DNA from: a virus
Lineage: Duplodnaviria > Caudoviricetes
Direction: 5' to 3' (one strand)
IMG/VR virus record: IMGVR_UViG_3300032227_002079
Span: 1 to 47,984 of that record
DNA length: 47,984 bases
Position numbers and translations under genes: made by a program. The notes beneath the pieces were generated by a model, which saw nothing but the letters and a program-made list of their open reading frames with translations, did not search any database and had not been told where the DNA came from. Each line of letters starts with the position of its first letter. The stretch's first letter is position 1. Below are positions 1 through 47,984 of this stretch, in pieces.

Positions 1-198
1 CCTCCTCCGAGCCCTCCACCGTCTCCACCACCGAGCCCTCCTCCGTCTCCACCACCGAGTCCACCACCGTCTCCACCACCGAGCCCGCCACCGTCTCCAC
101 CACCGTCTCCACCACCGAGCCCTCCACCGAGCCCTCCACCGAGCCCTCCACCGTCTCCACCACCGAGCCCGCCACCGTCTCCACCACCGAGCCCTCCT
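1..198 (+). repeat. GC-rich 12-bp-unit tandem repeat encoding (Ser-Pro-Pro-Pro)n
   Basis: Units such as ccaccgagccct and ccaccgtctcca are visible directly. Confidence 0.95.
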
Positions 199-2760
199 AC
201 TCCATTGCCTCCTATGGATTGCAATGTTGCTTGCAATTATTTAGAAATTTCCCAGAACGCACCATTGTTAGTTGTAAATATAATTGGAGATCCTGTTTAT
301 GCAGTAGGAGTATCTAATAAAGAAATCCCGCCTGGAGCTTTTTTACTTCAAGAAGTAAAAATACGAGTCCAACCTCCAAGTGCCGAATTATGCCCAACAG
401 AAAATTTCAATATTACTGCAAAAACTACTGGCGAACACGATACAGTTTATATTGGAAAAATTTCCATTTGGAAAGAATATCAAGACTATGTTTTAGGCAA
501 AGTGGCAGATATTATTTTAAGCATAGGATCAACAAAATGGTTGTCTGGATGTATTCCTACTGGAATAACTGGATCTTATATAATTTTTGAACTAACATCT
601 GTGTTAAGTTATGAAACTGTAGAGGCAAATGATTTTTATTTTAATGTAGAGATAGGTAAAAATAATATAACAGGACCCGGATTATATGCAGCCGTGTCCA
701 ACAGTGAAGAATTTTCAATTATTTCGGATGGTAAGTATATAGAAGGCTGCAATGGAATTAAATACGGAACAGACGCATGGAAACGAATTTGTTTAGGATT
801 AAGCAATTGGTATATTACATATGATAAAGCAAAGAAAAGATTTATATCATATATTTCAGGTCAAAATGGAACTAGATATAGCAGCGGTTTAGAAGATTTT
901 AAATGGAATGATGGCGGATATTTACCGATTACATCTGATTGGAAATCAGCAGCATCTAATGAATCTACATTGCTAGTATTTATAAATAGTACTAATGCAT
1001 ATGCATATACTTCTAATGGTGGAATATCATATACATCTGGAACTTTGCCAATATCTGGCAATAACTTTATTTTTTATGCACCACAAACAAATAAGTATGT
1101 TGTTGTTGGAACAGGCTCTACAATTGCATATTCTAAAGATGGATTAATATGGGAGACAACATCTTTGCCAATATCTGCAAATTGGATTTGGGGATGTGAA
1201 ATTCTTGGTAAAATATATATATTTTCTTCTAGCGGTAATATTGTAATTAGCACAATAGAAAATATTACTGGAACATGGACAAATAAATTAGAATCATCTT
1301 TATCTGGAATTAAAAAACTTGCATATGGATTTTACACAGTAGGAAATGTTAAAAATCATGTATTGGTTGCAATAAAAAGTGGAAATACTTTTTATAGATC
1401 TTTAGACTTAACAAACACATGGTCTTCTGTAACTGTTCCAACTATTGATATTAATAATTGGGTAGACATTGTATGTGGAGATAGTGAAGAATACTACGGG
1501 CAGAACTTTTTTGTTGCAATACAAGATTCTTCAGTTGCTGCCGGATTGATTTATGCATCTCCTAATGATACAAATACATGGAAAAAATCATTTAAAGCAG
1601 TTGTAAAAGGACTTCAGTCAATAGCTTTTGGAGATGCTTCTACTCCTTCCCCGCCAGTGCCACCGCAAAACTTTGGAAGATTATGGGGATGGGGAAGAAA
1701 CCTGAATGGTGTTCTTGGAACCAACACATCATTGTTAATGACTACAAGCATAATACAAACTGTTGCTGGCGGAGATACATGGCAACAACTTGGATCTTTT
1801 AAATATAGCAATACCTTTGGCGCAGTTAAAAATGATATGAAATTATTCATGTGGGGTAACAATTCTTATGGGCAAATAGGAAATGAAAGTGTAGTGAATA
1901 TAAGTTCTCCTGTTGCTGTTGCAACAGATAAAACATGGAGAAATGTATTTGGAAATTATGGAACAACATTTGCATTGTCAAATGATTATAAAATTTGGGC
2001 TTGGGGATATAACAATTATGGACAACTAGCTCAACAAGATTTAATACACAGATCAAGTCCTGTTCAAATATTAAGTGCATCATCATGGTATGACTTAAGT
2101 TTTGCCGGATCTTTTGTCACAGCTATAGATTTTAATAATAAAATTTGGGGTTGGGGCAACAATAGTATGAATGTGTTGGGAGATTCTACAATCTCAGGAT
2201 TTAGTAGTCCTATTCAAATTGTTAGCAATGATTATAACTGGCAAAAAGTTTCTAACGGAAGTAGATTCTATATGGCTATTCGTTCAGATGGCACTTTATG
2301 GGGAGCAGGACTTAATTCTCAAGGACAATTAGGTCGTGAAGATACGGTTCATAGAAGTTCTATAGTGCAAGTTATTGGAGACTTATCTAAATGGAAATCA
2401 ATATCTTGCGGATATAGATTTGTTACAGGTATTAAAGAAAATGGAACACTGTGGACTTGGGGATCCAATAACACAGGGCAATTGGGAGACGGAACTACTG
2501 TTAACAGAAGCTCACCAGTGCAAACTACATTAGGCGGAGATGATTGGCTGGAAGTAAGCATTAGCGATCTGTTTGTTGCGGCTATTAAAAAAGATGGAAG
2601 AGTATACACATGGGGATATGGAGACGTTTATGGCAGTTTAGGAAATATTCCAGCATATAACAAAAGCCAAAGTAACCCTGTACAAGTAGAAACTTTTGGA
2701 AGATTGTGGAACAAAGTTGAAGCAATAGCTGATAATGTGTTTTTAATAGAAAGACCCTAA
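1..2760 (+). CDS. 5'-truncated virion surface protein: (SPPP)n linker, beta-propeller-like middle, C-terminal RCC1/BLIP-II repeats
   Basis: Bases 1-204 read PPPSPPPS... in the same frame as ORF 205..2760 with no stop, so the gene starts before the window. Middle has S-x-D-G-x-x-W-like motifs (YSKDGLIW). C-terminal ~360 aa has repeated W-x-W-G-x-N-x-x-G-Q-L-G...SSPVQ units. Confidence 0.8.
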   Translation, partial: PPPSPPPSPPPSPPPSPPPSPPPSPPPSPPPSPPPSPPPSPPPSPPPSPPPSPPPSPPPSPPPSPPTPLPPMDCNVACNYLEISQNAPLLVVNIIGDPVYAVGVSNKEIPPGAFLLQEVKIRVQPPSAELCPTENFNITAKTTGEHDTVYIGKISIWKEYQDYVLGKVADIILSIGSTKWLSGCIPTGITGSYIIFELTSVLSYETVEANDFYFNVEIGKNNITGPGLYAAVSNSEEFSIISDGKYIEGCNGIKYGTDAWKRICLGLSNWYITYDKAKKRFISYISGQNGTRYSSGLEDFKWNDGGYLPITSDWKSAASNESTLLVFINSTNAYAYTSNGGISYTSGTLPISGNNFIFYAPQTNKYVVVGTGSTIAYSKDGLIWETTSLPISANWIWGCEILGKIYIFSSSGNIVISTIENITGTWTNKLESSLSGIKKLAYGFYTVGNVKNHVLVAIKSGNTFYRSLDLTNTWSSVTVPTIDINNWVDIVCGDSEEYYGQNFFVAIQDSSVAAGLIYASPNDTNTWKKSFKAVVKGLQSIAFGDASTPSPPVPPQNFGRLWGWGRNLNGVLGTNTSLLMTTSIIQTVAGGDTWQQLGSFKYSNTFGAVKNDMKLFMWGNNSYGQIGNESVVNISSPVAVATDKTWRNVFGNYGTTFALSNDYKIWAWGYNNYGQLAQQDLIHRSSPVQILSASSWYDLSFAGSFVTAIDFNNKIWGWGNNSMNVLGDSTISGFSSPIQIVSNDYNWQKVSNGSRFYMAIRSDGTLWGAGLNSQGQLGREDTVHRSSIVQVIGDLSKWKSISCGYRFVTGIKENGTLWTWGSNNTGQLGDGTTVNRSSPVQTTLGGDDWLEVSISDLFVAAIKKDGRVYTWGYGDVYGSLGNIPAYNKSQSNPVQVETFGRLWNKVEAIADNVFLIERP

Positions 2761-2768
2761 ACTAAATT

Positions 2769-3704
2769 ATGAGTTATAAATCTGATATAGTTTTTCTGTT
2801 TTCCGGAGGTCCAGCAAACGCTGATCCAGTAAAAAGTTTAGGAGGAGGAGTTTCTTCATACGAAATATCTCCTATTATTAATAATTTATTTAAAGATGGC
2901 TCGGAAGAAGAACAAAACAAAGGTCTTATAGATTACAAATGTATCTATGTTTACAATAGCTCTCAAACAAACTCATTTGATAGTGTTAGAGTATTTGTTG
3001 ATAATGTTTTAGATACTCCAAATCAAATTGATGTTGGTTTTATATTATCTAACGAAAAACAGAAAATAAATTTGGGTGGAATACCTACATCTGGAAGTTT
3101 TGAAATTCAATTAGAAAATGAAACAACAGACCCAATTACATATCCAGGAACCGCCGCAGGATTTGCAACAAATATTAAAAATGCTATAAACGCACTTTCT
3201 AGCGGAAATTATATAGTTTCTGTAGATGGAACACAAGAAAACAGCTTCCAATATTATGTTATAACATTTTTAGATCCATATGGCAAAAGAACACAGCCTA
3301 TTATTAAAATAATAAATAATACTTTGAAAGATGCCGGGTTGGTTTCAATAGGATCTCAAATTTCAATAAGCAAGCTTGGCAGCCCTATTAATAATTTGGG
3401 ACAAGTTATAGGTTCTGATAAAGCAAAGCCTGCCAATGTTGAATTCAAAAGTACAAATGCTAATTCTACTATAAGCATAGGAAACTTAAAAGCTTTAGAT
3501 TTTTTCCCTATTTGGATAAGAAGAACTATAAAATCTGGCGTTAGCCCTTCTATTTTATCTGGTTCTACTATTAAATTAATAGGAACTATTGTTCCAAAAA
3601 CAAATCCTACTCCTCTTCCTATTCCAAATATGACTGCTGTGGCAGCTCCAAACCCAGCGAACTATGGAAATACAGTTGTAATAACAGTAACGGTGGTGCC
3701 ATAA
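2769..3704 (+). CDS. putative virion structural protein; ends with the first strands of an Ig-like domain
   Basis: 311-aa beta-rich ORF. The C-terminus AAPNPANYGNTVVITVTVVP matches the start of bacterial Ig-like group 3 domains. Confidence 0.65.
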   Translation: MSYKSDIVFLFSGGPANADPVKSLGGGVSSYEISPIINNLFKDGSEEEQNKGLIDYKCIYVYNSSQTNSFDSVRVFVDNVLDTPNQIDVGFILSNEKQKINLGGIPTSGSFEIQLENETTDPITYPGTAAGFATNIKNAINALSSGNYIVSVDGTQENSFQYYVITFLDPYGKRTQPIIKIINNTLKDAGLVSIGSQISISKLGSPINNLGQVIGSDKAKPANVEFKSTNANSTISIGNLKALDFFPIWIRRTIKSGVSPSILSGSTIKLIGTIVPKTNPTPLPIPNMTAVAAPNPANYGNTVVITVTVVP

Positions 3705-4324
3705 TGCCAGTTCCTACAGGGTTTATAACTTATAAAATTGGTAACAACACTCCTTATGTTGGCACTTTAGTTGATGGAGTTTCTTCATATTCTGTTACAA
3801 ATTTATCCCCAGGAACTCATTCTGTAACAACTATTTATTCTGGAGACTCTAATTGGCGTTCTGTATCTAAAAATTTTTATATTTATGTTTATGATCCTGT
3901 TACACCACCTTCACCACCTTCACCACCTTCACCACCTTCACCACCTTCTCCTCCACCGAGCCCGCCTCCGAGTCCACCACCGAGCCCGCCTCCGAGTCCA
4001 CCACCGAGCCCGCCTCCGAGTCCACCACCGAGCCCTCCACCGAGCCCTCCACCGAGCCCGCCTCCGAGCCCTCCACCGAGCCCTCCACCGAGCCCGCCTC
4101 CGAGCCCGCCTCCGAGCCCTCCTCCGAGCCCTCCTCCGAGCCCTCCTCCGAGCCCTCCTCCGAGCCCTCCTCCTGGAGGCAGCTGTGGAAGTTGTACATG
4201 GAGATGGGAAGGATCTGTTTGGAAGAAATTTGCTCAGAGTTGCACAGGAACTTGCTTTTCTTGTGATCCGCCAACAGGTTCTGGAACAATTATTAATCAA
4301 TATAAATCTACAGATTGTTACTAA
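3704..4324 (+). CDS. remainder of Ig-like (Big_3-type) domain, (SPP/SPPP)n stalk, Cys-rich tip
   Basis: VPTGFITY...[18 protein letters not shown] Ig signature, then a Pro/Ser repeat, then CGSC...C...C..C...CY. TAATG overlap with the upstream stop. Confidence 0.75.
3905..4174 (+). repeat. tandem repeat encoding (SPP)n then (SPPP)n
   Basis: ccaccttca 9-mers followed by cctccgagcc(c/t)-type 12-mers. Confidence 0.95.
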
Positions 4325-4332
4325 AGGAAAAC

Positions 4333-4629
4333 ATGATTGCAATTCAAGATTATTCATGTAGAGTTTGCGGAATGAAACCGCATGATTTTATATCATCACA
4401 AAAACTTGGATGTGAATTTTGTTATTTATTCTTAGAAAAAGAATTAAAAACCTTAATGCCTAGCATTCAAGATGGGGCAGTAAAACATATAGGTAAAAAA
4501 TGTGGTTCGGATACACTTTATAATTTTTTTGTTTATATTTTAGAAGAAAGGTCAAAAACAAACCCAGAAGATGCTATTATTTGTGAAGAAATACTAGAAC
4601 TAGTCGCAGACTATTTTAGATTTTATTAA
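4333..4629 (+). CDS. McsA-like (arginine kinase activator) zinc-binding fragment
   Basis: CRVCGM...F...KLGCEFCY..L...L...IQDG...HIGK matches the second CxxC pair and HxGK motif of McsA. ATG at 4333 is preceded by AAGGA. Confidence 0.65.
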   Translation: MIAIQDYSCRVCGMKPHDFISSQKLGCEFCYLFLEKELKTLMPSIQDGAVKHIGKKCGSDTLYNFFVYILEERSKTNPEDAIICEEILELVADYFRFY

Positions 4630-5679
4630 ATCATAATAAGATTTTAAAGAACATATTAATTCTTTGTTTTTAATTAAAGATATTTTATCATTTATAACTA
4701 AAAACTCTTTTTTAATTTCTTCAGCAGTTCTATATTGGACCCATTCTTCAAATTTGCTTGGATTAATTATTCCAACACCTTGCCAGAATCTTTTCCCTTG
4801 TTGGTCTAAATTAATATCTAAATTTTTTATATCTAAAGCGTTAGATTTTAAAATATTTCTAAATTCTTCTATGCAAATTTTTGCATTTGGAACGATGTTT
4901 CTTTTTTCTGAAAGAACTAAGGCTGCAACACCTACAACAAATGGACAAGCCATAGAAGTTCCGCTTAAATAAGCATATGAACTTTTAGGAACTGTTGAAT
5001 ATATCTTTACTCCTGGCGCAACAAAGTCTAAATTAGGACCAGTGCAACTAAAATCTGCTCTCATGCTTTTTTCATCAACAGCACCAACAGATATGCAATC
5101 TGTATATGCAGCAGGATATAGTAATTGTTTTGAAGATCCAGCGTTTCCTGCTGCCACAAAACATGTAACACATTTTGAATTGGCATAATCTATAGCATCT
5201 TTTACAGATTGGGTAGGATTTCTGGAACCTAGACTCATAGTTATTAAATCTGCACCATGATCTACTGCCCATCTGATTCCCTTTGCAACAGAATCTATGG
5301 TTCCCATTCCAAATGAATTTAAAACTTTAATAGGCATTATTTTAGATTTAGGAGCAACTCCTACCATGCCATCATCATTGTTGTTTGCAGCTATAATGCC
5401 TGCCACATGTGTGCCATGATTTAATGCATCTTCAGGCGGTAATCCTACTTCTACAAAATTAATCCCCTCAACTAAATTTTCTTTTATATCTGGGTGAGTT
5501 AAATCACATCCAGAATCAATTACAGCTATAGTAACATTTTCTCCTTGGCTAATTTTCCATACCTCTGGTAAGTTATAACTTGATATATGCCATCCAACTT
5601 CCTGCCCTGTTGATTGCATGCTAAAAACATCTTCTACAGTGTAGGGTAGTAAACTTACCATCTCATTATTTTCTTCCAT
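4600..5679 (-). CDS. subtilisin-like serine protease (S8)
   Basis: Triad motifs VIDSG, HGTHVAG and GTSMACP; oxyanion motif AAGN. Confidence 0.95.
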   Translation of the reverse strand: MEENNEMVSLLPYTVEDVFSMQSTGQEVGWHISSYNLPEVWKISQGENVTIAVIDSGCDLTHPDIKENLVEGINFVEVGLPPEDALNHGTHVAGIIAANNNDDGMVGVAPKSKIMPIKVLNSFGMGTIDSVAKGIRWAVDHGADLITMSLGSRNPTQSVKDAIDYANSKCVTCFVAAGNAGSSKQLLYPAAYTDCISVGAVDEKSMRADFSCTGPNLDFVAPGVKIYSTVPKSSYAYLSGTSMACPFVVGVAALVLSEKRNIVPNAKICIEEFRNILKSNALDIKNLDINLDQQGKRFWQGVGIINPSKFEEWVQYRTAEEIKKEFLVINDKISLIKNKELICSLKSYYDLIKSKIVCD

Positions 5680-5727
5680 AAAACTATATATTATTAATGG
5701 AATTAATTAAAAAATAGGATCGTAATT

Positions 5728-6324
5728 ATGCCAGTAACAAGAACTAATGAATACACGCAATTATATTATTTTGACCCAGCTTCGTATCCTTTGGGTTCTA
5801 AGCTAGATGAAACGCTTATGACAATTCCTCTAGGAGACCCTCTCGCAGGAGATCAAGTTCGAAGAACAAGGATTTTATTAGCGGGAGACCAAAATTACAA
5901 TGAAATTGTAAGAGTTAAAGATGAAGGTGTAAATGGTAATGAATACGCCCTTTTAACTAGAAATATTAATGAAGCTCCTAAAAATCCAATAATGCATACA
6001 GATTTTGCATCTACAGGACTTGGAGTTGTTTCTTTGGCAAATTATGTAGTTCCTACTGGATTTAGATTTAGTTTTACAGGTATTATTTGTACTGGAGATT
6101 TGCCTGGAAAATATACCGTTTATTATAAAGTTGGAGTGGTAGAAACTCTATTATTTACAATAAGAGGAACTGCTTCTATTCCAAATGTATCTCAGATTTT
6201 TAATACTCCTCTTATTACTTTGGCTGCTGGCGAAAGCATTGTAGTAAAAGTTGAAAATTTTGCCAATGCTGTTACGGGTAACTATGATGCTAGTATTATA
6301 GGTTTCTCAACAGATTTATCATAA
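5728..6324 (+). CDS. putative virion protein, paralog of 6880..7347
   Basis: 198-aa ORF; shares YxVPxG...F and C-terminal strand pattern with 6880..7347. Confidence 0.55.
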   Translation: MPVTRTNEYTQLYYFDPASYPLGSKLDETLMTIPLGDPLAGDQVRRTRILLAGDQNYNEIVRVKDEGVNGNEYALLTRNINEAPKNPIMHTDFASTGLGVVSLANYVVPTGFRFSFTGIICTGDLPGKYTVYYKVGVVETLLFTIRGTASIPNVSQIFNTPLITLAAGESIVVKVENFANAVTGNYDASIIGFSTDLS

Positions 6325-6327
6325 AGG

Positions 6328-6822
6328 TTGCATGTGATGACTACAGAAGAATTTACAGAATGGTTTTCACAAATAGATAAAATAATTGTTGATTCATTTG
6401 ATAAAGATAGAGTATATTTTATATGTTCTGATGAAAGTTTGCTTCCTAAAATAATACAAACAGCGGAAAGAACTGATAATTTTCTTAGTTTACACACCAA
6501 TAAAGAGAATGATATAATGTTTTGTTTGCATAATCACAAATTAGAAAATTTTGTAAACAAGTGGGACGAAGTCAAAACAAACAAAAAAGGCATTCCAGAC
6601 CTTTCTTTGGTTACTTGCAATCAAATGTCAAGTGAACTTAAAAAACGTGAAAACTTGACTTTTGCTCTTATATGGATCGAAGATGAAAATACTGAAAATT
6701 TCAATATAGAAGCAAGTGGAAATCCAACCATGCTTTGTGGAATGTTTAGCCGTGGTTTGAATATGGTAATAAATTGGGCTGATAAAAAAACTAAATTCGA
6801 AGACCACGAAGAAGGAATTTGA
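6328..6822 (+). CDS. hypothetical protein
   Basis: 164-aa ORF filling the space between neighbours; start codon uncertain. Confidence 0.55.
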   Translation: MHVMTTEEFTEWFSQIDKIIVDSFDKDRVYFICSDESLLPKIIQTAERTDNFLSLHTNKENDIMFCLHNHKLENFVNKWDEVKTNKKGIPDLSLVTCNQMSSELKKRENLTFALIWIEDENTENFNIEASGNPTMLCGMFSRGLNMVINWADKKTKFEDHEEGI

Positions 6823-6879
6823 ATTAATTCATTTAAATTTTATATATATTTATAGAATATCTTATATTAAGAGGTTGCT

Positions 6880-7347
6880 ATGCCTATTACAGCTAATTTA
6901 GACAGTTTTATGTCAACTCCAGTAAGCATTGTAGATCCTAACAATCCAGCAAACTATTTAAATATTGTAAGCGGAAGTTTTAATGTAGGTTTTAAAAACT
7001 ATTCTAGTGAAGATATAGTCATAGAATACAATTTTAATACAATTCCTCATTCTGGAAGCTTGGGCTCAACATCTGTTACTTCCTACACAGTTCCTTCTGG
7101 TAAGAATTTTTATCTCAAATCTTGCCAGGTTGCTGGCTATGCGGGTCCAGTAAAATTTTCTGTTTCTATAGACGGGACTGTAAAATCTACTATGATTATC
7201 TCTAGCTTTGCACCACAAACTCAAGTTTCATTCCAGCCAGCATGTTATACTTCTAGCGGTCAGCAAGTTGTTATTACAGCAGTTAATAATTCAAATTTTG
7301 ACCAATATTGCTATGGAACAATTATGGGCAATTTAGAAAACATCTAA
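6880..7347 (+). CDS. putative virion protein, paralog of 5728..6324
   Basis: GAGG RBS; YTVPSGKNFY motif. Confidence 0.55.
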   Translation: MPITANLDSFMSTPVSIVDPNNPANYLNIVSGSFNVGFKNYSSEDIVIEYNFNTIPHSGSLGSTSVTSYTVPSGKNFYLKSCQVAGYAGPVKFSVSIDGTVKSTMIISSFAPQTQVSFQPACYTSSGQQVVITAVNNSNFDQYCYGTIMGNLENI

Positions 7348-7386
7348 AATTCCAATTAAGTATATGTTAAGCATAAATATACATAT

Positions 7387-7836
7387 ATGTTAATTACGCA
7401 ATATTTCTATGTACCGTTCCCAACAACGACAACTACCACTACGCCTATACCATTTACAACAACGACAACTACTACTCAATATCCATTAACAACCACTCCG
7501 TTTCCAACAACAACTCCTGTTCCTTTGCAAAATATATTTGTAGCTAAATTTAATATTAATGAAATTGTATATGATTCAAATGCAACAATATGGAAAATTG
7601 TATTAATTAATAATACTATTGATAATATTTACTATCATTTAGAAGAACCATCACAAGAAAACTTTACAAATGGCAAAAATATAAAAACTAAAATAGCTAC
7701 AGAAAATGAAATATTTAAAATACAAGAAGGACCAAGTGTTATTAATAATTTAATGGATAAAAAAATAGCAGAATATAATGAAATGCTAGATCAAGTTATT
7801 TCTCTTAGAATAAATCTTAATAGAAAGAAGAATTAA
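7387..7836 (+). CDS. hypothetical protein with N-terminal Thr/Pro-rich tract
   Basis: PTTTTTTTPIPFTTTTTTT tract; 149 aa. Confidence 0.6.
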   Translation: MLITQYFYVPFPTTTTTTTPIPFTTTTTTTQYPLTTTPFPTTTPVPLQNIFVAKFNINEIVYDSNATIWKIVLINNTIDNIYYHLEEPSQENFTNGKNIKTKIATENEIFKIQEGPSVINNLMDKKIAEYNEMLDQVISLRINLNRKKN

Positions 7837-7837
7837 A

Positions 7838-8206
7838 ATGCCTATATTCTATTATACAGGATCTGGCTCAATTAGTGTAAATGGATGTAGTTATTATTAT
7901 TTAAAAAAGTTTTTGCAATATGCATACAAACCTGGAGATGTTTTGTTTTCTTTGCCAAATGCTAAAAAAGGCAAATTAGAAAAAGTCGTAATTAAATTAG
8001 TTCGTGTTATATCAAAAAGACAAGATTTATATGGTGCTTATAAATTTCTTTATCAAGATACACTTAATGGATTATGGTCAGAAGATGAATTGGTTACGGA
8101 GGCAAACGCTTTGCTAGAAGCCCAAGATTATTATGCAACACAAATATTGATAGCACAAAATGCAAAAATTATTTGCGGAAATAAAACTATTCCTAATTAT
8201 CCTTGA
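7838..8206 (+). CDS. hypothetical protein
   Basis: 122-aa ORF starting 1 bp after the upstream stop. Confidence 0.55.
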   Translation: MPIFYYTGSGSISVNGCSYYYLKKFLQYAYKPGDVLFSLPNAKKGKLEKVVIKLVRVISKRQDLYGAYKFLYQDTLNGLWSEDELVTEANALLEAQDYYATQILIAQNAKIICGNKTIPNYP

Positions 8207-9245
8207 ACAACAAATCTTCTATTTTTTTTATCTCTAAATTTTTATAAATATTAGTATTTAAGAAAACATAGTCAGAAACATCATATCCCCATTCTTTATA
8301 AGAACCATTAAATTTATTTTCTAATACTTTAGTAGGAATTCCAGCTAGCAAAGTATATGTCTTAAGCCATGTATCTACACTTATTACTTCTTTTGCAGAA
8401 TTTATAATGCTTAAAAAGGTTTCAAAACTATGAATTATTTTTTTTCCATTGTTTAGTAAAGTTTTATTAGAAGTTAACCAAACATGCTTATCATTGTTTA
8501 TTTTTGGATAATAATTAAAATCTTGTTCTGAACCAACAGAATAAATTGTATATCCTTTTGATAAATACAAATCTACTAAAAACTTAAATTCTTCTGTGGT
8601 CAAATACCTTCTTTTACTATCAGCTTTTACAGAACCAGAAGGAGCTAAAATTAAAACTTTTTCATTTTCTAAATAAGGCGCTTTACCTATTCTTTCAATC
8701 CAATCAGTGGATGCTTTTATTTTGTTTTCATAATATTTTTTATTGGTTTTCCAATCTCCATAATCTAAATTTTTAGCTAAATGTTGAGAAGGAGCAAGTC
8801 TACCAGTTTGTAAAATCATTTGCCATGATTGAATTGCAATGTTAGTTCCCATTACATTTGAATGAATAAAAGATTTTAAATTAAAATACTTGAGAAATTC
8901 TGAACCAAAACCAGCCGCATTCCCATTCGAAAAAAATACAACTTTAGCAGAAGGATCATCATAGCACGAACCCAAAAGAAGAACTAAATCTCCAACTCCG
9001 CCAAATGTTAAATATATATTCCCAGTTGTTCCAACAAAATGTTTGAGCTTTTCAAACATATTTTTAGTTTTTATTGATTGTTGTTTACTATCAGACAAAT
9101 TTTTATTTAAAGAAGTAATTGAATTAATTTTATTATTAAATTGAGGAACAATAGAATGCCTCAGCGCAGAAGCATCTGGTTTTATACCATTTAGACTTCT
9201 GCGCTGCAAAGATTCTTTTATTAAATTTTCTATATTGTTTTTCAC
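8193..9245 (-). CDS. glycosyltransferase, GT9 (heptosyltransferase)-like
   Basis: GGVGDLVLL, ILAPSGS and VISVDTW motifs in GT9 order. Confidence 0.65.
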   Translation of the reverse strand: MKNNIENLIKESLQRRSLNGIKPDASALRHSIVPQFNNKINSITSLNKNLSDSKQQSIKTKNMFEKLKHFVGTTGNIYLTFGGVGDLVLLLGSCYDDPSAKVVFFSNGNAAGFGSEFLKYFNLKSFIHSNVMGTNIAIQSWQMILQTGRLAPSQHLAKNLDYGDWKTNKKYYENKIKASTDWIERIGKAPYLENEKVLILAPSGSVKADSKRRYLTTEEFKFLVDLYLSKGYTIYSVGSEQDFNYYPKINNDKHVWLTSNKTLLNNGKKIIHSFETFLSIINSAKEVISVDTWLKTYTLLAGIPTKVLENKFNGSYKEWGYDVSDYVFLNTNIYKNLEIKKIEDLLFKDN

Positions 9246-9265
9246 AAATTCAAATTATCCTTGCC

Positions 9266-9586
9266 CTAATTTTGCCCTCTTAAAGTTTTATTAACACCTT
9301 TTAAAGTAGCACCAGAAACTTTGCTTATATTGGCTGCATCCATAACAGACTTAATAATTTCTGATAAAAAAGATTCCATAACTTTTGGATTTTTAGTAAA
9401 ACTTGTAAGTCTTGTGTTCAAATTATTCAAAACTGTTTTAGCCGCTGCGCTAAATTTAGCAATAGCTGGATCCTCTTTTGCCTTATTAAGTTCTTGTTGC
9501 TCTTCGGGTGTTAGAACAGTAGCAGCATTTTCAACAGGATCATTGCCCATGCCTTCACGCCAAATATTAAATTTAGAAAGACTCAT
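9266..9586 (-). CDS. hypothetical protein, possible internal head protein
   Basis: ATG at 9586 after AAGGAG; N-terminus MSLSKFNIWRE. Confidence 0.55.
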   Translation of the reverse strand: MSLSKFNIWREGMGNDPVENAATVLTPEEQQELNKAKEDPAIAKFSAAAKTVLNNLNTRLTSFTKNPKVMESFLSEIIKSVMDAANISKVSGATLKGVNKTLRGQN

Positions 9587-9596
9587 TTTTGCTCCT

Positions 9597-9917
9597 TTAA
9601 ATATATTCATCAAAGTCTGATGTATCTATCATTCTTCTTTTCTTTAATTTTTTAATTTCATCATAATCTGTATTGGTTAAATATTTTTCTAAATTATTCT
9701 TAATTTTACCATACCATGTTGATATCTTAATTGGAGATACCCCAAGTAATTGACTTAAATTATCAGGATTATTAAGAATCATTATGAAATTCTTCCAAAA
9801 ATTATCATCAATACTGAGACCATCTTTTATAGCCTCTATAGACATTCTTTCAGATTCTTCCCTTTTTTTAATCTTGTCAGATTCCATTCTTTCAAAAATC
9901 ATACCAAAATTAGACAT
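9597..9917 (-). CDS. hypothetical protein with possible HTH
   Basis: LSQLLGVSPIKISTW resembles a helix-turn-helix. Confidence 0.5.
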   Translation of the reverse strand: MSNFGMIFERMESDKIKKREESERMSIEAIKDGLSIDDNFWKNFIMILNNPDNLSQLLGVSPIKISTWYGKIKNNLEKYLTNTDYDEIKKLKKRRMIDTSDFDEYI

Positions 9918-9920
9918 ACA

Positions 9921-10121
9921 TTATTTATTCTTTTTTTTGCAATTTATTCCAAGATATTTACAATCAGCATTTTTATGATCCACAGGGTCTTTATCTCCCT
10001 CTTGATTACCTTCAGCATTCCACTTGCTTGCAACCCCAGCAAATCTATGGGCTCTAGTATTGACAGGATAAGGAAGAACCCCTCCTGAATATTCATTTAG
10101 CCACTTTAAAAATGTCTGCAT
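9921..10121 (-). CDS. small protein with capsid-targeting-like N-terminus
   Basis: MQTFLKWLNE; CTAAATA lies just upstream. Confidence 0.55.
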   Translation of the reverse strand: MQTFLKWLNEYSGGVLPYPVNTRAHRFAGVASKWNAEGNQEGDKDPVDHKNADCKYLGINCKKKNK

Positions 10122-10124
10122 AAA

Positions 10125-10760
10125 CTATTTAGATGCTTTGTGCCAAATATATTTTGAAGATTCTTTTTTAGAAGTTAAATTCTTCATATCTAAAAGTTTT
10201 AATTTTTTGTAAGGAACACTAGGCTTGTCTACAAACAATATAACACTAGCATATCTTATTTTAGATATTATGGATAATGTGTTTTCTTGAAAAGTAGTAA
10301 ATAAAAACAAACTATTGCATGTGTCAAAATTATTAAGAAATTCGGAATATTCCCCAGAAACTATAAATACTTTTTGCAAAATGCTATTCAAAATAACTAA
10401 TTTTTTATACAAACTTCTAATTTGAATTTCTGTTTTTATTTTATTCTTAATAATATAAGATATAAAAAAGTGATTCTTGTTAATTGTATCATTTTTTATT
10501 TTTTTAATAATGTTTCTGCTTCTAAGCATTAATCTAATATCAGAAATGTTATCTCTTATGTTTTTAAAAAAAATAGCATCTTCTTCATTTTCAATATAGA
10601 TAACACTCATTTGATTATTTTCTCTTGTTCCTAAAAATAATTTTTGAGATGCTATTTCAACATATTCCTTAGAATCCATAAGAACTTCTAGTTCTTCAAA
10701 TAGATTTTTAGTTAAGCCGAAATTTTTTAAATCGGTTTTTTTAATTGGATTCTTGACCAT
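10125..10760 (-). CDS. hypothetical protein
   Basis: 211-aa ORF in a co-oriented run. Confidence 0.5.
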   Translation of the reverse strand: MVKNPIKKTDLKNFGLTKNLFEELEVLMDSKEYVEIASQKLFLGTRENNQMSVIYIENEEDAIFFKNIRDNISDIRLMLRSRNIIKKIKNDTINKNHFFISYIIKNKIKTEIQIRSLYKKLVILNSILQKVFIVSGEYSEFLNNFDTCNSLFLFTTFQENTLSIISKIRYASVILFVDKPSVPYKKLKLLDMKNLTSKKESSKYIWHKASK

Positions 10761-10953
10761 CTTCCACCATGTAAATATCTTTAGAACAATTCTTGCATTT
10801 TATTGAATAAGGTCCATAACCTTTTATGCTACCTTCCCAAAACATGCCATCTTCTTTGCCAAGAGATTCAAAACAATTAACACAATAACATTCCATATTT
10901 CGTTCCTCTTCAGGAAGATTCATATCCATATAAAAAAATGCGTCTAATGACAT
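10741..10953 (-). CDS. small zinc-ribbon protein
   Basis: CVNC...CKNC. Confidence 0.55.
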   Translation of the reverse strand: MSLDAFFYMDMNLPEEERNMECYCVNCFESLGKEDGMFWEGSIKGYGPYSIKCKNCSKDIYMVEDGQESN

Positions 10954-11007
10954 AAAAATAAAATAGTATTTTTATCATAAATATAATAAGGAATTACGGA
11001 GAAAAAA

Positions 11008-12012
11008 ATGTACATTTCCATGAAACAAAGACATATTATCGAACAAATATCAATAAAGTTGGCACATTCAGATGTGGATCCAATTAGTTTTTTTGAATAT
11101 TATGTGGAATTTAAGCTTTCTAAAATTTTAAATGAACAAAATACACTTACTAATTGGTATCAAAATCTTGGAAATTACTTCAAAGGTGGAATGTCTAATG
11201 TCTACAAAAGACAAGTAGACATTTCTAGCAAATTTCAAGATGCCAAAAAATCACTAGAAGCCATAATGCAAGTTATTACTTCTTTTAAAAATATAGACCC
11301 ACAATATTCTGATGATTTACTCAAACATATAAACAGCATAGTTGACACTATGAAAGCAACCGAGCCAGCTATAACAACCATTGGCGATAAAATTATGAAA
11401 ACACACGAACAACCCAAAATGACAGGAAAACAAATAAACTGGAACCCATCTGAACAAATAAACGCCCAAACAGTTCAAAATATGCCTTTTGTCGCTACTT
11501 CCGCCAACCTAATACCAAAAATCCAAGAATTCTTCGTCGGTCTAGACCCAAATCATAAAACATATTTTGCAAATGTAGCAGACTATTCTGCCAAAAATGT
11601 TCCACAAGCAATTGCAAAAATAGCCCAAGGAACAACTGATGTTTCAACCATGACACCATTTACACCTATGGTTAGAGATGAAGCTCACGCTAAGAATATT
11701 TTGGCAGTATTGCTAAACAACTATTATGAATATAAAATAAAACCACTTGAAGTATTTGGAATCAATAATAAAAGAGATCAGCCTAATTTTGATAAAATTA
11801 AAAATACCATTGCTTCAGATTCAAAACTTGCAAATGAAATTAAAACTGCCGCTACAAGCGCTTCAATTAATATTAGTCCAGCATTCGAAAATCTTGCAGC
11901 AAGTGCATTAGGAACAGCAACAGTCGCAAATATAACTGATGCAAACGAATTTGCAAAAATAGCAGCTTATATTTTCAAAATTATGGATATTAAGAAAGCT
12001 ATGAAAGTTTAA
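11008..12012 (+). CDS. hypothetical helical protein
   Basis: 334 aa; GGAG RBS. Confidence 0.65.
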   Translation: MYISMKQRHIIEQISIKLAHSDVDPISFFEYYVEFKLSKILNEQNTLTNWYQNLGNYFKGGMSNVYKRQVDISSKFQDAKKSLEAIMQVITSFKNIDPQYSDDLLKHINSIVDTMKATEPAITTIGDKIMKTHEQPKMTGKQINWNPSEQINAQTVQNMPFVATSANLIPKIQEFFVGLDPNHKTYFANVADYSAKNVPQAIAKIAQGTTDVSTMTPFTPMVRDEAHAKNILAVLLNNYYEYKIKPLEVFGINNKRDQPNFDKIKNTIASDSKLANEIKTAATSASINISPAFENLAASALGTATVANITDANEFAKIAAYIFKIMDIKKAMKV

Positions 12013-12296
12013 ATCCAACCAGTTTTAATTGCTTGAATCACTTCTTGTATAGTTACTTTTCTGCCCAAAAAGTCAGAAATGCTTTCAACATAGTGTTTTG
12101 CTATATCGTCTTGAACTGCTTTCATAAACTGAGGACCCATCTTCCTAGCCTCTTGAAACGATGATATGTCTATAGACCAATCAAACTCTTCATTGTTTAT
12201 ATAAATTTTTTTCTCAATAGAACCATTAGGATGTCTAAAAGCCCTTGTCTCAAATTTAACTTTTTGTATTTCTTTTGACATTTTTCCTCTATACAA
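12009..12296 (-). CDS. hypothetical protein
   Basis: ORF; likely real start is MSKEIQK after GAGG. Confidence 0.55.
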   Translation of the reverse strand: MYRGKMSKEIQKVKFETRAFRHPNGSIEKKIYINNEEFDWSIDISSFQEARKMGPQFMKAVQDDIAKHYVESISDFLGRKVTIQEVIQAIKTGWI

Positions 12297-12297
12297 A

Positions 12298-12331
12298 AAA
12301 AGCGTACTTGTTATTAAACAAGTACGCTTTT
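12298..12331. terminator. intrinsic terminator, likely for 12353..12742
   Basis: AAAAGCGTACTTGTT-atta-AACAAGTACGCTTTT perfect inverted repeat with T tracts on both strands. Confidence 0.8.
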
Positions 12332-12352
12332 ATTAATTTTTAATAACAAACA

Positions 12353-12742
12353 TTACATAGGTAAACCATTCTTGACAACCATATAGCTAAGCTTGTTAGT
12401 GCCGGTTCCGGCTAAAACAAGATTAATCTGCTTTGAAGAAACATAAGCTAATGTGGCAGAAACAGCAGCGGCTGTTCCAGAATTGTCACAAGCAATTACA
12501 GAATAACTAGCATTCAAAGATGTAGTAGCAGAACCTGCACCACTAGCATCAAAAACAGCGTCAACTGATGCATCAAAAGAATAAAGATTAACAGTCTTTG
12601 CACCAGCAACTAAAGCAACATTGCCAGCTAGGACAACATGAGGTCCAATTAAATGGCTGGAACCAAGTGTCATGCGGCTTGTGCCTCTGTTATAACCCTC
12701 TGAAGAACCCGGTCCTACGCCGGTAACTGAAGTAGCTCCCAT
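12353..12742 (-). CDS. small Ala/Gly/Ser/Val-rich putative virion (decoration-like) protein
   Basis: AAGGAG RBS, own terminator, beta-rich composition. Confidence 0.6.
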   Translation of the reverse strand: MGATSVTGVGPGSSEGYNRGTSRMTLGSSHLIGPHVVLAGNVALVAGAKTVNLYSFDASVDAVFDASGAGSATTSLNASYSVIACDNSGTAAAVSATLAYVSSKQINLVLAGTGTNKLSYMVVKNGLPM

Positions 12743-12860
12743 AATTTAGTCTCCTTAAAAAAAGAACTACAATAGATATTAATTGAATAGTATTATATTT
12801 TTATGTTTGGAATAAATAATTTCAAAATATATTTTGTTAAACCTTTTAATATATAATATT

Positions 12861-13451
12861 ATGCTTGAAGAATGGCAATATGATGGTAGCGATTTAAGAA
12901 AATTAACGCTAGCCAACCGGGAAAAACAGTATGTCTTAGGAACCCTACTAGGAACATCAAGTCTCATCTGGCCAAAAAATGCCAAAAATCCACATCTGCA
13001 AATGCGAGAAAGCAAATCAAAGGGCGGAGATTGGCTAAGATGCAAAGCAGAAGAACTAAAAAGATTTAATAGAAAAAAATCTTTCATTCTAGACAAAGAT
13101 TCATTTAGATGGAATTCAGTATCAGATCCATGCTGGAAAGATCTGTATGATATTACATATAAAAATGGAGAAAAAACTATAAGCTCACAATGGTTAGATA
13201 AACTGCAAGATATAGGAATAATGGCTTGGTTTATTGATAAGGGTCAAATAAACTACAGAAATTGTACAATACGAATAAGTAGATTAAATAAAAAATCAAC
13301 AGATGCATGCTTGGAATATTTTAAAATAATTGATATCCCAGCAACTATAAAAAAAAATGGAGGAAGTACCGTTCTTTCCTTCGAAGGAAACAGCAGAGAA
13401 AAACTCCTAAAGCTTATAACACCCTGCTTCCCAGCCTTCTTGCGCCGCTAA
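12861..13451 (+). CDS. LAGLIDADG-family endonuclease homolog, catalytic motifs degenerate
   Basis: VLGTLLGTSSL (consensus G.LLGDG) and IMAWFIDKG (consensus LA.WFMDDG). Confidence 0.7.
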   Translation: MLEEWQYDGSDLRKLTLANREKQYVLGTLLGTSSLIWPKNAKNPHLQMRESKSKGGDWLRCKAEELKRFNRKKSFILDKDSFRWNSVSDPCWKDLYDITYKNGEKTISSQWLDKLQDIGIMAWFIDKGQINYRNCTIRISRLNKKSTDACLEYFKIIDIPATIKKNGGSTVLSFEGNSREKLLKLITPCFPAFLRR

Positions 13452-13899
13452 TCTTCTCTAAAGATACTAACTGCTGTCCCCCTAATATCAAATCATTGGG
13501 ATAATCATCTTCTAAATTACAACTCCATATTATTTTTGTTATCCCTATTTTATCTAACATTTTTTGACAATTCACACATGGTTTTGCTAATTTAAATCTT
13601 CCATGCCTATTAATTCTTAAACTCAAAATTTCAGTTTTATGGTTTTGATACTCTGGATCTAATTTTATAATCAAATCACTTTCAGCATGCAAGAAAGGAT
13701 ATGTATTCCATTTTTCTATACCATATAATCTTCCTAATTGTAACGCTTTATTAGATTCATGGTCCGGCTTGTTTCTTCCTACAGCTAATATCTTGTTTTT
13801 TTTAATTGCAAATGCAAAATGATAATTAGGTCTGTGCTTATTGCCAGCCCAATCCCTGTAAAGTATACTAATACAACGATTTAATATTCCAGGTTTCAC
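13414..13899 (-). CDS. zinc-dependent cytidine/dCMP-type deaminase
   Basis: HAE...KPCVNC motifs. Confidence 0.8.
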   Translation of the reverse strand: MKPGILNRCISILYRDWAGNKHRPNYHFAFAIKKNKILAVGRNKPDHESNKALQLGRLYGIEKWNTYPFLHAESDLIIKLDPEYQNHKTEILSLRINRHGRFKLAKPCVNCQKMLDKIGITKIIWSCNLEDDYPNDLILGGQQLVSLEKISGARRLGSRVL

Positions 13900-13929
13900 A
13901 CATTAATTATATCTACAAAACAATACTAA

Positions 13930-14118
13930 TCAAAAGCTTTTCTTGTGTTTTCTTTTCTTTGGCTCACCTGTTATTAATGGCAAATTTGAACCAGGAGGAT
14001 TAGGACAACCTTTACCACCTCTTGCATTAGTTTGAGCACCCTGAACTTGAAAATCAGCATGGTGCCCACAATCAGTACCAACTATAAATGCTTCAAGCCA
14101 TTCATGAAATGTTTTCAT
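13930..14118 (-). CDS. small protein with capsid-targeting-like N-terminus
   Basis: Internal ATG at 14118 gives MKTFHEWLEA; basic tail KKRKHKKSF. Confidence 0.55.
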   Translation of the reverse strand: MKTFHEWLEAFIVGTDCGHHADFQVQGAQTNARGGKGCPNPPGSNLPLITGEPKKRKHKKSF

Positions 14119-14134
14119 GTAAATATATACATTT

Positions 14135-14443
14135 ATGGAACTCAAATTCAAAAAATGGCTAATTGATGAAGCTATGATTGGAAACCCTGGAACATCATTT
14201 ATCGGTCCAACACCAAGCAATGCATGTGATGCCTGCAAAACAGCTAATTCACAAGTTCCAAAACCATCAACTGCATGCCCAGCATGTATAAATAAATCAT
14301 ATCCAGGAAACCAAGGTCAATCTGGAACACCAGGTCCTAGAACACCCGGAGCAACAACAGCACCAATTACAGGCGGAACAAATATACCAGCCCCCACAAC
14401 AATTAAAACAAATTCTCAACCAACAAAAACAAGCGCAAAATAG
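14135..14443 (+). CDS. Cys/Pro/Thr-rich small protein with capsid-targeting-like N-terminus
   Basis: MELKFKKWLIDEA; CDAC...CPAC. Confidence 0.55.
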   Translation: MELKFKKWLIDEAMIGNPGTSFIGPTPSNACDACKTANSQVPKPSTACPACINKSYPGNQGQSGTPGPRTPGATTAPITGGTNIPAPTTIKTNSQPTKTSAK

Positions 14444-14453
14444 TAGATACTAT

Positions 14454-15035
14454 GTGACACTAAACAATCAAAATAGTGGCAGTTATAAAAAAATTAAACC
14501 AGAATCTATAAAGATATGGCTTCCAGAAGTCCAACAAAGAACACACTTTTCTTGCGGAGCTGCTGTAGTTCACTCGATTTGCTCATACTACGGACTAGGA
14601 CTTCCTTCCCATTATGACTATTTTACCTACCTAGAAACAGATGAAACCTATGGAACCCCTCCACATAAAATAGTTAAATATTTAAATGATGTTGGAATAT
14701 CCGCCAAAATACAAAATGATATGTCCATTAAACAATTATGCCAAGAACTACAAAAAGAAAAACCAGTTATACTAGCAATTCAAGCATACGGCAATCCAAA
14801 ACAATATAAAAACACAGGTAGCGGTCATTATGTTGTTGCAATTGGATACGATAGAAATAATATAATATTTGAAGACCCTTGGCTTAATTGCATAAGAGGT
14901 ATAATAAGCAAAAAAGAATTAATTGCAAGATGGCATGACTTAGATTATAATAACAATTCATATGATCAAATGGGAATAATTTGTTGGAAAAAATCTAAAG
15001 CTTTTTATATAAACTATGCCAAAAAAATATTCTAA
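14454..15035 (+). CDS. C39-like cysteine peptidase
   Basis: QQ....SCGAA, GHYVVAIGYD and EDP motifs. Confidence 0.85.
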   Translation: MTLNNQNSGSYKKIKPESIKIWLPEVQQRTHFSCGAAVVHSICSYYGLGLPSHYDYFTYLETDETYGTPPHKIVKYLNDVGISAKIQNDMSIKQLCQELQKEKPVILAIQAYGNPKQYKNTGSGHYVVAIGYDRNNIIFEDPWLNCIRGIISKKELIARWHDLDYNNNSYDQMGIICWKKSKAFYINYAKKIF

Positions 15036-15661
15036 AGACTAATTTGTTTTCCTGGAAAAGCTTGTTTCACAATAGATTCAAATATAGACTTACCACCACC
15101 TTTTGTAGCCCAATTCTCAAAAGCCACTTCAGCCTTCTCTACAGTAGCACCAGGACCATCTTTAGTAGAACCTGTCAATTCATGCTCCAACTCATGTGTT
15201 GCCTCATGAACTATAGATTTTGCTATCTCTAAAACAGCTTTCGGAGTATCCCCAAGTTGCTTAACAATTTGATTTACATTAATTCTAATCATGTCTGATT
15301 CTAAAACATCTTCTGGTTTCAACTGAGGAAAATACTTGTGCAAAGTTACCTCTGGAACAGAACCTTCCTTACCCTTAAATACAGTTTTAATTTTATCAGC
15401 TATATCTTTTGGAACTTTATTTGATATTATCTTTTTCTTTTCATCAGTACGATAAAGACCAAATACATTTGGCGCAGCACTAAGCTGTGCTATTATGTTT
15501 ATATTAGGCAATAATTTTGCACCTGTTTTTAAACTATTGTCATATTTTTGAACTAATTGAATTGCATATTTTGACTTACTATAAGCTTGAGAAATCTGAT
15601 CAATAACATTCTCGGTCCCCAAAGTAGCATCTTCTTTTAAAAACCACTCTTTAAATCTCAT
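15032..15661 (-). CDS. putative zincin metallopeptidase with capsid-targeting-like N-terminus
   Basis: IVHEATHELEH (HExxH) with a downstream E..AE; N-terminus MRFKEWFLKEDA. Confidence 0.65.
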   Translation of the reverse strand: MRFKEWFLKEDATLGTENVIDQISQAYSKSKYAIQLVQKYDNSLKTGAKLLPNINIIAQLSAAPNVFGLYRTDEKKKIISNKVPKDIADKIKTVFKGKEGSVPEVTLHKYFPQLKPEDVLESDMIRINVNQIVKQLGDTPKAVLEIAKSIVHEATHELEHELTGSTKDGPGATVEKAEVAFENWATKGGGKSIFESIVKQAFPGKQISL

Positions 15662-15999
15662 ATTAATCCTTTAAATTTAATATAACACTCTCCAAACACT
15701 TCAATTTTGCCAACTATTGCTTGGTACTCTTTTTGACCCATATCTAAATCAACTTGACTTTTTAAATTTTTGTAATTTTTTTTACACAAATTCATAGCTG
15801 GCTTTAAACCTTCTTCACGCAAAATTTTTATAACTTCTAAATAAGGCTGATCTTTGGCTGCAAAATGGTAATAAGAAAGCATGGAATCGCCACCTTTCTC
15901 TTTTGCCTTTTTAGCAGATTCTTGCGCCCCATTCTTTCTGTTCTTCAGAAATGTCATAGGGTCTTCAGAAGATTGGTTTTTAGCTTCGTTATATAACAT
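15658..15999 (-). CDS. hypothetical protein
   Basis: ORF with likely ATG at 15999 (MLYNEAK). Confidence 0.5.
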   Translation of the reverse strand: MLYNEAKNQSSEDPMTFLKNRKNGAQESAKKAKEKGGDSMLSYYHFAAKDQPYLEVIKILREEGLKPAMNLCKKNYKNLKSQVDLDMGQKEYQAIVGKIEVFGECYIKFKGLI

Positions 16000-16014
16000 A
16001 AAAATATATATCAA

Positions 16015-16761
16015 TCACATTCCAAAACCACCATTAAATCCAAATCCTTTCGCACCGCCAAAGCCCCCGCCTAATCCCCCACCAAAAGAACTGCCGCCCA
16101 ATCCGCCTTGTCCGCCACCAAATCCACCCATTCCAAATTGTCCTCCACCCATGCCGCCCATGCCCATCATTCCGCCTTGTCCGCCTCCAAATCCACCCAC
16201 TCCCATACCACCCATGCCAAATTGTCCGCCTCCAAATCCTCCCATTCCCATTCCGCTCATCCCTCCTTGTTGTCCAATCATGTATCCGGGTTGAATTGGT
16301 ATTACAGAATAAGGACCGCCATTGCCATTGGGTCTTATTATAGTTCCTGGTGTATATGCTCCATAAGGGTTGTTATTACCGCCACCCATGCCACCACCCA
16401 TTCCCATCATTCCGCCGCCTACGCCACCCATGCCACCCATTCCCATCATTCCACCGCCTATGCCACCCATTCCCATCATTCCACCGCCTATGCCACCTAT
16501 GCCACCCATTCCCATCATTCCACCGCTCATCCCCATCATTCCACCACCCATTCCTCCCATTCCTCCCATGCCACCCATACCGCCAACATTTGAATTTCCT
16601 CCAAATCCATTCACGCCACCTCCCATCATTCCGCCTCCAGATACAATTGGTGGACGCATAGGAGCAGGATTCAAAGGACGAGGTGGCATAGTAGGTCTAA
16701 ATTGTGTATATCCACTTAGAACAACTAAAAATAATAATATGCTAGCTAATATTTTTTGCAT
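16015..16761 (-). CDS. Gly/Met-rich low-complexity protein with signal peptide
   Basis: GAGG RBS; MQKILASILLFLVVLSG hydrophobic leader; GGMMGMGG repeats. Confidence 0.7.
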   Translation of the reverse strand: MQKILASILLFLVVLSGYTQFRPTMPPRPLNPAPMRPPIVSGGGMMGGGVNGFGGNSNVGGMGGMGGMGGMGGGMMGMSGGMMGMGGIGGIGGGMMGMGGIGGGMMGMGGMGGVGGGMMGMGGGMGGGNNNPYGAYTPGTIIRPNGNGGPYSVIPIQPGYMIGQQGGMSGMGMGGFGGGQFGMGGMGVGGFGGGQGGMMGMGGMGGGQFGMGGFGGGQGGLGGSSFGGGLGGGFGGAKGFGFNGGFGM

Positions 16762-16824
16762 AACGCACCTCTTTCAAGTATGTAACGGTAATACGCACAA
16801 AACTTGCATATTAGTTAAATATTT

Positions 16825-17688
16825 TTAATAACCATATTTTGTTTTTGTTTCATCGAACTTAGCACTAACATCTGCATCCGAAAGCTGTGAGTTGAAAAAC
16901 CAAAATTCGCTTATTAGTCCATTGAAAGATTCTGATCCGTGATATCCTTGACCAACTCTCAAGAAATTGCTTTCATTATATGAATCTGAACCATGTGTCC
17001 CAGCCAATGACATTGTATTATTGACATAACCTCTAGTTGACCCGCTTGTAGCATTTATTACGGTTGTATATGTAAACATTTTCCATACACCAGAACTTAT
17101 TGTTCCAGAGTTGTTGCCATTTAATCTTCTATCTACTCCACCTCCATTTGTTGTAGAATATAAATTTCCAGTATTATTAAATCCTGCTATATAACCATCA
17201 TATCCATACTGATTGCTTAATTTTCCAAATATGCCATTGCTTGATCTCATTGATGCCGGTTTTATCCAAGCAATTAAAGTTATTCCATTCGTTGTAGAAG
17301 GCTTTATTATAGCACCAGATGTAAATGTTATATAATCATTTGTTCCATCTAAAGATATTGCCCCAGAAACATAAGTTGGACCATTGGTTAAAACGCCATT
17401 ATTGGCATTTCCTTGCAAATTAATCCAAGAAGTTCCAGAACCAGAGTAAGAAGATGGATTGGCTGCATTTAAATAAACTAAAAGATTTGTAGGTGCAGTA
17501 GTTGTTGTAGTTGAAGTTGTAGTTGTTGTAGTTGGTATTGGCGTTGTAGTTGTAGTTGTTGTAGTTGTTGTAGTTGTAGTGCTACTACTGGTAGTTGTAG
17601 TTTGCAAATCTTTTGCAATCATTCCTATTATTATTTTTTGGGATTGGTTTAGTTGAAGTGTCGAATTGGCATCTATTATAATAGACAT
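16825..17688 (-). CDS. LamG/concanavalin A-like protein with poly-Thr linker
   Basis: LLVYLNAANPSSYSGSGTSW, LDGTNDY and FNGLISEF motifs. Confidence 0.8.
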   Translation of the reverse strand: MSIIIDANSTLQLNQSQKIIIGMIAKDLQTTTTSSSTTTTTTTTTTTTTPIPTTTTTTSTTTTTAPTNLLVYLNAANPSSYSGSGTSWINLQGNANNGVLTNGPTYVSGAISLDGTNDYITFTSGAIIKPSTTNGITLIAWIKPASMRSSNGIFGKLSNQYGYDGYIAGFNNTGNLYSTTNGGGVDRRLNGNNSGTISSGVWKMFTYTTVINATSGSTRGYVNNTMSLAGTHGSDSYNESNFLRVGQGYHGSESFNGLISEFWFFNSQLSDADVSAKFDETKTKYGY

Positions 17689-17707
17689 TTTTAATCCTTA
17701 AATATTT

Positions 17708-18628
17708 TTAGGGACTTGGAGTAGTTGTCGTTGTGCAGTTTATTACTGGAAGATAACTTGTATAATTAGTTAAAATTTCTGCAGCCGACAAAACTCTTGA
17801 ATGGGCTGAAACAGAACTAATATCTCCATTAAAATATCCATCGGTTCCATTTATGTAGGTGTTTTTATATCCACCAACTCTCCAATAACCATTAAAATCT
17901 TGCGCCTTAAAAGCAGTTCCGAAAACAACTAATGTACCATTAATATAAAGTTTCATGTCTTTGGAAACATTATCATAAGTTGCAACTGCATATTTAAATG
18001 TTCCATCATTTACTGTTGATGGTGAAGAAATTACTACACCTTCATTTACAAATAATCTATCATCATAAACTGCAAAATATAATTTTCCATCTGTTCCAAC
18101 CCACATCTGTCTATCAAAGAAAAATGATGCTGTTCCACTTCTGCCACTCTCAAGTCCAACTATTTTTTTACCAGTAGCAGCTGATGTTCTAAACCATGCT
18201 GAAATAGTAAACTCTTGTGGACCAGCCATTTGTGTTGTAGAATAAACAAAATTGTTTGTGCCATTAAAAGTTACATATTGAGGACAAGTTGAGCGACTCA
18301 ACGGAGATGAACCAGAAACAGTTCCCGTGTTTGAATCACCACTAGTGTCTACCCATGTTGAACTATTCGTATAACTTGCAGCTTCATATCTAAATAACAA
18401 ACTTGGTTCTGGAGTTGTAGTAGAAGTAGAAGTAGAAGTAGTTGTAGAAGTAGAAGTAGAAGTAGTTGTAGAAGATGTTGTTGTGGTGGTAGTTGTAGTA
18501 GAAGTAGTTGTAGGTAATGGCGTTGTAGTAGTTGTTGTTGTAATAAAATCAGTTTTAACATTACCAATTATTATTTTGTTGGATAAATTCAATTGAACTG
18601 TATAATTATTATCTATAATAACAGGCAT
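17708..18628 (-). CDS. LamG/concanavalin A-like protein with poly-Thr linker
   Basis: FTISAWFRT, LYING and FNGDISSV...RVLSAAEI motifs. Confidence 0.8.
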   Translation of the reverse strand: MPVIIDNNYTVQLNLSNKIIIGNVKTDFITTTTTTTPLPTTTSTTTTTTTTSSTTTSTSTSTTTSTSTSTTTPEPSLLFRYEAASYTNSSTWVDTSGDSNTGTVSGSSPLSRSTCPQYVTFNGTNNFVYSTTQMAGPQEFTISAWFRTSAATGKKIVGLESGRSGTASFFFDRQMWVGTDGKLYFAVYDDRLFVNEGVVISSPSTVNDGTFKYAVATYDNVSKDMKLYINGTLVVFGTAFKAQDFNGYWRVGGYKNTYINGTDGYFNGDISSVSAHSRVLSAAEILTNYTSYLPVINCTTTTTPSP

Positions 18629-18671
18629 GTTAATCTCCTTTTACAATATATTTAATTTTTTAAAACTATTT

Positions 18672-21600
18672 TTAATCAAACGCCTGAATGCTAATTTTTG
18701 CGTGTCCTGAGTAGTTTAATCCTCCATAAGTTAAAGTGCCAGAAGCAAAGAATGTGCTTCCCGCACCACCGCCACCAGTAGCAAATCCACCGCCTGCACC
18801 GCCACCTCCTCCATAATAGCCAGCGCCACCACCACCAGCACCATTGGTTCCATTGCCCATTCCTCCATTGCCTCCCGAGAACAATATGCCAGAAGATGGT
18901 GGTGTAATATTTGAATCATAAATAATACCTCTGGCTCCACCGCCAGATGTTGTTGCTCCATAACCTGCGTTATGACCATAACGACCAATTTCTCCTGCAT
19001 CTTCGTTTCCGTCTGCACCCTTTCCGCCAGATCGAATAGATATCGATGCATGACCACCAGTATAGTTGAAACCAGCCCTATTAATTCCATTACCGCCACC
19101 ACCACCGGCTGCTATTCCAAGTGTTCCAGACCTGTTAATCGATCCAGACAAGAATATACCAGCCATGCCTCCCCCAGCACCTCCAATAAAACTAGTTCCA
19201 GATGCGAATCCGCCAGCACCGCCAAAACCATAGGCTGGTGTTCCAGAAGCTGGACTTCCTCCCACTACCAACGATAATTGCTGACCAGAAGATACAGATA
19301 ATTCTGCATACACATTCGCTCCACCACCACCAGATTGATTGAATGCCCCTCTTCCTCCTGTTGCTCCTTTTAAATTAATTCCCAATTTAGTTGTGCCAGC
19401 AGGAACTGTGTATGTTTGTTCTTCTCCAATATAATTAAAGGTATTTAAATTATTGTAAACTTGCTTATTACTTAAATAGTTTTGTAAAAGTTCTCCAGAA
19501 CTTAGAACTCTGTTGTAAACTTGAACAGATCCTATGTCTCCATTAAATGTTCCATCGGCACCAGCGGTCCATTGACCACTTGCGAGTTTATAACCTCCTA
19601 CTCTCCAAAAGCCACTATAAAGCCCAGCATTTATTGCTCCAGATGAAACAAGTTGATTATTTAAATACATACTTGCATTACCAGATACAACTGTAACTGT
19701 AACATTTCTAAACATGTTGTCAGTTACAATATCTGGACTTATTAAATATTTTTGAGTTCCTTCAAATAATCCATATCTTAGTCTTCCGTCCGTTCCAACA
19801 TAAATATGGCTGTCGTATACACTTGCATTGGTGCCAGACCTGATATTTTCCATTCCGATAATCTTGGTGCCAGCCGGATTTAAAGTTCTAAACCACGCAG
19901 AAATAGTCCACGGATTAGAATTTAAAACTATGGCGTTTGTTGTTGTTGCCTGATTGCCACTAGAATTTGTAAAAGCCAATTTATTTGGAGACACAGAATA
20001 AACCGGCGCTGCCCCAATAAATGTTCCTGTGTTACCTGTTGTGCTATTATCTGTCCATGTTTGAGATCCACTTGTGTATCCTTCAGCTTTATACCATAAA
20101 GTCAATCCGCTTGTAACAGGCGGAGGTGTTGTGGTAGTTGTAGTAACACCCCTTACACAGAAGAAGTTTCTTAGATTGCTGCCTATTGAAATCCATAAGG
20201 CATCTGCTTTTAATGTCTGAACTGGAGAGCTTGTGTTAGCGGCTACACCATTGCCCATCGAACCATTATAACCCCAGTTCCAAAGAGTTCCATCTGATTT
20301 TAATGCAACTACTGCATATTGACCTGTAGCTATATCCGTCCAAGTTTTGTCAGAGCCAATTTGCACAGGACTGCTTCTATGTGTTGTAGTTCCATCTCCT
20401 AAAGCGCCATTTGAGTTATTTCCCCACGCCCACAATGTTCCATTTGCCTTTATTGCTACTCCACCAGTTCCTGTAGCTTGTATGATGGACCATATATTTT
20501 CTCCTCCTATTTGTAAAGGAGAGCTTTTGTTAGTTGTTGTTCCATCTCCCAATGCGCCATCGAGATTTCTTCCCCACGCCCATAAAGTTCCATCATTTTT
20601 AATAGCAAAACTATGACTTTGACCAGCACATACTTTAGACCATGTAGTTGCGCTGCCAACTTGGACTGAAGAACTTCTGTTTATTGTTGTATTGTTGCCA
20701 AGACTTCCATAAGAGTTTTGCCCCCAGCACCATAAAGTTCCATCAGTTTTTAATGCAACTGTATGAAACATGCCTCCAGCTACAAAGCTCCAATTTGTAT
20801 TTGCTCCAACTTGTACTGGAGAACTTCTGTGAATAAGATCATTCAACCCAAGTTTTCCATAAGAGTTTTGTCCCCATGTCCATAATCTACCCGATGTGTC
20901 TATGGCAAAAGTAGTTCTATAACCCAGTCCTACAGAAGACCAAACAACACCAGATAGCACAGCTATTTGAATAGGAGAATTGTTAGATACTACTGTGGAA
21001 TTGCCTAGCTCACCATTAGCATTCGACCCCCAACCCCACATTGTTGAATCCGTTTTCAATGTTACATAATGTTGTGAATAACAAGATTTTGTCGGATTAG
21101 CCCAATCCAAACCTTGAGATGCAGTTTGAGAAGGAGATCGTACAGCAACTGAATTGTTATTACCGTTGCTACCTTCTCCCCATCCAAATAATGAATAAGC
21201 TTGATCAGGTCCGGGCGTTGTTGTAGTTGTACTAGTTGTAGTTGTAGTTGTAGTTGTAGTTGTTGGAGCTGGTGTTGTTGTAGTTGTTGGTACTGGTGTT
21301 GTTGTAGTTGTTGGTACTGGTGTTGTTGTGGATACAACAGGCGTGGTGGTGCTTGTTGTTGTATCTTTATTAAATAATTTAAAGTTATACAACTCTGTAA
21401 AAGAAGGATTCAAATATCTTCCATCATTATAAACTCTTATTCTCAAGTACCTTGCTGTAGTATTTGAGAAATCTACACCAATTCCTGCGCTTGTGCTGCT
21501 ATTATCAAGCAAACTAAATGCATGGACCTCTGTCCAGTTACTAGAAGTTCTAGTTTCTAAATTACCAGATGATGAAATATCTAAGGCGGCATGAGTTGTT

Positions 21601-22088
21601 TTGCCATCAGAAAACATTTGATAATATCTTGCATGATTAAATGTTCTTGTTTGACCAAGATCAATAACAATTGAAAATGGCGAACCAGATGATCCAGCGC
21701 CAGTAAATGTTGAACCACTAGTTAAATCTTTTGCAGATCTACAAGTTGTATTGTTTTCGCTAGCATTTGTAAATATAGATCCAACTGCCGTCCAATCACC
21801 AGATGTTGACATGCTTAAAGAATATGCATTTGGTCCAAAATAATTGGCAGAAACATTCCCAACATTAACTGTAGCTCCACCAAGTGTGGCACCGTTCGAT
21901 GTAGATGCAAAATTAGTGCCATAACTTAAACATGGAACTGCCGTTGTAGTTGTTGTGCTAGTAGTTGTTGTGCTAGTTGTTGTTGTGCTAGTTGTTGTTG
22001 TAACTAAATCTTTTGCAACAACACCAATTATTATTCTTTGCGCTTGGTCTAATTGTATTGTAGCACTTGGATCTATTACTATAGGCAT
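18672..22088 (-). CDS. multidomain adhesin/tail-fibre-like protein: discoidin-like, RCC1 repeats, LamG, Gly-rich domain, joined by Thr linkers
   Basis: IVIDLG...TARYLRIRV (F5/8-type); LWAWG.N..GALG repeats; WTISAWFRT; C-terminal GGGGAGYYGGGGG. Confidence 0.8.
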   Translation of the reverse strand: MPIVIDPSATIQLDQAQRIIIGVVAKDLVTTTTSTTTTSTTTTSTTTTTAVPCLSYGTNFASTSNGATLGGATVNVGNVSANYFGPNAYSLSMSTSGDWTAVGSIFTNASENNTTCRSAKDLTSGSTFTGAGSSGSPFSIVIDLGQTRTFNHARYYQMFSDGKTTHAALDISSSGNLETRTSSNWTEVHAFSLLDNSSTSAGIGVDFSNTTARYLRIRVYNDGRYLNPSFTELYNFKLFNKDTTTSTTTPVVSTTTPVPTTTTTPVPTTTTTPAPTTTTTTTTTTSTTTTTPGPDQAYSLFGWGEGSNGNNNSVAVRSPSQTASQGLDWANPTKSCYSQHYVTLKTDSTMWGWGSNANGELGNSTVVSNNSPIQIAVLSGVVWSSVGLGYRTTFAIDTSGRLWTWGQNSYGKLGLNDLIHRSSPVQVGANTNWSFVAGGMFHTVALKTDGTLWCWGQNSYGSLGNNTTINRSSSVQVGSATTWSKVCAGQSHSFAIKNDGTLWAWGRNLDGALGDGTTTNKSSPLQIGGENIWSIIQATGTGGVAIKANGTLWAWGNNSNGALGDGTTTHRSSPVQIGSDKTWTDIATGQYAVVALKSDGTLWNWGYNGSMGNGVAANTSSPVQTLKADALWISIGSNLRNFFCVRGVTTTTTTPPPVTSGLTLWYKAEGYTSGSQTWTDNSTTGNTGTFIGAAPVYSVSPNKLAFTNSSGNQATTTNAIVLNSNPWTISAWFRTLNPAGTKIIGMENIRSGTNASVYDSHIYVGTDGRLRYGLFEGTQKYLISPDIVTDNMFRNVTVTVVSGNASMYLNNQLVSSGAINAGLYSGFWRVGGYKLASGQWTAGADGTFNGDIGSVQVYNRVLSSGELLQNYLSNKQVYNNLNTFNYIGEEQTYTVPAGTTKLGINLKGATGGRGAFNQSGGGGANVYAELSVSSGQQLSLVVGGSPASGTPAYGFGGAGGFASGTSFIGGAGGGMAGIFLSGSINRSGTLGIAAGGGGGNGINRAGFNYTGGHASISIRSGGKGADGNEDAGEIGRYGHNAGYGATTSGGGARGIIYDSNITPPSSGILFSGGNGGMGNGTNGAGGGGAGYYGGGGGAGGGFATGGGGAGSTFFASGTLTYGGLNYSGHAKISIQAFD

Positions 22089-22115
22089 GTTTTATTTCCT
22101 TTTTAATATTTAGAA

Positions 22116-22994
22116 TCATATATTATATTTTTCACTAGAGCTCTGAAAATTTTGATTAACTTCAGAAGCAGTTAAAGATTTATTGTAAATACGCACTATG
22201 CCCATTTTGCCATTAAAATATTGGGAATACTCTCCATTGTTATAAGATCCCAAATATAAACCTGTAGTAGCATTTAATAGACTAGCAAAACTATGAGTTG
22301 CTTGATTTTGATATACGCCATTTATATACAATTTTATCGTATTTTCAGATACATTTGTCCAAACAATTACAATATGATACCACTGACTTGCAGATAATGT
22401 GTAACTTGTTGAATTTGCATATGTAATACCATTCCCATATTGGGCAAATAAACCGCCAGATGTATTCGATCTTATCGAGTATGATACATCATCACTAGCC
22501 CCACCAGCATTAAATTTGCCCATAATAACAGCACTAGAATTAAAATTTGTATAATTAGCCCAAGCTTCCATCGTCCAATCGCCTGTGCCAGGCTCTAATA
22601 AAGAATTATCTGCTATTCCAATCTGTGATGAAGAACCATTAAACGAAAAATAAGGACTTGTAAATGTAACATTTGATAATACGCCATTTAAACTGTTTCC
22701 AGACAAATCATTTACAGTTGCGCCAGAACCAGAATAACTAGAAGAATTACTTGGATCATAATATAAAACTAAATTTGTTAAAACAGGAGATGGTGTTGTA
22801 GTAGTTGTCGTAGTTGTAGTAGTTGGAACCGAAGTAGTTGTAGTACTTGTAGTTGTAGTACTTGTAGTTGTACTTGTTGTGCTGCTTGTAGTTGTCGTTG
22901 TTGGTATTGGCGTAGTTGTAGTAGTAGGTCCAATTCCTTGCCTAATAACAACAGGATTTTTTAGAGAAATTACATTTCTAATTATTACTGACAT
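22116..22994 (-). CDS. LamG/concanavalin A-like protein with poly-Thr linker
   Basis: LVLYYDPSNSSSYSGSG, WTMEAW, WYHIVIVW and FNGKMGIVRIYNKSL motifs. Confidence 0.8.
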   Translation of the reverse strand: MSVIIRNVISLKNPVVIRQGIGPTTTTTPIPTTTTTSSTTSTTTSTTTTSTTTTSVPTTTTTTTTTTPSPVLTNLVLYYDPSNSSSYSGSGATVNDLSGNSLNGVLSNVTFTSPYFSFNGSSSQIGIADNSLLEPGTGDWTMEAWANYTNFNSSAVIMGKFNAGGASDDVSYSIRSNTSGGLFAQYGNGITYANSTSYTLSASQWYHIVIVWTNVSENTIKLYINGVYQNQATHSFASLLNATTGLYLGSYNNGEYSQYFNGKMGIVRIYNKSLTASEVNQNFQSSSEKYNI

Positions 22995-23001
22995 ATAATC
23001 C

Positions 23002-23009
23002 TATTTATA
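23002..23009 (-). promoter_or_regulatory. T4-type late promoter (TATAAATA)
   Basis: Exact TATAAATA on the minus strand, 7 bp upstream of the first LamG-array gene. Low specificity in AT-rich DNA. Confidence 0.45.
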
Positions 23010-23029
23010 ATTTTTGGCTAGAATAATAT

Positions 23030-23890
23030 ATGCTGAAAGAAATTTTTAAAGAAAATAAACTTAGAATTTCTGTAACTTATGCAATAACAATAACAGAATT
23101 TATAATTTATTCTTTTATTCCATATATCATGGGGCTCGCTATAGACGATCTCCTCGAAGGAAATAAAAGAATGCTAATGGTCCACGGATCCATCTTAACC
23201 TTCTCGATCATAGTAGGAGGCTTCAGAAGAGCATACGATACCAGAGTGTTCTCAGATATCTACGTAACTAAAGCCTCCAAAACTATAAAAATACTAAGAG
23301 AAAAACAATTCGATGAAAAAAAACTCGTTAGCAGATACGGACTCGTAGGAATCTATAGCGACTTCTTCGAATTCACTCTACCACTCACCGTTAGAATTAT
23401 TATAAACCTAGCTGTCGGATTAATAATGATATCAATTATTGAATACAAAATACTATTTTTTGTAATACCAGTGCTCGTTTTATCTATACTAGCACAAAAA
23501 TATGCATCTAAAAAAACACAAAAAATCGAATACGCAATGCAAGATACAAGAGAAAATATATCAAAATGCCTAGTAGAAAACAATTGCTGCAATCAATATC
23601 TCGAAATACAAAAGAAAAGCTTTATACAAAAATCAGATATAGATTCAATAACATGGATGTTTTGCGATACACTATGGTCCGCCTCTGAAGTAGTTTGCAT
23701 AATACTCGTCTGCTCCTTCGGACTTACAATGGGAGAAATAACGTCCGTTCTACTATACTTAACAAAAATTATCATCCATACAGATATGTCTTTTGCATTG
23801 TTCAACCAAATAAGATTACTACAAATGACAGCCGATCTACTAGATGTTAAGGACGAAAATCAAAAGGAGCAACAGATTGCTCACCATTAG
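23030..23890 (+). CDS. ABC transporter six-transmembrane domain protein, no ATPase domain
   Basis: G.AIDDLL and RRAYDTRVFSDIY motifs typical of ABC_membrane_3-type proteins; several hydrophobic segments. Confidence 0.75.
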   Translation: MLKEIFKENKLRISVTYAITITEFIIYSFIPYIMGLAIDDLLEGNKRMLMVHGSILTFSIIVGGFRRAYDTRVFSDIYVTKASKTIKILREKQFDEKKLVSRYGLVGIYSDFFEFTLPLTVRIIINLAVGLIMISIIEYKILFFVIPVLVLSILAQKYASKKTQKIEYAMQDTRENISKCLVENNCCNQYLEIQKKSFIQKSDIDSITWMFCDTLWSASEVVCIILVCSFGLTMGEITSVLLYLTKIIIHTDMSFALFNQIRLLQMTADLLDVKDENQKEQQIAHH

Positions 23891-24014
23891 AAAATCTAAA
23901 AGTCGCCGGATTAAACTTCCAACCCTTTTTCTCACCCGCAAGATGAAAATGCACCAATACTCAAAAATTTTGAATATAAAATTAAATAAACTATAATAAT
24001 TTCGAGGTGCTAAT

Positions 24015-24272
24015 ATGTCAGAGACAAATAACAAAATCCAAAAATCTGTTATCAATAGAGATACATCAAAATACGACTCACCAGATGGATATATCGAATT
24101 AGACTTCGGGGAACTAAGAATCTCATTTAACCCAGCACCATACGCCGGTCTAAGATTAGAACAAGTCGATACAGATAAAAACGGCAAAATAATAATCAGA
24201 AAAATTAATATAAGCCACGCCCAAGCCAAAAAACTTAAACGAGAATTAAGAACCTTCTACCCAAGAGATTAA
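24015..24272 (+). CDS. hypothetical protein
   Basis: GAGGT RBS; 85 aa. Confidence 0.6.
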   Translation: MSETNNKIQKSVINRDTSKYDSPDGYIELDFGELRISFNPAPYAGLRLEQVDTDKNGKIIIRKINISHAQAKKLKRELRTFYPRD

Positions 24273-24982
24273 CGACCATACAAATCATTCGATGGCTTTG
24301 CACCAGGCTTCCTCTCCAAATCCTTCAAAGCTAAATCTAACCTGTGTACAAAACCATCCTTCATGTAAAGATGGTCTATTACAGTTATCATGTCCTTAAC
24401 TAAATCCTTATACAACTCTTTCTCAGAATCATCTTGAGGATCATAATTCGCACTCTTCTCCATAAAATCATGTATGCTCCTACGCAACATGTCCAAATTA
24501 GCAGCTAAAGCACCAACATTCCTAGCCCTAAATTCCTTAATAGATTGCTTCTCATCTCCACTAAAACCCGACTGATCCTGCGGATTCCTAGCATCTTGCT
24601 CTATCCTACCTATATTGTTAAACAAATTCCTCAAATCCTTATCCACATCAACTAATCTTTTCTCTAAATCATTCCTACTATGAATTATCGACCTCTTATT
24701 GTCCGGATCCGTAGACCAAAAATACTCGTCCCTAACTTGAGATAATAATGTATTCACAAATTCACTAAATTTAGATTGACCAACACCACTTACTAAATGA
24801 TTTAACTGATCCTTCAAATCCTTGTAAATATAATCCGCTTCAGTCATCTTCTCGACTTTAGGTGCCACATTCATCTTCTGAACAGCAGCAGGCTCGCTAC
24901 CCATCGCTAAACCAGCAATAACAGGATGATACCACGCCTCATTAACATCTAACCACTCCCTAAAACATACTTCACGACTCAT
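24269..24982 (-). CDS. helical protein with capsid-targeting-like N-terminus
   Basis: FREWLDVNEA; 237 aa. Confidence 0.6.
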   Translation of the reverse strand: MSREVCFREWLDVNEAWYHPVIAGLAMGSEPAAVQKMNVAPKVEKMTEADYIYKDLKDQLNHLVSGVGQSKFSEFVNTLLSQVRDEYFWSTDPDNKRSIIHSRNDLEKRLVDVDKDLRNLFNNIGRIEQDARNPQDQSGFSGDEKQSIKEFRARNVGALAANLDMLRRSIHDFMEKSANYDPQDDSEKELYKDLVKDMITVIDHLYMKDGFVHRLDLALKDLERKPGAKPSNDLYGR

Positions 24983-24986
24983 TATT

Positions 24987-25736
24987 TCACCTTATATAAT
25001 TTAAAAAGTTTACAAGCAAATCTCCATACGCCCTCTTCCTGTCCAATAACGGTATCCCTCCGGGTATCTCTAATGTCACATTCGGTATACCACTCTTCTC
25101 AAAAAACTTCTCCATACTAGCATAATGCTTCGGCTTGCTAGACATACTAACTACCACTCCATTCTTAACCTTGTCTCCATACACCGTCTTGTTGCTTATA
25201 GAATCAAACTTCGTATGCAAAAAATCCTTAAACCACTTAATCACTCCACCAGAACAACCCTCGCTAGGATATAAATAAAAACCATCCGCATTGTCATCCT
25301 CATGCAAAGATAAAAGCATATCTGGAGCAAATTCTAATATCACTTCCTTTACACTCCTTACAGGCTCCTTGTCCTCTCTCCTGTTCCACACACGATTCAA
25401 ATCCCGATCCTTGCCATCCTCACGCTTACCATCCATCAATCCACTAGGATTCATCACCGGAATTAATAACAAATTATTCTTTAAATTTTTTATGTTTTTT
25501 CTATTGAAAAAATCTAATATGCCAAACGGTCCACCAGGCTCGTCACCATGCAAACCACTAATAACACATATCTTCTTGCCACCTGTATCCGGTGTCCTAC
25601 AACAAAAAATCTCGTCACCCTCAGAATCTTTCGACAAGACCTCAAAGGAACAATTGTTGTTCAAACAAACTTTTTCAAATTTGGATTTCAAACCATGAAA
25701 ATCATGCTTTTTTACTATAAATTCATATAAACGCAT
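24987..25736 (-). CDS. M14 metallocarboxypeptidase / succinylglutamate desuccinylase-like protein
   Basis: GLHGDEPGG, PVMNPSG, DLNR, LSLHED and TLE motifs. Confidence 0.85.
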   Translation of the reverse strand: MRLYEFIVKKHDFHGLKSKFEKVCLNNNCSFEVLSKDSEGDEIFCCRTPDTGGKKICVISGLHGDEPGGPFGILDFFNRKNIKNLKNNLLLIPVMNPSGLMDGKREDGKDRDLNRVWNRREDKEPVRSVKEVILEFAPDMLLSLHEDDNADGFYLYPSEGCSGGVIKWFKDFLHTKFDSISNKTVYGDKVKNGVVVSMSSKPKHYASMEKFFEKSGIPNVTLEIPGGIPLLDRKRAYGDLLVNFLNYIR

Positions 25737-25763
25737 ACTATATTTAGTAACACATCACAAATA

Positions 25764-26207
25764 TTAACAACATCCCTTGACACTACAACTATTATTAGTC
25801 ATACCACACTTGTCAGGAGCTAAACAAGCCGTACTCTTCTTCATAACCTCTAAACATAACCTGTCATCACTCACAGTAACACCAAACAATTCATACAAAC
25901 AAATAGTTCCCTCTTGTATCTCAAAATTAACTATATTGTTCTCGTCAATAAACTCAAGACCCTTCTCCAATATGCCCAATAACTTGCTAGCTTTCAAACG
26001 ATGATCAAAATCATCCGCTACCCATACCTGCATAGCACAATATTCTAACTTCCTACGCACTCCACCACAATCAACAAAATCCTTGCTCACATTCCCAATC
26101 TCTGTAATGTGAAAATTCTGAGGAACTATGTCCAACGGAGACTTCCTAATTATTAACTTCTTTTCACCAGAATCCCTCAAAATGTTAGTTAATTCATATA
26201 GTTTCAT
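25764..26207 (-). CDS. DUF6428-like Cys-rich protein
   Basis: FHITEIG...FVDCGG, QVWVADD..HRL...KL, T.CLAPDKCG...GCC. Confidence 0.75.
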   Translation of the reverse strand: MKLYELTNILRDSGEKKLIIRKSPLDIVPQNFHITEIGNVSKDFVDCGGVRRKLEYCAMQVWVADDFDHRLKASKLLGILEKGLEFIDENNIVNFEIQEGTICLYELFGVTVSDDRLCLEVMKKSTACLAPDKCGMTNNSCSVKGCC

Positions 26208-26227
26208 AATTACACTTCTCTTTGTAA

Positions 26228-26298
26228 AGCGGGTAACGAGATTCGGACTCGTACGAAAAGGATGGAAACCTATTATGCTACCGTTACATCATACCCGC
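26228..26298 (-). tRNA. tRNA-Gly (TCC)
   Basis: Acceptor GCGGGTA/TACCCGC plus T; anticodon loop TTTCCAT; T arm ACGAG-TCCGAAT-CTCGT; CCA not encoded. Confidence 0.85.
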
Positions 26299-26347
26299 AT
26301 AATCCTATTATAGTTGTATTAAGTTTTTTTTCCAACTATAATTCTAA

Positions 26348-26707
26348 ATGGAAATAGGATACGAAAACTTTAGACAAGAAAAAGTATGCAGAAATTGCAA
26401 TACATGTAAACCAATTGAAGAATTCCCACACTTCAGTACTAACCTAGCCGGAAGAAAAAATACCTGTAAAGAATGTACAAAAAACCTATTCTCGCTTAGA
26501 CAAAAACTTAAAGCAGAAAACCCTCCTCCTCCATCTGGTAATTGCCCCATATGTAATATGCATACCGAATCATGGATCCTCGACCATTGCCACTTCAAAA
26601 ATAAATTCAGAGGCTACATATGCAATAGCTGTAATCTAGGCATAGGAAGATTCAACGACGATGTCGAACTTCTAAAAAAAGCCATAGAATATTTGCTAAA
26701 AGAATAA
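26348..26707 (+). CDS. endonuclease VII-like (His-Me) protein with N-terminal Zn finger
   Basis: CPIC...LDHCH....RGYICNSCNLGIG.FNDD. Confidence 0.85.
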   Translation: MEIGYENFRQEKVCRNCNTCKPIEEFPHFSTNLAGRKNTCKECTKNLFSLRQKLKAENPPPPSGNCPICNMHTESWILDHCHFKNKFRGYICNSCNLGIGRFNDDVELLKKAIEYLLKE

Positions 26708-27071
26708 GTTATTTGTCAGATTCTATGCACGATTATCAAACGCAAACCCCCGCAAAATTTTTAAGATTTTGCGGGGGAATAAGTTATTTTTTGTCCTCGG
26801 AAAGGTATCCTAACGGAAGAAAGTTCTAAGAGCGAAATTCTATGCTAATAAGTTATTTTTGAGATTCTATGCACGATTATCAATCGCAGTCCTGAGAGAA
26901 AGAGCGAAATTCTATGCTAATAAGTTATTTTTGAGATTCTATGCACGATTATCAATCGCAGTCCTGAGAGAAAGAGCGAAATTCTATGCTAATAAGTTAT
27001 TTTCTGCCCACGAAAGGGCATCCTAACGGAAGAAACTTTTAGGAACTAAGTTCTATGCGAATAAGTTATTT
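26703..27071. repeat. array of six AATAAGTTATTT sites at 69-75 bp spacing with two unit types; candidate origin iterons
   Basis: Copies start at 26703, 26778, 26847, 26919, 26991 and 27060. Units 26847-26918 and 26919-26990 are identical. Confidence 0.9.
26747..26777. terminator. strong hairpin between convergent genes
   Basis: CCCCCGCAAAAT-ttttaag-ATTTTGCGGGGG, a perfect 12-bp stem. Confidence 0.6.
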
Positions 27072-27480
27072 GTTTTTATTTTTATAATAAGTTTCTAATT
27101 GCTTTATTTTTTTGCACTCTTTACAAATAGATGTTTTGCCATCTATTCTTGTATTGTCTATAGAAAAATTATCTATATCTTTTATTTCCTTACATTTATT
27201 ACATTGCTTTTTACCTTCACTAGCATAAGGATTTTCTTTTTGTAACGAAGGTTTTGGTCTGCTACCAGCAATAGAACCTCCTTCTCTTTCACAAATATAT
27301 CTTCCATTTCTGGCAATATTTTTATCGTATGTTAATCTAAGAGCTTCATGTTCTTCCTTGCAAAAGTCACAGAAAAATTTTACTTTATCAGTAGCAACAG
27401 TTTTTTTATAATATTTGTTTGATGACTTTCTGCTTTTTTCTTTTCTATCTTTAACATAATCTACACCATTTAAATTACTC
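27066..27480 (-). pseudogene. 3' half (Zn-finger part) of the endonuclease gene split by the IS element
   Basis: In frame with 28986..29533 once 27481..28985 is removed; CDFC..., CNKC...CKEC. Confidence 0.75.
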
Positions 27481-28985
27481 GTCAATAACCCCTAGTCAAT
27501 TTTTCGCTGCGCAAGCTCCGCTCAAATTGAACTAGGGGCTTGGTTTGATTTAACAAACCTTTAGCAGAAGATTGATGGATTGCTCCAATCCTTATTCTGC
27601 ATGGCGTAGTGACCACACCACTATTGAGTTTAGAGATTAAATCTCTATTCCCTGTACTTTTAATTCCAATTCCCAATGCGCCATTAACATCGGCATTCAG
27701 AATAATACCAGTAGAACTTTTAAAAAGCCCTCTTTTTATTCTTTTGCCTAGATATTTTTCTTGGTGGCACATAGGTTCATTGGCAAGATGATCACACTTA
27801 CTTGTATAAGCTTCTTGGATTGTTTGAAATCGAATTCCATAATATTCACATTTGGCTTTTAGTTTTTGGACAAATTTGCCAAAAGGAATTTGAGTGAAAT
27901 TCTGATTGTTTCTCTTTCCAAGATTACAACCATCTTGTGCTGTCCAACCTTCGCCTACACAAATATGACCAACTTTGTTGAGCAAGCAATATTGAACAAT
28001 TAAGTTGCAATATTGATTCATATACTCATTAAGCTGTCTGTCCCTTTTGTAGGATAGATTGGAAAGTCTTTGACTCCACTTTTTCTTTTGATGGTCAAGA
28101 ATGCTTTGCAAATGTGCTTTGGTTTTGTTGAAGAATCTGTTAATTGATTTGACTTCTTTCCCGTCTAATATAAACGAGAAGCCAGATTCCATGTCCAAGC
28201 ATGTTGCAAAGTTAGTGACACCAACATCAATTGCTAAAGTGTGGTCTTGGTTTAAATCATGTTTTTCTCCTTCAACTTGATAAACAAACTCAATTTCAAA
28301 AAACTTCGCATTATTCTTTGGAAGAATACGAACTTCTTTGATTTCTTTTCCAATTACATTCTTGGGAATTGGATATTTAAATTTCTTAAATCCAACTTGT
28401 TCTTGCATATCCTTTGGAACAGACAATACAAAATACTCTTTGTTTTGATTTTTTCTTATTGGAAAAATCAAAAGCGAATAACCATCTTTGTTTTTGTATC
28501 TTGGCAAGTTTGCTTTGCGATTATAGTTACCAGCTTTTTTCTTTTGCAGCAATCCAAAAAAGCTTCTAAAATCTCGTTCAACTATTTTCATAGTTTGTTG
28601 AGCAGGATCGGAAGGCATCGATTGATAACATTCTTTTGTTTTTAATACATCATATACTTTGTTGTAGTTTAGGAATTCACCACAATTAAAAAAGTGTTGT
28701 CTTGTTTGATAAAGTGTTTGGTTATAAAGGTCTTTAGATTTACGGCAAAGAGTCTTCAGGAAGAGATATTCTTCCTTGGTAATCTTCAGCCGATTCTTTT
28801 GAACTTTAAACATCATACAATTATATACGCACCAAATTAAAAAAGTTCATAAAAAAATATTGAAAATAATTTTTAGACTTAGTTTTTTAATTTGTTTCTG
28901 CATCTTGGTTTATACATATATTTTAAGGAGGGCGCATTCCTCCCCGACCCTAAAGAGGTCGGGGTTTCCTGCGCCGAAGACAGCT
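27481..28985 (-). mobile_element. non-autonomous IS200/IS605-family (IS1341-like, tnpB-only) element
   Basis: Left-end hairpin 28931-28975; right-end hairpin 27489-27538 followed by TTATTGAC; tnpB inside; no target duplication; excision restores the host ORF. Confidence 0.85.
27482..28816 (-). CDS. tnpB: RNA-guided endonuclease TnpB
   Basis: N-terminal LC..SK.LYN; RuvC motifs LAIDVG and NADVNGA; E.YTSK. Confidence 0.92.
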   Translation of the reverse strand: MMFKVQKNRLKITKEEYLFLKTLCRKSKDLYNQTLYQTRQHFFNCGEFLNYNKVYDVLKTKECYQSMPSDPAQQTMKIVERDFRSFFGLLQKKKAGNYNRKANLPRYKNKDGYSLLIFPIRKNQNKEYFVLSVPKDMQEQVGFKKFKYPIPKNVIGKEIKEVRILPKNNAKFFEIEFVYQVEGEKHDLNQDHTLAIDVGVTNFATCLDMESGFSFILDGKEVKSINRFFNKTKAHLQSILDHQKKKWSQRLSNLSYKRDRQLNEYMNQYCNLIVQYCLLNKVGHICVGEGWTAQDGCNLGKRNNQNFTQIPFGKFVQKLKAKCEYYGIRFQTIQEAYTSKCDHLANEPMCHQEKYLGKRIKRGLFKSSTGIILNADVNGALGIGIKSTGNRDLISKLNSGVVTTPCRIRIGAIHQSSAKGLLNQTKPLVQFERSLRSEKLTRGY

Positions 28986-29533
28986 ATGAATTCATCTGCC
29001 CATTTTGTAGCTTCATGAGGCGTTTTGAATCCAAGTTCTTTTTCTGTCCACACCTCGTATTGTAAATTGTTTTGATTACAATAATCTTGTCCATCTGATA
29101 ATTGTAGAGCTACCCTAGATTTTATTTTTTTATCTTTGCTATTAATCATTCCTTCAGGCTTTACTTCAATTATTTTATTGTTGTTTATGATAAATTCTGC
29201 ACATCTAGATCTTCCATTTATAACATATGTGTGACCATGATCATAGGTAACAACGCTGCTTTCTTCTTCAAGAATTAATATGGCTTTTAATTCGTAAGAC
29301 GATTGAAAAGGGACATTTTTGCCAATCTTTATGCTTGGATACAAACCCCGTCTTCTGCTTTTGTGAGGAGAAGCCTTTGCATTTTGCACAGCAGTTTTGT
29401 TAGATAAATTTTGTTTTAATTTTTGACCTTTTTTACTCTGCCATTTCTTTTTAGCAGCAGCAGACATATTTGCTCTGGCTTTGGCGCTTTTAGCCCACGG
29501 ATTGTTTTGCATACAGACTCCAAATTTAAACAC
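28986..29533 (-). pseudogene. 5' half of a TnsA-N-like PD-(D/E)xK putative homing endonuclease, interrupted by IS
   Basis: SSYE, IIEVKP and VWTEKEL motifs with a basic NUMOD-like N-terminus; the annotated ORF runs on into the IS left end. Confidence 0.7.
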
Positions 29534-29582
29534 TTCAATTTTGACTTTAGCACAAAATTTTAAAAAATCAATATCAAAAAAT

Positions 29583-29615
29583 AAAAAAAGAGCCCCGACC
29601 TTTCAGCCGGGGCTC
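29583..29615 (-). terminator. intrinsic terminator of the major capsid gene
   Basis: GAGCCCCGGC-TGAAAG-GTCGGGGCTC followed by TTTTTTT on the minus strand. Confidence 0.85.
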
Positions 29616-29646
29616 AAGTGATATCAGGTGATATCAATTGCTATGC

Positions 29647-31098
29647 CTAGACAACAAAATTAGCAATTGATAGACGGGCATAGAACTTAGCCCCCTCACG
29701 TAATAATTTTTTTCCATATCTAGTAAGTATTCCTTTGCGAGGACAAAAGCTTTCAGGATCTAGCACAACTGGTGTTTGTGTTAGAGGAACATATGGGCAG
29801 TAGAAATAACCGCTATCCATATAGCTATCACCCTTATATCCCATGAGAATCTGGTTGGTTGGGAATAGTGGGTCCTTGTAGAGGCGGTAGCGATTTGCTA
29901 CAGTGCCTACATACTGAACGCCTAGGCTGCTTGTGAAGGTTTCAGAAGGAGCAGGAGCGAAGCCAGCGGTAGCTGTTTCGAAGATTGAGGCGACTTCTGG
30001 GCTTGTGACCAAGAAGTTAGCACCGCCACGCAATGTCTTTCTGTGGATGACATTGGAGACTTCAACGATCTTAACATAGAGGGCTTCGTACTTTTCCTTG
30101 ATGGTATCACCGAGGGCGGTAGCGAGGTCCCAAGCAGCGACGGTGCCTGCGTTATTGCGGAGGTCGGTGAGGACTTCACGGTCAATTTCGAGGTTAATTT
30201 CTTGAGCTAGGATGCCGGTTAGTTCGGCTTCAGCGTCAAGGTTGTGTTGGCTGCGTAGGTCTTGTTGGGCTTCGTAGCTCCATACAGCCTTTAGCTTACG
30301 GGTTTTAGCAGCGATCTCTTCTGATTCAATAACTAGATTGATTTCAGGGAGGTCTTGGTTGCATTCCATGTTGTACTCGTAGGAGAGTACGGCGTAGCTA
30401 TTAGCGCCACCTGCGCCAGCGTTCCAAGCCAACTTGAGGTTTCCTGTATTTAGGTCAAGTGAGCTACCGGTAGCTACTGGGAAGGCAGCGGGAGCGCCGA
30501 TTAGGCTGAAGGTGAAGGTTCCGCTTGATGCTACGACGAATGTAGCGACAGCGACACCGTTGTAGTAAGAGGTTCCTGTTACGGTTCCGGCTAGAACGGG
30601 TGTGTGTTCTACTGAGCCGTAGTCAACGACAGCGGATGCTGCTGCTGGTAGTACTGGGCTTGTTTCGTTTTGGATGAACTGGCTGCTGTAGAAGATGCTT
30701 AGGTTAGCATCGCCGTTTGCAAGCTGTTGGAGTGAGTTAGCGTCATCTCCAGGGAATCCGCCGTTATTATCAGCACCACGGATATAGCCCTTATTGGAGC
30801 TGTAGCGGAAGCGGAGATAATAGACCAAGCCGGTTGGTCCGAGTAGTGGCTGGACGCTAACGATTTTGTTAGCGATTAGCTGTGGATAAATTCTGCGGAC
30901 AAGAGGAATAGAGATTCTCTTGAATTGTGCGACATCGCTAGAGTCTGTTGAAACTTCGTTGATTAGTCTCTGGTTCTCAAGGAGAACGGCAGTAGATGAG
31001 CGGACATAAGGATCTTCAATACCTTTGAGGATACCTGTCTTACTCCAACGGGTTTCAAGTTCTCTAGCTTCGTTTAGAAATCTAGCATTAGCGTTCAT
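29647..31098 (-). CDS. gp23: T4-like major capsid protein (gp23 family)
   Basis: AVLLENQ, LVRR, VQPL.GPTGL, AKTRKLKA.WS.E..QDL...H..DAEAEL, EINLEIDRE, GYFYCPYVPL, TRYG. Confidence 0.97.
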   Translation of the reverse strand: MNANARFLNEARELETRWSKTGILKGIEDPYVRSSTAVLLENQRLINEVSTDSSDVAQFKRISIPLVRRIYPQLIANKIVSVQPLLGPTGLVYYLRFRYSSNKGYIRGADNNGGFPGDDANSLQQLANGDANLSIFYSSQFIQNETSPVLPAAASAVVDYGSVEHTPVLAGTVTGTSYYNGVAVATFVVASSGTFTFSLIGAPAAFPVATGSSLDLNTGNLKLAWNAGAGGANSYAVLSYEYNMECNQDLPEINLVIESEEIAAKTRKLKAVWSYEAQQDLRSQHNLDAEAELTGILAQEINLEIDREVLTDLRNNAGTVAAWDLATALGDTIKEKYEALYVKIVEVSNVIHRKTLRGGANFLVTSPEVASIFETATAGFAPAPSETFTSSLGVQYVGTVANRYRLYKDPLFPTNQILMGYKGDSYMDSGYFYCPYVPLTQTPVVLDPESFCPRKGILTRYGKKLLREGAKFYARLSIANFVV

Positions 31099-31121
31099 AT
31101 TACAATACCTTTCGTTGTGAT

Positions 31122-32045
31122 TTAGTTAGTCTTCTTTACACCAGAAAGAACTAGAAGCTCGTTTACGACACCGTTTGTGTTATCGTTGAATTCAGCGATA
31201 ACTTGAACATTTTCGGTATCGGTGTGTCCTCTCCCACTTGCGTTCTTTGTCTTTGCAACTCTTGCATTCTGCTCAGCGATTAATTGAGCTTTTTTGGCAG
31301 GCTTAGCTAGAGCGGCTGTTTTAGCTGCTGGAGCTGGGATTCTGCTTTCGGTCATCATGGCAGCCTTCTTGGACTCATGTAGACGGGTATTGTCTGTTGA
31401 GAGTCTGATGTTTCTAGCTTCCATAATTCTTAGCTGACCTTTTAGCTCTTGGATAGCTTTTGAAGCTTCTTCGAGTTTCTTTGATGTTCCGAATGTTCTC
31501 TCTTCGTCGGAGAGGTAATCGGAAGCGATGTTAACGATCTTATCTAGAGCGACTTTGTGCTCGAGTAGTCTTGGATCGTTAATAAGGTCACGCTTGGCTT
31601 GTTCGTAGATTTCAGAGCCTTTGTGTTGTAGGAACTGATCAACTTTTTCTACGATGTAGTTTTTCATTTCAGCTAGTTTGCTGTCATATTCCTCGTAGAG
31701 GTTTGTTTCGACAGTAGCTTTGCTATTTTTCTCATTGACGAGCATTTGGTAGGCTTCTTCGTAACCTTCTTCTAGAGCGGTTTCGAATTCTTCCTTTTGG
31801 ACACCTAGGCGACTATTTAGGTCGTTGATAATTTCGTAAGCTTCTTGGTAGCCTTGGTAAGCTGTTTTTTCGGCTTCTGATAGTTCGCCGGAGAGTTGGC
31901 TGTAGGCTTCTTCAAGGTTCTTATTGAATTCGGCTTCCATTTCGGTTTTAGCGTCTTCGATCATTTCAGCGACTGCTGATGCGACTTCGTTGACTTGGTC
32001 GGATGGTAGCATCTTCTTAAGAGCTTCTGTGATTTTGTTTTCCAT
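31122..32045 (-). CDS. prohead core scaffolding protein (gp22-like)
   Basis: Acidic coiled coil located between protease and capsid genes. Confidence 0.8.
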   Translation of the reverse strand: MENKITEALKKMLPSDQVNEVASAVAEMIEDAKTEMEAEFNKNLEEAYSQLSGELSEAEKTAYQGYQEAYEIINDLNSRLGVQKEEFETALEEGYEEAYQMLVNEKNSKATVETNLYEEYDSKLAEMKNYIVEKVDQFLQHKGSEIYEQAKRDLINDPRLLEHKVALDKIVNIASDYLSDEERTFGTSKKLEEASKAIQELKGQLRIMEARNIRLSTDNTRLHESKKAAMMTESRIPAPAAKTAALAKPAKKAQLIAEQNARVAKTKNASGRGHTDTENVQVIAEFNDNTNGVVNELLVLSGVKKTN

Positions 32046-32047
32046 TA

Positions 32048-32716
32048 TTATAACCTCTTCAAAATGTTATTTGTTTGTTCTTTAACGATGCCGCCCAAGC
32101 AAGCAATTAAAGCATCTTTGTTAACTTTATTTATGCTTGAGCCTTCATTTTTTACTGGATCATCTGTAATTTTTTGATTGACATATTGTCTATATTCAGA
32201 TTTACCAGAAATTTTTTGTTGAAAAGCGGCGAAGGTTGAGGGGTCAGCAACAGCGTCGAAGGTGATTAGTTTGTAGCTTTCACCGATGACTAGTATGCCG
32301 TTCTCATTTACTTTTCCGTTTCCTACTCCTCTTGAGCTAATTCCAACTCTGACACCATCATTGATGAGTGCTTTGAGTATTTTCCCATGAGGGGTGTTTA
32401 GGATTTCTCCTTCACCCATCATTACATTTCCTTCCCACCATAATTTTGTTATTACATGGGATGCTTTCTCGAAGTGAATTATTGAATCTTCAGGGTGATC
32501 TAATTCTCCAACAAGTCCTCTTGCTTTTACGCATTCATTCAGGGCTTTTACATTAGATTCAAGAACTGTGAATGGGTACATTCTTTTGTTCTTGTTTACA
32601 GCTTCAGCTTCCTGGAATTTTCCACGGAAAGTTGTCAGACCGCTGGAGGAGGACTCATTTAGGTTTAGGGTGAGTCCTCCGTTCATGCAGCAGTCGATAA
32701 GTAGCAAGTCGCTCAT
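32048..32716 (-). CDS. gp21: prohead core protease (gp21 family)
   Basis: N.N.R.Y, GELDHP, TPHGKI, GISSRG.G and FDAVADPS motifs. Confidence 0.95.
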   Translation of the reverse strand: MSDLLLIDCCMNGGLTLNLNESSSSGLTTFRGKFQEAEAVNKNKRMYPFTVLESNVKALNECVKARGLVGELDHPEDSIIHFEKASHVITKLWWEGNVMMGEGEILNTPHGKILKALINDGVRVGISSRGVGNGKVNENGILVIGESYKLITFDAVADPSTFAAFQQKISGKSEYRQYVNQKITDDPVKNEGSSINKVNKDALIACLGGIVKEQTNNILKRL

Positions 32717-32740
32717 GTTTCTCCTTGGTAAAATTTAAAC

Positions 32741-34519
32741 TCACTCAGAGGATTTCAAGTGTCTCAAGCTATCTTGCATTGTCATTCCGTCTGCTGGCAG
32801 ATAGGGATTTTTTAGTGATGGGAAGACATCGGCACCGGAGTATTTGGTGTATTCCTTGTCATCATCAATGCTCTTTTCTCCGTGGATTTTGAATTCACCG
32901 GCTTTGGGGGCGTAGGGATTTTCCATATTTGGGAAAAGGTCTTTGCCTTTCATATCGGTGAAGTATTCTTCGGAGCCAGCTTTTACATTTTTGCCATCGC
33001 TAAATGGGCTGGTCTTATATGGACCGGTGTGTTTGCTAGGAATTGCATCGCTCATAGCGGCATTCTTAGCTAGCTGTGGGTTGTCACCTATATCGGAGAC
33101 GTGAGGGGTAGCTACTTGCCATGTTGAGCCGTCTAGGCTCATGCTGGCTTCGCTGACTGTTTGGAGGTATAGAGCAGCTTCTTCAGCGATGCGTACTTTG
33201 TCATTTTCTTTGCCGTCGATGACCATTTCGACATCATTTAGAATAGAAGCGGTTTCAGCCTTTGTGGCTTCGTCGCCCATTCTTTCTGCTGTGCGGTATA
33301 CTTCGGTTAAGCCACGGTATAGGTCGCTGAAGATTTGTGTTTCGACATGGAGATCACCTTCAGCCTTTTTGAGTGCTGTTTCGGCAACTGCTGCGAAGTC
33401 GGAGTAATCATTAGCTTCGGAGAGTTTGCCAACGCTGGAGCAAATTCTGCCTACATTATCGGTATAAGCCTTGTGGGATGTTCTGAGTACGCCTTCGGCT
33501 AGGAACATGCATGTATTGTCATCAAAGTTTGTGGCACCGGAGTTTTCTAGTGTAATTTTGATGTTTGTAGCTAGTTCGCTTTCTGTGAGGAATAGTAGTT
33601 GTGGCCAAGCGGCTGCGATATTTTCGAAGGCGTTTTGGAGGGAAGCGTTATCAGATAGAGCGTTGAATCTCTTGATATCGGTTACAGCCTTTACCCAGTT
33701 TCCTTCACGGACAACCATTTTGGCTTTTTCACGATTTTCTTGGATATAGCGATTATGTTTTTCGGTTTGTACTTTAAGAATAGCGCCTTCGTTTCTTAGT
33801 CTGCTGGAAGGGATTCTTACAGAAACAACATTTCCGTGGGCATCTTTCTTTACATGTACATCGTTGTAAACATTTCCATTTTCCTTGAAAGTGATATATT
33901 CAAGGACATTATTTGATAGTAGGCTAAGTGATTCTTTCTTAACTTTTGGCATTTTGCTGCCGACTTTATCGAGTCTGACCTTGTGTAGGTGGTCCTTTTT
34001 CTTCTTTCTCTTCATTTTGCTTGACTTGTTGTCATCGCAAGAATCGTCGGACTTCTTAGATTTTTTGTCTTTGAATGCTTTGAGCCAAGGGGGCATTTTG
34101 CCACCTTTTTTAACTTCGTTTATTGTTCCTTCTTTTAGTTCTGCACGAAGCATAGGTGTGGCGAAGTATTCTGAGAAGCTTACGGAGGCTTCTTGTAGTT
34201 TATCTTCTAGGATATTATCAACCATCTTCTCTAAGGAAGACCTTAGATTTTTGCGAGTTGTATCTTTATCAACTATTAGTTGTTCGATATTTTCTAGTAG
34301 AATTCTATCATCAACAATTTGGTAATTTGCATAAACAAAATCGCCGTTGTTATTGATAAATGTTGCGTTATCTTCGTTAACGCAATATAGATCAAGGAAT
34401 TGTTGCCCTAAAACATTGGCGAGAATTTCTGTTGATTCTGCCAATTCTTTTTCAGAGTTTGTCACAGAGTTCTTTTCGAGTGCCTTGAAAGCATCGAAGT
34501 TGATAAGTTTCTTCTTCAT
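32741..34519 (-). CDS. large putative prohead core protein
   Basis: 592 aa between portal and protease; contains a Lys-rich KKGGKMPPWL segment. Confidence 0.55.
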   Translation of the reverse strand: MKKKLINFDAFKALEKNSVTNSEKELAESTEILANVLGQQFLDLYCVNEDNATFINNNGDFVYANYQIVDDRILLENIEQLIVDKDTTRKNLRSSLEKMVDNILEDKLQEASVSFSEYFATPMLRAELKEGTINEVKKGGKMPPWLKAFKDKKSKKSDDSCDDNKSSKMKRKKKKDHLHKVRLDKVGSKMPKVKKESLSLLSNNVLEYITFKENGNVYNDVHVKKDAHGNVVSVRIPSSRLRNEGAILKVQTEKHNRYIQENREKAKMVVREGNWVKAVTDIKRFNALSDNASLQNAFENIAAAWPQLLFLTESELATNIKITLENSGATNFDDNTCMFLAEGVLRTSHKAYTDNVGRICSSVGKLSEANDYSDFAAVAETALKKAEGDLHVETQIFSDLYRGLTEVYRTAERMGDEATKAETASILNDVEMVIDGKENDKVRIAEEAALYLQTVSEASMSLDGSTWQVATPHVSDIGDNPQLAKNAAMSDAIPSKHTGPYKTSPFSDGKNVKAGSEEYFTDMKGKDLFPNMENPYAPKAGEFKIHGEKSIDDDKEYTKYSGADVFPSLKNPYLPADGMTMQDSLRHLKSSE

Positions 34520-34694
34520 TTAATTACTCCCAATAAAGTCCTTATAACTTACAAATTCATTTCAAAGTTTACCCAAACAAGAGCAAACCGTTTATTAATA
34601 ATAAGAATATCTATGCAGATAAACTCATTTTTTAACAAAAATTATTGTTAATTATTATATAGCAAGTGTTTTATAATTTTGGTAATATATATTT

Positions 34695-35081
34695 TTGAGG
34701 TGTAGCATGAATGTGTTTAAGTGGTTTAAAAGTTTTTTTACAAAAAAGGAAGACAAGAAATTATCTGTTTATCCTCCTTTGAATTACGATATAGAAAACA
34801 ATAGGATTACTGCAAATTTATTGCAGATTGCTGGTAGTTTATCATCTAGTGATATGAAAGTGAATTTAGAAGGCAGGTTAGAAATATCTGATTATTACAA
34901 TGATGAAAATACTCAATTTTTTGAGTTTATTAATGACATATCTATTTTGAATGAAGATGGTAAAGAGCCTGTATTAGTAAAGACGATACAGAGGTTTACG
35001 ATATACAGAAACGAGCAAGGAAGGTTTGTTAATATTGAGATAGGACAGCCTATTAAAGTTAAGAAAAAGTTTTATTCATAG
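34695..35081 (+). CDS. hypothetical protein inserted antisense in the head module
   Basis: GAGGT RBS before MNVFKWFK. Confidence 0.55.
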   Translation: MRCSMNVFKWFKSFFTKKEDKKLSVYPPLNYDIENNRITANLLQIAGSLSSSDMKVNLEGRLEISDYYNDENTQFFEFINDISILNEDGKEPVLVKTIQRFTIYRNEQGRFVNIEIGQPIKVKKKFYS

Positions 35082-37600
35082 TCTTCTGAATCAACTTCTT
35101 CGATATCTTCTTCGGCTGCGTAGTTCATGATTCTCATATCATATTTTTCAATATCTTCTTCGGAAGCTTTTGGAATAATTTGTGGTGATTTTTGTGTTGG
35201 TTGTTGTTCTGGGATTTGATTTGTTTCTGGGGACATATCTGGCGGAGTTTCTCCTGATTGGACATCTGGAGATATTTCTTGATTTGGACCTTCTGGTGTT
35301 GCGCCTATTTCTTGGGGATTTTCTTCATTTTCATCGGCTGGCACACCAACGCCGAGTAGGGATGGATTTTGAGCCATGATTTGAAGTTTTGCGTCTTCTA
35401 TTTTTTGCATTTTCATTCTACCGACAAGTATTTTTGTTTCGGATTCAGAGTATTGCATCCATTTGTTTAATATGTCGTAATCGGAGAGTAGTGCTGAGCT
35501 TTTGAGGCTAGATGCGTTTGTAATTCTTGCTGTGGTTATTTCGGCTCTGCTGAGTTCTCTCCATTCGGATGGTGCTGTCATACGAACTTTGAGATCTTCA
35601 TATGATTCGGGTGGATAGCCTCTTAGTCTTAGGTGTCTATTTGCAATTTCCCACATACCATCTTCGTATGGTGCTTGTAATCTTTCAATTAATCTTGCTA
35701 CTCTTACATCTTGTGCGGATAGGGTAATTTTTGTTACTGCTGCATCTTCGATATTGAAGTAATTTTTGGGGAATTGCATGGCTGTAAAAACTCTATTTCT
35801 GAAGTAGACAGCGTCATCAATTTCGCCTAAGTTTTGGGCACCTGGCAGTGTTTCAATTCTTGTGCTTGTATTTGGTCTTACGGGTAGCCAGTAATCTTCA
35901 TCAACTGCTGGTGCGTGATATCTTTCTTCTACTGAGTTTGCTCCTTGGACTCCGGGTCTATTGGTTGATATTTTTTTCTTTCGGAATTGATCTTTCATTT
36001 TTTCAACGAAAGCTTCTGCTTTGAAGGGTGGTAATTGTCCTACATCGATATAAAATACTCTACGTTCGGGGCTCCTTGACAATCTATATACCAGCATAGA
36101 GTCTTCCATTAGTCTGAGTTGGTGAGCTGGTCCTCTGGCTGCTTCAACCATGCTTACGCCATAGGGATAGAAGGTTTTTCTATCGTCGCCAATTTTCATA
36201 TGGACAACTTGTTCTGGTGCGAATCTAATTGCAGTTGCCTGCATAATTTCTTGGTCTGTAGATTGTGTTACAGGGGCTCTTGTTAGGCTTTGGTAGTCTG
36301 GTCCTTCTTTAGATTGCTGGAATTCAACTACTTTGCCTTTGGTGGTTTCTATGCGATACATTGATTCTGCTGGTAATTTAGTAAGTTTTAGTATGCCATC
36401 GCCGGGATTGTCGAGGGATATTACTAATTCGTAGAATAAGTCTCCGTAGAGTAATAAGCTTTTGAAATCTGCCCAAGCTCTGCGGTTTACATTTAGCATT
36501 GATTTGTGGAAGAAGAGGAATTCCAGTTCTTGTTTTACATCATCATCTTTTGTTTCGATTTTGAATATATTGCCATCTGAATCTTTTTGGCAATTGTGAA
36601 CTACTAGGGAGTCGGTGCAAAAATTGTGGTGTTCTTCTACTGTTAGGTCGTATACTGGTTGTTCTTTCCCAGGAAGAACAGATAGTACTTTTGCAGAGTC
36701 TTTGTAGTTCATTTGGAGCCAGCGAATTTCTCTATTGTTCCATCCTTCTTTTTTCATTCTATTTTGAACTGTTCTCCAATCGCAATCTATAGTTGCTTTT
36801 ATTTGGGTATTTTTCATTCCTGATGATAAAAGACGGCAGTAATAATTTACATTTTGGTATTTTTCTAAATCTTTTCCATTTTTATATTCTTCCAGTAGTT
36901 GTCTTTCGTGAATCCATCCTTTGTTATGGCTATAGATTCTTGGGTATCTTTTGATTGGAACTTTGTTTAGAAAGTTATTTGCTTCTATTTTATAAAAAGG
37001 CATAAGTTCATCGCCTTTTTTTATTTCACCGGCGTGAATCCATTCTCCGTTTCTTTTTAGAACACGATGATCTGGTGTGCATTCTAATCTTTTGCCATTT
37101 TTGAGAATGATTATAACTGTTTTAGCTATTTTTGTTTGTCTTGGAGAGTGTGCCCATCCGAGAGTAAAATCTTTTTTAGTAAAATCGTAGCAATAAACTA
37201 AAAATTTCTCATCTGGATATTTTTTAACTAAATCTCTTAATCTGAATATACCGAATGGTGTATTTACTGGGGTGTGTCCGACTAAGCAAGCTTCGTCAGC
37301 GAAAACATTTAGTGCCATTTCGATTTCTGGAGTGCTTCTTAATCTTTCATATTCTTTGTATCTGGACTGTCTATTTGTTACTGTAGAAAGATCGATAAAA
37401 TCATTTGATTCTCTTAATCTGATTAGTCTTGAGTCGGATCCGCTCCAAAAAGAGCCATCTGGACTTAGTGTTGGAATGGAGTCTGGTTGGGAGATACCAG
37501 CACCAACAACATCAGAAGTGTTGAGTGTTTTAGCTAATGGGTCATTTGTGAAGGCATAGCTATATGTTTTAAAAAAGTCAGCCCATAGTGGAGTTGGCAT
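35072..37600 (-). CDS. gp20: T4-like portal protein (gp20 family) containing an intein
   Basis: QLRLMEDS..VYRLSRSPERRVFYIDVG.LP..KAE, EDYWLP and I.TLPGAQNLGEIDD..YF motifs. Confidence 0.95.
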   Translation of the reverse strand: MPTPLWADFFKTYSYAFTNDPLAKTLNTSDVVGAGISQPDSIPTLSPDGSFWSGSDSRLIRLRESNDFIDLSTVTNRQSRYKEYERLRSTPEIEMALNVFADEACLVGHTPVNTPFGIFRLRDLVKKYPDEKFLVYCYDFTKKDFTLGWAHSPRQTKIAKTVIIILKNGKRLECTPDHRVLKRNGEWIHAGEIKKGDELMPFYKIEANNFLNKVPIKRYPRIYSHNKGWIHERQLLEEYKNGKDLEKYQNVNYYCRLLSSGMKNTQIKATIDCDWRTVQNRMKKEGWNNREIRWLQMNYKDSAKVLSVLPGKEQPVYDLTVEEHHNFCTDSLVVHNCQKDSDGNIFKIETKDDDVKQELEFLFFHKSMLNVNRRAWADFKSLLLYGDLFYELVISLDNPGDGILKLTKLPAESMYRIETTKGKVVEFQQSKEGPDYQSLTRAPVTQSTDQEIMQATAIRFAPEQVVHMKIGDDRKTFYPYGVSMVEAARGPAHQLRLMEDSMLVYRLSRSPERRVFYIDVGQLPPFKAEAFVEKMKDQFRKKKISTNRPGVQGANSVEERYHAPAVDEDYWLPVRPNTSTRIETLPGAQNLGEIDDAVYFRNRVFTAMQFPKNYFNIEDAAVTKITLSAQDVRVARLIERLQAPYEDGMWEIANRHLRLRGYPPESYEDLKVRMTAPSEWRELSRAEITTARITNASSLKSSALLSDYDILNKWMQYSESETKILVGRMKMQKIEDAKLQIMAQNPSLLGVGVPADENEENPQEIGATPEGPNQEISPDVQSGETPPDMSPETNQIPEQQPTQKSPQIIPKASEEDIEKYDMRIMNYAAEEDIEEVDSEDYE
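36593..37288 (-). mobile_element. 232-aa intein in the portal
   Basis: Starts CLVGHTPV; block B LECTPDHRVL; ends VYDLTVEEHHNF...VVHN followed by Cys+1. Confidence 0.92.
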
Positions 37601-37662
37601 TAATTCACACCTTTGTAATTCTACATTATTATTATAGTTATGCTAGCCAAAGTGAAAAAGAG

Positions 37663-37980
37663 CTATTCTAAAAGCAAATCTGTTTGGTTATTTTGCAAGC
37701 CATCAATTTTATTTTGTTCTTTGTTTATCATATCATCTAATATTTTGATAGCATTTTGTGCATCTTCTATATTCCCAAAAAACATAGGATTTTTTGGTTG
37801 GTTATTTATAGCTTCTGTAATTGCTCTTTTTTTTCTTTTGTTTTCTACTTCGTTAATTGAAGTTATTGTTTGTTTAAGTAGGTTTTTAGTTTTTTCGAGA
37901 GCAAATTCATCTGGAATTTTAGATAATGATTCCATAAGTTGTTGTTTTACTTGTGATAATATTTTTTCATTTCTTTTCAT
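37663..37980 (-). CDS. hypothetical coiled-coil protein
   Basis: 105 aa; overlaps the upstream stop. Confidence 0.55.
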   Translation of the reverse strand: MKRNEKILSQVKQQLMESLSKIPDEFALEKTKNLLKQTITSINEVENKRKKRAITEAINNQPKNPMFFGNIEDAQNAIKILDDMINKEQNKIDGLQNNQTDLLLE

Positions 37981-38771
37981 TTGTTTTCCATGATATGGAG
38001 TATTTTTATATTTTTATTATAGACAGAAATTTCATAATTTTCATTTAGTACTGTTTGATTTCCCACGAACAATACTTTGTATTTTCCTTCATTTTTATTA
38101 AGATATTTTGTATTAATTTCACATTCTTTTAAACAAAGTAATTCTCTTTTAGTTTTATTATATTCGTTTTCCGATACTATATCGGTATAGCATCTTTTTA
38201 TATTTTTATTTTTATTTCTAGATTCAAAATATAATTTTATACTTTTATCATTATCACATGTTAAAATTATATTTTCTTCTATTTTTAAAACAAATTCTTT
38301 TTTATTATTTGTTTTAATTTTAAATGAATTAATTGGTTTCCATGTATCTTCTATAGATTCTGGGAATGGTTGTATAGTTCCTCTTATAAATTTTCGTGTA
38401 TTGAATGAATATTCATTTAGAAGTATTTTTATTATATTTGCTTTTTGTTCTGTTATATTTTTTATTCTTTGTACAAAATTTTTATTTTCTTGGGCTGACC
38501 CGGCGTTCATAAATCTTTCGATTATATAATATTTATTTGGTTCATCTTTTATTGCTGTTATAAATGATTTTATATTTTTATTTCTATTAATTTCTGCTAT
38601 TAGCTTAGAGTTACTATAAGAAATTTCAAGCAAATTACAAATGTTTTCTTTATCTGTATAAAGATTTTTGACCCAATCTTGATCATATAGTGATTTCTCC
38701 AAAGCTTCTGTATATGCGTTAAAATCTATTTCTATATCATTTTTATTCATAAATGTTTTAGTGGTTACCAA
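37977..38771 (-). CDS. hypothetical Asn/Lys/Ile-rich protein
   Basis: 264-aa ORF coupled to the terminase stop; very AT-rich. Confidence 0.5.
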   Translation of the reverse strand: MVTTKTFMNKNDIEIDFNAYTEALEKSLYDQDWVKNLYTDKENICNLLEISYSNSKLIAEINRNKNIKSFITAIKDEPNKYYIIERFMNAGSAQENKNFVQRIKNITEQKANIIKILLNEYSFNTRKFIRGTIQPFPESIEDTWKPINSFKIKTNNKKEFVLKIEENIILTCDNDKSIKLYFESRNKNKNIKRCYTDIVSENEYNKTKRELLCLKECEINTKYLNKNEGKYKVLFVGNQTVLNENYEISVYNKNIKILHIMENK

Positions 38772-40516
38772 CCAAACTCCTTGATTAGATTGTGACTTTT
38801 TCTATATAAGCCTAGAAGTTCTTCTTTTTCTGCATTAATTCTATCTGTTTTTTGAGCATCGAAAATTCCTTTTACTTCTGATTTGAGTCCTTCTCGTAGT
38901 TCTCTACGAATATCTGATATTTGAGGTTTTGTTTCTCCGGATTCATATCCTATTGGAACTCCTTTGTATATTTCATCTCTTACATAGTTTGCTATGGCAA
39001 TAGACATAATTGCATCATCATGCTTCCCTTTAACTGCTTGTGCTTTTTTGGTTTGCACATTATATTCAAATGTTTTTATTTCTCTTACTAATCTTTTGCT
39101 TTTTATTTTAAGTGATTTATTAACAATTCTTGATTGTAATTCTTGTAGAATAATAATTCTATTACTTACATTTATTTTAATTCCTGGTTTCATTAATCTG
39201 TTGTTTTTAGCTGATATATATAAATTATCATAATCTGTTAGATTATTAAGTACAATTCCTCCAGTTGACATATCTTCTACTGCTACCAATGCGTTATTAT
39301 AATATAATCCTAGTTCGTTTACAACTTGTGCTAAATCATGTGGGCTGATTAAATTGCTATAGAATTCAGCACATTGTTCCAAGGTATTAGCATTTATTAC
39401 TTGAATGCATGAATTATCTCCATCTGAACCAATTCCTTCTGCTGAGTCAACTCCTATTATATATTCTTGTCCTTCTACGGGTTCTTTCCAGACCCAAAGG
39501 GCACCTTTTGAAAAATCGTTTGGTTTTTCTTCAGAGCTTGCGTCAAGGTTAGAGAATTTTGGGAACATTTTTTTAATTGGTTCTAGGCGGGAGGTGCTTT
39601 CATCTAGTTCTGTAATGACATTTGATGGAAAGTAGGTTTCGCCTGATCCCAAGAATGATCTTAAAACTTCCTGAAGAAAGCCTTTTTCTCCTAATTGTTG
39701 TCGTTGTTCTGTAATCCAGCCTGGATTTTTCTTTTCATTATAATCAGGGTGTTCCCAGTAATCTAAGTCTATTATATGGAATTGATTTTTTTTATCTTTT
39801 GCTTTGGTATAGGTTTCTTCGTACCAGTTTCCAAGACCGTTTACTGTTGAAACTAGTACGCAGCTTCCTCCTGTAGATAAAACTGGCCACATAGCTTTCC
39901 AATGGCTTTCCATATCTGGAATAAATGCTGCTTCGTCAATAATAAGAAATGTAACTGATTTACCACGGGCAGCTTCTGGGGAATAGAATTGAAGGGCACC
40001 ACCTGTATCTGGGAATTGTTTTAAGTGGTCATTCCATTTGCCATCTTTTTTAGGTTTTAGCCATTCGGGCATATGTTCAATAGCTCTATCTACTATCAAT
40101 CCGATACCAACGGCTTCTCTATCTGTTTTAGATAGCGCCATAATTTGTTGGTCTAATTGGAACAAACACTTCCACAATCCGTACAACAATGTAACAGTTG
40201 TTAGTCCTCCTTGTCTAAATTTACTTATTATATTAAATCTATGTTCTTGATAATAATCAATACTTCTTTTTTGGTAATTAAATAATTGAAATCTAATTAA
40301 GCCTTTTGTTGGATGTAGAATTTTAATATATTTAAGACAAAAGTATGGGAAGCTTTGAATACATTTTGACATTTCTTCTTGTTGTTTATCTATGGAATAT
40401 TTGCTTTGGCTATCTACAGTTTCATTTGGATCTACTGTAAATTGCATATCGTCGAAGAAATAAAATTCTGGATCGTAATTTTTTAGCCAATAATCTTTAT
40501 ATGATTTTTCTTCCAT
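38765..40516 (-). CDS. terL: terminase large subunit (gp17-like)
   Basis: YQ motif, KFRQGGLTT (Walker A region), LIIDEAAF (Walker B), STVNG, IIGVDSAEG, HDDAIMS. Confidence 0.95.
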   Translation of the reverse strand: MEEKSYKDYWLKNYDPEFYFFDDMQFTVDPNETVDSQSKYSIDKQQEEMSKCIQSFPYFCLKYIKILHPTKGLIRFQLFNYQKRSIDYYQEHRFNIISKFRQGGLTTVTLLYGLWKCLFQLDQQIMALSKTDREAVGIGLIVDRAIEHMPEWLKPKKDGKWNDHLKQFPDTGGALQFYSPEAARGKSVTFLIIDEAAFIPDMESHWKAMWPVLSTGGSCVLVSTVNGLGNWYEETYTKAKDKKNQFHIIDLDYWEHPDYNEKKNPGWITEQRQQLGEKGFLQEVLRSFLGSGETYFPSNVITELDESTSRLEPIKKMFPKFSNLDASSEEKPNDFSKGALWVWKEPVEGQEYIIGVDSAEGIGSDGDNSCIQVINANTLEQCAEFYSNLISPHDLAQVVNELGLYYNNALVAVEDMSTGGIVLNNLTDYDNLYISAKNNRLMKPGIKINVSNRIIILQELQSRIVNKSLKIKSKRLVREIKTFEYNVQTKKAQAVKGKHDDAIMSIAIANYVRDEIYKGVPIGYESGETKPQISDIRRELREGLKSEVKGIFDAQKTDRINAEKEELLGLYRKSHNLIKEFGW

Positions 40517-40552
40517 TTAGCCCCCTATAATATAATATACTGGAGATTCCAC

Positions 40553-41014
40553 ATGTTAAAAAATGAAAATCACACAAAATTTGCTAATATTATGCTTGGC
40601 GACCTTATGAATGAGCGCAAGCACATGTTATTTTACTTGACTGCGGCTTCTACTGTTAGTGGTTTGCATCGAGAAGAATACAAAGAATTTTTCGCTAAAG
40701 AAGCATCAGGCGAGATGTCGCATGTTGTTGAATTTCAAGATTGCCTTTTGGGTTTGGGTGTTGATTTATCTTTATCTGAAAAAACAGTTTCCAATAATGA
40801 TTATATAGTATCTTATGATCTGATTGAATTATTGAAATATGCTTTAGCTATGGAAGAAGAAGTAGTTTCAAATTATGCAAAAAGAATAACAGAAGATATC
40901 TTGTTGTTAGATGAGCCTGAAAAGCGTTGGATGGAAATATTTTATGAGGATCAATTGGAGAATAGTAGAAAAGATGTTGATAATTATAAAATGATTTTGC
41001 GAGACTGTAAATAA
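40553..41014 (+). CDS. ferritin/bacterioferritin-like four-helix protein
   Basis: E..GEMSH and LAMEEEVV..Y di-iron-type pattern; GGAG RBS. Confidence 0.75.
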   Translation: MLKNENHTKFANIMLGDLMNERKHMLFYLTAASTVSGLHREEYKEFFAKEASGEMSHVVEFQDCLLGLGVDLSLSEKTVSNNDYIVSYDLIELLKYALAMEEEVVSNYAKRITEDILLLDEPEKRWMEIFYEDQLENSRKDVDNYKMILRDCK

Positions 41015-41040
41015 ATACAGTATAAAAAAAAGGGGTCAAC

Positions 41041-41865
41041 ATGTCTTTTTTTCAAAATGTATTTAATTTCGAATTCAGACCAAGTATGATTGGTTCTGAC
41101 AGGCAATATCAAACTGGCTGGCATCTTAAGGGAAACACAAATAGAAGTGACTACATGGTTAGTTCTTCTGTTGAGCCATTTAATTTGCTTGGAAACGATG
41201 TATTGACTTTAAATTATGCTTTTGATGTAAACTTAATGGATTATGCCAATTTGAATGTTACTCTTTCTGGTGCTGTTATGACGGCTGTCACAGCCAAAGA
41301 AGTTTGTGATGTATTGAATGCAGATAATATTTTTTCTGCTTTATTTGTTGCTAGTTTATATTCAAGCACAAAGGCTCCAACAAGTCCTAACAAAGTATTA
41401 ATTAAGGCTAAGAGAGACAGAGGCAATTGGAGAGCTTATTTAAGCAATAGTTCTGCAGAATCCATAATGAAATTTAACAAGAATGCTGTAGTAGCAGAAT
41501 TGCCAAGTTATTTTGAAAAATATGCATTAACCAACAGGTTTACATATCAAGACTTAGGTCCAGATAGACTGCTATTGTTAGATCCGTCAAATCCTGTTGA
41601 TGCTGCCGTCATTACTGATGCTGGTTTTAATCCTTTAACGCCAAAAGCTGATTGGCAATTATTAGCTGGTAGCAGTGATGCTTATTGGTTTTATAAGAAG
41701 ACTTATGTAGCTGGAAAAGTTACGGAAGAGATTAAGTATCCTGCTGGTGCAGGAGTAGGTTTTGCTGCGAAGAAAATATTTTATGGATATGATGGTAGTG
41801 GTAATTTAATAAAAGTTTGTGAAACTCCATATGTATTGCAATCAGGCGATTTGGTCACACCGTGA
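41041..41865 (+). CDS. putative virion structural protein
   Basis: 274 aa; AVTAKEV..VLNA segment resembles sheath/baseplate-associated modules. Confidence 0.5.
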   Translation: MSFFQNVFNFEFRPSMIGSDRQYQTGWHLKGNTNRSDYMVSSSVEPFNLLGNDVLTLNYAFDVNLMDYANLNVTLSGAVMTAVTAKEVCDVLNADNIFSALFVASLYSSTKAPTSPNKVLIKAKRDRGNWRAYLSNSSAESIMKFNKNAVVAELPSYFEKYALTNRFTYQDLGPDRLLLLDPSNPVDAAVITDAGFNPLTPKADWQLLAGSSDAYWFYKKTYVAGKVTEEIKYPAGAGVGFAAKKIFYGYDGSGNLIKVCETPYVLQSGDLVTP

Positions 41866-41960
41866 TGAATATCGAAACGTATTTATTTGTTTTATTAATT
41901 TTAATGTGTTGTTGTATTCCACTAGCAGAATATATGTTTAAGAAGTATTATTCTGATTAA
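41865..41960 (+). CDS. 31-aa membrane peptide, not in the ORF track
   Basis: MNIETYLFVLLILMCCCIPLAEYMFKKYYSD; TGATG coupling to the upstream gene; fills the gap exactly. Confidence 0.4.
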   Translation: MNIETYLFVLLILMCCCIPLAEYMFKKYYSD

Positions 41961-42466
41961 ATAATATCTCCCCATTTTTTTCTTAGATCTGCTATTGTAG
42001 TATCTTCCATCATTTTATAATTATTTTGTTCTTCTATGGCTTTCTTTTTAATATAATTTTTAATTTTTGGTTGTATTATATTATAAAGTTCTTCTATTGT
42101 ATTTTCCCAGCATTCATGAGGAACATAGGTTTCAAGCAATCCGCTAGTTTCTTTGTAGCATAGAAACCCTTTATAAAAAACTTTTATTTCTCCGAAATAA
42201 TCATATGTATAAATTTCTATATTATTAGCGTGTTTACTTCCTGTGTAAAAATATCCTAATTTAGTTGTAATTGTATTTTCATCTAGAGTTTGAATTTCAT
42301 CTTCTTGAAAATCATCATAATTTAAAAATTGTTGTTCTTCATTTTGTTTAATTATTTCATCTCCGAGAAATCTAGATATTAAATATATTTTGCCTTCATA
42401 TCCCATTAGGTTTTTTTTAGTAGCTTCTGTAGATCTTTGTTCAATAATTCTTTGTTCAATATCCAT
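41957..42466 (-). CDS. hypothetical protein
   Basis: 169-aa ORF. Confidence 0.55.
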   Translation of the reverse strand: MDIEQRIIEQRSTEATKKNLMGYEGKIYLISRFLGDEIIKQNEEQQFLNYDDFQEDEIQTLDENTITTKLGYFYTGSKHANNIEIYTYDYFGEIKVFYKGFLCYKETSGLLETYVPHECWENTIEELYNIIQPKIKNYIKKKAIEEQNNYKMMEDTTIADLRKKWGDII

Positions 42467-42485
42467 ATTATATAGATAGTGAGGT

Positions 42486-44153
42486 GTGCATATGTTTAAT
42501 ATTAAAAAATGTTTATTTGAGAGTTATGATTTTGTTTTAGATTTTTTGAATCATAGAAAAAAGCATGTGCCTCAATCACGCCCGAATAGACCAGAGAATG
42601 TTCCTTTGCCAACACCAACACCAACACCAATACCAACTAGGAGTAATTTTATGAAGTTCTATTACAATGATCCTACTTATGTGAATTTGATTGGAACTGT
42701 TGAAAATCCTAAGCCTGATGGATTGTGTTTAAGTGTTTCAAACTTAATACCTGGAGATCATTCATTTGATTCCACACAAGGATTAGCTTGCAATACATAC
42801 GCTATTCTTTGTCATGGAATTAATGTGTTTAACAAGTTATTTAATTTAAAAAAATGGGCAGCAGTAAATTGTCTTACTGTATTTCCTGCTGCTGGCGTAC
42901 AAGCTAACGCTTATTATGATAGAACAAATTTAAAGTTCTTTTATTTTGATCACAAAGGTAAAAGAGTTTACACGGCTTTATCTGCTGATATTGTTTTGCA
43001 TGAGTTGGGTCATGGTTTATTAGACGCTATAAGACCTGATTTCTTTAGTTCTGCTTCTATGGAAACATGGGCTTTCCATGAGTCTTTTGGTGATGTAACA
43101 TCTATAATTAGCGCATTGCATTTTGATCCAGTTGTTGATAAGCTTCTTGCTGATACAAATGGCAATTTGAGACAACCAAACATTGTAGCTAGTGTAGCAG
43201 AGCAATTTGGAACTGCTCTTGGAATGGTTTGCGGTTTAAGAGAAGCATTTAATAACTTTAAGTATCAAAATCCTGCTAGTTTGCCTAAGCAAGCTAGTGG
43301 ACCAGATATGATTTATAATGAACCACATTCTTTTTCAAAGATTATGACAGGAATAGTATATGATGTTCTTTGTTCTGTTTATGAGAAAAACGGTTCTACA
43401 AAAGAAGCTTTATTTAAAGCAAGAGATTATGTTAAGGAAACATTTTATAAATCTTGTGTTACAGTTCCAAATTCTGCTAATTTTTATGAATGTTTTTGCG
43501 AAGCTTGGTTACAAGAAGATTTAAAACAATCAGTGTCACATAAAGAAATTTTAATAAAAGTGTTTCAAGATAGAGCTGTATTAAGGATGAGCAAGATGTC
43601 TGAGGAAACAGTGGATGCAAAAGAAAAGATTGTTATAAATATGGACAATGATTCCAGATTGGAAAAATGCAAAGCAGAGATGAGTGTAAAAGATTTATAT
43701 GGTGATAGTTTTTCTGCTATGTCTATTGATGAAGAAATTGGAAACATGGTTGTTGAGCTTGCTGTAGATGATATGTATATTAGAACAGACATGGTTGGGT
43801 GGCAAAAAGTTTCTAGTCCTTTGGAAGAAGCTAAAGATGCTGCTAAAAACTTGTTGGAATATATAATTTCTAATAACTTATTTGGCAAAGAAGAAACTTC
43901 AGTATGGTTTAAAAATGATGATAATAAATTAACTAGAAGAATGTTTGAGTGCGATTGCTATTCAAATAATTGCAAGATACCTGGTAATCCTGAATATGGC
44001 AAATGTTGGAAATCTAAAAACAATACTGGATGTTGCACTTATGGAAGTTGTGCAAATTCAGAATCAGAAAATTCAAAAAAAGTTGAAAAAACTTGCAATA
44101 TACGCTATAGTAGTTCATGTAGGAATTCTTCTTATAATTCCAAATGCTATTAG
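42486..44153 (+). CDS. M4/M36-like (gluzincin) zinc metalloprotease with Cys-rich C-terminus
   Basis: NAYY, DIVLHELGH, AFHESFGD and EPHSFS motifs. Confidence 0.85.
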   Translation: MHMFNIKKCLFESYDFVLDFLNHRKKHVPQSRPNRPENVPLPTPTPTPIPTRSNFMKFYYNDPTYVNLIGTVENPKPDGLCLSVSNLIPGDHSFDSTQGLACNTYAILCHGINVFNKLFNLKKWAAVNCLTVFPAAGVQANAYYDRTNLKFFYFDHKGKRVYTALSADIVLHELGHGLLDAIRPDFFSSASMETWAFHESFGDVTSIISALHFDPVVDKLLADTNGNLRQPNIVASVAEQFGTALGMVCGLREAFNNFKYQNPASLPKQASGPDMIYNEPHSFSKIMTGIVYDVLCSVYEKNGSTKEALFKARDYVKETFYKSCVTVPNSANFYECFCEAWLQEDLKQSVSHKEILIKVFQDRAVLRMSKMSEETVDAKEKIVINMDNDSRLEKCKAEMSVKDLYGDSFSAMSIDEEIGNMVVELAVDDMYIRTDMVGWQKVSSPLEEAKDAAKNLLEYIISNNLFGKEETSVWFKNDDNKLTRRMFECDCYSNNCKIPGNPEYGKCWKSKNNTGCCTYGSCANSESENSKKVEKTCNIRYSSSCRNSSYNSKCY

Positions 44154-44162
44154 GAGAAAGTT

Positions 44163-44474
44163 ATGTATTATAAATTAGATTTTTGTTTCACTTTGGAAGA
44201 ACTTCACAGAGAAGAAGTTAGAAATGCTTTGAAGCATTATGGAGACGATGAGGATGAGGATGAGGATGAAGAGGATGAGGATGAAGAGGATGAGGATGAA
44301 GACGAGGACGAGGACGAGGATGAGGATGAAGACGATGATTGGGATGACGACGACGACGATGACGACGATGACGATGACGACGATGATTGGGGATATGATG
44401 AAGACGATGATTTAGATGAGGAAGATTGGGACGATGATGAAGATGAAGATGAAGATGAAGATGACAATTATTAA
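44163..44474 (+). CDS. extremely acidic Asp/Glu-rich protein
   Basis: AGGAG RBS; ~75-residue D/E tract punctuated by Trp. Confidence 0.65.
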   Translation: MYYKLDFCFTLEELHREEVRNALKHYGDDEDEDEDEEDEDEEDEDEDEDEDEDEDEDDDWDDDDDDDDDDDDDDDWGYDEDDDLDEEDWDDDEDEDEDEDDNY

Positions 44475-44678
44475 TTAAAGATTTGAGAATATTAAATCTT
44501 TAATTTTTTTAAAGGATATTTTTTTGGGGCATGGAGGCTTTTCACTATTTTTTATATTGCCCTCTATTGGACCGTTCGTATCTTTAATCCATATGTCTGG
44601 TCTTTGTTTTGGTGGTTCTAATCCACCGTTAGTTCCAGGATTTTCCATAAGGTTTATATATTCTTTAAAACTAATCAT
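44475..44678 (-). CDS. small protein with capsid-targeting-like N-terminus
   Basis: ATG at 44678 gives MISFKEYINLMEN. Confidence 0.5.
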   Translation of the reverse strand: MISFKEYINLMENPGTNGGLEPPKQRPDIWIKDTNGPIEGNIKNSEKPPCPKKISFKKIKDLIFSNL

Positions 44679-44691
44679 ATATAGTATGTAG

Positions 44692-45225
44692 GTGAACATG
44701 AGTACAAATTGGTCTGGAATTCTTATTTGTGATGAATTTAAACATATTAGAAATGAAAAGGTTATATTTGAAAAATATAACTTAAAGAATTTATTACATA
44801 TACAAGGCGAAGAACAGTTGTTGAGAGCTTTGTTTGTTGGCGGAAATACAAGTAATAACTACATACCTAGTTTTTACTATTTGGGACTTGATAATAGACC
44901 GACTATTTCTATAACAGATACTTATTCAACAATAACTGGCGAACCTTTAACTTCAACAGGTTATTCTAGACAGTCTATAAGCTCTGTAAGTGGATTTAAT
45001 ATTGAAACTAGCGGCACTATTGTTAAAGCCAAAACAAATTTAATTGGGTTTACATCTACTTCATCATCTTGGGGACCAGTTAAAAATTTATTCTTAACAA
45101 ATGTTCCAAACGGGTCTATCACATCGGGTGTTTTGTATTCTTCTATACAAATTGGAAGCGATGTAGTTCTTTCTATTGGTGATACTATTTCTATGAAATT
45201 TTCAATGGCTTTAAGAAACTGTTAG
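44692..45225 (+). CDS. putative tail/baseplate-associated protein
   Basis: E....GYSRQ.I and F......WG.V pattern common in phage tail proteins. Confidence 0.6.
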   Translation: MNMSTNWSGILICDEFKHIRNEKVIFEKYNLKNLLHIQGEEQLLRALFVGGNTSNNYIPSFYYLGLDNRPTISITDTYSTITGEPLTSTGYSRQSISSVSGFNIETSGTIVKAKTNLIGFTSTSSSWGPVKNLFLTNVPNGSITSGVLYSSIQIGSDVVLSIGDTISMKFSMALRNC

Positions 45226-45701
45226 TAACTTACATAAGAATAGCTATTGCTAAAATATTTAATATCTTTTATTTCTACATTATGTATGTAGATATAACCA
45301 GATTCTTCTATTTTATATGTCTTTTTAAAGCTGAAATAAATTCTAGATTTTCCTGAATCTTCATCATTTAATATGTCTTCTAAAAATACTTCATTGCTAT
45401 TAAAAAAATCTAAATAATTAATGCTCATATTAGAAAGAGGAATGTGGATTTTATAATTTTTTGGAAGAACTTCTACTGTTTCTAAATTTTTATTTGTATC
45501 AATTTTATATTCAATTATTAACTCTTTGCCAAAAACTTTTTTTTCAAATTTTGCATCTTCATGAAATGAAGATTGGAACATAATTCCCAAGGCGGTCACT
45601 TCGCCACCTTCATAAATATTGTATCTTTCTTCTTCTGTAACAAAAATAAGGTGATTACAGAATATTGGAATGTATGTTGTTTTATTTGACTTTTTTTTCA
45701 C
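45222..45701 (-). CDS. hypothetical protein
   Basis: 159-aa ORF coupled to the nuclease gene. Confidence 0.5.
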   Translation of the reverse strand: MKKKSNKTTYIPIFCNHLIFVTEEERYNIYEGGEVTALGIMFQSSFHEDAKFEKKVFGKELIIEYKIDTNKNLETVEVLPKNYKIHIPLSNMSINYLDFFNSNEVFLEDILNDEDSGKSRIYFSFKKTYKIEESGYIYIHNVEIKDIKYFSNSYSYVSY

Positions 45702-46462
45702 TTTATTTTCCTATAAAATGGGCAGATATTGTTGTAATCACATCGGTTGCAGTGATTGCCAACATTGCCAGCTACTTTAGCTTCATCGGAATTTTCTATT
45801 TGATAAAATAAATTCTTTAAATCTTTTTTTGTTTTTTCAAGATATTCTTTATTAAAATTAGTACTAATAATATTTCCGCCTTCAACATACACCAAGGCTG
45901 CTTGTATGTTTTCTGGTTCTATATTAAATTTATCGCTTACATATGCTGCATAAGTATTAAGTTGTAGATCTTTTTTAATTGTTTCTTTAGTTTTTCTCCA
46001 TGAATTATTTTTTGATGTTTTATAATCAATTATTATCGCTTTGTTGTTTTTAACTATCAATCTGTCTATAAATCCAGTTAGTATTTTCCCATTTGGTGGA
46101 TCCAAATCATAATTTATTTCGCATTCTAATTCTCCATCAAATCCAACTTTTTCTGTGAAAAGTTGGATTACTTTTAAATGTTCCCAAAATTTATTTTTGT
46201 AAGATGTGTTAAGCAAATAAAGCTTTTCGGTATCTTGAAATTTAATTTTACCATACAAAAGGTCTTTGCCGTATTCTAGTATAGGTCTAGAACCTTTTTC
46301 TTGAACATAAAGTTCAGCAGCCTTATGCACAAGCTTTCCATAAACAAAATAAATTTGTTCGGGTTGGTCTGGTATCACCTTGAGGTGATACCTATACTTG
46401 TATTTTTGTTGGCATTCTTCGTAGCATTGTCCACGGCTTACGCTAAGATGATTTATAAGCAT
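45698..46462 (-). CDS. Cas4/RecB-like PD-(D/E)xK exonuclease
   Basis: LSVS....Y..C..KY, GFIDRL, IIDYKT, QL..YA and C..C.....CP (four-Cys cluster). Confidence 0.88.
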   Translation of the reverse strand: MLINHLSVSRGQCYEECQQKYKYRYHLKVIPDQPEQIYFVYGKLVHKAAELYVQEKGSRPILEYGKDLLYGKIKFQDTEKLYLLNTSYKNKFWEHLKVIQLFTEKVGFDGELECEINYDLDPPNGKILTGFIDRLIVKNNKAIIIDYKTSKNNSWRKTKETIKKDLQLNTYAAYVSDKFNIEPENIQAALVYVEGGNIISTNFNKEYLEKTKKDLKNLFYQIENSDEAKVAGNVGNHCNRCDYNNICPFYRKIK

Positions 46463-46500
46463 ACCAAATTATAATTAATTTTTAGCTGGGAGGCAAGCGA

Positions 46501-47505
46501 ATGGCTATTGATTTTGAAGTTTTTCGAACATGGGCAGAAGAAAAATTTAAAAAAATAGATGTTAAAGGGTCTGAAATTAAATTAAATTCATTTTTCGCAG
46601 ACAAAGATGAAAAATTTCATCTTTGGTGTAGTCCTTCAGGAGGAAAAAACAATAGACCTTATGGAGTTTTTCATTGTTGGAAAACTGGCAAAAAGGGAAG
46701 CTTGGTTTCATTGGTTATGGAAGTAGAAAAATGTAATCACAATTATGCTATGGAAATACTTGGCTTAAGAAAATATAAAGGAAAACCTATTGAAGAAATA
46801 AATCTAGGAAACGAAGAATATGAAAATTTAGAACTAGATGAAATTAAATTTAAAATAATTAATCTTCCTCCACATACTTACGAAGTAAATAAAGCTCCTA
46901 TTTCTTGGTATAATAAAGCAAGAAATTATTTACAAGGAAGAGGATTCAGCACAGAAAAATTTTACATCTGTACTGGTGGTAAATATTCTAATAGAATAAT
47001 AATTCCATATTATGAAAAGAATGGTGGTCTAATTTATTTCAACGGAAGAACATTAGGAGATGATGAATTAAGGTATAAAGGTCCAGAAAAAGAAATAGGA
47101 GTTGGTAAGGAAGATGTTTTGTTTTTTACAAACTTCCCAGAAAAAGGAGAAAAAATTTATTTATGCGAAGGAGAATTTGATGCTTTGACTCTTAATTTAA
47201 TCGGTTTGAATGCAGTTGCTTGTGGTGGCAAAAATTTAAGCGAAAAACAAGCTATAATTTTGTCAAATTATAAGATTTGTTTGTCTTTGGATTTTGATAA
47301 CGCTGGAAAACAAGCATTAAACAAAATGTATAATACTTTAATTTCTTTTGGTTTTATTGATACAAATGATAGAATATCTGTTTCCTTGCCTCCAGAATCA
47401 TACAAAGATTGGAATAAATTTTATACAACTCATGGAGGTAAAATTGTGTTAGAATATATTAGAAGAACTGAAAGAATTTTTGAATCGGGGGTTGGGAACA
47501 GTTAG
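46501..47505 (+). CDS. DNA primase (DnaG/Toprim type)
   Basis: FHCWKTG..G, RIIIP, F.GR, RYK, CEGEFDAL and LDFDNAG motifs. Confidence 0.9.
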   Translation: MAIDFEVFRTWAEEKFKKIDVKGSEIKLNSFFADKDEKFHLWCSPSGGKNNRPYGVFHCWKTGKKGSLVSLVMEVEKCNHNYAMEILGLRKYKGKPIEEINLGNEEYENLELDEIKFKIINLPPHTYEVNKAPISWYNKARNYLQGRGFSTEKFYICTGGKYSNRIIIPYYEKNGGLIYFNGRTLGDDELRYKGPEKEIGVGKEDVLFFTNFPEKGEKIYLCEGEFDALTLNLIGLNAVACGGKNLSEKQAIILSNYKICLSLDFDNAGKQALNKMYNTLISFGFIDTNDRISVSLPPESYKDWNKFYTTHGGKIVLEYIRRTERIFESGVGNS

Positions 47506-47602
47506 CTAAAAATCTACCTAAATCTACTTAAAACTTTTCAAAAAGTCAATTATTTTTAGGATATACCCTGAAAATTTTTGATAAAGAATACTATAATATA
47601 GT

Positions 47603-47984
47603 ATGCTTTTAGTTGAACGACACCAAATTGAAGCTACAAAACAAATTGTAGAACTTTGCAAAACAAGCAAAGAACTCTACAATAAGTGCAATTATCATAT
47701 GAGGCATCGTTGGTTCTCCAATCTTAAATCAAACGATTGGTCTATCCCTCTTCCTGATATAAATGTTTTAATTGGTTTAGTTCAAAAGGAACCAAGTTTT
47801 AAAAGTCTTCACAATACAAAAACGGCTAAACAAACTGTAAGAAAGGTTCTAAGTGATTGGGGCAACTTCCGCAAAGCAATTGCTGCATTCAACAAGGATG
47901 CATCGAAATTTGCCAAGAAGCCAAAACCTCCATATTACAAAAAAGACCTTGCACAAGTGATTTTCTATGATGAAACCATTAAAA
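47603..47984 (+). CDS. tnpB: second TnpB-like protein, 3'-truncated by the window end
   Basis: Translates as MLLVERHQI...LCKTSKELYNKCNY.MR...AKQTVRKV...W.NF...KPKPPYYKK, a typical TnpB N-terminus. RuvC region not visible. Confidence 0.8.
   Translation, partial: MLLVERHQIEATKQIVELCKTSKELYNKCNYHMRHRWFSNLKSNDWSIPLPDINVLIGLVQKEPSFKSLHNTKTAKQTVRKVLSDWGNFRKAIAAFNKDASKFAKKPKPPYYKKDLAQVIFYDETIK

Follow-up and report, generated by a model that had tools for sequence, protein, structure and literature searches.

The window, i.e., the whole stretch of DNA analysed here (47,984 bp), is a fragment of a gp23-type phage genome that is about 10% complete. Directly downstream of its major capsid gene, where an earlier note on this DNA had placed it, lies a gene for a predicted TnsA-like nuclease, which begins 114–135 bp after gp23 and is interrupted by an insertion sequence of the IS200/IS605 family (Table 1). 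The record contains one copy of this element. Among the matches listed for the capsid protein, an uncultured phage of 595 kb stands at 76% identity and all other phages at 44% at most.

Table 1. Features at the interrupted nuclease gene, with positions counted from the first letter of the window.
Feature	Position	Strand	Evidence
Major capsid gene, gp23 type, directly upstream of the nuclease gene	29647..31098	-	Pfam Gp23, 4e-87
N-terminal half of the TnsA-like nuclease gene (ATG 29512, GTG 29533)	28986..29533	-	phrog_15427 endonuclease, 9.3e-8; aligns to the PD-(D/E)XK part of homologues
TTCAT, insertion target motif and predicted TAM	28986..28990	-	Precedes the left end in the element family
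Whole insertion sequence, 1,505 bp, IS200/IS605 family, tnpB-only (IS1341-type)	27481..28985	-	Exact excision joint in contigs of other runs; right end 27481 in two other flanks
Left end, non-coding, with composite hairpin at ~28931-28975	28817..28985	-	DNA fold -17.5 kcal/mol, z -2.85
tnpB ORF, 444 aa, RuvC D197, E289, D376	27482..28816	-	Pfam and PHROG matches; alignment A1
Predicted omega-RNA scaffold: three conserved stems at 27543-27621, right-end hairpin at ~27488-27539, terminal TTATTGAC	27481..27621	-	RNAalifold and RNA fold
Predicted 16-nt guide, target-matching flank GAGTAATTTAAATGGT	27465..27480	-	Abuts the right end
C-terminal half of the same nuclease gene, Cys-rich, zinc-ribbon-like	27066..27480	-	phrog_1035, 1.8e-11; alignment A4

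Read on the minus strand, the left junction consists of GAATTCAT followed by AGCTGTC... from 28985, and the right junction of TTATTGAC up to 27481 followed by GAGTAATTTAAATGGT. It had been proposed that removal of 1,505 bp restores an open reading frame of 320 aa from 29533, and both the coordinates and the frame were found to match: deletion of 27481-28985 fuses 29512/29533..28986 in frame to 27480..27066, with the joint inside a single codon (AT/G), and the fused frame encodes 320 aa if translation begins at the GTG (29533) and 313 aa if it begins at the ATG (29512).

The two halves on either side of the element belong to one gene, because both lie in a single ORF in almost all related loci, because their spacing is the same in all aligned homologues, and because contigs with the empty site occur. 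The C-terminal half, used as query, retrieved 21 viral loci at 47–58% identity, and 20 of these (11 distinct proteins) hold both halves in one ORF; in the twenty-first, L020, a short ORF covers no more than the C-terminal part. All 18 homologues in alignment A4 cross the junction with equal spacing, and the halves from the window occupy adjacent columns there with just the junction codon between them. When the N-terminal half alone was used as query for related loci, 35 pattern matches were obtained and none was confirmed. At E<=0.01, the Pfam family Tn7_TnsA-like_N matches 16 of the 20 rows of A4, the N-terminal half from the window not being among them, and a profile of the host gene reached TnsA structures at 2e-4 and 0.013. 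Matches of the same profile to ubiquitin were discarded as summed weak repeats. In the window the nuclease has the SYE and EVK motifs, with E at a catalytic position where at least 90% of the rows have D. The insertion falls after the PD-(D/E)XK part and severs it from the Cys-rich C-terminal domain, and the host gene is therefore probably disabled.

This host gene shows a pattern like that of a free-standing homing endonuclease gene, because it is polymorphic for presence and absence at a fixed site beside gp23. Downstream sequence of 2.5 kb or more is available for 45 of 80 gp23 loci (the set was not dereplicated), and a homologue of the nuclease is found downstream of gp23 in 22 of the 45 and is missing from 23. 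At the closest gp23 locus, which is 90% identical (L049), the segment corresponding to 29556-27078 of the window is absent, and the sequences on its two sides align at 85% and 96%. Some homologues carry additional N-termini, i.e., NUMOD3 (one homologue) or a Mom-like GNAT domain. The description of the host gene as homing-endonuclease-like is supported by its predicted TnsA-like PD-(D/E)XK family, by NUMOD3 and by the polymorphism at the gp23 site, and the protein may act as a homing endonuclease.

The allele without the element exists in nature. A search of public runs with 26800-29700 listed 20 runs, and every one of them with an environmental label is a freshwater or lake metagenome; run X1, with 0.99 of the sampled words of this region, is the probable source sample. 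Over 25500-31200, the window was compared with contigs of runs X2, X3, X4 and X5. Such contigs show alleles and cannot show their ratios, and we counted only joints and loose ends, so that stretches without contig cover (the element in X2, X3 and X5, and the flanks in X4) were not taken as absence. In contigs from other runs, position 27480 is joined directly to 28986, skipping 1,505 bp with zero bases that fit both sides; this is the exact empty site that the earlier note had advised searching for, and it agrees with the claim that no target sequence was duplicated. The joint is carried by a 455-bp contig in X3 (0 mismatches, shorter side 114 nt), by a 670-bp contig in X2 (shorter side 92 nt, 17 differences in the flank) and, weakly, by a contig in X5, which comes from a different study and extends only 19 nt on its shorter side. 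Since X1, X2 and X3 all come from one study, the joints in X2 and X3 represent polymorphism inside one population rather than independent confirmation.

The same element was also observed at different sites, and is hence mobile. In contigs of X4 and X7 (another study), which are 95–99% identical to the element, the match stops exactly at 27481 and two different flanks lie beyond, so that the right-end boundary recurs outside this locus; X6 and X10 contain internal pieces of the element only. A 5,732-bp contig of X7 matches 28961-28991, with 1 mismatch somewhere in these 31 nt; the match crosses the left boundary and takes in ATTCAT, and an unrelated flank lies beyond it. The site occupied in X7 is thus probably also preceded by TTCAT. 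The left end of the variant in X4 and X7 diverges at 28946-28960, and its substitute stem, CCCCTAGC...GCTAGGGG in place of CCCCGACC...GGTCGGGG in the window, still pairs. The inner stem at the left end of the window copy (CCCCGACC type) is unlike the stem at its right end (CCCCTAGT type), a mismatch from which the copies in X4 and X7 are free, and this difference could affect recognition by a single TnpA.

More distant relatives have the same organisation. As a single query, TnpB retrieved one viral locus and five metagenome loci at 58–61% identity. In three of these five (L025, L026 and L028), TTCAT lies 6–8 nt upstream of a GCGGGCAGGAAACCCC...GGGAGGAATGCCCG hairpin, the outer stem of the left end is kept with changes, and the right end finishes in ...GGGTAATTGAC before unrelated flanks; L024 and L027 (the latter on the same contig as L023) have no GC-rich end hairpins. 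The right end ...ATTGAC is common to L025, L026, L028 and L191. Viral contigs were also scanned for the core of the left-end hairpin, with TTCAT deliberately left out of the pattern, and all five loci found have TTCAT 9–13 nt upstream. In total, TTCAT precedes 9/9 sequence-verified left ends (8 loci of relatives and the window), in line with the proposed insertion 3' of this motif. Between one and the same set of ends, TTCAT ... ATTGAC, some viral contigs carry TnpB and another carries IscB. Other searches gave less: the exact 22-nt right-end pattern had 0 matches in viral contigs, and blastn of 27000-29600 against GenBank phages returned a single irrelevant match of 88 nt. Among protein clusters, one with 50 members stands at 96% identity to this TnpB, and the TnpBs retrieved include P0001 (96% identical) and P0002 (74%). 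A single-query search of genome contigs gave no loci, and 80 loci, at most 52% identical and mostly from archaea and Firmicutes, came from a genome scan that used the alignment; a regular expression for the family ends yielded nothing meaningful on these 80, its matches lying inside coding sequence.

Both ends of the element have subterminal hairpins in place of terminal inverted repeats, the right-end DNA hairpin having a z-score of -4.56, and L025, L026 and L028 share this layout. The left non-coding end measures only 169 nt, and tnpB reaches to 1 nt from the right end. The earlier note had taken the element to be tnpB-only, and a Y1 TnpA (PF01797) is indeed absent from the 47,984-bp record, with control genomes matching in the same search; as the record represents about 10% of the genome, the phage may still encode a tnpA elsewhere. 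In L025, L026 and L028 the left end lies approximately 180–210 nt before tnpB, which leaves too little room for tnpA, and neither the record nor the TnpB search of genome contigs yielded a source of TnpA. These results confirm that 27481-28985 is a tnpB-only IS200/IS605-type element of the IS1341 subgroup, inserted after TTCAT without duplication.

The TnpB ORF is intact and has the RuvC residues D-E-D. It matches OrfB_IS605 (6e-19) and Cas12f1-like_TNB (9.5e-11) in Pfam and PHROG 506 'transposase' (2.4e-44). Among the 37 sequences of alignment A1, D197 and D376 are invariant (37/37 each) and E289 is present in 27, including the window. A phmmer search of the PDB with the single sequence gave 0 matches, and a profile built from A1 reached Cas12f (8j3r, 9.6e-12) and TnpB (8iaz, 9e-6) with the RuvC residues placed on the motifs; D197, E289 and D376 align with the Cas12f motifs IDLG, EDL and NADxNAA. 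The ligand positions of the zinc finger read C341, H343, C350 and H351 rather than CxxC...CxxC and are poorly conserved in the clade. Judged by its sequence, the compact 444-aa protein belongs to a clade that is unstudied, and its zinc finger is not of the canonical form.

At the 3' end of tnpB and the right end of the element, the predicted structure is as expected of a guide (omega) RNA. In a single-sequence RNA fold, the last ~140 nt of the element form four stem-loops (-60 kcal/mol, z -5.67). RNAalifold on six family members predicted 23 pairs in stems one to three, and compensatory changes affect 11 of these, in a region that is also protein-coding. No Rfam family was matched in the whole window at gathering thresholds or in 27300-29200 at E<=1. 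The guide length of 16 nt is assumed by analogy with other TnpBs. This 16-nt flank has no other match in the window at <=3 mismatches; it follows ATTGAC in the filled allele and TTCAT in the empty allele. A scan for sigma-70 promoters found 8 sites where 9.3 were expected from shuffles, i.e., not above expectation.

We consider it likely that the element, inserted after TTCAT in the nuclease gene, is copied into uninterrupted alleles by way of its own nuclease: TnpB with the right-end guide RNA would cut the uninterrupted allele, and recombination would then copy the element in. A Y1 TnpA acting in trans, encoded by the host cell or by another element, would have moved it as single-stranded DNA, and the target motif of this TnpA would at the same time be the TAM of TnpB. 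A guide RNA would run from the right end into the flank and use some 16 nt of it as guide, directing the TnpB-RNA complex to cut TTCAT followed by GAGTAATTTAAATGGT (27480-27465) in IS-free genomes. The filled allele would escape cutting because its match to the guide lies after ATTGAC rather than TTCAT. Recombination with an element-bearing genome would restore or spread the element. In a phage, the targets would be IS-free genomes in the same cell, through co-infection or in the replication pool; homing would then be 'non-restorative', in addition to re-installing the element where it had been excised. The supply of TnpA in trans, the shared motif, the guide of about 16 nt and the escape of the filled allele are modelled on the published work on IS608, ISDra2 and ISGst. 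There, TnpA and TnpB recognise the same TAM, TnpB cuts scarless donor joints, and most tnpB elements are without tnpA and need it in trans (PMC10055086).

The alternative to be taken most seriously is that the insertion is real and the element a mere passenger: a host-encoded TnpA would have moved it in or out, nothing beyond recent transposition or precise excision would lie behind the polymorphism of filled and empty sites, and the spread of the element through the phages would owe nothing to TnpB and its RNA. We regard this as unlikely, although several points speak for it. Precise excision by TnpA on its own also gives the observed joint (PMC10055086), expression and cleavage by the TnpB system are deduced rather than observed, the zinc finger departs from the canonical form, and the RuvC-II glutamate is missing from 10 of the 37 relatives, so that inactive members of the clade exist. 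Against these stand the intact TnpB frame with its D-E-D residues, the RNA stems that still pair through compensatory changes, and the near-identical copies at several sites and in several studies, which suggest an element that is currently successful.

That the phage has instead taken TnpB into its own service, to kill competitors as a weapon or to control transcription as a regulator, with mobility lost, appears very improbable for the window copy. Such a fate could be read from the viral contig of L023/L027, in which a tnpB of 61% identity lies between phage genes without GC-rich end hairpins, and 43 GenBank phage records contain TnpB genes. The copy in the window differs in that its ends are complete and typical of the family and its empty site occurs naturally, further copies of it stand at other sites, and it disrupts a gene rather than filling an intergenic slot.

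In IStrons, a group I intron is joined to an IS200/IS605 tnpB module (PMC4227781, PMC10690162), and a self-splicing element of this sort would leave the nuclease gene functional at the RNA level; we rejected this reading as scarcely credible, since Rfam shows no group I intron here and the short left end and the extent of tnpB leave no room for a ribozyme. An assembly chimera, in which a repeat mis-assembly put the element into a phage contig, was rejected with the same firmness: the element is repeated across metagenomes and its filled junctions are known from the window and X1 only, but the flanks are two halves of one gene, and mis-assembly would not yield an in-frame split exactly after the family TTCAT and exactly at the family right end.

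The element, which is best read as an insertion likely to be copied into intact alleles by way of its own nuclease, can be set beside several known systems. Like the elements of the ISGst2-5 and ISDra2 type, it has hairpin ends without inverted repeats, inserts 3' of a 5-nt motif with no duplication and a scarless donor joint, encodes RuvC D-E-D, has a predicted structured RNA over the 3' end of tnpB and the right end with the flank as guide, and is missing tnpA, as are most copies (PMC10055086). It differs in that its TnpB is distant, a profile being needed to reach the solved Cas12f and TnpB structures, in its motif TTCAT, its right end ...ATTGAC and its zinc-finger region, and in residing in a phage of virulent type (gp23), in which the 'sister chromosome' is another phage genome.

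A second comparison is with ISCaje1-3 of the T4-like Campylobacter phages CP220 and CPt10 (PMC2853527). These elements belong to the same IS200/IS605 family and are likewise phage-borne and tnpB-only, with isoforms at different places in related phages (PMC2853527). That study predates the RNA-guided function, and the part of it available to us does not define an empty allele, TAM or guide; the relatives from Campylobacter and Helicobacter are only ~35–37% identical to the TnpB described here. The host gene, in turn, resembles the seg and mob homing genes of T-even phages (PMC13565253) in that it lies between conserved genes beside gp23, is either present or cleanly absent, and diverges much faster than gp23; unlike them it encodes no GIY-YIG or HNH enzyme but a predicted TnsA-like PD-(D/E)XK nuclease, whose C-terminal domain is Cys-rich. 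With IStrons the element shares a tnpB module that interrupts a gene, and it differs in that no ribozyme was detected.

Experiments with plasmids and bacterial chromosomes have demonstrated homing mediated by TnpB. The review that covers the IS1341 group treats homing into co-infecting phages, in the portion available to us, as theoretical only (PMC13565253), and a limited full-text search found nothing on the subject beyond it. The existence of tnpB-only elements in T4-like phages was already known (PMC2853527), and GenBank phage records contain TnpB genes; what is new is an unusually well-delimited element with a natural pair of filled and empty alleles in a phage population. The locus is a defined natural test case: the same lake samples yielded its filled and its empty allele, both exact, and a TAM, TTCAT, and a 16-nt guide are predicted. 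More tentatively, and as a possibility that we would not bet on, the element might be an RNA-guided gene drive in a natural population of giant freshwater phages, in which TnpB would, on co-infection, cut and convert genomes with an intact nuclease gene, destroying the protein-guided element and dragging the capsid region along. If this were true, an RNA-guided selfish element would be spreading by the destruction of a protein-guided one.

Homing-endonuclease-like genes appear to have a hot spot in the stretch 3′ of the capsid gene gp23. Beyond the interrupted TnsA-like nuclease gene lies a second such gene, of Endonuclease VII/HNH type, on the opposite strand; in L049, a relative whose gp23 is 90% identical and which lacks the nuclease gene, another ORF takes its place. 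Immediately 3′ of the interrupted gene we observed a block of 72-nt tandem repeats, made up of two identical copies and partial copies, and L049 keeps this block at 96% identity. The whole nuclease gene also lies between short copies of the 3′ end of gp23 in inverted orientation (26 nt, 85% complementary). Homologues of the interrupted nuclease at L004, L017 and L018 have additional N-terminal parts, namely Mom-like GNAT domains (1e-9) or a NUMOD3 motif; a Mom-like domain and a TnsA-like nuclease are found fused in one protein.

Features around the interrupted nuclease gene and in related loci
Feature	Location	Strand	Evidence or remark
tRNA-Gly(UCC)	window 26228-26298	-	adjoins Endonuclease VII/HNH-type gene
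Endonuclease VII/HNH-type gene	window 26348-26707	+	Pfam 1.5e-14
72-nt tandem repeats	window 26684-27072		
Inverted gp23 3′-end copies	window 26789-26814, 29723-29748		
Position of pre-tnpB palindrome in relatives	window 28817-28840		GTATATAAT
Left-end hairpin	window 28935-28971		
Nuclease homologues with extra N-terminal parts	L004 2888-4411; L017 2768-4402; L018 2855-4366		
tnpB in viral contig	L023/L027 1459-2781		61% identical
Inserted family member	L026 1280-2821		TnpB identity 60%
Interrupted TnpB-like gene	L026 2822-3720		
Element with IscB-type gene instead of tnpB	L191 2192-3720	gene on opposite strand	RRXRR 3e-64, HNH

The RuvC-II glutamate (position 289 of the window TnpB) is replaced by Q, K, C or H in 10 of 37 relatives (alignment A1); the clade may include nuclease-dead members. 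At L026, a family member is nested by insertion within another TnpB-like gene. The tnpB of L023/L027, packed tightly among phage genes in an 85-kb viral contig and lacking the GC-rich end hairpins, is possibly a copy that has decayed or been recruited.

In the window, the inner stem of the left end is unlike the right-end stem, whereas the stems match in the copies from metagenome runs X4 and X7. A window-type left-end hairpin was also found alone, between unrelated flanks, in a 2,517-bp X7 contig. Together, the mismatch and the lone hairpin suggest end exchange among family members, or hairpin-only derivatives. Immediately 5′ of the tnpB start codon, four relatives (L024, L025, L026 and L028) have a short palindrome round TATATAA or TACATAA, the arms of which vary and yet pair; at this position the window reads GTATATAAT. 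The palindrome could be a promoter or regulatory hairpin.

The family's ends are not confined to tnpB. The L191 element has TTCAT, the left-end hairpin core and, ~1.5 kb from the left end, the right end ...GGGTTATTGAC, all as in the window's family, around an IscB-type gene. Thus, two kinds of RNA-guided nuclease are carried by one set of transposon ends.
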